From: Pelomyxa schiedti
Taxonomy: Eukaryota > Protista > Evosea
Direction of reading: 5' to 3'
DNA length: 64,000 nt
Assembly: GCA_020536535.1 (NCBI GenBank)
Contig: JAHLWZ010000633.1
Coordinates: forward strand, 1-64,000
A program made the translations under genes and the position numbers. The notes beneath the pieces are model-generated. The model made no database searches, was not told the DNA's origin, and saw nothing but the letters and a program-made list of their open reading frames with translations. Positions 1 through 64,000 of this stretch are shown here, piece after piece (within the stretch, counting starts at the first letter, position 1; every line of letters begins with the position of its first letter).

Positions 1-27
1 AAAAAAAATGACAAAAGAAAGAAGAAA

Positions 28-432
28 ATGAACGTGGTGGGTGACGGCGACGCCGACGCAAAACGCGACAGCCGCAGCGGTGGCTATGGCGACGCCTCTG
101 GCGGCGTCGGTGCCGACGCGCGTAGCGACAACGACAACCAGCAACAGCGAAATGAAAAGCAAATGAATACAAATCAAACTCAACACAAGCAACAAGAGCA
201 CGCGGGTAGCCAAACTACGCAGTTGCATTATAACTGGGGAAGTCCCTCTATCAAGAGGATACTGAAGGAGGTGGCGCAGTTGCAGGGCGACCCGCACACA
301 AAGGGCATCCTCCACGCCGCCCCCCTTGAGGTGTGTAAAAATGGGTTTTTTTTTTTTTTGTGTTGTTGTTTTTGTTTTTGTTTTTGTTTTTATTTGTTTT
401 TTTGTTGTTTTTTGTTTTGTTACTGTTACTGT

Positions 433-477
<45 letters not shown>

Positions 478-694
478 GTAACAGCTGATGTTGTTGCCGT
501 TGTTGTTGTTGTTGTTTCAGGAAGATACGCTAATTGCTTGTACAGGATAACATTTTTGAGTGGCACTTTACTTTGAGTGGTGCTGAGGATAGTGACTTTG
601 CGGGCGGACTGTACCATGGAAGAATTATCCTCCCACCAAACTATCCAATGTCACCTCCCTCTGTTGTCATGCTAACTGTAAGTCCTGCGTTTCT
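28..694 (+). CDS. UBE2J1: UBE2J1/Ubc6-type ubiquitin-conjugating enzyme, partial second copy truncated by the assembly gap
   Basis: Near-identical to 3917-4541; exon 1 SIKRILKE...AAPLE|gt, exon 2 DNIFEWHFTLSGAEDSDFAGGLYHGRIILPPNYPMSPP; runs into Ns at 695. Confidence 0.75.
346..516 (+). repeat. Intronic (TGY)n / T-rich microsatellite in UBE2J1 copy intron 1
   Basis: tgttgttgt...tgttgctgttgc repeats; source of the spurious poly-Cys and poly-Gln ORFs. Confidence 0.85.
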
Positions 695-794
695 NNNNNN
701 NNNNNNNNNNNNNNNNNNNNNNNNNNNNNNNNNNNNNNNNNNNNNNNNNNNNNNNNNNNNNNNNNNNNNNNNNNNNNNNNNNNNNNNNNNNNNN
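695..794. other. Assembly gap (run of ~100 N)
   Basis: N characters in sequence; sequence after the gap does not continue the UBE2J1 copy. Confidence 0.99.
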
Positions 795-1029
795 TTGGCC
801 GATACTCTCCTGGTACTTTATCTTGATTCTTTTCGGCTTAGATTGAAGCTACCAGCTTGGATATACACGAGTGGTCAGTTGAGTGTCAGGAAAATAACAT
901 GTCCCCTTCTGCATCCGCCTCTTTTATGGCTAAGGCGTCAGAAGCAATTCAACTTTTGAATGCCATTACCGCGCTGGTGCCATCTAATCTACGGGTTTCT
1001 CTATTATTACTTCATCCCAACTTCGTGCT

Positions 1030-2792
1030 CACTTGAAACAGCAAGGTCTGGGGGATATGTACTTGAATCAGATAAAACTACCCACCGCATACCTCCCGCC
1101 ATCACATCACCACCAGCCCACTCAACCTGCGGATCCTCCGCGCATACCTTCACACACCCAGCACTACCGCTCCACCAAATCCGAGAACGAGCCTCTTTCC
1201 CAAGAACAGACAAACCAATTAATGGAAATGCTTACGGCCCGCCGGCCCCAAACCGCGATGCCTGCACCTCCAGTAATCACTAATCCCCCTTCAGCTCCAC
1301 ATCCACCAGCACACCCTCAGAAGCGCAGAACTAGATCAAATGCTTCTCGTAACCAACCAGTACACCCTAACCCTCATCTCTTGACTCCTCCTACAATAAG
1401 CTGTGACCGCTTGGTACCTGTTCCGCATGTGAAGCGTACTGAAGATTCTCCTTCATCAGGCAGGACATTGAATCCAACAGACAACACATCAGCAAGCAGA
1501 ACTCCCAGTTTTAACGCAGACGACCGGGTAAGCAGGTCTGCTAGCTTCAATTCCGATGGAGCACCATCATGCAATGCAAGCCGCTCTACCAGCTTCTGCA
1601 GCGATGGTTCTTTGAGTAGGACCGGCAGTTTTCTCAGTGACACTGGAATAAGCCCCAGTTCTAGCTTCTCTATGGAGAGTGTCAGCAGATGTCCCAGTTT
1701 CGCCAGTATGGACAGCAGTCAACCCGTAATAAGAAGTGCCAGTTTCACTGTAGGAGAAAGTGGGAAAAGTTCTGATTCCGTAAAGAGAGTGATGAGTTTC
1801 AGTGCAGAATCTGTTAAAGATATAAAGGATACCAGTACAACTTCCGCACCACTCAGTGCTCCTACACTAAGGCACTCTACTCAAGGCCCAGCTACCTTCA
1901 ACCCTCCACCAATACCGGCAATATCAATAACACACCACGGAGACCCAGAGAATATCTTGCCGGCAATTATGAGAACCCGGAATACAACACAGAGGCCCCA
2001 GAGTCAGGAAAATGACGATTGTGAAGTGAGTGCTGGAAGTGGAAGTGGCACTTCCTCCGACTCAGGGGAACCTGATAAAAAACCCCGAGTTCCCTCTGTG
2101 TCAGCCAACGCGAAAATGAAGCGGGTACAGCCCATTCGCATCACTCCCCATCCAGATTCCTAATTTTGAATTTAGCACCAACGAGCCCTGGGTCCATACC
2201 AGAGAATTGTTTCTATTCCACCACCAAATTCAATGCCACCTGTTACCTGTGAACCACCGGACAAGCTACACTCGTGAGTTCGCCATCCGACCCCACATTT
2301 TCTTTAATTCTAACATATGGTTATAGACTGGTGGATTTTTGCGAACTGAAAGGCAGTCAACAGCACTCGAAAGTAAAACAAGAAAACAGCGGCGGCGGAG
2401 TTGCCGTTTCACCCCGGCAACAGAAGCTGGCTCCAATCCACGTTTCTATTCCCAGTCCCTCTCAGTCCTCATCCTCAGCATCACCATCACAATCACCCCC
2501 AACACACCAACAAGGATTCACACAGCAACAACCACAACAACAAGCAATGCCAGTGCTTCCCTCAATATTCCCACATCCACCAACATCCTCTCCCGCTCCC
2601 ATAACTGTAAACACGCAACCGGCACCCTCACAGCCGCAACCGCAACTGCAGTTGCAATTGCCTCAGCCACAGCAATTGCAACAACAAAACCCACCACAAA
2701 CACAACCCCAGGCTGCAGAAGGCGCCACCCCTACAAATATATCACCAAATACTCTGAAAAGGCTTTTCTCCATTGACAGTCTAATATCTTAG
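1030..2792 (+). CDS. Low-complexity S/P/Q-rich protein with repeated RxxSF motifs and C-terminal FSIDSLI; 5' end probably upstream toward or in the gap
   Basis: Long ORF 1033-2163 plus terminal exon ending LKRLFSIDSLIS* at 2792; intervening introns inferred. Confidence 0.6.
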
Positions 2793-2900
2793 TGCCACTT
2801 CAACGAGCCACTGTTCTTGTTGTTGTATTATGGTAGCATCATTTTGGTACCAAAAGCCACACTGGCTTCAGAAAATAAAAAAAAATCATCACTTTTTTTA

Positions 2901-3643
2901 TCATTTTAACAAGCTTAGAACCGAGTCAAGGGTTGGCTTTTGGTGGATTGTGGAATGAGTTTCAATAGTGCAGGTAGACTTGCAGGAGATAGTATGACAT
3001 TCTGTACAAGCTGAAAAAGAAGGAGATAACAAAGTAGAACAGCCGGAAGAAAGTGAACACTTTGAGCTGTAGTAGAGTATTTGGGACCCCGGCGGGATCA
3101 CTCCTGTACTTCTTTGTTATCCAGCTGTAAATGATGTGAGTTGTAAGGAAACCAAAAAGGAAAGTGAACCTAAAGAAGTAAAGTAGACCCATTGGAATAT
3201 GGAATAGAACTTCCGGCCAGAGAGCAGCAACAAGAAAAGCGGCGAATAAGAACACAAAACAGTAGAACTCCTTCTGCATCAGCCTGTTCAGTGTTTTTTT
3301 TTTGTATGACAAGGTCAGCCAGTGAAAAAATAAGAACGCAATTCCACAATGTAATAATATCACCATGGCAAAAAAGTAGAACACATACGGGGGCATTTTT
3401 TCAATTAAATCGCGTTTATGAATGAACTTGGCGTCATAGTCACTGATGTGTATTACCTATTGGTTGACCCCATAATAGACAAAACAAGAAGTTTTCTGCT
3501 TAGGAATAAAGCGAGAAAAACCCTCCCACAAGTAAGGTGCGTACACCCACCTGAGCGACGATGAATGCCACCAACACCAGGCTGCAGGTGAGGCCACACA
3601 GCCACGACACCATACACGGGGCCACTATCAGTTCCAACACCAT
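2901..3643 (-). CDS. Hypothetical multi-pass membrane protein
   Basis: Hydrophobic ORF 2962-3396 with several TM-like segments; candidate first exon MVLELIVAPCMVSWLCGLTCSLVLVAFIVAQ|gt from ~3643; splicing not resolved. Confidence 0.4.
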
Positions 3644-3916
3644 CCCCCTGTATCACTTATGGGTGTGTCTCGGCTTTTTATATCGCACTCGGGTGCCCGG
3701 ATCCACCACCGAAAACGACGCCGCTTCGCCCTGAGAATCGTTCGTGTGATTCAACTAATGGGAGGAAACATACCGAGTAAAGTGATGTGAAATGACCCTC
3801 AGTGGTTTCTTCCTGAGCATCTTAGGGAGTGTTCCAGGTGCTTCTGACTCGGCGGGTGAATCAGCCCCCACAAGCGACAAGAAGCAAAAAAAAAAAATGA
3901 CAAAAGAAAGAAGAAA

Positions 3917-5301
3917 ATGAACGTGGTGGGTGACGGCGACGCCGACGCAAAACGCGACAGCCGCAGCGGTGGCTATGGCGACGCCTCTGGCGGCGTCGGT
4001 GCCGACGCGCATAGCGACAAGGACAACCAGCAACAGCGAAATGAAGAGCAAATGAATCCAAATCCAAATCAACACAAGCAACAAGAGCACGCGGGTAGCC
4101 AAACGACGCAGTTGCATTATAACTGGGGAAGTCCCTCTATCAAGAGGATACTGAAGGAGGTGGCGCAGTTGCAGGGCGACCCGCACACAAAGGGAATCCT
4201 CCACGCCGCTCCCCTTGAGGTGTGTAAAATGGATTTGGTTTTTTTTTGTTGTTGTTTTTTGTTGTTGTTTTTTGTTGTTGTTTTTGTTTTGTTTGTTTTT
4301 TGTTTTGTTATTGTTGTTGCTGTTGCTGTGTAACAGCTGATGTTGTTGCCGTTATTGTTGTTTCAGGAAGATACGTCTAATTGCTTGTACAGGATAACAT
4401 TTTTGAGTGGCACTTTACTCTGAGTGGTGCTGAGGATAGTGACTTTGCGGGCGGACTGTACCATGGAAGAATTATCCTCCCACCAAACTATCCAATGTCA
4501 CCTCCCTCTGTTGTCATGCTAACTGTAAGTCCTGCGTTTCTGTCCTCTTCCTTTAAAGTCATCCCCTTTTAGCCCAGTGGCCGGTTTGAAGTTGGAGCTA
4601 AAATTTGCCTGAGTGCAACAGCATACCACCCAGAGCACTGGCAACCCAGCTGGGGTGTGTCCACTCTACTTGTGGCGTTAAGGTCCCACATGCTAACCCC
4701 TGCCGGTGGGGCCATTGGTGCACTGGATTTACCCTCTGAGGTTAGACGTTCATTTGCAACAAAATCCCGGACCTGGGCATGCCCTACATGCAAAGAGGAA
4801 AACCAACAGCTTCTCCCACCTCCTCCAACACCCGAGACACCCCCACTACCCCCCACAAATGGAGAAACAGCACCCGCAACCACAATTCATTGCACAACAA
4901 CATCTACAACACCGTCTACACCAATAAAGCCAGTCACACAACCACCTGAACGGCAATCAGCTGACAAATCACCACCGGAAATAAAAGCACCCATCCAACA
5001 ACCGCAACCACAATTCGTAGCACAACAAATACCCCCGGCAATGTTATTCCCAATCCCGCAGTATCTACCCCAATTCCCGAACCAAGTACTACAAAACGCG
5101 CTACTACAAGCACCACCACAACAGCATCAACCTCAGACACATCATCACCAACAAATTCGGACCACCTCACAACCACAAACACCAGCAACACAATCACAAT
5201 CCAAGACAGCCAGAAACTGTGTTGATACACTCATAGTCCTCATTTTTGCTTGTTTTGTGCTTTTGTTATTGAGGAAATTTGGCCTACTAATAAATGAATG
5301 A
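3917..5301 (+). CDS. UBE2J1: Ubiquitin-conjugating enzyme E2 J1 (Ubc6 family, tail-anchored ERAD E2)
   Basis: Exons 3917-4219, 4393-4524, 4573-5301 splice in frame; PSGRFEVGAKICLSATAYHPEHWQPSW with catalytic Cys; C-terminal TM TLIVLIFACFVLLLLRK. Confidence 0.93.
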
Positions 5302-5341
5302 AATTTGCAGAGGTTTTTTTTATTGTTTTCGACAATACATA

Positions 5342-5579
5342 CAGTGGTTTGCGAAAGTCGTGAAAAAATTCCGAAACAATTTTTGCATCTGGAAAATTGT
5401 GTGTGGTGGAGGTGGTGTGTTGGTCACGTGGAAGTCGTAGGCAACTGGCCAAACAAGGAAAGCTTCGATGCCTTCCACTATTTTTTGCGTTCCCCCCTTT
5501 CCAACACACCACCCAAAAAAAAATACAACAAAAATCAAAAAAAACAAAAAAATCGTGAGAGGAGATGAGCTGCTACCCC
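5342..5579 (+). repeat. Left terminal inverted repeat (238 bp), includes ATG at 5565
   Basis: Reverse complement of 8189-8426 with one mismatch noticed (ggaaaattGtg vs ggaaaattAtg). Confidence 0.96.
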
Positions 5580-6829
5580 CTTGCCAAACGCCGACGGGTA
5601 TTGAGCCATCAGAACGAATCAGTTGGTGTTGTAGCCCGCATTGAGGGAGTGAGTGAGAGCACAGTACGCCGGTACCGGCAGCAAGGTGTGGAGCAATTCA
5701 ACCACTGTGCATGCAAAAACCACGTACTAGGACCTCAATTAGAAGTACGAAAACGAACTGGGAGGCCTTTTTCTGTGAGTTTTTTGGCGTGTTATATGAT
5801 TGCCTGGACCTTACTCTTGTACCCAGTAGCGACATTAAAAGAGCTCCAGACAGTTGTGCTGGCGGCAACACACGAATTCTGCAAGTATATCCCTCTTTCT
5901 TCAGTAGTATCTCTTAAATATTGGGGTTTGTAGGCTTTGGCAAATCAGCCGTGCAATAAAGAAACTTGGCTTCCGCCTTCGTTTTACTACCCGAAAAATT
6001 ATTGGAGAGAGAAATGAGGTTCGTTGCTGCTGGATACATTTGTCCTACTAATGCCCTGATAGGCACAACGACGGGCCTGGTTTACCAATACTCTTACTGA
6101 GAGTCCTCATGGGTTTGTGTCCATTTCCTAACTCTGTATTCTAATATTACCCTAGTATTTTTTGTGTACCAGTTGAGGTATTGCTCGATCTAGATGAAAT
6201 GGGGTGCACCCTGTTGGATACAGCAAGACGCAGAGGGCACTCCTTGCCTGGTCAACCTGTTCGCACCCATCATGTATGTTTCACCATCCCTCTTTGCAAT
6301 TCTCTTAAACTTGCACTAATAATAACTTAGCCACCACAATCAAAACACCTCACTTTAATAATGGGTGCCGATGTTAATGTTGGGTCTTTGGGTTGTTTCG
6401 TGTTTCCAGGAACACTCAACACATCACTATTCTATGTTTGGCTTGCTGTAGTATTACTCCCGCAAATACGTGGCCAAAAACGCATTTTATTGATGGATAA
6501 TCACAAGGCACACCTTAACCCTTCCATCTTTGCGTTAGTTTCACAGGAAGGTCACCTTCTGGTACCGCGGTATGTCTTTTCTTTTTTATTAGGCCTCAAC
6601 CCTTTTTAGGCCAGTAGCCTCACCTGATCTAGCCTGGATTGAGCTTTGCTTTGCCGAAGTCAAGAGGCGCCTCCGCGAGTCACCTGGTCAAATAACGGAA
6701 CAGAATCTTGCACAACATATTTACAAGGCTGCTTTTGCAATTGATGGGCCACTGGTACAGAAATTTGCGTCTGCTTGCCACTACTATGTTCCTGGTCTTC
6801 CATACACGCCATACACAAACCCATTATAA
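5565..6829 (+). CDS. DD34E transposase (Tc1/IS630 family), ~343 aa, 5 introns
   Basis: Exons 5565-5884, 5934-6018, 6063-6112, 6156-6273, 6331-6569, 6610-6829 give an open frame: HTH (GVSESTVRRY; QISRAIKKLGF), LLDLDEMG, RRGHSLPG, LLMDNHKAH...PVASPDLAWIE with 34 residues between the second D and E. Confidence 0.93.
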
Positions 6830-6864
6830 AACAAAAAATAAAAAAAAATTTTTTTTTTTTTAGT

Positions 6865-8203
6865 TTAGGAACTTTGTGGTGAGGGTGCTGTGCCACTATC
6901 GAGAAGTAGTTCTTGTCTCAGTTGTTCTTGTATTAATTTTACAGCCTTTGGGTAGTCCCGCTTGAGTGCTTCTTCAACTTCAGCATCGTCGTACTGGTCA
7001 ATAAACCTCTGGTAATCATGAACCACAGAAAACATGGCATGAAATAGCACAGCATTTTCAGCACCAGCAATTTTTCTCAGTTTTTGGATTAGAACTACCA
7101 TAGCGTGAGGTGTGGGTAGAGTAAATGAGAAGGTACCTTTGGTTGTTTTTATTGGGTCCGGAGGTGCTTGGTCAGTACATAATCGTTTAGCCGGGTTTTT
7201 GTCTGTCACAGGTACAGCTGGTGGCACTCGTTTTGGAAGAGAACTGACAAAATCAGCAGTTGATTGCCCACATTGACCTGATCTTCCTCCTGTAGTGGTT
7301 GAGTGAAAAGGAATTATTAAAAAGATTTACTTAGATTCATCTGTACACTCTCAGTAAGTGCAGACATGGCCAAAGGGTTGCTTGCCACACACTCAGCCAA
7401 AGCATTATGTAGTTCTGGGTTTTCACTGAGGCCGGCTAGATCCTGCTTGGCCCCTTGCTTTGAGAGCTTGAACTGAAGACTTCTATTTAATTCGGCTGCC
7501 TTTGAGGCAGGCCATTCTTTTTCAGTAGCCTCAGGGTAGGCTGCGCATTTACATGAACAGAACCTGTACAATGTGAAGGACAAAAATATAAGCAACAGTT
7601 ATTACGTACTGGCACACTGTGCAGTGTTGTCGTGAGCATCCTTGGCATGTTCCATCATCAGCAGGATCGCAGCCACCACACCCACAGCCACACAAGTCCC
7701 CAGCATTAATTAATCGACGGCAGTCATCGCAAGCTGAAAGTAAGCAGCCGAACAACATAATTGAATACAGTGCTACTTACCTCCACAAGGATCTGGAAAG
7801 AGTCCTCGGCACCTACACTTGCACATCAACCTATCATAGACGCTTCCAGTTTGCCGGTTCTGCCAATTGTTAGCAAGAACAAGTAAAGAATATTCATTCA
7901 ACATATTCTCACCTGAGTCTGGTCTTTTCCTTTTCCTTTTCCTCTGGAGGATTCTTTCTTTACCCGCAACTCTGTAGGATGCCCACAGCCATAGCACGCA
8001 ATGACCCAGGTCTGGTGGCACAGTTGTTGTGGTTGTGGTTGTAGCTGTTGTGAGTGTGGTGCCGGCATTTGCCACTGTTGTGCTGGCCGTGATACTTGTT
8101 GCTGTGTAAGAAGTGGAGGTGGTGGTGGTAGTGTGATGCCCAGTCCATTCAAGTCCCTGTTTGCAATCGCACAGTCACTATTTACCCTGGGGTAGCAGCT
8201 CAT
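6865..8203 (-). CDS. Transposon-borne Cys-rich protein of unknown function (~370-383 aa)
   Basis: Exons 8203-7913, 7859-7781, 7733-7610, 7563-7331, 7289-6865 (GT-AG, phases compatible; optional 42-nt in-frame intron in the last); contains CKCRC-x7-CGACDDC-x9-CGCGCGGC-x7-CQGC-x4-CTVCQFCSCKC. Confidence 0.85.
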
Positions 8204-8426
8204 CTCCTCTCACGATTTTTTTGTTTTTTTTGATTTTTGTTGTATTTTTTTTTGGGTGGTGTGTTGGAAAGGGGGGAACGCAAAAAATAGTGGAAGGCAT
8301 CGAAGCTTTCCTTGTTTGGCCAGTTGCCTACGACTTCCACGTGACCAACACACCACCTCCACCACACATAATTTTCCAGATGCAAAAATTGTTTCGGAAT
8401 TTTTTCACGACTTTCGCAAACCACTG
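8189..8426 (-). repeat. Right terminal inverted repeat (238 bp), includes ATG at 8203 on the minus strand
   Basis: Reverse complement of 5342-5579. Confidence 0.96.
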
Positions 8427-8505
8427 TATTTACCCATTTGTTCCTTTTTGCTTAACAATAAACACACTTCATTTTGTTTTCATTCAACACCTACTGCTCT
8501 TTACA

Positions 8506-11500
8506 TCAACTTTGTGAGGGTGAACTGTTCAGTGGTGGTTGTGACGCCCGCGAGTGTGTATGAGCACTAGTTCTATGGTGTCTGACTTGACTATGCCCTG
8601 GGGAGTGTGATGCAGAGGTAGAAGTAGTCTGTGGGGGCAGTGCAGAAGTTGCTTGTGGGCTCCTGTGTATGTGAGTAGGAATTTCTACAATGGTGGGGTG
8701 CGGGCTTGTGTTTACGTGTGCCTGTTGTGAAGGTGTGGTGGATTTCGGGTGCGGTGAAGGTTGTGTTTGGGAGCTGGTGCTGCTGTGACTCATGTGAATG
8801 ACAGGGGTAGGTGACTGGTGTTGTTGGAGGGCGTTGTGGTCTACTTTGGAGTGTGGCTTTGTTGTTTGCTGCGGGCGAGTGGTTGCCTCAACCATTTCTG
8901 TTACCTGTCTGTGGCGAACATTCGGCTGCTGAGAGAGGGGCTGTGGAGGGTAGTCTCTAAATTGTACTATGTTTTGCTGTTGCCTTTCGCCTTGAGGGAT
9001 TCGCGTGTGATTACTAGCGTTATGTGACTGCTGTGGGAGTTGTGGTTGTGCTGCCTGACGGGCAGGTATAGTGTTTGGTTGTAGTGTATGTTGACTGCCA
9101 TTTCCAGATAATTCCCGTGATGGTACCCTTGTGTACTGTTGTCGTAGTTTTTCTTCAGGTAGATTGCGCTGAACGTGTCTTGGCCTTTCTGGGTTTCCAG
9201 GAATGGTTGCTTGCTCGACGTGTCTACGTGAAGGCTCAATTTGAGCTTGGCTTGGTTGTGCTGGCTGTGGGTTCGTGAGCTGCTGGGTCTTGGTTGGATG
9301 GTGCTGTTGGGGATGCTGTACCTGTGACTGGGTGTGAACCTGTTGTTGCTGTGTTCGTGACTGTGCCCGCCTTTGTGGTTGTATTGTTTGTGCTGTGAAC
9401 TGTGCTTGAGGCTGCACTGATGTTTCCTGGGAAGGCTTTTGTGGCAATTGAATACCTTCGGCCTGTGGGGATGTGATAGGTGGTAAACGTTGTGGTGCCT
9501 GCTTCTGCGTGTGCGGACGTTCTTGTGGGTGGGTTTGATGTGTGAGAGTTTGTTGTTCTTCGATTTTTTGTTGACCTGGTTGTGTCGCCTGTTGTATTTG
9601 GATATCATTTTGGTCCATTGCCTGTGAGTGCAATTGTCGTGGTTGTGGTTGCACCTGTATCTGTGACGACATTTGTAGCTGTGGTTGAGTCTGCACTGAC
9701 GACGGTAGTACTGCTTGCTGCTGTGGTTGTAGTTGCCGACTTGAATGGTGATGTGGAACAGAGTGACGGTGCTCGCGGTTGTGGGGAGAGGTGTTTATAC
9801 TTGCTTGCTGCGCATCAATAGAATGTCTTGAGTCACTTTGAACTGCCTCTTCTTTTTGTAGGAGCTGACTTGCTTTCTGAGCCTCATATGACATATAACT
9901 GTGTGGCCTAGGTTTTGTGTCACTGAGTGAACCAACGTGGCTGTTATGGGTGTCTGGAGAAATTTCTTGAATTTTTGGTAATGCCACTTGTTCTTTGTCG
10001 TTCATTGGGATTGTGGAAGCTGCCCCGTGGCCCTTATCACTTGGAGTAGCAGTATTTGCAGGTGAGGAGCTAACTGTGGGTGGAGTAGAAGGAAAGGATA
10101 CCGAGTGTGATCTTGAGGGGCGGGAAGCTGGTTTCCAAGGAGCTGGAGCTGGGGGAGCCGGGGCTGGGGATATCGGCCTAGTGGGTAGAACAGCCGGTGC
10201 AGATAAAGTTGGTTGCACTGAATTTGACGTTGTCTGCTCAGAATTTTGGTGCTTTTCTTCTGCCTGCTGGGGATTTGGTGGGGAGACAACCACTAACTTC
10301 TACAAGTTTTGAGAAAGGAACGTTCGCTTTGTTGTTATATCCACCTTATTTGGGGGTGACTTCATCGCATCCTTCAAGTATGTAAGCCATAACTGTTTAC
10401 TATGAACATCAGGACAAATCAGTATAATTGCGGCTGGTTTCGTTCTGTGGGTCACAACGATATTAAAAGAGTCTAATTTTCCGTCAGGTATACAAAGAGG
10501 GTAGGGTGGGTACCATTATCCGTGTCCTGAATAATACAATCTTCAATCAGAAATAGCCCAACCTCAAACCACTTATTTGACCGTACTTTGCAAATTAAAA
10601 TGCAGATGTCAAATAAATAAGCAACATCTGCCTTGGCATCATAAGTCAGAACACATCCTTTCCAGCTAGAACAGACCTTATAACTTTCTCCTTTACTTGA
10701 GAGAGTGCATTTGATTTTCTCCTCCAGAAGAAGATGGACTTTTGATCCAAGTAAGTCGTAAACCTTTCCTACTTAAGGTCTTTTGACACTTGTTCTGAGA
10801 GGAACAGCACACCTTTTTCTTCCAAGTGATATTTGGTTGCAGCTGAGACAGAAGCTGAATGGTGTGAGATGTTTTTGTTGCCTCATTAATTGTAGTCAAC
10901 ATTTTTCGCATCTGAGCAATTGCCGATTCCAAATTCCCATAGTCGACATGGGCTGTAGGTATTGGCATTTCATTGGAAAACGGAAAGAATTTACTTGGGT
11001 CAGTGTGTTTGTATAAATCCTGCAAAAGGAGCGGGTATTTGGTTATCCTTTGAGTTGGTTTGATTAAATAGTTGGACAGCTCAAGACCACGAACAATGGG
11101 GTTCTTTCTTAAAGTCTACAAAGTGTTAGTTCCAAAGACACACTGCTAGTCATACATACCTCCAAGAGTGAAGTAAATTTGATATTTTTTTTTGAGGTTT
11201 CCAATATTTCTTGTGCTTGTTCTCTACTGCAAGCATGTTCAGAATAAAGTTTGAAGAAGGCCATCTTGACAAAGATTTCAGTGGATTACACAGGAAAAAG
11301 GTAAACATACATGCTTCAAAAACGTCCCACCTATTTTTTGCTCAGAAGCAGGTAAACCTAAAGAACATTCAACGAAAAAGGGTTGTGGGCTGGGAACAAC
11401 TTCTCCATTTCTGAAATTCTGACGACATGCTTGAGGCAAGAGACTTGTACTGGGCGATTGGTCCAAAGATCACATTTACTTCCTACCATGAATAAGGTTG

Positions 11501-12211
11501 GATATTGGTGCGTCTGGTACTGAACTTGTTTTGGGATGAGATTCGATTTCACTAACTCTTCATACCAAAACTGTAGTAAATGAGTGTAGGTACACGATTT
11601 TAAAGAAGAGGACCTCTTCCATTATTTTCAAACTTTGAACATAATCTTCTTCTAAATGGCTTAAATGTCAAACAGGAGAATGGAAAGAGGGAAAAACCTG
11701 TAGAACACAACTCTTCAACTACTGCTTTTCTGTGCCTGGCAATTTCAATAACTTCCACAGCTTTACTGAGTGCCTCAACTTCAGGCTTTAAGAACTGGTC
11801 TATTGATAATTTGACACCCTCTGCAAGTTTCTCACTAAGGCTCGTCAGATTCTCCAGCTTTTCCGAGCTTGGGTCTTCCACTGTGAACTTTGGTATATCT
11901 TGTGAGTGGCATTTTCACAATGAAGTATTCCAAGAGCCAAAATCAAAAATGTGAACCTCAGAAGTAACTGCTAGCAGCTGTGCAATTACGGGAGGAATGC
12001 ACTCATCAACTAGCGAGGAAATTCGAGACATCAGAGCTTCCTTTCTGAAGGTGAGATCTCCACAACGAAGGGAAAACCGTGGTTCCCGTAATACAGAACT
12101 ACAACACAAACGTACCTTCACAACGTAGATCCTGGAACATTTGTTGCAACGGCACGAATACGACACCGTAACCACGTTATTCCCACCCTCACAACCACCA
12201 CACGCTTGCAT
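8506..12211 (-). CDS. Dbl-homology (DH-PH) RhoGEF with long Q/P/H-rich C-terminal tail
   Basis: RHRKAVVEELCSTE; VRGLELSNYLIKPTQRITKYPLLLQDLYKHT; DYGNLESAIAQMRKMLTTINE; 595-aa low-complexity last exon. Confidence 0.88.
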
Positions 12212-12419
12212 CGTTATTTTTGTTGATTTGTTCGTTGTTTCTTATAAGTGTCTGTTCCTGCCGGCCCAGATCTCAATGTGATATCCCTTGGCTGTTAGCT
12301 GCCGCAGAACTTGAACTTCGCAAGTGATGTCGTCCACTCCTCATTGGACCAGTCTCATGTCAATTGCCTTGTTATGATCATTTTCCGATAACCTCATTTC
12401 GACACGAAAACCACAAGCG

Positions 12420-13010
12420 ATGGCTGGCCGCGCACGAAGTCCCCTGCTCGAGGACCGCGAACGAGACAGAGACCGGGACCGAGACAGGGACCGCGACCGT
12501 GCCCGGGAGCGAGATCGTGAGCGCGACCGCGAGCGCGACAGGGACCGCGAGCGAAGAGACAGGAGCCGGGAGCGGGAGCGAGACCGGGACCGCGAGCGCG
12601 ATCGTGATAGGGACAGGGACCGAGACAGGGAAAGGGAGCGAGACCGCTCCTCCAGCGCAGCGGCCAGGGCCCGTAGCGGCGCCGCGTCACCCCCGCTCCT
12701 TTTCCCCTTGCCCCCCACCCCCGGCTTCTTCGCGCCCGCCACGGCGATGGCGATGGCGATGGCACCCCAGACGCCTATGTCCCCCCCCATGGCCGCTGCT
12801 CCCGCAGTCCCAGCCAGTGGTGCCACCCCCAATCTCATAATCCCAACCACCCCCAACAACAACGCGCGTGGCGTAGTGCCTCCTCCCCCAGTTCCCCCGC
12901 CTCCGCCTCCCCCTGGCCCCGCGCCTCCCCCGCCGTCGCCGGCGCCCGCTCCGGCAGCCGCGGCGTCAACGCTCACAACTGCACCCACACCCGTGGTGCC
13001 CGCGGCCCCG

Positions 13011-13042
<32 letters not shown>

Positions 13043-16000
13043 TTTTTTTTTTTGCTTAGTCTTTTAAAGTTGTTTCATATTCCAGTGAACCTGATGATGA
13101 TCTCAGTTCTGTATCCAAAGACAAACCTCAATTACACTTCCAAGTACGTTCGATCCTAGAGATTTTCTTTACCCTGGAAATTAGCTATCTGTGAGTGGAG
13201 TTGGAATGGAAATAGTAACTTCTACCAAACGGCAACCAATTCTTAAACCTGTGGACCTCTCTGCCGAGGTATTCTTTCTTTAGGAATTTTCTTTCCGAGT
13301 TGGTAATCTTATTTCAGCTTCTCGTAAATGACTGGCAAATGCTTCTTGCAGCTGTAAAATCCAAGTTTAAACTTGTATTTTCAACTACAACTTTAATCCA
13401 CCTAATTTTGGAAGACGCCAGAAATGGATGCCATCTCTTTAGAGGGGACAGTGAGATCGTCACCTATTGAGGTCCAACTTTCTCAACTAAGGTATAACTT
13501 CTACACCGCATGAACACTTCTTTCTCACATTTCTCAGTTTCTGTTGGGGAGTTAACTTGGTGGAATTCTTTGATTGGCTTTTGAGGCTTGTAAAGTCGAA
13601 AAAAAAGCCAAAGTCACTAGCACCCTCTCTGCAACAATCTCTAGTTTTAGCACCTCCAAAACCTACCATCTTTGCAAGGATTCCCTCTATAAAGCGTGTC
13701 CCTTGTTCAATAACAATATAAAAAAATAACAAAAGCCAAATACAGGACAGATATCAAGCTGGAAGTTGGTCAAGCAACAGCAACTGTACAACTTACTCTT
13801 CGTGCACTCACTAAATGCCTAGGTGTGGTTGTACACCGAATGACCGTTTTTAACACTTCAAAGAACATTTGAGTGCATTATCAACTGAGAAACAAGATCT
13901 CAATTCCTTAATTGCTCTCCTTCCTATTCTCCTCAATGAAGATGGTTTTCTTCACATAATAAACTTCTCCCTCACCTTCTCAATAGACAGGTCTGCTGTG
14001 GAATTTGTACTTGCCACGTTCACACTCCACCATATTGATGGTAGTCTAGGCGTTCAACCAATAGATTACCAGCCACCATTTATTGAGGCATCATTTTCTG
14101 TTAAAAATGTCCAGGTATACTTCCCATTTGGCACCATGGATGTAAATCGTTACAGTTCATTCTATATCCATTCCCTTTGAATCCTATGGGGGTAATGCTA
14201 CAAACAACCGTGGGGGGTGAAGTCGGCGCACTTGATGCAGCAGCAGTAGCACTGCCTTCGAGCGTCTCATTCAGGTTCAGCTATTATCTCTACAGGAAAA
14301 ACGAGTACCCACATTTGCGCAGACATGAAATCTCTAGCACTCCGAATCCTAGTAATCCCAATGACATCGATACTGTGCATAAAACACATCTGTATATAAA
14401 TGGAACGCAGTTACAACTGAGTGGCATGGTAGGCAGTTCTGTGCTGAAGTCTGCAAATTCCTTGCGGCGCATTTTTATGCTAGTTTTGGCTGGACAGAGA
14501 GTACGACATGCAGCAATGCGCAAAAGGGCAACTGGAAAGCAAAAAAAGAAATCCAAGAAAGGTATATTCCAATCCAAACCCTTTCGAAAGCCACTCATGA
14601 AACCAAGAGGTCACACTTGAAATTGGTGATTTCTTATTTGCATTGAATGAAATCCTTGCCCAAGATTTTACCTCAAGAATGATTGCTTTGGGTAAATACC
14701 GAGAGCCCAAGTAAATTGATCACCAATTCTAGATTCAAGCACTGCTTCTCTACTCCAGAGCAGTCTCGAGGCATCTCAGCAAATGGGTTTCTTTCATGTA
14801 CTGGGGGGACTCAGCTAACCTACAACAGAAATCCCTGCAAACAATGTCAAAATCCGAGTCATGACAAAAACGCTGGGAGCTCTCAAAGCGTCAAAGTTAC
14901 TTTTTACTGGGGAACTGGATCACCTAAAAACTACGTACATGTAAGTTTTCCTGTGTTTTCCATCTTTCCTGCTTCCCGTCTGTTTCAGAAAGGAAAATGA
15001 AAGTCAGAAAATAAGGATCACACAACTCGAGCGTGACCTTGATGAAATGAAGAATCAACTCATCGCATCAAAGATGTCTGATGTGGATACACAATGCAAA
15101 AACGAAGAGAATAAAAGAAAGGTAACACTGTCGTCACTGCAACTGCTTATCAGGGGAAAAAGATACACCAAATCGATAAAGAATTGCAAGTAGCCAGGCT
15201 GGAAGTCACCAAAAGGGATGAGGAAATTAAGCGACTAAATGCCATACTGTCACATAATAACCCTGCCAGTCTTCTGAAAGCGACTAATGACTCTCTAAGA
15301 CTTATTGCGGACAAGTTAATTTCCCGCTTCTACACTTTGAACTTTACAAATAAAACAGAACTGAATCCGAGAAGAAGGATATCACCTCTAGACTAGAGGC
15401 ACAAACAGCAAGAACAGCAGCCGCTGTAAGCCCATTTCCACATATCCTCCCTTTACTTCTTGAGGGGGAAAAAAAAATCAATCCTTCTACAGGAGAAGAG
15501 AGCGAGTAATGCAGATGCAACTATCTGCCAGTTGAACATTCTTCTTGCTGACAGAGATGCAGAAATTAAAGAAGTTTGTTCTTCCTTCCATTCCTTTCAA
15601 TCTTCTAAATCCCCACTCCCAGTTACGAATACTTCTGGACCATGCCAAACGAACTGCTGAACTTGCATCAGTGAGTGCTTCCACCCTTAAAAAACCCCTA
15701 CAATTCTAGATAACAACAAATTGCAATTGCAATCCTAATTAAAAATGCAGGCCAAACCCGAACCACCCCCAGCCACCACCAACCCCACATCAATTCCCTC
15801 TGAAGAAAAACCCACATTAGCAACACCCACCAAATTACCCACATCCACCCACACAGCAACTGCAAATTTATCCAAAAGTGCCAGTGCATCTTCTCTACCC
15901 CCGGCTACATCAACACCCCTGGCACCAACTACAAACCCAACTATAAGCAATGCATCACTCCGGAAATCTGTGGATTATACCAGGGGTTCCTCATCATCTT

Positions 16001-16116
16001 CCTCATCATCATCTGTAGTACCAACAACAACATCATCTACTGCTGACCAGGATGACACCGTAACCGCCAAGTCCAAGAGGTTATCATTTAGAAAACCCAA
16101 CAAGAAGAATCCCTAG
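12420..16116 (+). CDS. Large hypothetical protein: N-terminal (RD/RE)n and poly-Pro, beta-rich middle, C-terminal coiled coil and S/T-rich tail (possibly two genes joined at the poly-C tract)
   Basis: ORF 12420-13067 (ERDRDRDR..., PPPP), spliceable exons 13069-15650, coiled coil KIRITQLERDLDEMKNQL...RDEEIKRLNA, last exon ending RLSFRKPNKKNP*. Confidence 0.5.
12452..12648 (+). repeat. Coding (GAY/GAR CGN)n dipeptide repeat encoding RD/RE
   Basis: gaccgcgaacgagacagagaccgggacc... degenerate hexamer repeat. Confidence 0.85.
13011..13053. repeat. Poly-C followed by poly-T homopolymer
   Basis: ~32 C then ~11 T; length unreliable. Confidence 0.9.
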
Positions 16117-16357
16117 GACTCAGGGGGCCTATGTGTATCTAAAATCTAAAACCTTACCTTCTTTCTTTCGACTTGTGTCTCATTCGATCCTCAACAAGGA
16201 GAAAATATTTTCGAATGTTCGTGTTCCCCGAAATTCCCCAAACTTTTCCTGCCGCAGTAGCAAAAAAAAAAAAGATTGAAAAGCCGGACAAGGAAGCGAA
16301 AACCATTTTACTACAAAAAACCCCGATCAGCTCTTTGTGAAACAACAACAAAGCACG

Positions 16358-18845
16358 ATGCCGCTCCGCCACTGCCTTAAGATCAGCGATCTCACCAAGG
16401 AGGAGGTAATCTTGATCGTTTTTTTTTTTTCAGCGCTGTGTGGTCCGTTTGCGATGCTGGTGGCGGCACAGTACGCAATATATGCTTATTTTTTCCCTCC
16501 TTTGCCCGTTAGATCTTGGCCGTCCTCGCCAAGTCCATTGACCTCAAGCACAACAAGGAGAAGTACGCCCACGTAATGGATGGACGCACACTCCTCATGC
16601 TTTTCCAAAAGCCTTCACTTCGAACCCGTGTGTCATTCGAGGTACTGAATCTTCCTTATCATCGTGTTGTCTTACGGTGATTTTAGGTTGGAATGACCCA
16701 AATGGGAGGACACGCCATCCACTACAGCATCGCCGATTCACCTCTCGGTGTTAAGGAGACATATGGTGATACTGGCAAAGTAAGAACAAAATGGGTTTCC
16801 CCTTTAGTAAAATTAATACAGGTTCTTTCCCGCTTTGCTGATATTGTTATGGCCCGTGTCAACAAACGTAACGATGTCAGACAACTCGCTGCAAATTCCA
16901 CCATCCCAATCATTAACGCCCTTGATGACTTTGGTTCGGATCAGATTTTCTTGGTTTTAATTGATTAACTCCGTCTTAGCCCACCCATGCCAGATGCTTG
17001 CTGACATGCAAGCCATCATGGAGAAGAAGGGTTGCCTTCAGAAGATTAAAATGGCTTACTGCGGAGATATTCACAACAATGTGACCTATGATCTCATGAG
17101 GTAGCCCTTCTGGTGTGAAAATACTTTCCCTTATCACATACAGGTCCGCAGCCGTCGTTGGCTTTGAGATCCGTGTTGCTGGTCCCCGTGGGGAAGGTTT
17201 TGAGGTTGAACCCGAGGTTTTGGAGGAGTGCGCTACCCTTTGTGCCAAGTCTGGTAGGATTCTTCCATACCTTATCTGTCCTCTAATTTATGGTTTAGGC
17301 GGCCGTGTCATTGTCTGTGAGACAGCTGTGGAAGCTGTCACCGGTGTTGACGTTGTCTACGCTGATTCTTGGATGTCCTATGGTATCCCAAAAGAGGCAG
17401 AAGAGGCCCGAAGGAGAATGTTTCTCCCCTTCCAAGTGACTGCTGAGCTCATGACCCATGCTAAGCCCGACGCCATCTTCATGAACTGCCTCCCCGCAAT
17501 GAGGGGTGCTGAGATGACCGCCGAAGTTATTGACGGACCCCAGAGCATTGTCTTTGATGAAGCAGAAAACAGGCTTCACACGTGAGCATTTTCCTGTGTT
17601 ATCCTTAGTCTGACACCCTACAGATGCAAGGCCCTCATGCTCTTCCTACTTGGAATTGGAGGTTTTGAGCCCACCCCTTGTGTCTGCACATGCCCATCAG
17701 CAGCCAAGCCAGCAAGGATGGGAAAAATCCTTATTGCTCTGGGAGGCAATGCTTTGATGAAGTCTGGTCAGAAAGGCACTTATGAAGAGCAAATGGAGAA
17801 CGCCATGGTCACTTGCCATCAACTTGTTAAGCTTATCAAGCGTGGCTACGACCTCGTTATTACCCACGGCAACGGTCCCCAGGTTGGAGCAATCAAGCTT
17901 CAAAATCAAATCGCAGCAGACAAGGTTCCCGAGATGAACTTGAACGTTTGTGGAGCGGAGAGTCAGGGATTCCTTGGCTATCTTCTTCAACAATGCCTTC
18001 AGAACAGTATTCCTCCTTCCCAATCTCCTTTCCGTTCTGACCGTTAAACAGTTTTCCTGGCTGAGGGAATCCACAAGGACGTTGCCACAATTGTTACCCA
18101 AGTTGTAGTTGGCAGCGAAGATCCCGCTTTCCGCAATCCAACCAAACCAATCGGAAGGTTTGTTTGTACCAAACTTTAGTACCCCGTTCTTACCGCATTG
18201 TGCAGGTTCTTCACTGCCCAGGAGGCAGAAGTCCTTAGGGCGCAAGGCAAAACCGTTGTAGAGGATAGTGGCAGGGGCTACAGAGTTGTTGTCCCATCTC
18301 CCATGCCTCTCGAAATTGTTGAGGGCAACTCGATCAAGACTCTCATCAATGCAGGGTATTCAAATGCACTGACCACGTATTTCGCACCTAATACTCACGT
18401 AGAGCTGTAGTCATCAGCGTTGGAGGAGGTGGCATCCCTGTTATCCGCAAGCCCTCTGGCGAGCTCACCGGTGTTGAAGCCGTTATTGGTACGGTTCACC
18501 TCTACTTGCTACATTCCATAATTTTTTTTTTCAGACAAGGACCTTGGTGGGTCAGTCCTTGCCGACCTCATTGGAGCAGACACCTTCATGATCCTCACTG
18601 ACGTCGAATGCGCCTACGTAGACTACCGCGGACCCAACAAGCGAGCACTTCCCAAGTTGACCGTTGCTGAAGCCCAGACACTCTTTGAGGCCAACGAGTT
18701 TGCCAAGGGCAGCATGGGACCCAAGGTACAGGCAGCCATCAAGTTCGCCAAGACAACAGGACGCCCTGCAATCATCACTGCTCTGGACAAGGTCCTTGAT
18801 GCCCTTGATGGAACTGCTGGCACCCGCGTCGTTTCTGGTCTTTAA
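16358..18845 (+). CDS. Ornithine transcarbamylase (catabolic, Giardia-type) - carbamate kinase fusion protein
   Basis: OTC motifs [59 protein letters not shown]; after intron 17582-17623 the frame reads without stop into CK motifs [60 protein letters not shown]. Confidence 0.95.
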
Positions 18846-19150
18846 AGCCCTAAAATAAGCCTTTTCTATGCCACTTCTCTTGTGAATCGTGTTTCTCTGT
18901 CACTGGGCTTTGGGAAATGCTCCCTCGGCTGCAGTGGTTTCTTTTACTGGGAGGTCGCCCAAACAACCAAGAACAGCTACTGAGCAATGTAAGGGAACCT
19001 ATGACCTTGCTTAGGAGTCAGACGAATCGTTTCGGTCCGTACAAGTCAGGATTCTTTTCTGCTAGTTTTCCCTGGTTGTGATGGTTTAGCAGAACAACCG
19101 TACGAAAGCAACAATTAAAAAAAAAAAAAGAACCAATAGGCACTACTACT

Positions 19151-19976
19151 ATGGTGCGTACGATTTGCAATTTGTTATTTTCTATGTGTTAATTTGTTGA
19201 GGATGGGTTGTAATTTCTCACTGTAACATAAAACAATGTTTAGGCCAGCAAATTCAGCGAGGAAAAAATAGCCGAGCTTAAGGAGGCGTTCCTTGTATTT
19301 GACAAGGACGGTGATGGCACAATAACAATTACGGAATTAGGGGGCGTTATGGAGTCTATTGGTATTAACCCCTTTGCGTTCTCTCTTTATAATATTATAT
19401 GATATATCACTTCTACCTGTTTCATCGCCGTTTCCTTTTTTTTTTTTTTGTTTCCCTGCCGGGTATGTAATGGAATTTCAGGACAGAAAGTGACCGAGGC
19501 AGACCTACATGATATGATTAGCTCAGTTGATGCAAGTTGCTTTGCGACTAATATTTACAGTGTTAACTAACCACCACAAGATAACAACGGGACTATCGAC
19601 TTTGAGGAATTCCTTTCACTAATGTCCCAGCAGACGGAACAGTCACCTGCTGACGAACTCCGCGACGCCTTCAAAGCATGACTACAATTACCCCAATACT
19701 CACTCTAATATTCTGCAGGTCTTTGATTTGAACGGTGATGGGCAAATATCCCTAGATGAACTTCGCCAAGTAGCTTCCAAACCTCTTTATCTCTAAAATT
19801 CAATAGCTACTACTATTTGCACTAGAACGTTCTAACAACACAACATAAAACAGGTAATGCAACGCTTGGGACGAACCCTCAGCGAACCTGAGTTGTTGGA
19901 TATGATCAAGGAAGCCGACGCAGACCATGACGGGCAGATAAACTTTGAAGAATTCCAAAAGATGATGAATCCATAA
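19151..19976 (+). CDS. Calmodulin-like protein (4 EF-hands)
   Basis: ATG|gt first exon; [65 protein letters not shown]; includes GC-AG intron 19676-19718. Confidence 0.92.
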
Positions 19977-20041
19977 ACACAAGGTTTCAGAAAAAAAAAT
20001 GTGGCAGTTTATGGAGACGCAGTTATGTCTTGGGGTGTATT

Positions 20042-21954
20042 TTATTGTCCATCATCTGGTTGATAAAATTCCGGAATCCGCATCTTTTGGAATTCTTCCA
20101 AGTCATTCACAGTTCCTTGAAGATCGTTGACTGAGTTTCTCTCACTATAAACCATCTAGAGACACACCAGTCGGCGAGGGTCCTGGGCCCGCACCTCGTC
20201 AATTGTGGGACTCCTGGGTCTGTTTCCTGTGGTACTGTACATGAATGGTAGAAAGCCGACCCATCCTAGGTCCACCTTTGGGATCATGTTTCTTGCAAGA
20301 CACACATGACAAGAAACAACTTCAAGTGATTGATGGAGCACCAACCCATTGTACCTGGTTTGACTCTCCAAGCAACCTCTCTTGTGGCGATGAAGGTGTC
20401 AATTTGCCCCCAGAAGCCACCTTTCTTGTGAACGTCATCAATTACAAAAGGGATGTTGTACAAAAAAAAAAACAAAAAGGCATGTTGTTATCTACTTCGA
20501 GTTGAAGATAGAGGGAAAGGTGTCAGAGCAGCAAGGATGGAGAAGAAAAGGAGGCCCGCAGTGGCATTGGTGTGTTGTGAGAGTCATCAGTTGAGAGTGG
20601 TTGGACTTGGTGGGAGACTGCAGTTGTTGGGGATGTGTTGGGCACGACCGCTGTTGCCGTGGCTGTGGTGCTTGTTGAATTGATGAAAGAAGCTGGTGCA
20701 AATGCAAAAAAGTCTTCATCAGCAGGGAAGAAGCCACCTCCACCAGGCGGAGACGAAACGGTCACCGCTGGCGCGTGAGTCTCAGTAAGATCGAGTGCAC
20801 TTGGTTGAGGTTCCCCATGGTATTCAATATGATTCTGGGGGTTATTTATTTCCTTTTTGTTTGATAGGCACACAGACCTTTCTTCGAGATGGAATCGCTC
20901 GTGTTGCACTCGTTGTGAATGGATTGATGTCCATACTACTGTCATTGGAGGTTGTGGGTTGTTGGTGTATCGGAGTGATGTGCGTGAAGTCATTCATAAG
21001 AATGGTGGATATCGGAACTGTCCCACATGGAGATGAAGAAAGTGCCCCATGTCCAACACTGCCAACAACACACGGTGTAATATTATTAGCAGCTCCCCCT
21101 TCTTCTCTAATGTGATGGTGATCTATTATTTCATTTTTTTAGTTTTCTTTCTTGTGCTTTTGTCGTAGGTACATACTTGTTGCAGAGGGGTGTGCAATTG
21201 GTTGTTGTGTCGAGCTATGCTACGCAATGAAGTTAAATTCGTGTCCGAACTTAAAACAATGAAAGCCATACAGGTGTAGGATATACAGTGTGATTAGTGG
21301 TAGGTCTTGGCTGTGAGACAGCTGGGCCATTCGAATGGGAACCGTGTGAGAGTGAGGAACTCACTGCAGGTGCAGAAGTTCCTAAGATTTTCGAGGAGCT
21401 TGACTTTGCTTGCAGCGACAACATTGTATGAGTCCATTGTTGACGCTGTTCTACGCTCACACATTTGAATCTGGATAAAGTTTAAGATTGGCTTGCAATT
21501 AATAGGTGGCCCCACTTGTAATTCGATTGATCGCATATTACAATGAATGACTTCGTACTCTTTGAAGATTTCGCAGGTTTTACAGTGATTTTGGAGAGTT
21601 CAAGGGCAACACTAGGCTGAGCGTCCTTTTTCGGGAGTTGAGCCAAAGGGGGGGGGGTAAAAACACCATAACGTACTTGGTAGTCTCTAAACCAAGCAAA
21701 ATAATGTGGGTACAATGCACACCACTTGGGACTGTAAGTCGCAAGTGTCTTATTTATCAAATGAGTCACGGCAATAAAACAACATCGAAACCTTTTTATG
21801 CAACCAACCAATCAATACAGGTAGCTCTTTCTTCTTGGGTGCAGGCTCTTCCGCGGATCTCACCTCTGTAGTATTTTTTTTTTTATTATTATTATTTAAT
21901 ATTAGTTTAGCTTGTTTGGCACAAACGAATCGACGAGTAGGGGATTGACTTCAT
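20042..21954 (-). CDS. PH-domain protein with low-complexity C-terminal region
   Basis: Spliced N-terminus LIGWLHKKTLATYSPKWCALYPHYFAWFRDYQDAQPSVALELSKITV...SFIVICDQSNYKFKCVSVEQRQQWTHTM fits PH consensus; 3' end approximate. Confidence 0.72.
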
Positions 21955-22169
21955 TCAGGAGGGAAGACACAGTACTAAGAAGAGGGGCATGCATGTTTCG
22001 CTCTTGGTCGTATGTTTTGTTGTTTTCTGTGTTTTATTTGTTTCATTACCGCTGATTGATTTCCGAGCCCACGGGAGATCGCTGGAAACGTTTAATTTTG
22101 GTTTACGGGTAAGATCAAACATCAACACGTTGCGAGAAAGTACAAAACCAGCTTTTCTCCTTGCGCTTT

Positions 22170-24873
22170 TTACTCGATGGTGATGTGATCCTGGCCGAGG
22201 GAGAACCTGCCGTTGAGCACAACTTGGAGAGTGAATGGCGGAGGGAGTTTGTCAGGGAGCTCCAGGATCAGAATGGTGTCAGAGAGGCAGAAGGTTGGGT
22301 CACAGACATGAGGTGCACTGCTGGTCACTGCCGGTCCTTGCCAAAGCAGGACAAACACGGCATCGGAGAAACCACATCCAAGGAGGGCGACGGTGTTTGT
22401 GTAGGGCGGAGGGAGCCTCCTGCCGGCAAATAGAAAGTGATCTAGGAAGGAATTAGACGCGGCGGCTACTACTTACTGTAGTTTGGGAACCACTAACCTC
22501 CTTTTTGTTGTTGCTCGGCTTTGGAGGCGAAGTGTGCCTTAATGTGGTCTTCAGTAATAATTTCGGGCGAGGGCTGATCTGTGTGGATATTAGCGTCTAT
22601 CACTCTATGTCATGCATACTTGGATGGTTGTCGGATGCATTTCCAATTACGACTGACAATGCTGACTTGGATTTAACACAGGCGTCTAACACGTCAGATG
22701 ATTTGGCGTTGGTGAAAAGTCCTTTTCAAAGAAGGTTAGATTTTTCCACACATAGGAAATACCTTTTAACGCAAGGTACTGCAGTTTGGAAGTCTTGATT
22801 AAGTCTAATATTTCCTGCGAATCCAAAAGACATTTATTTCCTGGTTAATGGTTACTTTTGCATATTCTGTTATGCCTACCTGACAAGTCAAGGTGAAGCA
22901 ATGATGACGCATGTATTGGACTACAAATGTCTCCTCGTGGCTCAGTATTTGTTATAGCTCCTATTCTAACATGAGACAAACCAAAGGAAAAACGGGTAAA
23001 AAACTTGATAGATTGAGGCGTTGAAGCTTTTTATTTTCCAAGAGTGGCACAACAGATTCGGCAGTAAAATTGTTTCCTAGGTTGTTGATTGGAAGAATTT
23101 CAGAGTTCTTTACAAAAACAAACTGCTTAATCTTAGAGCTAACAAGGTAGGATTCCTGTCCAGTCCCCGGCACAAATACCCTAATCCAGGGCAGCTTGAC
23201 CCTAGCGACATTTTAGTTTTACTCATACGAAGAAAATCATAAAGCACTGGGTGCCTACCTGCTCCACTTAGGTTTAATTCCCATAGTGTTCTATTCAAAG
23301 CGAAAGTAGAAGCAAGTGCTTGTAGTCCCTCGTCCGCGATTCCCTTATTTTCTTTTGAAGTTGGTTGATTTCAAAGTGTACATGAAAAGACCATTGAGAG
23401 TGAGACTCAACAGCGAGGTGTTTGAAATTAGAGCCATTGCCAAAGTTGTAACACCCGAAGTAGTAAGGAGATTTCCTTCAATACAGTTACTTTTTTTCGG
23501 AAATTTGAGTGGTACCTTCCAGATCCAAGTGTGCAATTGTTACTGTTGTTATACTGAGTGTGGACGCGATGGACTTGGCACCGACATCGCCAATTTTATT
23601 GTCTATCACAAATTAGGAAACTCAAAACAACTTTAGCAGAGGGAATACAAGCTAAGTCGAGTTGAAGTAGTGGCACTTTCCCAACTTTGACAGCTTCTGA
23701 TATCATTTGGGCTCCGGCATCACCAATAGAATTGCCTGAGGGATTTAAGATGGAGATGCGCTTGGCAACACTTACCTCGAAGGATTAAATGCACCAACGA
23801 GTTGCTTAACTGCAAACCGTGGAAAAGAGAGGCAGCACTCAGCAAGCCGATATCTGTAATTGCTATAAAAGGACCTACCTTTTTCAGGGGCAAGAGAACC
23901 TATCAATATCAAACTCCTGAGTCTAACAAAGTGCTTCAAAATGGCTTTTAGCCCTGTGGCCTCGGATTTTTCAGATCCAATTCGCTTATTTTCTTAATAA
24001 GTGAATGAGATTTCAGTGTGCAAGGAAATATGCGAGCCATTGTTGCCTAATGTGATGTGGAGGCCTACTACTCAAATCGAGGTGCACAAGATTTGACATG
24101 TTCGTCTTCGCGATTCTTTTAACGCCATTGGCCTCTAGACCCGTTGCTACAGCTATTAGACAAAAGAGAAAAGAAGAGGGTGAAATGTTTAAACAAGTAA
24201 GTACCTGCAAGACTTAAGTACATTAAATTGACATTGTGTTGCAACCCGTAGGCCAGCCATTCAACCCCTGCTGTTGTGCATATCTCATTCCCTGTAATCA
24301 AATGAGCTTCAAAGAAGACACGTATTTGTTGATTCTCAATAGTCTCATACTGCTGAGGTCCAGGCTGGTCAATGGACAACTTGGGTCAACGAGAGTGATA
24401 GCTATGTACATCGCGTGCACATCACTCAACCCACAATGAGACAGCGTCGCATGCTGCGCCACAGTACAAAACGCACAATTGGGTGCCGCTGTCCCAGAGG
24501 AAGCTGCAACACAAGTCCCATTTAATGAGGGAGCGTACGACGAAGAAGACGAAGGAGAAGGAGATGATGATGACGGCGATGGAGGCGGCAGTGCCGAGCG
24601 CGAGCCGGACAAAGACGACGACGACGCTGCGGCGGCTGCGGCGGATGAGCACTCCTGGCACGACGACACGTGGCGGTCGTTGAGCAACGCCTTCACCACG
24701 TCGCCGGGGCTCATCGTCGGACGCGCGCTGAGGGACGAGGGCGGGGCCGAGGGCGACGACGACGTCGAAGGCGGGACGGCTACGTGTATGGGCGGCATGT
24801 GCGCAACACGCACATTGGTAAGTGAAGATCTGGGAGGGCTGTTGTTGTGCGGGTGTCGTTTACGGTGAAACAT
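22170..24873 (-). CDS. RNI-like leucine-rich repeat protein (NLRC3/CARMIL-type LRRs)
   Basis: Repeated exons: LTSLDLS, LAYGLQHNVNLMYLSLAG, LAMALISNTSLLSLTLNG, LNRTLWELNLSG, GLDRNPTLLALRL, KKLQRLNLS. Confidence 0.82.
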
Positions 24874-25366
24874 TTTTCTTATTTTTTTTTTTCGGAGTTT
24901 TGTCGTTTAAACTTGGATGTTCATTTTGGAGAAACAGCCGATTGGACGGTGGAGACAACAAGGGGGCAGAGGGAATTCAGCAAACTACTATGCACATTGG
25001 TGGCTTCAGGATGCAGAATGTGGGGAGTGGCTGACCGAGAGCACCCTCAAGTTGCCGATTTGGGCACTTGTTCTGCTGGCATGATCACTTGATTTACCAT
25101 ACGAAGCACAAGATTGCCAGTCCAAGCCCGAGGCAACTCCCTTAAATGGAAGTTAAAAAACAGCCCTTTTCCCGGTCTGGCCTAATTCAATTAATTTAAC
25201 AAACTAACCTCCGCTCCACAAAGGGACCGTGTCTCCGAAGCCGTACGCCCGTAGCCGCAACAAAGAGGAGATCTCGCTCTTTCATCCATACTGTACGTGT
25301 ACACGTAGATCTTGAAGGTGCGTGAGGGTGAAGGGCAAGATCTCTGAGACCGTGTTACTACGAAAA

Positions 25367-27579
25367 ATGGGCGGCACTGCATCTACGTCGGGCCCGAGAC
25401 ACCGGCTGCGGCGCTCAAAGACCATGCGGGGGAGACGGCGGTCTCATTCGCTATCTACGGACAACCTGGACGCTAATGTTGTTCCCCCCACTGCCTTGGA
25501 GTCGTTCAATATATCGCGAAGCTGTGCTACTCCTGGAACACTATTGATCCACGAGCCCTCTGAGGACTCCATGTCTCCTGATCCCGTGGCCCACGGCGAG
25601 TACGTGCCGCTCACGGCGGCGAAAAGAGAAGCTGCATGGAGGACTTTGTACCTGGCGCAAATACTGTGGACTATAGTGCTACCACGGAGCGGCTGCAGGT
25701 GGGTCAATCGATTTCCTTGCGATTCCAAGTACGACGACAGCGGTGGAAATGGCGGAGCTTCTAGGTACATACGCGCACTGCAGTATACTCGCATGATTAT
25801 ATTGGGGAGCGAAGTTCATTCCTCTATGAAGCCAAACGAAGATGCTCTCACGGACTCGTCATCTCTAGCTCAACTACTTTGTGACGCGTGGAGTGGTGCA
25901 GTAAAACAGTGGCCGTCAGTATCTTCCCCCGCTGTTACGCGGTATCCAAACAACGCCTCTTTCGAAGTTGACAGCACAGCTGCAATGTTGCTCAACTTGG
26001 CGGAAGCTTTTTTCCCGTATGCACTTGATTCTTTTTTGTATATTTTTTGACTCCAAAAAGTCTTGTGCCACTTGTATGTAAAAGTCTGGCTTTTCTAGCT
26101 GACTTGAATGTACAATCTGTTGATCCCAGGAACGAACTTGGTGGGAGCGATGCACTAGTGGCTGCTATTCAAGTGGATTCCCAGAGGTGTGTCAGCTGGA
26201 TATTAAATAACCGGAGAAAATGGTGTAAACCTGGGGCCTACGAGAACATCTTTTTAGCAGCATGTTCCTCCGGGAATTGGGATGTATGCCGCTCAATGTG
26301 GAAGATTGTCCACTCGCAGGCAAAATTAGGCCTTGGTCAAAAGAGTATACTTCATGCTATTGCCAATGGGCACGTCTCCCTCGCAGAGAATTTGTCGAAG
26401 CTGTTCCACACCGCGATTTCTCCTGAGCCACTCATGCTTCAACTAAGTTGCTCTGGAGGACATGCTGAGACGGCCCAATGGTTGTGCAGGCAGTTTGAAT
26501 TCAGAAGGCCGGGACAACGCAACTGTATTGCTGCTAAATCCATGCAGGCATGCTGTGCCCACGGGCACTTGGCACTAGCTCAGTGGTTAGTTAAGGAGTT
26601 CAATTTGACACGCGAAGATATAACTGGTTCTGTACTGGACAGTTCGATGGCTTGGGCCTGCAGATATGGCCATATTCAGGTCTGCCACTGGCTGAGCAAG
26701 GAATTTAAAATAAGTTTGTCAGACATAGTAGACGCCAGTGCAATCGAGGCCTGCTGTGAAGGGGGCCACATTGGAGTACTAGATTGGATGCACTCCGAGT
26801 TTGATCTCTCGTCGATACCCGATTCAACCAAAGTAGATGCCCTACTGATGTGTTGCACTAAAGGGAATCTTTCTGTGGCCAAGTGGTTGCATTCACATTT
26901 TGCTGCGCGGTCATTCAATCCACCAGAGCAATACATGAAAGAGAGCTGCAAAGCAGGCCATTTGGAGATTACTAAATGGTTGCTGGCGGTATTTCCTGTA
27001 TCAATAAATGTGGCCAAGAAGTGTATTAAGCTTGCGTGCAAGGGAAGACATGTAAAACTAGCACAGTATCTCTACCAGCAATTCAACTTTCTGGACCCAA
27101 TGAAAACTTTCAACATTTGCTGTGTACAACTTGGCGACGTTGAATTTGCTCAATGGATCATGGAAACAAACCCTGTTGAATTCGAAGACAGCACCCAAGC
27201 AGAAAAACTTTTCTCGGACTGCTGTTCCAAAGGTCATTTACCTCTTGTGAAGTGGCTGTGGGCTACAATTTTTCAGGACTTGGCCGATTTCTCTGCGGAA
27301 GTCAAGGAACTTTCCGCTAAACTAGTTCCTCAAATTTGTTCTTCCTCGTATCTCCTTCCCACTGCAGCATGGCTGTGCACAGAATTCAACATAGTGAGCA
27401 CTCCTGCAATTGAGGCAGCCTTCCTTGATGCCTGCTCCAAGTACAATTTTATCACTGCTTGGTGGCTTTATGTCACATTCCAGTTCCCCCAAAGCAGCCC
27501 CACCTTTCGGGAGGCTTTGGAAAAAACCTACCCAGGTTCCAGGATGAATCTTTTCCTGAAACAACTTGCTGGTATTTGA
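25367..27579 (+). CDS. Ankyrin-repeat protein with possible N-myristoylation (MGGTAS)
   Basis: Two exons joined by intron ~26018-26061; ~12 repeats of AC-xx-GH-xx-(V/L)-xx-WL. Confidence 0.87.
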
Positions 27580-27698
27580 CTGTAACACATAAACTAGAGA
27601 AATAATAAAATAAAAAAAAAAGTTATTACCAAAAGAACCTTTATTTCATTCCCTTTTCTTTTTACAATCGCACATAAAGCGGATGTGATTACAACAAA

Positions 27699-28822
27699 CT
27701 ACTCAGAGTCATTGTCCTCTGAGGAATGCTCAGACTCCTCAGCACCAGACTCGTATTCTTCCTCCTCTTCCTCCTTTGTGGCCACAGGCAAAGTGCTGGG
27801 TGTGGGTCTGTATCCAGGTGCCGTTCTGTTTTTAAGGCGGGGATCCTCAATGACACCCTTCATTGATTCGGCCAGCTCAGATGCATCGTCTATTTCCAGG
27901 AAAGCGGCGTGTGCAGCGGCCATTTCCTCAAGTGCTTTTGCATGAAAAATCATATGAGCATGGGCATAACTGTTGTGTGAGGAAGAGTAAGTGGTTATGT
28001 AAATGCTGTGTTAAAAAAGGCAAACCTTGCCCAGGCTGATTTCATGTCAGTGATTTTGCTACTTTCAAAGGCGGACATTCTTTTGATGAACTCATTGTCT
28101 GCTCTCCTCTTGTCCTCTTTTGCTTCCGTGCTTGCCGCTGCAATTCCGGCTCCCGTTGGATTCTTTCTGTCCAGTTCAGCCAGTCTCTGAGTTGAGCGCT
28201 CTCTTTCAGATTTGTAGCCCCTCCATTGTTGGGCCTTGCTGTTGTCATACACACTCAGGTTGGTCATCACACGTCCAAGTAAGTAGTCATCCAGTGAACG
28301 TCTGTGGTCTTCAACCTTTGCTGTGTGGTTTATAAATTACACTCCCCAACCACAAAAAAAAAACATCTCTGTTCAAAATCCTTAAAATATACTTCTTACA
28401 TGCCCACATTCAACAAACCAAATTTCGCAAACAAACAAAAGATAAAACGAAAGAATCGAAAAAGAAGAAACACACACCTGCCTTATGGCACTACTCAATT
28501 TGGAGATTGAAGATCTGAGCTGGGGAGTCTCCCTCACTGAATATTGCTTGAGGTGGTCGGCGAGCCTCGTGTTGCGCCGGCCGGCGGCCGCGTCCGCGTG
28601 CAGGACCGACCCCAGATCCGCGAACATCTGTTCGCTGTGCTTGCGAATGTTCTCTACTTTGGTGACGAATTCCTTGACGCGGCCGTCGGTAAGTTCCACG
28701 ACCGTAGTCGATGTCGATGTCGTGGCTGCGGCTGAGGAGGATGCGGCGGTGGGTTGGCCCACCGGTGGGACGCCAATGACACTACTCCCCGGCGTGACGT
28801 TTGGCGGTGCCGAGGTAGCCAT
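27699..28822 (-). CDS. FAM92/CIBAR-family BAR-domain protein
   Basis: Helical BAR-like sequence; ETPQLRSSISKLS, FESSKITDMK, AHMIFHAKALEEM...IDD resemble the FAM92 signature (EMxFHxKALE...ID); acidic tail. Confidence 0.75.
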
Positions 28823-29304
28823 TTGCTTGATGAAGTAAACGGAAGAAAAGACAGTGAGGCGAAGATCTATTGGGAGGAAATGAGTTGTGTTTAGGGCCTT
28901 TCTCGCAGGTTTTGGGTCACCCGGGGGAAGGGAGCTTCACAGAGAATGGGAAAAAGATTCGGTTCGTCGGTTCGGCTCAGATCCGGAACGACTTTTTTTT
29001 TAGTTTTTAGCGAAATCCAGCCCTAACAACAAACCCCGGCTTTCACTGTGTATCGCCCGCCCTTGAGATCCAAGACACTTTAAAAAAAAAAACCCCACCC
29101 GCACAACACACCTAGATCTAACGACACCAAACATCTACGGCATCATTCCCTTATCGTATTGGCAAATCAAAGGAAACATCGTGGCTGTGTTGTGCTAGTG
29201 TAAACTCAACAACCGCTTTTTTGTGTGGGTGGTGGTGTTGGATCTTCAACTAGGAGTATTTTGGTTTGTATTTTTGACAAGCGGGGTGGGGTGAGCGTGT
29301 TTGA

Positions 29305-32300
29305 ATGAGCACATTCAAGCAACAACACCGACGGGCCTCAAGCACAAATTCACCAACTCCTTCATCTTCCTCTTCCTCTGGAATTTCTTCATCATCCAAT
29401 GTGAACTATAACACCTACAGCAGCACTTCCACCAACAACAGTACCGCCAATAGTGGCAGCAACTGTATTAACCTCAACAACCTCACACAAAGTATTCTAA
29501 CAAGCTTCAGCAGTGTCAACAGACACAACGCCCTTCTGTTGCCGCCTGGTCACCTGCAGCATCAGTCATATCGCCGCTCCTTCGAATCTAGCTGGAATTC
29601 ACATCATGCACCTCACTATCTGCACTCCAATAACTCATTCCCGCAGCAACAAGCGAATCACGATCCCGCAGGCGTAGCTTTGCCAACCCTGCATTCATAT
29701 GATGAAGACTGGCCGTTCCGGTCCACTTCACTGTCACCGCGGTCTTTGTCCCCCCCACCGCTCCCCTTTGCAGGTGGCTCTTTGAGTGCAAGTTCACCAT
29801 TGTTCCCATCTAATACCTCACCTTCATTATCTCCATTGCTGGGCCCTTCCTCACCACAGCTAGCACCATCCTCTCCACTTTTAGCCTCTGCACCAAATCC
29901 TCAGTCTCACATTTCCCATCTACCTCATGTCAGTTCGAGACCAGCGCACGTTAGACGCAGTACCAGTGCTTCTAACGTGAATTTTTGTTGTTCGCAGCCT
30001 CCACCCACTTCCCATAGTAACCACCAGCAACAATCACATCAACTAATCCCCCACCACCCATATTTTTCCTATCAAACTCAAAACACACTGCAATCTACTC
30101 AGGAGCCTGAACACTTTCTGGAACGTGATTGGGCACTGTGGTTTGACACAGGCCTAGTGAAAGGGCAGACGCAAAGTCAATATGAAAGCTCAGTCCGCGA
30201 CATTGGTGTTTTTTCTTCTATTGAAGTATGCAGTGCCCAGTTTCACATTAGCCAGCTCAAAAATTTTGAAGGATTTTTGGAGATACTGGAACCACGTCTT
30301 TGAAGGAAGAAAGTTCCCAGAAGGGAGTCACCTTAGAGTCTTCAAAAATGGTGTTAAGCCTACCTGGGAAGATCCTGCCAATGCAGGTGGAGGCAGATGG
30401 GTTTGTCTAGTTTCTAACAGAGATTTCTGTTGTTTACATCTTGTCAAAGATTATTGCCTCCCCTAAACATCTCACAAATGTCACTGCTACTTCTCTAGTA
30501 CTTTCTGTTATTGGAGAACAGCTCCCACACTCTAACGAACTTGTATTTAATTCTTTTTCTAATATCATCTGAAGTTTTCTCATACAGTGTGGTGTTGTTG
30601 TTGGAATACGTTCTACAGCCGATATCATTTACCTTTGGAATTCCAAAGTAGACCCCCAAGTTGTCACGTTGACAACAGATAAAATACGTTCACTTCTTTT
30701 ATCAATAGCAGAGTACAATTGGAGCGTCAAATATACTGTTCACAAAGTACCTTGTCATATCATTAACCTTGGAGGCCTGACATATTAAAGGAGGCAGTAA
30801 GCATGAATGAGCGCATAAGGGCAGCTGAGAGCCCGTCTTTATCACTCTCACCAGCATCTCCTCTCCTTCCATCCTCCAGTCCAATTCTCAGCCCTTCTTC
30901 AAGCAGCAGTAATATTGCACAAACTGATCTACCACTTAACTTTAGACTGGAGCATGCCGCTGACCCAATTGTGCTGAAATGGGGTTGGGGCGATATGGCC
31001 GAGGCGGGTTTCCTCTCAGAAGCCATAACTGCAAAAGAGGAACGCGAGGAGTTTTTGGTGGCAATTGGTGTGTGGAAGCAACGACTAGGCGCTGCAAATT
31101 TCGAGAAAGGAGCGATCCCCTCTCCGTTTCACTTTGCGCACCATAGTCAACCCCCTCAGCTTTCACATGTACATTATGGCCATACATCACAACATCATTC
31201 CGGTCACCAATTCCCATCACAAGCTGGGAAGAATGCTCTATCCCAGGGAAAAACCAGTCCTGACACTTCCAAGGTAAAAAAAAAGTACATCAGACTTTTC
31301 ATGTAATGCAATTGATAGGAGATACTTCTCCCTGTCACGTGCTTTCCACCCAAGCAACCAGGTGTTCATCGAAGAGCACATTCACAAGACGTCTCGCAAG
31401 CTTCACCAGGTACTACCAGTCCACCCTCTGAGGTGCCCAAAGTAGAACTTAGTCCAAAACTAAAGGCACTCTTGTCAATGGTATGCGAGATTTTACAAGG
31501 ACACACACTTAACTACCATTGCCCAGCCCTACCAACCTCACTACGGGAAGATTACCATGCTACACAGAAGATCCTTTTCTGCTGATGTCCCTGTGATTAT
31601 CTTCCCTTTTTTCATAGAGATATTCATATCCCCTCAGGTATCCCATGAGGCAGAGGTCCCTCACTCAGTTGGAAGCTCTCATCTCCTGGAATCACAACAA
31701 ATAACTGTAGAACCTTGCAAAGATACATCTTACTTGCCAATTAGGTATTTTTTCTTCCGATTCCTGTTGTCCACTGGCATCCACAGCTCTCTTAATTTCT
31801 TGGTCTAATTCCTCCAGCAGTATCCCCGAAAACAATGGCACAGATTATACTCCTATTCCTTTAAATGCAGACCCTTCAGACAGTATTATCAGTTTATCGG
31901 CACTGCCTCTGAGTAATACAACACAGCTGGACTCACACTCGAGCGCTTCATCACTGAGGAAAACAAAAACTGAGTCTGTAGGTGTTAAATCCTCACCTCC
32001 CCTGCTTAGTACTCAAAAACCACGATCGTCACACGATGACCCTCACCACACAACCTCTCCCCAAGCGCCTCTCCAAACCCCACAGACAAATGATCTTTCT
32101 CCCCAGTTAGCATCACCACCCCCTAATACAAAGAGTGAAACCATACAGTCAGAGATGTTCACCCAAAAGCAGCAGCTGCACGTTGTGCTAATTCATAAGC
32201 AACCAAAGCCAACACCAACATCAGCACCAGCTCCAATTCCAACCACAACAGCATCAACCACCCCAGCCATATCTCTGGCACCTCCTCCAGTGCAAATCCC

Positions 32301-33213
32301 GAAACCAATGCCATCACCGGCACCACTGCCTACACCTGCAGCACCACAACCATCCCCACAAGCAGCATCACCATCATCCGCGGCAGCAGTGCCACAATCT
32401 ATCCCGGCAGCACAAAAAAGTGTGAATATGCCAGTATCCACACAGAAGCCAACAAGCCGCGCAAATTCACAGGTCAGTGTATCGCTGAAGTCAGCAAGTG
32501 ACACAAAGCCAAAAGTTTTACCTAAAAGTACCACTGGGCAAACAATTTCAACGACTACCACAAGTACCGCAGCTTCAACCACAATAACAACGACAACTAC
32601 ATCGGTAGTTACTGTAACCCCACCTTCAACAGCGAGTACAGCACCATCGCTCCCGGTTGCTCTCTGTCCACTATCTCCACGCAAAAGTAAACTTGCCACT
32701 CCCCCAATATCACCGAAATTGTGCCCCACACCACCACTATCCCCACATAAATTGCCTCCAACACCACCTCTGTCACCACACAAGTCCACTCCACCAACTC
32801 CCCACAAAGAGAAGCCCGAGACTACCAGTGTATCAGTAGATGCATCGCCCATCACCAAGTCCACTGATGTATCCACAAAAGCAAAGCAGTCTTCACCCCC
32901 CACCGCTCACAAGCCCAAACAAGAGAGCGCCACAGCACAGACACAAACAAAATCAGGGAAAGCAACAGCAGCAGCCACCACAACAGCAACAACAACGACA
33001 TCCACCACCACTTCCACCACAGCTACAACAAGCACGGCTTCAAACCGGAAACCATCCACCAAACAACCAGCTCCTATCCACAACAAAGCAAAGTCCGGCA
33101 AGTCCGGGAGCAGCAATCAAGTACCCAACACCATCACCATATCTTTCTTCCACCTTGTGGCCATACTCATTGTCATCATCTGTGTTGTTGTTGTCTATGT
33201 TACATGGCTGTGA
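29305..33213 (+). CDS. eIF4E-domain protein with long disordered extensions and C-terminal transmembrane anchor
   Basis: HFLERDWALWFD, FWRYWN, FKNGVKPTWEDPANAGGGRW, LSVIGEQ, CGVVVGIRS, IYLWN, KYTVHK; exons splice in frame through to FFHLVAILIVIICVVVVYVTWL*. Confidence 0.82.
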
Positions 33214-33440
33214 TACGCGGTATCTGTTTGTGCACACAAGAAAGCCACCACACAAACCTTTGTAAGAAAAAAAGCACAACCAAGGCCTTTGTAAGACATA
33301 CAGTTTCAAAAACGGAAGAAAGAATTCTCTATCGTCTTGTTCCAACCCCACAGAACACAAGTTTTTTTTCACTGGTTCAAACCCCATTCGCACTAACAGA
33401 TTGCTGATTGTCTTTGTTTTTTTTTTCACAAAAGATTAGG

Positions 33441-34056
33441 ATGGTGCGTTGTTGAGTGTCGTTTTTGCGTCGCGTGCGTCTCATTGTTCTAATCGTACCG
33501 TAGTTGTTTTACTCGTTCTTTCGCACTCTTATATCAGAAGAGATCATCGTCGAACTTAAGGTGTCTCTCTGCCCAAACCCAATAATAAGAAAAAAACAAA
33601 CATGTTCGACAACCATTTCACACAAAACGAAACCTCACAACGAGAACAATTCCCCATATCACCACAACTCTGCAAACAAAACCAAAACCACCATACACAC
33701 CACTAAGAGTCTTTTGATCAGAATGACTTGGCGATAAGGGGAGTACTTCATTCAGTCGACCAATACCTCAACCTCAAACTTAGAGATATTTCCGTTGTCA
33801 ATTCCAACAAGTTTCCGCACCTAGTATGACTCCTTGCTCCCTTTCTTTTACCACATCATCCCCATGTGTGCGGCACTTTTCTTACTATGTGCAAACACCT
33901 GTACCCTGTTCACTTCCTTCGCAGATGTCAGTGCAAAACTGTTTTATTCGTGGGAGTGTTGTCCGCTATGTAGTGATACCAGCCAACCGTGTTGATACCC
34001 ACCTTCTACAAGACAGTACCAGAATGGAATCCAGAGAAAACAGGCAGAAGAGCTAA
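33441..34056 (+). CDS. LSM2: U6 snRNA-associated Sm-like protein LSm2
   Basis: M|LFYSFFRTLISEEIIVELK|NDLAIRGVLHSVDQYLNLKL...FPHL|MSVQNCFIRGSVVRYV...DTHLLQDSTR. Confidence 0.95.
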
Positions 34057-34337
34057 AAATGTGAATGAGTCCTCAACAAACTACTATATTACAGCACCAA
34101 ACAAAAACCAGCTTAGAGCATAACAGCCACAACCAAGCAAGCATCAGCCCAACAATTGAACCTCAGTAAGAGTGGGAAAAAAAAAAAGAAAAACAGAAGC
34201 ACCCATGATTCCTTCCTACACCTAGAAACGACGGAAAAAACAAAACAGCCACAGAGACAAGAAAAAAAAAAAAACCGCCGAGTAGTTGTCACACGTGTGC
34301 ATCGGGTGTCGCTAGTTAGTAGCGTGTCCGTCCCATA

Positions 34338-34562
34338 ATGGCATCACCCCCGCCGTCGTGCAGTAAAAACGAAGAAGCGCGGCGTGTGATGGGAGCCAGC
34401 ATGCTGCCGTTCCCAACAGTCACCGTGGGCACACTCGTTGCGTTCCTGTGTGGGCACCACCCACGGCTGGGATTGGCTTCAATTGTGTCTGCTCTCCCTT
34501 CTGAGGTAGGCCACTGCCCCTGTGCTTTGTTACAAACTGCCAATAGCGAAACTATACATTAG

Positions 34563-34620
<58 letters not shown>

Positions 34621-35290
34621 GCCCACACAAGCCATGGTGTAACTTAATGCACTATGTAATAATGTACGCCAGTTGACTGTAGATATATGCCATATGGCCC
34701 TCCAAATTGTGGTGGGAGGGTATGCTGTGGACTTGTTACTTGGCAGTGCAATATCAAACTCTGTTATGTGTGCACAGCAATTTATTGTATATGAGACAGA
34801 TAACCACATTCTATCAAAACCTCCAATGGCTGAGGGTAATTCAGCAGCAACAGCACCAGCACCAGCAAATCATGCTCCATCAACCACAACAACAACCACA
34901 ACAAACATTAGAAAACAGCTACAACAATGTAGAGTGAAGGGTGTTCCTTTCTTTCTCTGCATCCATGGAAATGGTGAAGTATTTGGATTTCCAGCAGATT
35001 CTAGCTGGAAGTTCACCTCTGGGAGCTACAATCCAATCACCAGAACTCTACAACTTATGCTGATTCACAACCTAGGCCCAACATTGAGTGAGGAATTCAC
35101 CATTAGATGCAGGCAAAAGTTTCCCTATGCATCCACACTACCAGGAACAGCCAAAGTCGAAAAACCCAGCCCAAGTGTGCAATGGTACGCCACTAAGTAC
35201 CAGCCACTTGTATCACACCAGCAAGTTGCAGTACAATTTGTAGCATCCCTGAGCACCACTTGTGCTCAGTTCCACATCTGTTTGTCCTGA
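34338..35290 (+). CDS. Hypothetical protein with N-terminal LVAFLCGHHPRLG motif
   Basis: ORF 34338-34562 and 34673-35290 separated by an intron-like region with a poly-T run; 3' end uncertain. Confidence 0.45.
34565..34616. repeat. Poly-T homopolymer (~52 nt)
   Basis: Direct observation. Confidence 0.9.
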
Positions 35291-35505
35291 TGGTATTGAA
35301 CCAACTGATTCACCCATTTCAATTTCCAAAATGTCATCGACATAGACCAAAACTGAGACGCAATAAAATTTGGTTTCGTCTCGTTCGTTCCTCAGAATCA
35401 TTGGCTTTGTTCGTTCCTTCGTTTTTTTTTGGCACCACAGTTGCCCTGCAGATCATTTATTACAATCAAATCACCGCAGTATCGAGGGTTCACCGGTTCC
35501 CGGCC

Positions 35506-37969
35506 ATGTCGGCTACGTCGTCGTCGGCAGCGATGCACAAGGTGGTTGTCGTAGACACCAACATCTTGCTGCGTAACCTCAGGTTGTCATTCGCCTGTTT
35601 TTCTACGTCTCTTTTTTTTTTTTTAAACAAAAGTCCTAACCTTTTTTCTTCGTTACATTAGAATGGAGAAGTTCGGAGAGAGAATAGTGACTGTTCCCGA
35701 GGTCATTCGGGAAGTACGCGATAAGCGCTCACGTGAGCAGTTGGCTCTGATTCCGTATGTACTTGAAGTTGCTGACCCTTCTCCTGATTCCTGGAAACGA
35801 GGTATGACCTACTTAACACTATGAACAAACACCGTTTAACAGTATCGTTGTTTTAGTGGTGCAATTTTCGAAGGAGACGGGGGATTTTATTGCACTGTCT
35901 CATGTAGATCTCAAGGTATTGGCCTTGGCTCATACATTTCACTGCGAGCTTGTTGGTGCGGACACGCTTGCAACAAAGCCCGGCACGTTCCCGCAGGTAC
36001 ATTTTCCCACCCCGAACTTTTGTTTGACAGTTGTTATAGCAAGGGGATTCAACAAGTCCCTTGGCAACAACACAAACAACTGAAGCTACTTGCCAAAACT
36101 CTGACTTAGCAGAGAACACCGCGTCATCAACCACAATCCCCACAGGGCGACAACCACCTGTACAAACAACCAAAATAATGCCCAAAAATGGTTCTTTAGT
36201 GGCGGAACCCATAGATCCCTCTAAGTCACTTCTGAGGAAACCTCCCACAAATCCCTGGAAAGTGACACCTGAAAGAGTACCCCCCCAGACACCCCACCCA
36301 CTGAAAGAATCAGTTCTCCCCAAAAAAGGAAAGAACAGACCGAAAGATAACCTGCAGCTCCCAGAGTGCCAAGTTTCTCTATCACCAAAGCCTTTGGAAC
36401 TTGAAACTACCAAGATAACAGCACTGCCACCAGCAGACACTCAACCACAAGATAAAGCAACAGAACTTCTAACACAAACACAAGAGTCAACCCCACATCC
36501 AGAACCACTAATACAACCAAGTACAACACTTCCGACTGTTTGTGATGAAGGCTTGCAAATGGCAGTGAAGGAAACTTCTGAACCAGAGGCACCCATACCG
36601 CAAACGCCTATCTCTGTACAATCAAAAACCAAAGACCCTATGCCAAAGAACGAAACCGCGAGCAATCCACAGCTCTCTGCCCCACAAATCAAATTACCAC
36701 CACAAGCCTCTCAGACACCAGAAGCAGCAATAGCAACCACGCTGACAGCTCAAACTCAATCGCAATCACAGACCCAGTCTACTGTCCAGCAACAAGAAAT
36801 AACCCAAACGGCGCCAGCACAACACACAGTACCAAAGAAAAAGAAAAGTAGGAAGCCCAAAAATACAGCACAAGTTACAAATTCAAATGCACAACAAACA
36901 ACAGCCAGTACCCCCTCGGAAACAGTCCAGCAATTACAAGGGTCTTCAGTGACTACGCAGCATTCAGAACAACCCACTAGTAGCCAACAACCTGTTCAAC
37001 CCAATGTGATAAATACTCCAGCAGAAGAAATAGATTCTGCAGGAAACGAGAGCAATAACACTGATGCTTCGGCTGAAGGGTGGAATGAAGTCACTCACAC
37101 CAAGCACAAACCAGCACCAAAAGAAAAGCCTTTTGGAGGATTTGATTTTGGCACGTGGATATCAGTGGATAACCTGAATGATGTCCGCTACAAGCTGACA
37201 GTTTGTTCCTTGGTCAAGTAATCGCAAAGCTGACAATTGAACAGGGAAATCTTGTGGAAGGGGAAGACTATAAAGTTCCCGTTGGATGCATGACCGCTGA
37301 CTACGCCATGCAAGTTAGCAACGCCCATACGACGGGAGGCAATTAAGTGATCTCACTCATTCTTAGAATGTGCTGATGCTCATGGGAATTAACGTTATCT
37401 CTGTTGATGGCTTGAAGCTTCAAATTGTTCGCCAAAGCCTTTTGAAGTGTCATTCGTGCTACTCGTAAGTACATGCCAACGAAACCCCTTGTTTAATGCA
37501 ATTCCACAAACGGGACAGTGTCACGCGTGATGTGTCACGGCGATTCTGCCCAAAATGTGGCAATGGTACTTTGAGGCGCGTCTTTGTTGAGACGAGTGCT
37601 GATGGAACTGTGCAGGAAGTCATCCCAATGAGAGTTCCAACAACCAAGAACTCCAAAGTGCGTTTGAAGTTGGACTTTCTCGGCCGTGATGCAATTGTAA
37701 TCTCACATTCCCAACAGGTAACACTGCCACTTCCGCGTGGAGGACGGCGGCCCGGAATCATTTTGTGTGAGGATGTGTACAAGGAGGCCATGCGAAAAGC
37801 ACCACAAAGGAAAGTCCGGGCCCCTCTTGCCAAGGTGTCATCAGAGACCTTCATCGACGGCCTTGGTGCATCCACCATTGTGAAGAGGAAACGCCATGTG
37901 GTCATTGGATTCAACAATTCCAGTTCAGGAAAGCATTTTGGCAAAAATAACAAACCAGCAAGAGGTTAG
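35506..37969 (+). CDS. NOB1: 20S pre-rRNA D-site endonuclease NOB1 (PIN + Zn ribbon) with large low-complexity insertion
   Basis: VVVDTNILL, TVPEVIREVRDKRSR, FSKETGDFIALSHVDLKVLALA, GTWIS, VGCMTADYAMQNVL, KCHSC...FCPKCGNGTL. Confidence 0.94.
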
Positions 37970-38283
37970 TTATTTTGCACAGGGAGATGGTGCTAAGCAT
38001 TATGTTGGCTCAAATCTTTCGGTACCAACACAACTTGGGTTAGAATTCCTGAATAGATATTTTCGAAAATTTTCTTCTTCTGAGCTCTTCGCCAACACAA
38101 TGCACTCAGGGAGTGGCAGCATGGTGGTTTGGTTGTGGGAGAACAATCTCGGTGGGGTTTCGTGCCAGAGAGCGAAGATCCAGAATCAAAATATTGGCCT
38201 TGACCAGACATCAGTTCCTGCCAGCTGCGTGTTTGTTGTTGTGAACGCAAGCCGTTTCGAACATTTAGAAACAAAAACGAACA

Positions 38284-39787
38284 ATGTACACATCGTCACC
38301 GGAGGCAGAACATGTTGCGACGTTCAAGAAGTTGGGTGGACAACTGGGAAAAAAGTAACTCTCTATGAGTCAATGGGGGCCTCCTCTCCCTCCCTCCGTG
38401 TGTGTTGACGTCCATTGCAAACACACACACACAAACAAACAAAACAAAAAAAGGGGGTTGCTGCACAGACCAAACTACGGGCAGCTGATCAGTGGATGGA
38501 CATCATTGAGTGGAGCCTTCAGGCGTGAAGGCAATCATCAAATGGCGGCGCTGAGTCACTTGAGTGTGGCAAAATGTGAGCACGCACTGAAGGACAACAC
38601 ACTTGAAGCCTCTGCCTACGTCGAAGCTGGTTGTTTTGGTGGTGGCAGAATATATTCCCGTCACTCACAGTGCCTCTCTCTTTTGCTTTGCTTTTTCAGG
38701 ACACTGTTTCTGGTCTCTAGCCTTCGAAATGCACGAAGCAGGAACTCTATCTTTCAATGAAAATGTCACTGAAGCTATAAATTGCTACATGTTGGCAATC
38801 GAAGTGCGTTTTTTCCCCGCTTCTCTTTGTGTGTTCGTTTGTAAGAGGAAACCCTTCACACACGATAAAGATTTACGCCTCTTCAAGCCCTGCACAAAAA
38901 AGCCTGGCTGCATCTCTTTACTTCGAAATTGGCTTCAATCTGAAGGTTTTCTTTTGCGAGTTGCGACACACGCTTCACCACTCAATATTTGCAGAAACTT
39001 GGGCGATACAGTGAAGCGAGCAGATATTTCCAATGTGCCGCAGACCTACAACAATTTCAAGATGAAATTCTTCCCGCTGTGAATTCACTTCAGTCCATGC
39101 TTGGGTGCTGCATTCTATCAAGTAATAAAAAAACAAAACTAAGGAAAAGAGGAGCAGTACACTCACAATGAGACTCTTCTTCATACAGGAGATTATAAAA
39201 CCGCTTGCTTTGTATTGACATGGATCATCAAGCTCGCATCTGAGGGCCCTGACTTGAATGGTACTTTAACTTCATCTTCAATGTTGAACTCATTTTCACG
39301 AGATATTGACAACTTCGATTCTGGCCGACAGTGCTCAACAACTAGCACTCCGTCATCAGTTTTGGTTTATCCGGCACTCCTGGTGGAAGCCAGAATATCT
39401 CTTGTATTATTATTAATCCTTCAGGTAGTGAAAGAATAATGCCCAAGTTGCGAACTTGATTGACCACTACTCAGCGTGATCTAGGGCAAGCACGCGATTA
39501 TATAAGCAAACTTCCAGAAGATGCAGTTCACACACACAAAGGCACCGCACAGGCAGCTCCCCTTCCACAAACAGCACACCTGGCCATAACGCTGTTACAA
39601 GACCTCGTGGTATGTACTATTCACTTTCTATCAACCAACTCATTTTCTTCCACTACACTCACAGAGTGCGTGTGAGCACAAGGACTCTGTGGCCCTACAA
39701 CAGATACAATGGGAATTATGGGGCATGCTCACACCCCCCCAAAATGAGTTCCTGCACCGTATAGAATCCGAGCTATTTGTCGAGTAA
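38284..39787 (+). CDS. F8A1: Huntingtin-associated protein 40 (HAP40) homolog
   Basis: KKGLLHRPNY, AALSHLSVAKCEHAL, AASLYFEIG, ASRYFQCAADLQ, DYKTAC and C-terminal ELWGMLTPPQNEFLH align with remembered HAP40 blocks. Confidence 0.8.
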
Positions 39788-40006
39788 ACAACCGAGAGTT
39801 CCCTCGAGCAATGCCGAGAAAACTGATCATCACACTTTCCTTTCAAAAGATTTTTCGGCTTTTTGGTGCCGTGATCTTCACTTCTTTTTTTTTTTGTTTT
39901 TAGTTGTCGGTGACGGTCTGCCGGCGTTGTTTGCCAATTGCCAACAAACAAAACCAAGTTTTGACACGCGAGACAAGTGCAATCTCATACGCAAGCAACC
40001 GAAACC

Positions 40007-42089
40007 ATGGACGAGCTCGAGAAAATCAAGATGTCGATTTACCACATCAATCGTACGAAGATGCATCCGACTTTTCCAACTGACTTTAATGTCTCTGTCT
40101 TTGGTTTTTTTTTTTGCTCTTCTTTTCACAGAGAGTGTTTCCGAGCTACTGACATACAAGAGGTCGTTGCTCGAAAGGGAAAAAGTTCTTCTCCAGCAAC
40201 AACAACAAGCTGCATCTGCATCTTCCTCAGCCTCAATCTCGTCATCGTCGGTATCAGCCTCTGGAGCTTCGGCAGCAACGTCGCCGTCGGCGCCAAATGC
40301 AAGCAGTACAACGGCGGCCGCTCCTGCAATTGTGGGATCGTCAGTAAGCAACGCCCTTCAGGAGCAGCAATTGCAGCAGCAGATAACGCAAGTCCAGGCA
40401 CTGGAGCAACAGCTGATTATGGGTCAGAATCCCCAACAACAGCAAACTCCAACACCCACACCCACGCCGACACCTGCACCAATTGGTGGGAATTCAGTCC
40501 AATTGCAACAACAGCCGCCGCCGACTCCACAGATATCAGATCAATCGCCCATAACACAGATGCAACAGCTGCAATCGCAGCAATTGGCTGCATCGCAGTA
40601 TGCACAGGTCCAGGTTCAATTGCAGTCTCAGTCTCAAATTCAGCAACAGCAGCAATCTCAAATTGTTTTGCAGCTTCCAGCTAATTTGCAGCAGCTTCAA
40701 ATGCGCCAACTGCAAGCGAAATTGATGTCTCAATTGCAACAACCTAATTCTAACCAGGCAGTTAATGCCTCTGTAGCACTCTCGCAAACACTTCTTTTGC
40801 AACAATTGCAGCAACAACTTGCACAATTGCAGCAGACCCCACAGACGAGGCCACAACCACAAGTACAAAAAGAACAAATAGCAGAAGTTCCATCATCCAC
40901 TACAACAGGTACCAGTGCCTCATCAGCAGAAACAACAAGCAGTGTTAGTACCATTGAGACCACAGAGAATAATTCAGAACACCGAGAGCATGGTAGAAAG
41001 AGGCGGAGGAGAAAACCTCGTGGAAAATCCTCAGAAGAAAAGCCAGAATCAGAGCAGTCTGAAGAAAAACCGACAGAGACAACTCAAGAACAGAAACCAA
41101 CTACCACTGGAAAAAAGAAATCCGACGGAAAAGAACAGTCACCACCTCAGGCGGTTCCCAAACAGAAACAGAATTCTACAGTAAAGCAAGCTTCCAGTGC
41201 CACAACTCGCAAATCAAAATCTAAACCCACTAGTACTGAAAAAGATCCCCCTCCCACAACAGAATCACAAGTTACACCTCCTCCAACAACACCGCAGGTA
41301 AATACTTTTGTACACCAAGCTCCATCACAGGTGGCATTTCCACAACTAATTCCAATTCCGCAATCAGGGGCACCAAATCACACCTCTCCCCCAATAACCA
41401 AGACACAGCATATGGAACAACTACAGAAAGCGGCAGCGCAATCAAGTAGACAACCACATGGATTCCCAAAGGTGATAGCTTCCTGAATAATCCTTCTTAA
41501 CCCTTTGGCAGACACTCCACTTGGGTAACTTGCCATACACTGTTACAGGAACTGATCTTGCCAATCTCTTCTCTTCATATGGAGCGGTTACCGATGCATG
41601 TGTCGCACAACACCAAGACGGCACTCAAAAATCTAAAGGTAACTAAGTACTTTGCCCAGTCAGTCTTTTTCTCATTGGACTAGGATTTGGCTTCGTGACT
41701 TTTGCCGACTCCCAAGTAGCTTCATTTGTGCTCTCACAACCCATTGTAATCCACGATAGACGCATTTTTGTCAGTGTTGCCAAGGTAAATCCACGAGAAA
41801 CTCTCAACTTCCTTCTCTTATTTCCTAACAGAGGCCATCTCGCCAATTTTCAGAGAAGCCGGAATCAGTAACATCACCACTAATAACCTCACCACGAGAA
41901 CTATTTGCATCATATAAACAACCTCCATCAACTGCTGCACTTCTTGCACAACAGCAGCAACCCACTTGCAACAACTGCAATCAACTCGGACACCACTGGA
42001 ACACATGCCCACTGTCAGAAGTATTACACCGAGGCTGGTACATCCCAGGTACACCCACCAAAACACCAAACCCAACCACCGCTCATTAA
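40007..42089 (+). CDS. Q-rich RNA-binding protein with RRM and CCHC zinc knuckle
   Basis: RNP2 LHLGNL, RNP1 KG|FGFVTF, CNNCNQLGHHWNTC. Confidence 0.85.
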
Positions 42090-42492
42090 AGCCCAAAAAT
42101 CAAAACACACAACCAAAGCGAAACATACTATGATAATAACCCAAACAAAGGACGGCAAGGAGGGTGGGTACCTCCCAAGGCTGAAGCGCCAGGGCAGTGG
42201 CACTGTTGTGGCTGTCAAAGCAGAGAGAACACTGTTTGCCACCAAAATCAACCAGACAAGGGCAAGAAATGCTGTGCAAAATCCTCCTAGGTGGTGGGTG
42301 GGGTGAAAGTGCACACAATACAATTACAAAACAACAAATAGTGCACACTCCACCCCATGAAAGCAAATAAACAATAAAACAAAACTTTAGAATTGTCAAG
42401 CTAAGAGATGCTTTTCGTTCCCGGTTTGCCTTGTTCCAGCACCAGAAAACCCCAAGTTGGTCCCTCTGAAGGGGAAAAAAAAAGGTCCCACA

Positions 42493-44261
42493 ATGATGAT
42501 GGACGACGTGTCGGACGAGTGGGGGGTAGTTGCACAACAGGAAATGATGAGGGCCACACACGGAACCCGCGCCGCTGTCGTGATGTCCCTCGACGAGCTC
42601 AACGCCGCACTGTACCGTATGTTGTACGTCCCTAGCAACCAAACAGGGGGAGGCCACACCGTGGGGTTTTTCCCAAACTTATGGGTGGTGCCTGGCTTAC
42701 CTTACTGTGTCTTGGTTATTGTTTTTTGTCTGTGTGTGCAGAATTGGGGATGCTCGCGTTCGCAGAAGGCGCGGCGGCAGCGGCTGAGTTCAGGATGTGG
42801 AGGCAGTGTCCTGCTAAAATCAACGCGAAGAAAAAGAAGCTCAAGGGACAGGTTGATAAGGACGAGAGGATTGCTCGTGAAATGGCTATAAAAGGCGGGT
42901 TTTGTCAGCAGTGGCCCCCTCCTGAGCAAGTGAAGGCAGAACTTCTGAGAGTTGATGATGAGGAGAAGGAATCGCGAGGGGGAAGCTATCGCAGTTCAAC
43001 TTCTTATTCTTCTTCTGCTTCTTCTGTTGGCTATGGGCTCTGTGCTTCTCGGCCTATTGGCATTGTGCCAAGTACATATGCATCTTTAAATGTGCTGAAT
43101 CCCCGGCCGTTGAATTCTTCTGTGACTAGGAGACGGCCACCAAAGATTGATTCCCGCGGGAGGAAGGCCGGCAAACACACAAAGGTGAAGTTCGGCTCAA
43201 ACCAACAACAACAACAGCAACAGCAACGCCCTGCACCCAATGCTGAGGATGATGATGAGACAGCAAGTTGGGATGATGAGGAATACGACGAAGAGGAGGA
43301 GATTCCTCTACAGAAACCTTCGGCTCCGAAGTTAGTTTCTCATATCGCTGAACAACAGTTTCCTCCATCTCCGCAACGAAGCTCTAACGTATCCTCCAAA
43401 CCAAGTCCTTCAGCGAATCCTCCTTCAGTGCGGAAACCAAAACCAAAGCCAACCAGCGTTATTCCTCCCGCACTTCCAACATCATGTAGTATTCCATCAC
43501 ACGAAACAAATGTATCCTTCACATCACAACCACCCACACCTCAACCAACTGCCAGTACAAACACAACCCCCTCTGAGGAAGAACTCTACACGCAGTTTCA
43601 AGAAGCTGTATATTCCCTGTTTTCCCCTAATGACTCTGCATTCCGATGGGACATATTGCTATCCAGTGTACATGAGGGAGTTTCCCCGGAGGACAGCTTT
43701 TTAGCCGCAATGGACAAAACAATAGAAGACCTGGCATCATCACCCATTCCCCCCACTGAGGTCCCGGCGGAACAAACAACACAAGCAAGCACTCCCACCA
43801 ATTACACAACGCCAAGCAATAGCGAGAGTCCCAAGATAAATTCCGCAATGCAGTATACAACACCACAATCAGAATCATCACTGTCACTATCACCAACACA
43901 ATCATCTACCTCCATTTCATCCTTTTGGGAGGAAGAAAACACTGACGATGACCTGGCTCTTGCTCTCAAGCTTCAAGCCGAGGAAGAGGACAATAAAACC
44001 ACAAGCCCGGTACTAAGTACACCCAAGGAATCCACGTCATCACAAATGGATGCTGATCTTGCATTTGCACTGTCACTACAGGAGGAAGAGGAAGAGAAGA
44101 ACAAGCGGCTTCAACAAGTACTTCAAAAACAACAACAGCCACTTCCATGTAAAATTCCTACCAGCACATTCCCTTCCTCTCCAACAAACACACCAAAAAC
44201 CACCACCAAGAAAAAACCAAAGGGTAGAAAACCCACAAACCGGAATAAGAATCTAAGTTGA
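42493..44261 (+). CDS. Low-complexity protein with two UIM/MIU-like ubiquitin-binding motifs
   Basis: DDDLALALKLQAEEE and DADLAFALSLQEEEEE in ORF 42681-44261; first exon from MMMDDVSDEW. Confidence 0.65.
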
Positions 44262-44291
44262 ATTTCAGGCTTTCCTCTTATTTTTATCACA

Positions 44292-47200
44292 TCAAGAAGT
44301 ACCAGAGAAGATGTGGCCATTTACGCAACAGAGTGTGTTTTCCACAAGACTTTTGTGGCAGAAAGGGTCACCTGCCTCCTTCACAATTGGAATTGTGAGG
44401 CATGTAGCACGGTGGACAGATACAGATGTATCTGAGTGACAGTAGTAGCAAAGTGCTGAGGCCTGAGGCTGGTTGGCTGCTGTGATTAGTCCCTGGGCTA
44501 TTTTGTTGCCTTCAGGTGTCAGTGTGCACCAAACTTTGATTCCGGGTTCCCCGTAATTGCTGCAGCGGCTGATGGAATTTTGGGTTGTGCACTCACAGCA
44601 CCACACGATGGTGTGTTTGCTCAGCTCCGGAAGCAAATTGAACCGGTAGAATGTGCCCCTTTTTAGATCAAAATTGGGCCGGTACTGTGTTATGTTCGTG
44701 TAAATTTTGTTTTGTGAGCCTGGAGAAAAACGGAGAGGGTGGGGCTCACTTTTTGAAAATCCATCAGGTTTAGTATGGCCCAACAGCGACTGTAGGCTAT
44801 CATAATATTGTTGTCCAAATCGAGTCTGTCCTTCTTGCAGTGGAAACACTTTGTAGAATATGGTTTTAGTACCTCCAGTTTGTGATGCGCTCTAAATGAA
44901 GGTGAGGAGCTTGTTGATGTGGTGGCCACACATGTAAAGGGAGATTGGCGACATCAGAGGCAGATCACTTAAGTCTTCATCAGGGCCAGAAAACCATCTG
45001 TAGGGTCTACCAACCCATTTTTTCACATCTGTGTAAAATTAATTAATGCGGTTAAAGTTCCAAAGAGCAACCTGTCACAGGTCTGTATCCACGAGCACTG
45101 CAAATTAATTTTATAAGTGCATGGCAATGAACTGTAATAAAGGTGTCGCGGGACGAGCAGGCCAGAGCCGAAATATCCCAAGGTGACAGCAGACACAAAA
45201 TCCCAACCACAGTGGCAGTGGGAAGGGATACCCCAAGCATGGAATAGCTTTCTTTAAGCTCACTTGGTAATGGAACAATCTTGGAACCAGGTGCATCAGA
45301 AATAGACGAGGAATATTTCCTTTGGAGCTGGATACTGAGCGAAGAAAACTCACCCATGACAAGATACAGGACAGATTCTACTGATCCTGGCTATAGCTAT
45401 AACATAAGCAAAACAAAAAATCTTTCTGGGCTAACCTGCAGAGACATGACTTGCTCATAAAGAGGTTGTGCAACAGTGAAGTCAACAATTTTTCCGTGCT
45501 CCAATACTTGCAATCCAAACATGAGGGTTCGCACTGCGTGAACAAGCTTCTTCTTCCCGAGGTAGATTTGTTTAGTTGCATGAGCACCACCAGCATAACC
45601 CAATTCTAAAAGGAACCTAGTAATATTCATGTTAAAGGAATTTTTAGTCCGGCACAACATCAGTCCACCTGGATTTCTCCTGAAGATAGTTGGCTGAAAA
45701 CAAAAATGACGGGACCACGACAGAGGGATCTACTTGTGGGAGGGATGGTGGTGGCGATCCCTATAAAGGTTCTTAGAAGTGGTATTTGAAAAATACATTG
45801 TACATACTTTCCATATGGAAGTACTTGGTTGGCTGGCAATTTCAACAGCAAATGGTACCCACGCCAAAAGAAGTGCATTAAATGTTTCAGGGGAGAAGAC
45901 AAAAAAATCACATGGAGGTCCTTGGAGCGCTGTAGTCATAAGAAATTTATGATTCTGTCCCTGAATTAAGTTTTGCAGTGGTGGTATCCACCCTCGACTG
46001 AGCAGCCACTGCAAGTTATCCTGCATCTTTGCATATGGTGCATCATACCTTGCTTAATTAAATTAATTTGGAACTTCAATTTAACAGTACCCAATCACAA
46101 CAAAATCGAAATCAGCATCAGGGCTGGGGTTAGGAGAGTATACTCGGGAACCAAATGAATACCTAGCTAAAATAAGTACCAAATTTTTCGTTTGTTTAGT
46201 GCAACACATTGGCCAAATGGGTGGCAGAAAGTCCACACGATGTTGCAAACGTACTCAGTTTCCCATCTTTGGTTTGAAGCCACTCTGCATGCTTTCTGCT
46301 CTCCTCTTCCTGTAGTTGTTAGATATTAGACATCGACCAACTGCAAGAACCTCGCGTTGTCTTTTTGCTTCCCAGAGTGCATTTGTTGTTGGGAAATATA
46401 AAATTGCACATAGTGCGCCAACAACAAATAGTTGATGCACACTTGAAGGATCTTTTGCCGAACATTCGAAGTACCTTAAGAAGTATTAAAGAATCATTGT
46501 TTTAGGTGAGTGTACCCTAATGCTCCGTGCTTTTTGGCCCATAGTGTCAGCTGCTCAGCGGAAACGGTGCCCTCTGTTTTCTAAGGATTGAATGAATAAG
46601 TTGAAAAGCTCGTTTGTGGATACCAGATCTGATTTGGTGCCGACAAGGATATAAGGAATCTTAGGGTAAATTTCGTGGTCAGCATGAAACGAGGAAGAAC
46701 AGGCACTGCAGTTTTGTTAGCACAAAAGAAGGTATTGCCTTTGCCAACCCAGAAACTTCCCGCTCTGTCACCTCCTTATCTAAACGAATACATCGAAAGG
46801 AGAAGTGCGCCCATCTGTAGTACGAAGGAAGAACACGAGAGTACTGGCATGCATATGAGGTGTCAGTGAGTATGAGTGAATATGCTAGAGTGGCCGGAAT
46901 CGAGGGTGACTTCAGATATTTGTAACTTCCGAATCCAGAAAGCAAAGGCAACTTCACAAGGGAAACTCTCACTTCGTCCACAGCTGCCAAAGATGAGGTT
47001 TTTTCTCAATCCAAAAAATGGGACTCACTGCCTCCAGAGGACAACTTCCCCCGTGTTAGTGCAGTTATCAATGAAGTCCTTCCTGAGTGGTCCTATTCTC
47101 ATAAAAATTAGTTGTACAACAGGGGAAAAAGTGATGCTTTTACCTCCCCATCCAAAATGATCTTGATAGGCCGACAGTGGCCTGACACATCCGCCTTGGA

Positions 47201-47305
47201 CGACGACACCTTGGCCTCGATGTAGTTCAGCCACTCATCTGCCGTCCTTGGGTCCACTTGCCCCTCTTCGCTCGTCGTACACTCCCGCGTCTCTGTAGAT
47301 CCCAT
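44292..47305 (-). CDS. Multidomain protein: degenerate Rho/Ras-like GTPase + Pol-beta-type nucleotidyltransferase + F-box-like motif + Cys-rich C-terminal segment
   Basis: IKIILDGEDHSGRTSLI, IPYILVGTKSDL, YFECSAK; LANVYSFGSRVYSPNPSPDADFDFVVI, CDFFVFSPETF, GKKKLVHAVRTLMFGLQVLEHGKIVDF; LPTATVVGILCLLSPWDISALACSSR; junction to the last Cys-rich exon (44292-44870) not resolved. Confidence 0.7.
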
Positions 47306-47400
47306 CCCCAGCACCGATTCGATTCTTGGTTGGAAAACCCGCTCGTTTTCGCCGAACCTCTTCGGATCTCGAGCCAGAACGAGAGATTTTCTTACCAACG

Positions 47401-50400
47401 ATGTCCTCGTCGAGGTCAACCACGACAGCGACGGCGGCTCCGACAACTACAACGAGCGCGAGGACGAGCGCTAGTGCCGCAAGGGTCCGGTGCGGCCTAG
47501 GGGTGGGGGCGCGTCTGTTGGACAAAATCCAGCGCACTGTCGTACGCGGGGATCCCTGGCGCATGACGGGCATGCTGGAGGGCGGCGACACCCCCGCCTT
47601 CTCGGTGAGCACGTTCATGGACCCCGAGACGTGCGACGACGGCTGCTCGACTCTGGCCGCCGCCCTGAGCTTCGCACTGGCCCACCGCTCAATGCCCTGC
47701 CTCGAGGCGCTCGTCGCACGCCGTCTTACAGACGCACCCCCCGCTTGTTCCTTGGCGGATCAACTTCCAAACCCTCAGACGAGAACAACTACGTCAAGCT
47801 CGACTGCAATTGCAATTGAAAATGGAAATGGAAATGAAATTATACATGCTGCTATTAATACTGGTACTACCCCTAGTTCCACTTCCAGTGCCAAGGGAGT
47901 GGAAACTGATGTTTCCAGTTCCAACTCTGCCACCACTTCCACTTCCAGTTCTAGTGCAAGTGAAAACGAAACTACCACTCCACCATTACAAAGGACAAGA
48001 AGGCCTGCTCGTTTACCTCTTGACTTGCACAACGCATCTCTCCCATCAGTATCTGGGAGGCGTCCACTTGTGGTTGCTGTTCTATGGTGCCGCCGTGCAG
48101 TCGAGCTACTTTTGCAGGCTGGCGCTGACCCAAATGACGGCACAGCCCTTGCCTGGGCTGTGGATATGAATCCGTGTTGTGTGCTGCCTCTTCTGCATGC
48201 TGGGGCTAGTCCAGTGGCAGCGTGTGCTGTTCCACCACCAAAGTTCCCATCCTCGGGTACTCCAAGAGATAAGGCATCTGCATTATATAGAGTATTATTG
48301 CGAGGAAGCTCAAAATCGTTCGAGCCTCCCTCTGCAGGTGCTGAACTTCCACCAAATTCCGAATTTGCAAGTATCGATACAGCGCCTCAGCCATCCATAA
48401 ACGATGTGATCAAGTGGCTGCTTTATAAAACATCACCAAGAGATCTGGAGCAATTCATGTTAGAGACCCTCTCTGATTGGAGTTTTGGGGGCTCTGGTCG
48501 AACTTCTTTGGAATTGGGAGCTATATGCTATGACAGAGGAATATTGACTGCTGATCAATTTTCCCGCTTTATACATGCCGCTCCAGACCGAAGGTATATT
48601 TCCTCTCTTCTTGGGAGTGTGAAATAAACAAAACCAAAACAAAAAAAAGGGAAGCAGCAAAATACAGCTTGCCATCCTCGAAAAAAGGCGACAATGATCA
48701 AGATGCACTTCCTCCCCCTCTTCCCCCCATTGTGATTGCTTTTTCCTCGGGCAAAAGACCCCACCCAAGTCTACCTCCTAAAATTCACATTTCCGAGAAA
48801 ATTTCCATCCACCAGAAGGTTAATAGAAACGGTGACATCGCTGGAATCATCGATGACATCAAACATTCACCACCAATTCCCCGCCTGTGCCTCTCACGGA
48901 AAAATAGCTGTCTTCAAATAATCGTGTTTGAAGCAGCAATGATTTACCGTCAAATGCCTCTACTTCAGCGACTCCTCGATCACCCTATCCCCTTAGTTTC
49001 ACCATCTCAAATCAAATCTCTAAATGAGTTGCAATCAACTCTTCCTGCTTTAAGTTCTACCACCACTACAACCTCAAGTACAACGACAACCCAAACAACA
49101 CTTACTGGCTCAGATGAAACCAGTAAAACAATTCCCGAACCACCTGCAGAAACAGATATCGTCACACTGCCCCTTGACTTGCGGGGGATAACCCTCCCTA
49201 GAATAAATAAGATACCTGCCCTCATTTCCGCATTACAATGGGGACCAGAGGCTGTAAAGCTTCTTCTACATGCGGGACATACCTCCAACTCCGGAGCACC
49301 ATTAGCTTGGGCAGTGGACCTTTGCTCTCAAACAACTGAGCTTCTACTTCAATATCGCTTTTCAACTATAGAGCCAGGTTGTTCCCTCCCTTCATCCACT
49401 ATCCCTATGGCGCGACAACATGCCCCTGCTTTGATCCGAGTACTTTCTGATGCCACCACGAAGCAATCTTCTGTTCCCATGCTGAATTTACTCCTAGAAA
49501 ACACACGCGAGGAGGAATTGGAACTACTGTGTGAGCAAGATTTTAAACAACCCTGGGGTTGCATGGGTGATGACAAAGGGAATATTTGTAATTGGAAGTG
49601 TAAACCTTCATGTCTAGATTATGCTGTTCTCTGTTTTTCAAACCGAGCCCTTAATTCGACCCAGTTCTCTCGTTTCATACGAGCTGCCCCACAATGTGAT
49701 ATAGATCCCTCAAAACTCCCCCCGGCTCCGACTGCTGTTACGTCAAGCATTATGTACCGCAGAATTCCTCCCAGTGTTCTATATATGACATGCCAACGGG
49801 GTAACATTGAGGGAGTAATTGCTCTGCTCAGACGGGGAGCAAATTCGCAGGCTATTGTTCCGCCGTATGGCGAGACTCCTCTGCACGCAGCAGCTGCTGG
49901 AAATTACCCTGCAATTTGCAAACTTCTTGTAGATTCTGGAGCCAAGAGTAACGTTTTGTCTCAAGCTTCCCCCGACTTGGGTCCAATGACTCCTATTGAC
50001 TACGCTAGGTTAAATAGTAACTTTCAGCTCGTCCGCTTTCTTTCAGATCCTCTTAGAAGGTATACCCACTATTTTGTGAAGCCTCTCCATCTTACTTCAC
50101 TTAGTTCTCTCCAAGGCCTACTTGTAAATCTGAACCTAGACTCTCAAATTACCTCATTCAGCGAGATTGCCGAACCAAATCCTCCTCCGCCAAAACAAGG
50201 GACTTGTGGCATCTGTCTCGAAGAAAGTAGTCTTCTGTCGTTGAGCCGTTGTGGCCATGCGTAAGTCAACCAAATTTGTTTTTTCCTCATGTTTCACAGA
50301 TTCTGTCGAGACTGCTTGGACCAATGGTTCAAGAATAGTGAAACGGCACATCTCCGATGCCCAAAGCGTGGTTGCATTGGAATTGCCTCTTACTATGATG

Positions 50401-51355
50401 TTTTGTAAATTTCTTCTTTACTTCTGAAATGTTATCAATCCCCAGTACAGAGCTGCATTAAAGAACACAGAATCATTTGAACAAAGCATGCTTCGGAGGG
50501 GATTGAGTACCGTTGAGGGTTTTATTCACTGCCCAAAGTGTAACTATGGAGGTTTTGCTGTTTGTGATGACGCCATATGTAATGAGTGTGGACTTCATTT
50601 TTGTGTTAAATGTTTATTGGAGCATCACCCTGGTGCCTCGTATGCCTCTTTTTCCCAAAACCTCAGACCCTGCTTAAAAGCCTTAGGTGTAATGACATGA
50701 CTAAAATTCTACTTGTTGATCAATTGGAAAGGCGGAAAGAAAAGAGATTAACAGAGGAAGGCACTCTCTTAAATAAGGTTAGTTCTTTTTCTCCCACTCT
50801 TTTCTAGAATCCTTATTCCAGAATCGGTAATAAATTCCACCCGTGGTCGACACAATAAAGTGGATGAACACAAATGCCCGGCCATGCCCTCAATGCAAAG
50901 CCATGATCCAGAAAGACGGCGGCTGCAGTCACATGACCTGCTCCCACTGCAAGCACCAATTCTGCTGGCTATGTATGCTGCCGTACATCAGCCGGCTCAC
51001 CGGCGACCAAGTTGATCCCTGCGAGAGGATTCCCGCGAAGCTTCAGTTCTCCCTGCACTACTTCACCCCAGAGCCCCAGGTGTACCTAGCCATCAGCGGC
51101 TCCATCGCCAAGCTGGGGTTATGGGACCCCTCGAAAGCTGTCCCGATGACCCGGCAGGCCTCGGGATGGTGGACAGTCACACTGGACCTCATGGTGGGAT
51201 CCACATTCTACTGGAAGTTTGTGGTGTGCAATTCAGCCGATCGCAAAGCCTTGAGGTGGGAGGGTACCCCAAACCGGCACTGGAGGGTGATATTCCAGGA
51301 TGCCATTTACACGGCCCAGTGGGAATCAACAAAGTACGTGCAACACCGACCATGA
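47401..51355 (+). CDS. Ankyrin-repeat RBR (RING1-IBR-RING2) E3 ubiquitin ligase with C-terminal CBM20 carbohydrate-binding module
   Basis: [12 protein letters not shown] ankyrin; CGICLE...RCGHA|FCRDCL...CP..GC (RING1); CPKC...[17 protein letters not shown] (IBR); [30 protein letters not shown] (RING2); [19 protein letters not shown]...WWT...WKFVV...RWEGTPNR (CBM20) in the same exon as RING2. Confidence 0.9.
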
Positions 51356-51541
51356 TGACCCACACTAGATATCACCTCACATCAAACACCCACACCACCT
51401 TGTTTCCGTGCACCCATATCCATCACCTTGATCATTCCCAACGTTGTTGATGACAAAACGCGTGCTGTATTTACACTGAAACTCCAAAACAACTTCGTCT
51501 AACTGAAGGTGTGGTTGAGTGCATCGGCTACCCCCCGCGTA

Positions 51542-52442
51542 ATGGCGTTGCCACGAGGAGCAGGACTTGGGCAGGTTATGGGACTAGTGGCGGCGGCGGC
51601 GATGGTGGTCGCGACGCTGTGGGGCGTGGCGTCGGGGCACGAGGTCACGCTGCTGTCGTTGACGATTCCTCAACAAGGGCCGTGCAACGAGGCGTGCCTG
51701 CCGCGGTCGGCGGCGCACGTGTGTGGGCCGTGCGCTGCGCCTGAGTGCCGTGGGTGCCAGTGGTGCCCAGAATGCAGGGTACTAATGCCAATCAATGAAC
51801 CAAACAACCAACCAACCAACCAACCAAACAGTCAACCAATAAAATATGTGTATCTATCACACAAATGGCTTCCCTGCTACCCCCACAAACCCATTAATAG
51901 AATCAACAACCAAACAACTGGAATCGTGGTGTGATGTTGGGACTATCTGTGTTGTGCGGGATTGGGTGTTTACCTTTTGTCTGTTCCCGATTCACCTCCT
52001 TTAACTGTTTTGCAAAAGAGAAGGGGACTAGATTTTTTCCTGGACGTGGAGGTGGAGGTATTAGTGTACTTTATTTTATTTTTTTTTTTCTTTTTGTTTT
52101 GTAATATCGGCATCCAGTTAACTGACCCCCAACCACCTTGTAGTGCACAAATTTTCCCAATGTGATCGCTGAGCCCTACAATCACACCAAATTCTGCGCA
52201 CCATGTGAAGCTTCTGACTTTGAGGGTTGTGAGCAGTGCGTGCTTTGTGTGGAAGACAAAAAGGTTCTTTCTCCCCTGCCAAACCTTATTCATTATTTTA
52301 CTAGGAATCGGGCCGAGATGCGGCACCCACAACAAAGTTGGCTTTCCTGTTAATTTCACTTATATGTTCCCTTGGAATCCTTCTCATGTGGGCATACCTG
52401 CTTAAACCACATGTTCCCCATGGCTATAAGTCGTTGCCTTGA
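51542..52442 (+). CDS. Secreted/single-pass membrane Cys-rich protein
   Basis: Signal-peptide-like LVAAAAMVVATLWGVASG; two Cys clusters; C-terminal TM LAFLLISLICSLGILLMWAYLL. Confidence 0.6.
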
Positions 52443-52532
52443 CTCAACGCCAATGTTGTGTATTATTGTACTTTGCCTTCTGTTTTTTTGTGGATAATAA
52501 AAACTTACTCGAAACAAAAATGTTTTTGAAAG

Positions 52533-54526
52533 TCAAGATTGTTTTGTTGCCCCAACAGCCACCTTGACATTCTCTTCAATGGGAATATTCGATTCCCTCA
52601 GGGCATGAAATATCCCAGGGAGTTGCTGTGGCATTTGTACAAGTTCTCCTACAGTTCTTACATAGGCATTATGCCAGAGGAATGACACAACCATGTGGTC
52701 AAGCCCAAGGACCTCAATGGGGTCTTCCAGTTTGATACTTGGTTGAGGTGGATGCAAATTTTTGGTTTCAGTCAACGCAACGAGGCTAATGTCAGGGTTA
52801 GCATAGTTTTTTCCCTGAGATGGAAGTACGAGAGAAATAGAGAGGCTTGTGCAATGTGATTCTGGATATTTGGTACATAGTTGTCAAGCAGACTAAATTG
52901 TTGATGTTTTTGTACTTGTACAAAATCAGCCACCTGGAAGTGGTTACAATTTGTAGTACGATAGAAAGAATCTCACCGTGAGAATGGGAGGCAATGCATT
53001 GTGAAGAATTTCACATATTCCATCAGGCATATCAGCGAGCACTTGTATGGGTGACTGCTTGCTCAGTTGGCTTATATGAGTGCCAGGTTTTACAATTCGT
53101 TGTAATTGTTGATGTGGGTCTAGAAGGATGAGTGTGAAGTAGAAGAGAACTCACAAGCACTTAGTTTGTTTGACATGCCACTTTCTGCTGTCTGTCTCAG
53201 CTGCTGTACTTGAGAGAGTTTTTTTTCTAAAGCCACTATTTCTTGCAAAAGAAGGTCTTTGGCAGCCTTGGCCAGAACAGTAAGATTAGGAATTGATTGT
53301 CTTAGCAGGTCAAATTTCTGTTGATTTCTTACAGAAATAGCGAGATCCTCAACTGTAGCACTGTGTCAGAGTAAAAATTGCACCCAGTAGACGATACCTG
53401 AACAAATTCCACTGGCTTTCAGTCTCTCCAGTTCCTGTTCAGTAATGCCAGGAAGGGTTGATAGGGGGTGCAGTGTTTTGGATGGAGTACCTGGCTGTGA
53501 GAGAGTCTCCGCTGTTGGTGCATTCACAGGTGATGTTGGTGAGGTATTTAGTTTGTCAGAAGAAATGCTGGTTGTAGGAGACGGAGAAAGTGGGATGCTT
53601 TTTGATACACATGTGTTTGCAACACCATCACTTTTTACAACTTGTGGAGGTGCAGGAAGTGTCTGTTCAGCAGCCTGCTGGTGAATGTGTGATTGCAAGT
53701 GGGAATGCTGTTGTTGTGGTAGTGGTTGTTGTTGCTGCCGTTGTTGTGGTTGTGCTTGTGGTTGTGGTTGTGTTTTGTGAGAAACAGCAACACATAGAGA
53801 AGCACTGTTTCCAGTTGGGCAATATGACTCAATGATTTTCACACGGTCGAAGTCCACTCCAACAACAGCAGTATGCTCTCCCGGCTCTACTCCCTTGTTA
53901 GTGTGATGATTCGCAGAACCATCATCGCGATCGGCGCTCGGCTGGAAATTGTAACGCGGCCCGCCGCCGCCGCCGCCATTTGGATTCACGCTTGCAGTTG
54001 CATTTGCATTTGGTTTTGGGCCTACACGCGCTGCCGCCACGCTGCTGGATGCCATGCTCGGCGTGAAAGTGGATTCCATCACAGACACGCCGTTGGTCCA
54101 GCAAGCGCGCGGCTGCGGCTGCGGCGGGGGCGGCGGCATAGACGGCGACAGTGACGGCTGTCTTTGGGCCAGCAACAACAATGGTCTCGCCGCGGTAAGA
54201 GGGGCGCCGCCGCCGCCGATTTGGTGAGGGCACATGTCCGCTGGCGTGCACGTCGTGCTGCAGGCGCTCTTTGGCATTGCTGTTGTTGGTGGAGTGGCGG
54301 TGTAGTTATGGGTGTTTGGTGGCGCTTGTTGTTGCTGTTGCTGACACTGGCTCTCTGTGAGGAAAGTTATGTCGGATGTGGACGAGCGCAACGACGTCTG
54401 GGGGACGAGGACGAACTCGCCCAAGTTGGAGGGCACTATCACTATCGAGGAGCCCAGGACGTCGCCGTCACCACCACCCGAGCCGCTATTATGGGTCGTG
54501 TCACCTTTCCCCTTCGGCACGTTCAT
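52533..54526 (-). CDS. Low-complexity protein with C-terminal tandem HhH/alpha-CTD-like helical domains
   Basis: PLSTLPGITEQELERLKASGI..TVEDL; SPIQVLADMPDGICEIL...TVADFVQ; DPIEVLGLDHMVVSFLWHNAYVRTVGELVQ. Confidence 0.6.
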
Positions 54527-54920
54527 TCCTTTTTTTTTTCGGTTGCCAGAAGTTGGTTAGCTTTTTAGCGAAAAAGAAAAAAAGGTCCAAGCACAAAAAT
54601 ATCCTTGTGCATAAGACAGTGACACACTACAGGTCGTCAGAATAATGCGCGTCAAGGTGGAAGCCACCACCCGACCTTTTCCACTGCAAGTCATCTTCAA
54701 TGCGGTCCTGCTGAGTCTGTAGGTCAACGGCAGAGGGAGTGAGCCCCCGGTAATGCAGCAGATAGCGAAGCGGTGCACATTCACACCGGGTGGCTTGAAG
54801 TCCTAGTACCCCTCTCCACGCGGTTCCGGGTTGCGGTATTACATCAACTGACCTGATGGGGCTGTGCGGTTCTGCTTCACGAACCTAAGGAAGGTGTAAC
54901 GAGGTGGTATTTGTGAGACA

Positions 54921-57249
54921 CTAATTGGGTGGCGACCGTACCGCGAAGTGCAGTGTCGCTCGTGCTGTGGCAGCATTGTTCAAGAAATTACGAATGAAGG
55001 GAAAGAAATCAGACGAATCTGAACAAGCTTCTACGTAGTCAATCTCGTCAATACGTAAAACAAGGTCATTGCACTTCAACCCTCCGTTCTCAGCTGGCCC
55101 TCCTGGTGTTACGCTGGTGATCTATAATAAGATGAGTAGAAAAAAGTGAGAGATACTCAGACATGCATCCAGGGCATATTGAGCTCCTTCGGGATTACAG
55201 AGAAACCGGGAAGTATGTTGTGAGTAATACCTCCTGGTCTGGACGGTTGTGGGGAAAAAAATAGGTGCCGAGAGGATGTAACCTCAATTGCCGAGAAAAC
55301 TTAAGTGTACAATGCGCAAACCTGGGGCCATAAATGTGAGGATCCTCATAGTCTGGTAGCACACGCACTGGTCTATGAGATCCCCAGCAGTGATCCCAAT
55401 CCCATACGTGCAATGCTGCATCATAACTCAAAGAAATTGCAAGGGAGTCATCCAGGTACAGGGATACCAGCTCCTCGGGATACCCAAGTATTACAGTGTT
55501 CTTGCCCCTCCTGCCTAGTATTTAGATGTTACATTCTTATTGAAGGAAAGAATATCCACCGTCATAAAAGAATGGACAGTGGCCAACTTTGCAAGAAATT
55601 ACCATGAAACCACGGGAATTGATCCCCAAACCAGAGTGAAATTCAACTGGTGCACAATTGGCCACTTCACCAGATGACAAGTTAGTTGTAGTAATCTATT
55701 TATGAATAAATATACTCCTGGTTTTACTTGATGTTGAAAGACCTCATTTAAATCTGAGATTGTGACACAACAAACTCCTCTTACGGCAATTTCAATTGGA
55801 ATCTGTGACGTGCGGGTCTCAACAACAGAAATTTGATGAAAGTGTGTTGGTGCAGTAGCATCTTTTATACGTAAGTGGAATGCACAAAATTCCTTTCAAG
55901 TCCACACCCCATATTCGTATGGTACCACCGCCTTCAACACTGAAAACGCGATTTTCGGAATAAATCACGGATGACAGCACTTGATGCAATTCCAAGGGAG
56001 ACTTGACGAGACTACCTAGTGATGTCATTTTAGGTAGGAATGAAGGGGTATTTTCCTCCTGTATTATAAAGTCTCAGTTCAGGGTGCTGTTTTTTTCCAA
56101 AGAATCCTGAAATTATAAATCCCTACCGCCTATATTAATATTAATGCCTATGCAATCTTACTAAAACCCATGGTGTGGAGCATAGGGGAGTCTTTTTGTC
56201 AGGTGAGTCCCAGGTGTGTTTCCACAGAAGCTTTTTGCTGTTCCAACCATAAAAGTAATGAACCGCTCCATCAGCTATAGCAGAGGAAGGGAGACTGTAG
56301 CAATCACGAGGATCGGGAGAATTGTTGCGCTCCTGCATTAAACAATGACAACCAAGAATATCACCATTCCACATCAGATTGATGCATCTATTAATTAATA
56401 ACGCAAAGTTGCAATTGAGAGATGGAGCTAACGGTTCATGAGGAAAGTAGCGGTGAATTGATACAACTTCCTTTGCCTTCTCCAGAGGGTGGACCCGTAG
56501 TAATTTGGGGGCAGTACTTATACTTTCAAAAGAGAAAATCATTAACTCCATTTTGGCAACTGCTACCGCTAGGAGTCCAGGCTCTCGATTGTACTGGGAG
56601 GAAAAACTTATAAGTAAGACCATAAAGAAGAACTCAATACCGCCATGGACAAAGTTACTTTAGGAGTCGACTTGCAAATCAATCAGTTTACTTTGCAAAG
56701 AGAAAAAGCCTCACCTTACCAGCACATCTTTTGAAACCAGGGTCGAAAAGAGTAAATTTCTTGTACACATAGGAGTTACCTTCCCAATTCCTGATGTGCT
56801 TCAGCACAACCAAAGTTGTTTAACGCTAAGCTACTCACTCCTCAATGCGATACTTTGCAAACCAACGGCACTTCCAGGATCTAAACCATGTATTGATACA
56901 AACTAAAAAAAAAGTTGTACGCCACCTTGGGTTTGGACAATCTGTCTTCATAAATGGCACAGGGTGTCCTGGCCATTCTTTGATATATTTTCTTTCCCAA
57001 AACTAAACACCCAGTGAATGGCAGAAGACAAAAAGAAAAAAACAGAAAACACAAGGAGATGTCTTTGCTACTTACCTCTTGGTTATTGAAAACTCTGCAA
57101 AGGGACTTGCACACGCCTGAAATGGAGCATAGAGCGGAGCTAGAAAGGAACGACCCCAGAAACTGCCGACGCAAAACCAAATAAGTACCACATCACATCG
57201 TACTTTCACGCACCGATAGAACCGCTTCTGGGAGTGCCTCCAGAGACAT
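54921..57249 (-). CDS. F-box protein with probable beta-propeller and C-terminal PDZ domain
   Basis: MSLEALPEAVLS|FLGSFLSSSALCSISGVCKSLCRV (F-box); WD-like VFSVEGGGTIRIWGVD, YDAALHVWDW; PDZ ITSVTPGGPAENGGLKCNDLVLRID. Confidence 0.72.
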
Positions 57250-57334
57250 TTTTTTTTACCTTTTTCTTTTCTCACAAGCCCGTTAGTGAGAAATTCGGCG
57301 AAAAGTAATTCTCGGATCTTATCTAGTTCACACA

Positions 57335-60024
57335 CTAGTCCCCGAAAACATTAACCTTGTTTTCGGTGGCCGGTTCTTCCGCGGAAGTGGGCTCAGCCAT
57401 CATCACAGCACCTCCTGTTCGGAGCGTAAGTGGCGAGAATAGATTATGGGAGGAGTGGGGCTAGCGCACCATCACCCGTGTTGCTGATTCTGGATGAGAG
57501 GTACTTTTGACATAGAGATACAACTGTTTGATTTCGTTGTCTACTGGCTTCATCTTTGACCTTTTTGTTTTATTTTGGGCATCAGGACCCGTTTCGGAGT
57601 TTTTTGTTTGGGGATGTAACCTTGTATACATCCTCTATGGAATCGTACTGTACAGCCATGAGATATGCTTCTTTTAGGTGATTCAACAGTATCTAGTAGT
57701 GTGTTGCCTTATTCTCGAGGCTCAAGACACTATGATGAGAATACCTCAGCAGTGCACTTGCTGCTGTCACCACTAATAAACAAAGAACATTGTGCTGCGG
57801 CATCAAAGTCTTTATCTTCTGCATACACTTCCATACAGGCAATAGCCAATTGATCCATGTGACTGGGTGGAAGGATTGTCTTTATTGGCACTGTCATTGG
57901 TCTGAAATAAAGACGTTACATACATACATTCATCTCCTTGAGGAGTTTTGTTACATCTCGCAGGCTTTTATAGGTTGCAACTTGCCTAACTGTCTCGATT
58001 TTGTTTTTTATGCTAGATTGTTGCATAATATCTTTACGCATTTGTGTGAAATTCTCAGTCATTTCGTATCTGTGGGACTCTTAGTACAAGTTGAATATAT
58101 GTATGTTACTTAGCCAGTGAATAAAGTTTTCTTTCTGGCATAGCAAATAACAATACAAAATCTACAATAAAGGATGCAAGGCTAGTTTCGGTTAGTGTAC
58201 TGAAAAAAATGTGTACTGGAAACCTAATGAAAATGTATATAGATACAAGGGTTGTCATCAGTGAACTGAACGAGAACTTGGAAAACGTCCCCGTGACCGT
58301 GAAAACGAAGTTTATCCCTATTTGAAAACTTAAAAAAGGAATATGTAAGCAGAAAACTAATCACCTGTAGAATTTCGGACAGCACGCGTTTGTTGGTCCA
58401 CGCTGTTTTATGTAAATTCCTGGATAAGGGTAGCGTCCAGCTTACCTTACCATTGTGTGCCATGTAGAAAATTGCTGGGGAAGGTGTATAACTCGATACT
58501 GGTAGTAATTTATACCCGCACTACCATGCGATTTGCACTGCTTTATGGACTCTAAAAGCTTTATTCAACAACATCCAAACATAAAGGTACTGTACCTTCT
58601 GTGGAATGCCAAACAAGGTCATGGCAATCTCCATAATCAATAATTACTCGAAACATCCCCCCTAGTTCCATTATTCTGGTCCAGTTTTCTCCAGAGGCCT
58701 GGAGAAATGTTTCCAAAGCTCCGATAACAAAAACAAACAAACCTCAATCATAGTTCCAAGGGGAATTTCGTCAGCTTGTCCCATCTTTGAGTCGAATAAG
58801 GGATACCCTGGAATCAATCAGACACCACCTTGTGACATATAAATTTTTTATTGCTTACCATTGGCATCTAAAAGTTGGCCAAACAGATCCCAACATGTCT
58901 TTATATAGGAAGAAGTCCATGTCGTCGTTCCAGGTTCCACTCCATCATGACGCTTTATATCCTGTTGTAAAAAGTACGGTGCAACAGCCTGATGATAGAT
59001 TCGCAACTGTTTAGAGGTTAACCTCCTCGCATTATTACAAGAGCACACAATGTACTGATTGATATCAATAGCGTACCAAGAATTAATAACTCCAGCTGTC
59101 CAAGGGGAGTGGCATGTATTACCTTTCATATTTCAATTCACGGCAAAAGAATCAGGTTGAAAAATTACCATCACAAGGATCTTGTCTTTGCTGAAAGGAC
59201 TGTTGTATAACTCTTGTTGTGATAAAAATCACTTTCTCCTGGTCTACAGGATATACAAGGTCATCCGACTCCCAGTAAACGCAATTGCATCCTGCCTCAC
59301 CTAACAGACTCCAGTTACAAGTTGGTTACAGTTTTAGAGTTACCAGCAAAGGAAACGCAGGAAGGGTCACAATATGTAGAGTTGGCGGGGGTTACATGAT
59401 CGGGCTTTTTTCCCCCAAAATTAGCTGAATTATGAACTATGTATGATACCTCAAGCAAGTCTAATTTTAGCAATCCAGCTGCATTATCATATTCGTTATA
59501 ACCTTCATTTTTATAAACCATGAAGAATACAACTACTACGGCTGCCGTGAGAAGAAGCATATAGTTCAGTATACCCAAGCGAAAATCCTTTATTCTCACT
59601 GTAAATAGGTTATTCATGAAGTTGAAAGACCACGGTTTTTAAACTGAAGAATACCTATTTTATCAGACCTATAGGTTAGAAAGGTCTTCCACTCCTTGTT
59701 TTTAAACCACATCACCACAGGCTTCTTCACTTTGTCCCATAATGTCTCCTCCTGCGGCTCCAACCTCTTCCTCATCATCCTCGCAACTTCACTCTCACCA
59801 GTTTCCCCATCCACATTCACACCCCCAATGGAGCCACTAAATTCAGAATAGCCCTCCCCCTGCGTGGCTGCAGGCAAATTGACGTCGCCAGTATCCAACC
59901 CATAATAGCTATCACCACCAGAAGAAGAAGCCCCGCGGCGCCTCAGTGCCTCCTCGCCTTGTTGCTCAGACTGGAGGGCCTCCATCTCTGTGTATGGGAC
60001 ATCGTCGCTGCCGCTGCTTGTCAT
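57335..60024 (-). CDS. P2X-family ATP-gated ion channel (Dictyostelium-like) with long C-terminal extension
   Basis: FLTYRSDKI|VRIKDFRLGILNYMLLL (YxT/SxK, TM1), CVYWESDDLVYP..IFITTR, GINFVFTVTGTFSKF..LASFIVDFVL (TM2 Asp), LYSLAK (YxxxK); 3' end approximate. Confidence 0.88.
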
Positions 60025-60354
60025 TTTCTTCAGCGGATCTCCAAGGTGGCCACCTTACTGTTTCCGTCCGTTCAGTACGAATCAAACCAACGTCACCGTT
60101 CGAAATTGTTGATGTGATGAGCTGCACAGAAAGGCAGTCGGAGCAGATGAAAAATCTTCGAAGATTCTGCATCCAGAATATTCTCGCCCAGACAGACCCG
60201 GAAGTCCGAGTTGAAAGGCCTTCTGACTCTCTCCAAGACCTGTGCAAGTGCCCTGTTTCTTCTGACCTACACTAGCCTGCACCACCCCTCTTTCCAGTGC
60301 CGTTTTCCTTTCACACCTTCGTTGAGTTCGGCCCTCCAATCTGTTATCTCTAAA

Positions 60355-61663
60355 ATGGCGCAGCCCGAGGCGACATCCACAACCACAACCGCCACAACGA
60401 CAGACGCGTATGATTTTGTTGGATTCCTAGAAGCGGTTCAAGGCGGGAAGCTAGGCCAGGTAGTGGCGATTGTGGCTGCGCGGCCAGGGCTATTATGGGA
60501 CAAGGACGAGAGGGGAATGTGCGGGCTGTGCTGGGCCGCCTACTTTGACGAGGCCGATGTGGCAGTATGGTTGATCAACGCCCGTGCTGCTGCTATCAAG
60601 ACTGTGCGTGTTGCCGCGATGTTTTGTACTTGTGGGTTGTGGCTGGTTTTTTGTTTGTTTGTTTGTTTATTTGTTTGTTTGTTTTTCTGTTTGTCTGGAC
60701 TTCCTTTGCCCTTTGTTTCAATTTAGTTATTCAGTAATGATGCAGAGAGGTGGAATTCTTGTGGGAAGTGAAGGAACTCCGAGAAATGGGGAGTCAGTGG
60801 TGTGGGGGTGTGATAAGAGGGGCGGCACAGCACTACACCATGCTGCTGTAAATGGGAGTTTAAGAAGTCTGCGGGCATTTGGAGAATTGTCGACTTCTAT
60901 CGAGCCACCGTGGCTGGCCACCAATGAATGGGGTGAGACTTGTCTGCATGTGGCTGCAGCTGCAGGCATTCCAAAGACTCACAGTGTTGTCAACATATTA
61001 CTGCAATTTGCCCCTGTACTATCTGATGCGAAGGATAAATGGGGAAGAGTAGCTTTTCAGGAGCATAATCCCAATGACCCGGCCACTACCACACAGCTTC
61101 CGGATCCCTCATCCCTTCACCCAAACATCAAAAGCAGTCTTGAGGCAGAGTTCATGAAGATGAGGGAACAGTGGTCTGAACGATCACGCAAAGTAGACAT
61201 TCTAGAAAAAGGAATGTTCAAGGAACATCAAGTACCAAACCCATCCGCATCTGCACCACCAAAACTTGCCCCGGCCAGAAGAGTGGTTCTGTCCAAAATA
61301 GTGGAATATCCCGGGGACCCCATGGTTGTAACCCGGGCTCTCAGCCAAGATTGTGATTTCAAAGGGTCTGATATGTACGGCCTCACAGCTTTACACAAAT
61401 TCAGTAGCTGGGACAAGCCGGATTTAATGCAGCTTGTTTTACCCCTACTCACCCCCGAGGAAATTCACCAACGCGGAGGGGATTCTCACCAAACAGCCCT
61501 TGAAATGGCTGCAGAAATGCAGGCCTGGAGGGCTGTGGACTTGTTACTCTCACACTCCTCAACCACTCCAACACAGATCGCAGCACTCCTTTCTGATGTG
61601 CAAAGAAGGGGTGGTGATCCGGAACTCTCTGCTCATTTATTGAAAAGTGGGAAACAAGTGTGA
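60355..61663 (+). CDS. Ankyrin-repeat protein
   Basis: DKRGGTALHHAAVNG, NEWGETCLHVAAAAG, DMYGLTALHKF, QTALEMAA. Confidence 0.87.
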
Positions 61664-61791
61664 TGTGAACAAAATAAACCCGTTGGTTTTTCTTTTACAA
61701 ATAGCAAAATTCCGTTGGGAATTTTGTCTCGGGCTTTGTGAAGGTGGATGCTGTGTATGCACAAAAATATGCCACAACCCTTCTCGGCCGA

Positions 61792-64000
61792 TCAAGAGTC
61801 AGTTTGCTTCCACTGGTTGGCATTGAAGGTTAAATTAGCCTGTAGATCGGATAATTTGGAACCAGGTTCCGTATCAGGAGACTGTGCATCAGCAAAAGCC
61901 GAAACAGCAGTAAGTAGTGGTGCTACGAAAAACTGAATGAACGCCTTCTGGCAGGTAGATACTCTCGGCGCAGTTCTATCCATAAATGCGGATTTTGTTA
62001 GCATGTGGGTGGCTTCTTGGTCTCCTTGCCGGTAGAATTCCTGTGTAGTTTTCAGTGGACTGATTTGGGAGTATGGTGTTGTGGTTGTGGGGGAGTTAGG
62101 AGACTTACTTCCATGATGAGGTGTGTCCATTTGGTGGCAGTATCCCATGACCGCATTTGGTTTGAAACATCGGCCAATTTTATAAATATTTGAAATACTA
62201 GAGTTACATCACCCTAATAGAGTAATGAATGGGTACTGCAGGGTTTTGTCTTGAAAGAAAATAGATTACCTTATGGGAATAGTCAAAGTCGTTAACGGAT
62301 TTCTTTGATGTAAATTGACTCAATATTTCTACATGCTTGGACATGCTTGTGGAATGTAAGTACTTCATGAGGTAACCAAAAGTTTCTTACTCCGTGGCTA
62401 AAACTAAGCTGGTCACCATTTGGTGGAATTCGATGAATTCTTGCTTTCTTGGGATTAGTGATATCTTTTAGTAGTTTATCAAGAACCTGAGTGAAAAAAG
62501 ATAGCCAATTACTGCCGCCATGCAATGTAAATTCAAAAGATTCTGTCAGGTGAAAATTTTCAAGTATCTATATCAAAGGTGGGTTTTTCATAGGGAAAGT
62601 CTCGGGAACTGTACGGATATCCCGTTATACGTGAGAGCAAGGGGATCAAGAATGCGGTACAGGAAGTTGTTGCTTTAGTTTTGTTGGGAAACAAATTAAG
62701 GTAATGGGTACAAACTTTACACCAGGGTGCCCAAAATCATGTACAACTGCCTAATGGGAAAGTGAGGAAATAAGAAGATTTCGTAGAAAGCAACGGCAAA
62801 AAGAAGAGACAAGATCCACATTGGCGATATCCGCTCGTATACAGATGGGGCTAAGTTCAGTAATAAAAAGTGAGTTGCTTGAACCACATCGGCAGCGTGC
62901 ATGACATTGTGGTACGGGTTGTTCAAATACCTGAACTTAAATGTATCATGAAATACAATTAGAATGTACAAACCCCTTCGAAATCCCTTGTAGCCAGGTT
63001 TGAAATGCGCCTTGATTTATATTGAATTTCTCAAAGAGCCCGTGAGATTCAAAAATTGGTGTAGCTACTTCACACAGAACCTGGTCTGTTTAGGAAATCT
63101 CTTGATTAGGGCCAGTAGGGTTTATAAACCATGTACCTGGGCAGTACTTGAAGACAGAGAAGGCCCAGTTGTCAAGAATTTTCTCTCCACAAGGTAATTT
63201 CACAGTCCTTGAGTTGTCCAATTGGTTGTGTTTGGATAGACAAAAAAAAGATACTCTAAAAGTATAGAGTGCTGGTCAAGTGCCTCGTTCTTTGCCTGTG
63301 GAGCAAGCTGGTCAAGAAGGAACGCATCCACCTCGGAATCCATAGCTAAATCTGGTAAACAATACAATCTGCCATTCATTTGTTTACTGTTCATTAGTCC
63401 AGCTTTTCTTTGTCCCACAAAATCAACTCTATGAAGCCCATTGCAGGCAATCAACTGGATGATTTTTTCAATAACCAAGTGATCCTCTTTATTGAGTCCT
63501 AGTTTCGACGTTAGAGCTCTAAAACCAGAAAAAATAAACAACTGTGCTTCTTGTGAATTTCTTGCAACTTTTTAATTGCCGATTCTGCAGGAGTTTTGAG
63601 TAGGTGCGAGGAGAGTGGCTGAGATAAAACAGAAACCTATTGAGATATGAAAATGACGAGGATACCACGTTATCATACTCTTCGTTTGAAATGTCTAATG
63701 ACCAACAATAGGGCAATAATCGTCACAAGGAGAAAAGCTATAACTACTGCTGCGGCGCTTGCAGTTTTCCCTACCATTGATTTTTTCCCTTCTGCTATGA
63801 ATTAATATCAAATTGGGAACTATTACGTACTATTTATTGTTATAGATATCGTCTTTTCAGTGCTAAAGCAAAGTCCAGAAATAGCATCCACCACAGAAAT
63901 AGTTATGGAGCCAATGTAGGGGAGTCTGTTGCCAATATATGTAACTTGTATAGTAACAGTTTCAGAGCCCCCTAAAGTAACATTTTGCGTGATATTGCCT
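61792..64000 (-). CDS. Class I cyclic-nucleotide phosphodiesterase (partial; 5' end beyond window)
   Basis: YLNNPYHNVMHAADVVQ, HDFGHPG, IKLADVSN, EFYRQGD, FMDR...CQKAFIQFFVAPL. Confidence 0.92.

Follow-up and report, generated by a model that had tools for sequence, protein, structure and literature searches.

A 3085-bp element at positions 5342-8426 of the Pelomyxa schiedti contig JAHLWZ010000633.1 (C633), lying within the 64,000-nt stretch analysed here (the window), is probably an autonomous DNA transposon of the IS630/Tc1/mariner (DD34E) type with two genes and recent mobility, in which the terminal inverted repeats (TIRs) serve both as transposon ends and as gene starts. In the arrangement we propose, each 238-bp TIR would be a transposon end and would also hold the start region, the ATG and the first five codons of one gene, the left TIR acting for the transposase and the right TIR for a Cys-rich partner. 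Most likely, a promoter within the A-rich inner TIR would start transcription a few bases ahead of each ATG and yield near-leaderless mRNAs that converge and terminate in a 35-bp A/T spacer. The partner may be a transposition cofactor, binding for example the TIRs or the transposase.

Structure, copies and coding content of the element

The two TIR arms (Table 1), 238 nt each, differ at a single position (5399 versus 8369), and an inverted repeat of this length and identity (99.6%) is far beyond chance; its extension to 244 nt by the repeat tool reflects a chance match of the TA and a few flanking bases. The tips read CAGTG...CACTG, and TA, the target of the superfamily, adjoins both ends of this copy and of a second one on contig C511, as well as an end on C1607. 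The ATGs of the plus-strand ORF (5565) and of the minus-strand ORF (8203) both lie in the TIR arms, where the upstream DNA is identical and both proteins begin MSCYP. In all these respects (repeat length, one mismatch, tips, TA and matching starts), comparison of the arms bears out an earlier note on this DNA.

The C511 copy is complete and differs at 2 of 3085 bases, both in the TIRs, with TA at either end and unrelated flanks. The element is young, as had been supposed, on the evidence of these near-identical copies. Further copies occur on C714 (94% identity) and C601 (partial), accompanied by four TIR fragments at contig ends; related subfamilies have TIR tips CAGGGG or CACC. The copy survey that the earlier note had proposed thus yielded full, 94% and partial copies, but comparison of the C633 flanks with the genome contigs recovered no empty insertion site that would prove the TA duplication, the left flank recurring on C3957 (98% identity) and the right flank on C633 only. 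No Rfam family and no tRNA was found at 5200-8600.

Table 1. Coordinates of the element, its repeats and its two genes in the window
Feature	Position	Strand	Remarks
TA, left copy of target-site duplication	5340-5341	.	TA likewise at both C511 ends and at the C1607 end
Left TIR, 238 bp, begins CAGTG	5342-5579	+	Innermost 15 bases are the transposase ATG and codons 2-5
Inner TIR segment	5519-5564	+	18-nt A-rich tandem repeat, then AAATCGTGA, then 6 nt; mirrored at 8204-8249
DD34E transposase gene	5565-6829	+	343 or 328 aa; D165, D247 and E282 in the productive model
Transposase exons 1-3	5565-5884, 5934-6018, 6063-6112	+	Optional in-frame intron 5686-5730 in exon 1
Transposase exons 4-6	6156-6273, 6331-6569, 6610-6829	+	Productive model
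Segment spliced out in RNA contigs, 52 nt, GT..AG	5775-5826	+	Conserved coding sequence
136-nt intron	6274-6409	+	Used in 3 of 3 RNA runs
A-run/T-run spacer, 35 bp	6830-6864	.	Separates the two stop codons; convergent transcripts end here
Cys-rich partner gene, 369 aa	6865-8203	-	Equals deposited protein P0008 (Pelo_6453/Pelo_8042); start MSCYP at 8203
Partner exons 1-3	8203-7913, 7859-7781, 7733-7610	-	
Partner exons 4-6	7563-7331, 7289-7137, 7094-6865	-	
Intron, 47 nt, GTAAGT...CAG	7734-7780	-	Retained in RNA contigs of 3 of 3 runs
Right TIR, 238 bp	8189-8426	-	Innermost 15 bases are the partner-gene ATG and codons 2-5
cDNA 5' end of partner mRNA	8205-8207	-	2-4 nt upstream of ATG 8203, within the right TIR
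TA at right end	8427-8428	.	Adjoins the element tip

The proposed assignment to a two-gene Tc1/IS630 type is upheld by the TA, the CA... ends, a DDE_3 domain and the DD34E core, D247 and E282 showing a spacing of exactly 34 residues. Pfam DDE_3 (PF13358) matches residues 3-73 of exon 6331-6567 (E 1.2e-6; 28.9 bits, cut-off 28.6) and continues in the last exon, and the same family scores 37.7-46 bits on single-exon ORFs of paralogs. Across about ten paralogous loci the protein encoded by this exon is 56-67% identical. Helix-turn-helix families gave weak matches to 5565-5882, below their cut-offs (HTH_23 at E 0.011, and others). By eye, the transposase N-terminus has a GRP linker and a second-helix pattern. 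The joined transposase model was frame-checked locally, and database searches were run exon by exon: phmmer returned no match in the PDB, and a word-indexed search with a 165-aa transposase core found the protein's own model and one ENA fragment, nothing else.

The partner, annotated in the deposited data as a hypothetical protein only, is Cys-rich and probably binds zinc; a record look-up for the contigs encoding P0008 gave no entry. Its conserved C(Y/W)xCxH motif is in frame with the TIR-embedded ATG at 8203, and its Cys motifs are kept in at least six subfamilies. Pfam searches with each exon and with the full models P0008, P0003, P0001 and P0005 gave no match, nor did a sequence search of the PDB; the score of an ESM Atlas feature search, 0.81, is no better than chance, and an AlphaFold2 model of the Cys-rich domain from a 4-row alignment had a mean pLDDT of 51.6, too low for a fold search. 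When a profile built from the longest conserved exon of the partner was run against 1.84 billion representative proteins, seven matches reached E<=0.001. Six of them are Pelomyxa models, all those traced mapping to transposon copies, and the seventh (P0007) is weak and repetitive; no host homolog outside transposons was found in that set. Word-indexed searches with P0003 and P0005 likewise retrieved Pelomyxa proteins only.

A partner Cys motif convergent to the transposase is present in the window and on C714, C753 (two copies), C449, C572 (two copies), C968 and C1578. Among these elements, which do not include 10 further DDE_3 loci of the genome, each one with enough flank had the convergent Cys-rich partner, with conserved intron positions. 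On its second gene the earlier note is supported, the conserved motif standing in the frame that follows the right-hand MSCYP.

Transcription, 5' ends and splicing

Our RNA evidence comes from contigs assembled from single-cell data, in three runs (X1, X2 and X3) of one sample, X4 being a DNA run; libraries of P. schiedti were made with Smart-seq2 and Nextera XT (PMC8887013). As assembled contigs from one sample, these data do not allow expression levels or minor isoforms to be read. Both genes are transcribed and spliced, in contigs from all three runs: four partner introns are seen, and transposase introns 5885-5933, 6019-6062, 6113-6155 and 6570-6609 are present as junctions. RNA contigs stop near 6816 for the plus-strand gene and near 6873-6884 for the minus-strand gene.

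The assembled isoforms are non-productive for both genes. Removal of 5775-5826 from the transposase message, a junction seen in runs X1 and X3 and missing from the DNA run X4, shifts the frame and leads to a stop after 55 aa; yet the unspliced ORF across this segment can be aligned without a break to the C968 paralog (residues 4-93), and the segment has neither a base difference nor an indel relative to the 94% copy. The 136-nt intron takes with it 6331-6409, conserved DDE_3 coding sequence, and the productive transposase frame requires the proximal acceptor at 6330 (a 57-nt intron). In the partner, X1, X2 and X3 all contain 7608-7862 as one uninterrupted piece, and retention of intron 7734-7780 gives a stop after 125 aa; the deposited model splices out this intron, in which the C714 copy differs by a 1-nt indel, in keeping with non-coding sequence. 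Because the assembled mRNA forms of both genes are non-productive, functional protein output probably depends on minor splice forms. The matched transcription and translation of the two genes that the earlier note supposed is not supported by these isoforms. The "two open reading frames" originally described need a qualification: introns interrupt both genes, and each ORF is continuous in particular splice forms only.

For the partner, a spliced X2 contig of 1164 nt ends at 8207 and is followed by 22 nt of the Smart-seq2 template-switch oligo (the reverse complement of its 3' part), the sole such contig, from one run. Since one more tagged end occurs at 5747, within the transposase gene, a template-switch tag cannot be taken to prove a cap site. 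No 5' end of the transposase mRNA was seen, the contigs of that gene beginning near 5638; the outer TIRs are covered by no RNA contig, 5302-5569 being bare on the left and RNA depth over 8250-8383 being 0 on the right. The idea that the TIR is a gene-start cassette is supported by the deposited partner start and the tagged cDNA end, both in the right TIR; that the TIR is a promoter, and that what holds for the right TIR holds for the left, we infer. RNA-contig variants at 7715, 8088, 8120 and 7729 are found in neither assembled copy, which implies that at least two to three copies are transcribed, and transcription of this many sequence-distinct copies argues for a promoter inside the element.

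The segment 5519-5564 and its mirror at 8204-8249 would be the core promoter and start region. The AATCGTGR..ATG context occurs at both genes of subfamily C753b as well. Elsewhere in the 64-kb window the AAATCGTGA motif (AAATCGTGR) is absent; being confined there to the element, it was rejected as a general host promoter motif. A bacterial promoter and terminator scan, irrelevant to a eukaryote, showed no excess over shuffled sequence.

Selection, mirrored starts and alternative explanations

Both genes are under purifying selection. Relative to the C714 copy (dS about 0.10-0.115), the transposase has a dN/dS of 0.17 and the partner, which evolves faster, one of 0.30; both values, from a comparison across copies that had been proposed from the outset, are below 1, and the frame-breaking indels separating these copies fall almost all in introns. 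The mirrored start extends beyond this subfamily: in C753b none of 1000 shuffles was as good, in C968 the two proteins begin MSYP and MSNSYP, and L053, an element with TIRs of only 27 bp from the unrelated ENA assembly ERZ21831265, where such elements measure 3.3 kb, probably has one too (matched by 8 of 1000 shuffles). The older subfamilies C449 and C1578 lack it, with unrelated start contexts at their two genes, and it is accordingly not universal in the family.

That distribution would also suit an origin of the mirrored start as a by-product of repair or gene conversion, which would make the two TIRs of a young copy uniform or lengthen them inward, the shared codons being recent and neutral; the partner would then use any available start, and shared regulation of the two genes would be unnecessary. 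Besides the older subfamilies, C968 and C753b agree with this, since in both the perfect TIR ends before the ATG, with patchy similarity beyond, as does the divergence of the outer TIR between the window and C714 copies (approximately 6%, near the neutral rate). We nonetheless find such an origin unlikely. Similarity continues through the ATG in three Pelomyxa subfamilies, with transposase identities of only about 57-65%, and probably does so in the short-TIR element L053 too; the tagged 5' end, moreover, places the start region in the TIR now, whatever its history. A promoterless TIR, with transcripts arising by read-through or from cryptic starts and the end at 8207 marking broken or degraded RNA, strikes us as very improbable. 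The internal tag at 5747 and the dependence of the 5'-end evidence on a single contig would accord with it, but among the RNA contigs none runs from the flank or outer TIR into either gene, the contig of the neighbouring host gene halts at 8501 at the library adaptor, several sequence-distinct copies are transcribed, and the tag at 8207 falls exactly at the edge of coverage, adjoining the annotated ATG.

The partner could, alternatively, be a dispensable passenger, whether taken over from the host or selfish and specific to the element, with the transposase alone acting on the TIRs. Self-sufficiency is normal for Tc1/mariner transposases (PMC6446368), and the partner has no recognisable domain, evolves the faster of the two genes and finds BLAST matches only in its own subfamily. 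Against this, it keeps the same convergent position, intron positions and Cys motifs in all related elements with enough flank, is under purifying selection, and had no free-standing homolog in the host among 1.84 billion representatives, six of the seven matches coming from deposited P. schiedti proteins; we regard this reading as quite improbable. Our preferred reading thus remains a two-gene element whose repeats start both genes and whose partner may assist transposition. Its furthest extension, tentative and in our view more doubtful than not, is that Archamoebae and at least one other eukaryote harbour a distinct, obligate two-component Tc1-like lineage, in which the transposase would need a multi-zinc Cys-rich cofactor, TIR cassettes would give near-leaderless mRNAs, and output would be throttled by non-productive splicing. 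If that is so, Tc1/mariner would have its first system outside the ciliates that depends on an accessory protein, and the MuDR layout would have been invented a second time by convergence.

Relation to known systems

The earlier note did not recognise the design as one already described, a claim that does not hold: maize MuDR carries the promoters and transcription start sites of two convergent genes inside TIRs of approximately 215 bp (PMC3440606). These genes are the transposase mudrA and the accessory mudrB, of unclear function, and transcripts of both undergo alternative splicing and splicing failure (PMC3440606). The likeness embraces a similar TIR length, convergent genes, a start in the TIR (here one tagged partner end) and non-productive splice forms. 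It is a resemblance in design only, the Pelomyxa element having DDE_3/DD34E and TA and so falling outside Mutator. The transposase of MuDR is of the MURA type, and its target duplication measures 9 bp. The start codons of MuDR lie beyond its TIRs, whereas here the ATG and five codons are within the repeat and the leader, going by the tagged partner end, is 2-4 nt. The mirrored two-gene layout is known from MuDR and is unusual among Tc1/mariner-type elements; the parallel suggests that symmetric ends expressing two genes have evolved convergently.

With Tc1, Bari and Sleeping Beauty the element shares a TA target, TIRs starting CA(GTG) and a DD34E core (PMC6446368). Canonical Tc1/mariner elements have an N-terminal helix-turn-helix and a promoter in the terminal region (PMC6446368), whereas here the corresponding helix-turn-helix matches are below cut-off and the promoter is predicted. 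The canonical elements have one gene; the Pelomyxa element has a second conserved gene and 5-7 spliceosomal introns per gene, and its right end, unlike theirs, doubles as a gene start. Tc1/mariner is the textbook minimal transposon, with one gene and two short ends, and underlies tools such as Sleeping Beauty. That a DD34E family has a second gene, conserved and under selection, suggests that an accessory factor is required by, or of benefit to, some members.

Among Tc1/mariner relatives, ciliate TBE and Tec elements carry extra ORFs, one in reverse orientation; those of TBE include a zinc-finger-bearing protein and are under purifying selection, its TIRs of approximately 80 bp containing telomeric repeats, and Tec has TIRs of approximately 700 bp and a tyrosine recombinase (PMC4724952, PMC7325037). 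Against their three ORFs, the Pelomyxa element has two genes, no telomeric repeats and 238-bp TIRs, which sets it apart from both, and no TBE or Tec protein occurred among the partner profile matches from the 1.84 billion representatives. The Gizmo element of Entamoeba invadens has been reported as sister to TBE. In PIF/Harbinger elements the transposase works with a DNA-binding accessory protein from the same element, which offers a plausible parallel to how the Cys-rich partner may function; differences lie in the transposase family, the target (TAA/TTA) and the accessory protein, which is Myb/SANT-like, and we know of no mirrored TIR starts described for that group.

Transposons are not mentioned in the P. 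schiedti genome paper. The family offers a defined, apparently active element for the genetics of Archamoebae, which to our knowledge are without such tools. With start signals and codons in both ends, a single transposon end would be a recombination site and a gene start together, and this double service would place a constraint on how the ends evolve.

Mirrored gene starts in the terminal inverted repeats

The arms of the element's terminal inverted repeats (TIRs), compared as inverted repeats within the window, are 238 nt long with a single mismatch, end in CAGTG...CACTG and are flanked by TA on both sides; two convergent host ORFs have their 3' ends on either side of the insertion. Because the innermost 15 bases of either arm constitute an ATG and four codons, the transposase and the Cys-rich partner both open with MSCYP behind identical upstream DNA, bearing out the mirrored, shared starts described in the earlier note. 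Each TIR also contains a perfect internal inverted repeat and a GC-rich hairpin, candidate protein-binding or structural sites.

Coordinates of features in the element
Feature	Position	Strand	Basis
TIR arms	5342-5579, 8189-8426		inverted-repeat comparison
Flanking TA	5340-5341, 8427-8428		
13-nt inverted repeat in TIR	5411-5423 / 5501-5513, mirrored in right TIR		
7-bp hairpin in TIR	5457-5476, mirrored in right TIR		
Transposase ORF start	5565	+	
Transposase productive exons	5565-5884, 5934-6018, 6063-6112, 6156-6273, 6331-6569, 6610-6829	+	frame check
Transposase introns removed in RNA	5686-5730, 5885-5933, 6019-6062, 6113-6155, 6570-6609	+	RNA contigs
Transposase 52-nt stretch spliced out	5775-5826	+	RNA contigs
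Transposase intron with distal acceptor	6274-6409	+	RNA contigs
Partner six-exon model	8203..6865	-	
Partner introns removed in RNA	7095-7136, 7290-7330, 7564-7609, 7860-7912	-	RNA contigs
Partner 47-nt intron kept in RNA	7734-7780	-	RNA contigs

Transposase searches were conducted exon by exon, the joined model being checked for frame only. Exon 6331-6567 matches Pfam DDE_3 above cut-off, with the profile continuing in the last exon (single-exon paralog ORFs score 38-46 bits). The productive model encodes 343 aa without internal stops and includes D165, D247 and E282; the spacing of exactly 34 residues before the E identifies the enzyme as DD34E. Further DDE_3 transposase loci occur in the P. 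schiedti genome on contigs C1371, C185, C355, C1626, C229, C2783, C1557, C174, C792, C294 and C277, those on C185 and C355 being an identical pair.

The translated partner model is exactly a deposited protein (P0008; Pelo_6453/Pelo_8042, 369 aa, on two contigs) beginning MSCYPRVNSDC, and element-encoded proteins are among the Pelo_ hypothetical proteins of P. schiedti. Its Cys residues are ordered as an N-terminal C(Y/W)xCxH, then CxCxGHxxxNPC, a CxxC..CxC..CxxCx4CxxC core and CxCxC...W; ATG 8203 opens the reading frame of the first motif, which supports that start. Sequence and feature searches yielded no Pfam family, PDB relative or convincing Atlas neighbour, and AlphaFold gave no confident model. 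A profile of the longest conserved partner exon retrieved, from 1.84 billion representatives, seven proteins at E<=0.001: six Pelomyxa gene models and one weak, repetitive match (P0007).

Copies, relatives and selection

The copy count proposed in the earlier note covered 52,367,397 bases in 5337 contigs (the published single-cell assembly has 52.4 Mb in 5337 scaffolds, PMC8887013). A second full-length copy, on C511, differs at two positions, both within the TIRs; it is bordered by TA at either end and its flanking DNA is unrelated, so that it is an independent and very recent insertion. There are also a 94% copy on C714 with most of the right TIR gone, a 5' fragment on C601, a truncated copy on C1607, and TIR sequence at the ends of three short contigs; loose ends in X4, a DNA-like run, reveal further insertion sites. 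The C714 copy (stretch L051) lacks element positions 2848-3068, including the partner ATG, and its flanks (L051 4077-4157 and 6997-7077) themselves form an 81-nt, 98.8% inverted repeat, suggesting that the element inserted into palindromic DNA or that repair went awry. The window copy's left flank (5181-5341) recurs at 98% identity on short contig C3957 (1-161), which has neither TIR nor right flank and may represent an allele, a duplicated stretch or a fragment left by the assembly. A 204-bp deletion junction (5763-5968; GG..TT, no splice) is present in X4 and also in X1, an RNA run, so a copy with an internal deletion exists as DNA and is transcribed.

Between the window and C714 copies dS is about 0.10-0.115 and dN/dS, a comparison likewise proposed earlier, is 0.17 in the transposase gene and 0.30 in the partner gene. 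Indels of non-multiples of three between them are almost all intronic (the 47-nt partner intron included), the exceptions being changes of a single base in either gene's last exon in the C714 copy, which looks degenerate; no frame-breaking indels fall in 5775-5826 or 6331-6409.

The same Cys pattern and intron placement as in the partner are found, in every case convergent to the transposase, on C714, C753 (two copies), C449, C572 (two copies), C968 and C1578. The 9.7-kb contig C572 carries two stacked copies of another subfamily (L046, about 600-2900 and 5000-7900, one with a masked stretch) and an opposite-strand Cys-rich repeat ORF (2031-2126 and 6714-6830). In one C753 copy (C753b) both genes open with MPR after a shared AATCGTGR..ATG context (score reached by 0/1000 shuffles), and a deposited partner model, P0003, starts there; on C968, with TIRs of 206 bp, the two genes open just inside the repeats with MSYP and MSNSYP; in the old elements on C449 and C1578 no start-context similarity between the two genes was found. 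By way of a related transposase exon, 3.3-kb elements were located in ENA assembly ERZ21831265 (eukaryote-like, GC about 40%). They have 27-bp TIRs beginning CACCC after TA, start contexts similar through the ATG (8/1000 shuffles) and, in convergent orientation, a Cys-rich ORF with a Cys pattern collinear to the partner's (hhalign: probability 41%, E 2.7e-4; no significant BLASTP match). Stretches of this assembly contain a two-gene copy of that size and TIR length (L053 3934-7223), a 1.7-kb internal-deletion derivative (L054 3936-5637) and a third related copy (L055 about 4062-7199).

Transcription, known systems and splicing

RNA data comprised three single-cell runs of one sample from one study, as assembled contigs; P. 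schiedti transcriptomes were prepared with Smart-seq2 and Nextera XT, and its genes average 7.4 introns (PMC8887013). Spliced contigs exist for both genes, with GT..AG junctions missing from X4, and the spliced minus-strand transcripts on which the proposed second gene depended are present, with four introns removed. One 1164-nt contig (run X2) reaches 8207 and is followed by 22 nt that, reverse-complemented, match the 3' part of the Smart-seq2 template-switch oligo, placing the cDNA 5' end, in this single contig, 2-4 nt upstream of ATG 8203, within the TIR. A second tagged end (run X3), at 5747 inside transposase exon 2, reflects either an internal start or broken RNA, which weakens the case that such tags mark cap sites. 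The transposase contigs do not start until about 5638, and no RNA contig of either gene from the three runs covers 5302-5569 or 8250-8383. RNA letters at 7715, 7729, 8088 and 8120 are found in neither assembled copy, so transcription comes from a minimum of two or three copies, which speaks for an element-borne promoter and against read-through from a single flank.

On the features tested, the element falls within the IS630/Tc1/mariner superfamily and outside Mutator, TBE and Tec. The earlier interpretation is supported in part: the assignment to a two-gene Tc1/IS630 transposon stands; the view that its design was undescribed does not, since maize MuDR has the promoters and start sites of two convergent genes within its TIRs, plus splicing failure (PMC3440606). 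Terminal promoters are known from single-gene Tc1/mariner elements (PMC6446368), and multi-gene superfamily members only from ciliates (PMC4724952, PMC7325037). What is new here is a two-gene DD34E element that probably works like MuDR and, in addition, has its start codon and initial codons built into the repeat. Promoter function of the TIR is putative, as are the partner's role and matched expression.

Every assembled RNA isoform of both genes is non-productive, recalling the splicing control of the P-element and MuDR. Transposase contigs use acceptor 6409 rather than 6330 in addition to excising the 52-nt stretch; in paralogs the two stretches so removed are conserved as coding sequence, and both splices shift the frame, so that the message encodes only 55 aa, a product that may contain the first helix-turn-helix only. 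Since rare variants are lost from contigs, productive forms may be present in smaller amounts. In the partner, intron retention (three of three runs) introduces a stop after 125 aa.

Follow-up and report, generated by a model that had tools for sequence, protein, structure and literature searches.

A conserved Cys-rich gene faces the transposase in a clade of IS630/Tc1-type transposons of Pelomyxa schiedti

Multi-gene transposons and the Pelomyxa element

Tc1/mariner elements are the textbook one-protein transposons, and Tc1/IS630 transposases work alone as a rule. The multi-gene exceptions known to us in the IS630/Tc1/mariner (ITm) superfamily are the TBE and Tec elements of ciliates, whose accessory proteins are still unexplained. 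TBE of Oxytricha, a Tc1/mariner element, encodes a 42 kD transposase, a 22 kD ORF and a 57 kD zinc-finger/kinase ORF (PMC4724952, PMC7325037) and carries telomere-like sequence at the tips of TIRs of about 80 bp (PMC7325037). Maize MuDR has two convergent genes, mudrA and mudrB, and TIRs of about 215 bp that hold the promoters; both genes are alternatively spliced (PMC3440606). VANC, encoded by Arabidopsis VANDAL elements, depends on internal tandem motifs (PMC6719617).

We analysed a window of 64,000 nucleotides from the anaerobic amoeba Pelomyxa schiedti (assembly GCA_020536535.1, contig JAHLWZ010000633.1, positions 1 to 64,000) and found that a 3,085-bp transposon at 5342-8426 is host to both a transposase gene and a Cys-rich gene. 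Judged by its sequence the element is a member of the ITm superfamily, with a TA target-site duplication, CA..TG TIRs, a DD34E triad and a DDE_3 match. It differs from other IS630/Tc1/mariner elements in its second conserved gene, its six transposase introns and its long TIRs that include the start codons.

Like TBE, the window element combines a DD34E transposase of the ITm type with accessory coding sequence under purifying selection, and the TBE zinc-finger ORF is the fastest-diverging gene of its element, as is the Cys-rich partner in the Pelomyxa elements. However, the window element has two genes rather than three, no kinase domain, no telomeric ends and TIRs of 238 bp; there is no sequence match to TBE, and the host is an amoeba, not a ciliate. 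A preliminary description of the locus, made from the letters alone, had pointed to both the TBE zinc-finger protein and the CxC clusters that accompany KDZ transposons. Neither kinship was borne out: the Cys-rich protein has no kinase or other Pfam domain, none of eight members matched a Pfam CxC family at E<=1, and the transposase is of the DDE_3 type. The KDZ CxC clusters and the piggyBac/PiggyMac CRD (PMC8086355) do share with the partner a Cys-dense cluster associated with a DNA transposon and the CxxC-x4-CxxC spacing, but the Pelomyxa partner is a separate gene and not a transposase domain, lacks a Pfam match and is spaced differently (CxxCxH, CxCxGHxxxPC and a closing CxxCxxCxCxC). The CxxC-x4-C spacing alone is generic, since IBR/RING2-type (RBR ligase-like) Cys motifs at about 50500-51000 (+) of the window have it too.

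The likeness to MuDR lies in the convergent genes, the long TIRs, which in the Pelomyxa element are predicted to hold the promoters, the variant splicing of both transcripts and a second protein that, as with MURB, is of unknown biochemistry. MuDR belongs to the Mutator superfamily with a MULE transposase and an 8-11-bp TSD, whereas the Pelomyxa element has a TA TSD and DDE_3, and no sequence in common was detected between MURB and the partner. The two systems have the same layout and are of independent origin. With VANC (PMC6719617) the partner shares its status as a fast-diverging accessory protein encoded by the element, a host with C5 methyltransferases and a proposed mode of action; it has no sequence or fold match to VANC, and neither internal tandem motifs of the VANC kind nor other internal repeated motifs are evident in the Pelomyxa elements. 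Our literature search, which took in few subscription journals and was made without Repbase, returned no paper on P. schiedti transposons or on such a two-gene ITm element. The system described here is a small (3.1 kb), recently mobile ITm element outside the ciliates with a single conserved Cys-rich partner, whose domain is undescribed.

The element, its copies and its two genes

The 238-bp TIRs of the window element differ by one mismatch and their ends read CAGTGG... The start codons of the two genes occupy mirror positions within them, and therefore the first five residues are shared by both proteins (Table 1). A copy on contig C511 is 99.9% identical (1-2 bases differ), with other flanks and its own TA duplication. 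TA duplications are present in the window, C511, C968, C449 and C887 copies. The window element is mobile as one unit, as seen from the 99.9% copies in different flanks with TA duplications. A further copy (C714:76157-79012) is 94% identical, and fragments of the element are also present in the genome. In the C714 copy, 221 bp of the right TIR, among them the partner start codon, are missing, and the Cys-rich gene is interrupted by a stop in exon 3 and by a frameshift in exon 6. The two flanks of this copy repeat each other in inverted orientation, which may be an artefact of the assembly. Sequence variants of this copy occur in RNA run X3, which indicates that the C714 subfamily is transcribed. 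On C887 (L053:3722-4472) a MITE-like relative of 751 bp has TIRs of 150 bp and is flanked by a TA duplication; it has no coding similarity, and its ends are 88% like the first 32 bp of the window element.

The element lies between two convergent host genes that are otherwise about 120 bp apart. It is inserted 40 bp past the stop codon of the left one (3917-5301, +), an E2 gene of the Ubc6/UBE2J-like type whose product has a hydrophobic tail at its C-terminus. A second copy of the 5' part of the E2 gene, at 1-694 (+), is 91% identical and has a UQ_con match; this partial duplicate within the window holds no empty insertion site. Elsewhere in the window (12420-13067, +) a G+C-rich ORF encodes a long run of Arg-Asp/Glu dipeptides and, after it, a Pro-rich tract, with no Pfam match.

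Table 1. Features of the transposon and of its two genes in the window, with the evidence for each
Feature	Position	Strand	Evidence or remark
TA target-site duplication, left	5340..5341	.	C511, C1607 and C2554 copies have different flanks, TA too
Left TIR, 238 bp, starts CAGTGG	5342..5579	+	holds transposase start codon (5565) and 5 codons
IS630/Tc1-type DD34E transposase, 328 aa, seven exons	5565..6829	+	DDE_3, RNA, frame
Transposase exons	5565-5685, 5731-5884, 5934-6018, 6063-6112, 6156-6273, 6331-6569, 6610-6829	+	RNA, frame
Cryptic intron in transposase coding sequence	5775..5826	+	joint 5774-5827, runs X1 and X3
Non-productive splice, acceptor 6409 rather than 6330	6274..6409	+	joint 6273-6410, all three RNA runs
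A-run/T-run spacer, 35 bp, between converging stop codons	6830..6864	.	sequence; cDNA contig ends
Exon 6: C-terminal helical domain, about aa 294-365	6865..7094	-	sequence, model
Intron 5, 42 nt, in frame, CT..AC	7095..7136	-	joint 7094-7137, three RNA runs
Exon 5: variable linker, NLS-like motif aa 277-283	7137..7289	-	sequence
Intron 4, 41 nt	7290-7330	-	spliced in RNA
Exon 4: CxCxC, conserved Trp (other families H-x-x-W), long helix	7331..7563	-	sequence
Intron 3, 46 nt	7564-7609	-	spliced in RNA
Exon 3: CxxC ... CxC ... CxxC-x4-CxxC	7610..7733	-	sequence
Intron 2, 47 nt, phase 1	7734..7780	-	conserved in six families; in-frame TAG at 7775-7773
Exon 2: CxCxG(H)xxxPC	7781..7859	-	sequence
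Intron 1, 53 nt	7860-7912	-	length arithmetic (88 window nt = 35 cDNA nt, all three runs)
Exon 1: start codon in right TIR, Q/P-rich N-terminus, CxxCxH, basic stretch	7913..8203	-	sequence
Right TIR, 238 bp	8189..8426	-	gives Cys-rich gene 5' region and first five codons
TA target-site duplication, right	8427..8428	.	sequence

When the transposase was searched exon by exon, DDE_3 (PF13358) was over the Pfam cut-off for the stretch 6331-6567, and there are 34 residues from the Asp of MDN to the Glu of WIE. Five of the six introns were seen in RNA. The remaining one, 6274-6330, is predicted from the frame and from conservation in six families, and its productive acceptor at 6330 is set by the frame, the Pfam match and the same intron in the six families. 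The transposase has no obvious loss of its DNA-binding part, since it is full length with its own N-terminal region, and its dN/dS against the C714 copy is 0.12. Searching viral and metagenome contigs with the transposase exons, together with word searches, returned no close relative outside Pelomyxa.

The Cys-rich gene lies on the minus strand at 8203-6865. The preliminary description had rebuilt it from four GT-AG introns of compatible phase as a protein of about 380 aa. These four introns and the frame stood, giving 383 stop-free codons, and the motifs that it named were all found in place on the minus strand; its count of about 17 Cys in about 65 residues agrees with our 17 within 62 (aa 110-171). 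What it had missed is the in-frame intron 5. Because this intron is spliced, the protein has 369 aa and not 383 codons, and the corrected model has six exons, whose translations are all found exactly in the deposited 369-aa proteins Pelo_6453/Pelo_8042 of P. schiedti. Introns 1-4 have a G+C content of 29-38%. The Cys core (aa 126-200) is acidic-neutral, with a pI of 5.7.

We searched for relatives with the spliced window model exon by exon and with the deposited P. schiedti records as whole-protein queries. Neither the single exons nor the deposited full-length members of the Cys-rich family matched Pfam, the PDB returned chance matches only by sequence and profile, a search of the ESM Atlas by features gave nothing, and word searches found P. 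schiedti proteins only. With a Cys-domain profile, HMMER returned 7 matches among 1.84 billion representatives, of which 6 are P. schiedti proteins. The other match, to a repeat protein of clover (E=1e-4), was rejected because it has only CxxCxxxFC in common. At the sensitivity of that search, no relative outside Pelomyxa was found among the 1.84 billion proteins. The AlphaFold models (pLDDT 34 for P0002 and 53 for a paralog) are too weak to assign a fold. Foldseek on the models gave nothing at E<0.001, the atlas fold search stayed at TM<0.3 throughout, and the cross-brace zinc fingers (piggyBac CRD, FYVE, PHD, RING/IBR) gave no Pfam or PDB match. The best VIA match (Z 5.0) was RECQL5 KIX, a generic three-helix bundle, and in the models the C-terminus of the Cys-rich protein looks like such a bundle.

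Conservation, splicing and selection

Related families were located with one transposase exon as query (55-67% identity). We found that five further families (C968, C753, C449, C1578 and C572) carry a Cys-rich homolog convergent with the transposase in the same place. Their elements are 3.1-3.6 kb long with TA duplications, the homolog lies inside the TIRs wherever the ends are assembled, and the TIR sequence differs in each family. The transposases of the six families are 49-63% identical and the partners 17-39% outside the shared Cys. Intron 2 has the same position and phase in 6/6 families (41-49 nt, GT..AG), and intron 3 is likewise shared in position and phase. Common to the partners are about 16 conserved Cys in the pattern CxxCxH, basic stretch, CxCxG(H)xxxPC, CxxC, CxC, CxxC-x4-CxxC, CxCxC, (H)xxW and long helix. 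After the helix the families share a variable linker with an NLS-like motif and then a helical C-terminal domain; a K[KR]x[KR]-type motif precedes this domain in 5/6 deposited members. Every full-length element found holds both genes. A comparison of the transposase and partner phylogenies of the six families gave no co-phylogeny signal (Mantel p=0.55), on trees that are star-like and of low power.

The RNA data are three single-cell runs from one sample and one study, kept as contigs, which lose minor forms. Introns 3, 4 and 5 of the Cys-rich gene were seen as joints in cDNA and intron 1 by length arithmetic. Intron 2 was retained in the contigs of 3/3 runs (7608-7862 contiguous), with the other four introns removed in the same contigs; the retention describes the main form, and a spliced form may be present as well. 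When intron 2 is retained the frame ends after 125 aa, ahead of most of the Cys cluster. A non-standard genetic code was ruled out as a rescue, since 47 nt is a frameshift. We consider intron 2 to be real because its position and phase are common to six families, it is spliced in a paralog cDNA and the exons behind it are selected. The cDNA 5' adapter joins at 8207, four bases ahead of the start codon and inside the TIR, and the transposase cDNA contigs stop at 6816 and those of the Cys-rich gene at 6873-6884, without overlap.

The transposase is mainly mis-spliced too in the three runs. A 136-nt skip (6274-6409) loses coding sequence and shifts the frame before the second Asp, and the skipped part matches DDE_3; removal of the cryptic intron 5775-5826 brings a stop at the junction. 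Truncated forms are the main forms of both genes in the cells sequenced, and full-length products are not. No full-length mRNA of the window family's Cys-rich gene was found among the cDNA contigs of the three runs, which hold main forms only. The introns 7734-7780 and 6274-6330 have 0 substitutions in 104 nt against the C714 copy and the other introns 22 in 413 (p=0.012, post hoc); these two introns may be splicing-control sequences.

Compared with the C714 copy, the partner has a dN/dS of 0.32 over the whole gene (p=5e-5). In the same comparison pN/pS is 0.25 for exons 3-6 (p=3e-5) and 0.63 for exons 1-2 (p=0.4), where selection is weak. The partner pN/pS values of two other families are 0.30 and 0.24, neither significant alone. 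Since exons 3-6 lie behind the retained intron and are under purifying selection, the full-length protein must have been made and selected.

The Cys-rich gene is a dedicated, conserved, selected and transcribed accessory gene that moves with the transposon. We conclude that a clade of IS630/Tc1-type cut-and-paste transposons in Pelomyxa almost certainly has it as its fixed second gene. The word cargo, used in the preliminary description, understates this; the gene is a constant component of the family.

A diverged homolog, Pelo_13662 (C893, about 20050-21872, +), is transcribed and has a long Q-rich N-terminus. Three profile searches found no transposase exon on its 57-kb contig. Its cDNA has intron 2 spliced and a shifted intron 3 that deletes CxCxC. 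Pelo_13662 is a candidate for a domesticated copy or a non-autonomous element. Partner exons at C912:46847 and C242:47507 are also without a transposase match.

Possible roles of the partner

Several observations suggest that the host methylates these elements. Between two copies, transitions were found at 36 of 193 CpG sites and at 45 of 1121 other C/G sites (5-fold, p=2e-11), and the GpC control in this comparison was flat. CpG is depleted in all families (o/e 0.40-0.54 in the elements, 0.64 in the remaining window). Four genome loci (C902, C151, C829 and C1048) match the C5 DNA methyltransferase family over the cut-off, a match at family level. The CpG decay in the transposons together with the four loci suggests 5mC in Pelomyxa, and the elements are probably methylated at CpG by the host. 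These findings are a pointer to CpG-methylated transposons in an archamoeba.

We tentatively favour, at somewhat less than an even chance, a role of the partner as an element-specific DNA or chromatin factor, anti-silencing or activating, that would counter host silencing. We favour it because of the fast divergence on a fixed Cys scaffold, the family-specific TIRs and the signs of host methylation. The partner outpaces the transposase in divergence and each family has its own TIR, which fits family-specific recognition or an arms race. In the mechanism that we propose, the two TIRs would carry the same promoter region, a function suggested by the 5' cDNA end in the TIR, and the transposase and partner would be transcribed toward each other from matched TIR signals. 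Splicing may gate the expression of both proteins, with productive splicing at some stage, as selection on exons 3-6 suggests. The full-length partner would then enter the nucleus by its NLS-like motif. Its N-terminal cluster would bind zinc, as the conserved Cys/His pattern suggests, and fold with about 16 Cys plus His around 4-5 Zn, and its basic loop may bind DNA or chromatin of its own element with family specificity. The C-terminal three-helix domain could recruit or block a host factor, and the element would thereby stay expressed and mobile against host CpG-methylation silencing, a VANC-like role. Against this reading, no sequence, profile or fold match backs any role, and the acidic-neutral Cys core is not an obvious DNA-binding surface. 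The CpG decay speaks to probable methylation of the element and not to opposition to methylation by the partner. The missing VANC-type tandem motifs, the full-length mRNA not found for this family and the lack of a co-phylogeny signal also count against it. Should the partner prove to be an anti-silencing factor, we would know of no earlier one from the ITm superfamily. Doubtful as a whole is the full picture: a new zinc-cluster domain whose task in Tc1/IS630-type transposons would be family-specific anti-silencing (or that of an obligatory cofactor), expressed together with the transposase from mirrored TIR promoters under a stage-specific splicing switch. It would be a MuDR/VANC-like solution that arose independently in an amoeba, with one copy, Pelo_13662, possibly domesticated by now.

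A transposition cofactor or target-site tether, comparable to MURB or the Myb-like protein of Harbinger, is a rather unlikely alternative to the anti-silencing reading. The partner would bind the transposase and/or chromatin and be required for end synapsis or insertion to be efficient. Tc1/IS630 transposases as a rule need no such partner, and one would expect a protein that has to bind a conserved transposase to diverge less than this one does. Both genes are however present in every full-length element found, mirrored promoters would yield matched amounts of both proteins, and the gap between the convergent host genes that flank the window copy measures 120 bp. The layout equals that of MuDR, where mudrB is reported to be needed for integration (PMC3440606, PMC6446971). 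Cross-brace fingers of piggyBac-type transposases bind DNA or histone H3 (PMC8086355), and the CxxC-x4-CxxC core is reminiscent of them, but no cross-brace family was matched.

It is improbable that the partner, or its 125-aa intron-2-retained form, is a negative self-regulator of the TIR promoters or of productive splicing that limits copy number, like the truncated P-element product. The P element is also under splicing control. This reading would account for the dominance of truncated forms of both genes in the three runs, for the paralog cDNA that is also without CxCxC through shifted splice sites, and for the unsubstituted state of the two affected true introns noted above. Copy numbers are low, and there is a precedent (PMC6719617). 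However, the strongest selection acts on the exons behind the retained intron and exons 1-2 are weakly constrained, which argues that the truncated product is not what is conserved, and the mis-splicing, seen in one sample only, may be host-imposed or plain noise.

We give a poor chance to a protein that serves the host or cell (metal binding, an addiction module or domestication under way) and rides on the element. The diverged and transcribed Pelo_13662, with no transposase exon nearby in three profile searches, would fit such a role, but the C893 locus may be non-autonomous; every other intact homolog lies opposite a transposase inside TIRs, and the partner is a modular nuclear-type protein unlike metallothionein.

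That an ordinary host gene was captured once and is now decaying, the case named in the preliminary description as refuting its own view, or that the reading is a chance one of Cys-rich DNA, is very improbable: a full-length mRNA is not among the contigs seen and the C714 copy is interrupted by a stop and by a frameshift, but the six diverged families have the same layout, conserved introns and purifying selection, with no conventional host parent and no relative elsewhere.

The Cys-rich partner is absent from the other DDE_3 transposase clades of the genome (C1371, C185, C355, C1626, C229, C2783, C1557, C174, C792, C294 and C277), which are useful one-gene controls. Six natural variants with six different TIRs make a direct test of the role of an accessory gene in an ITm element possible.
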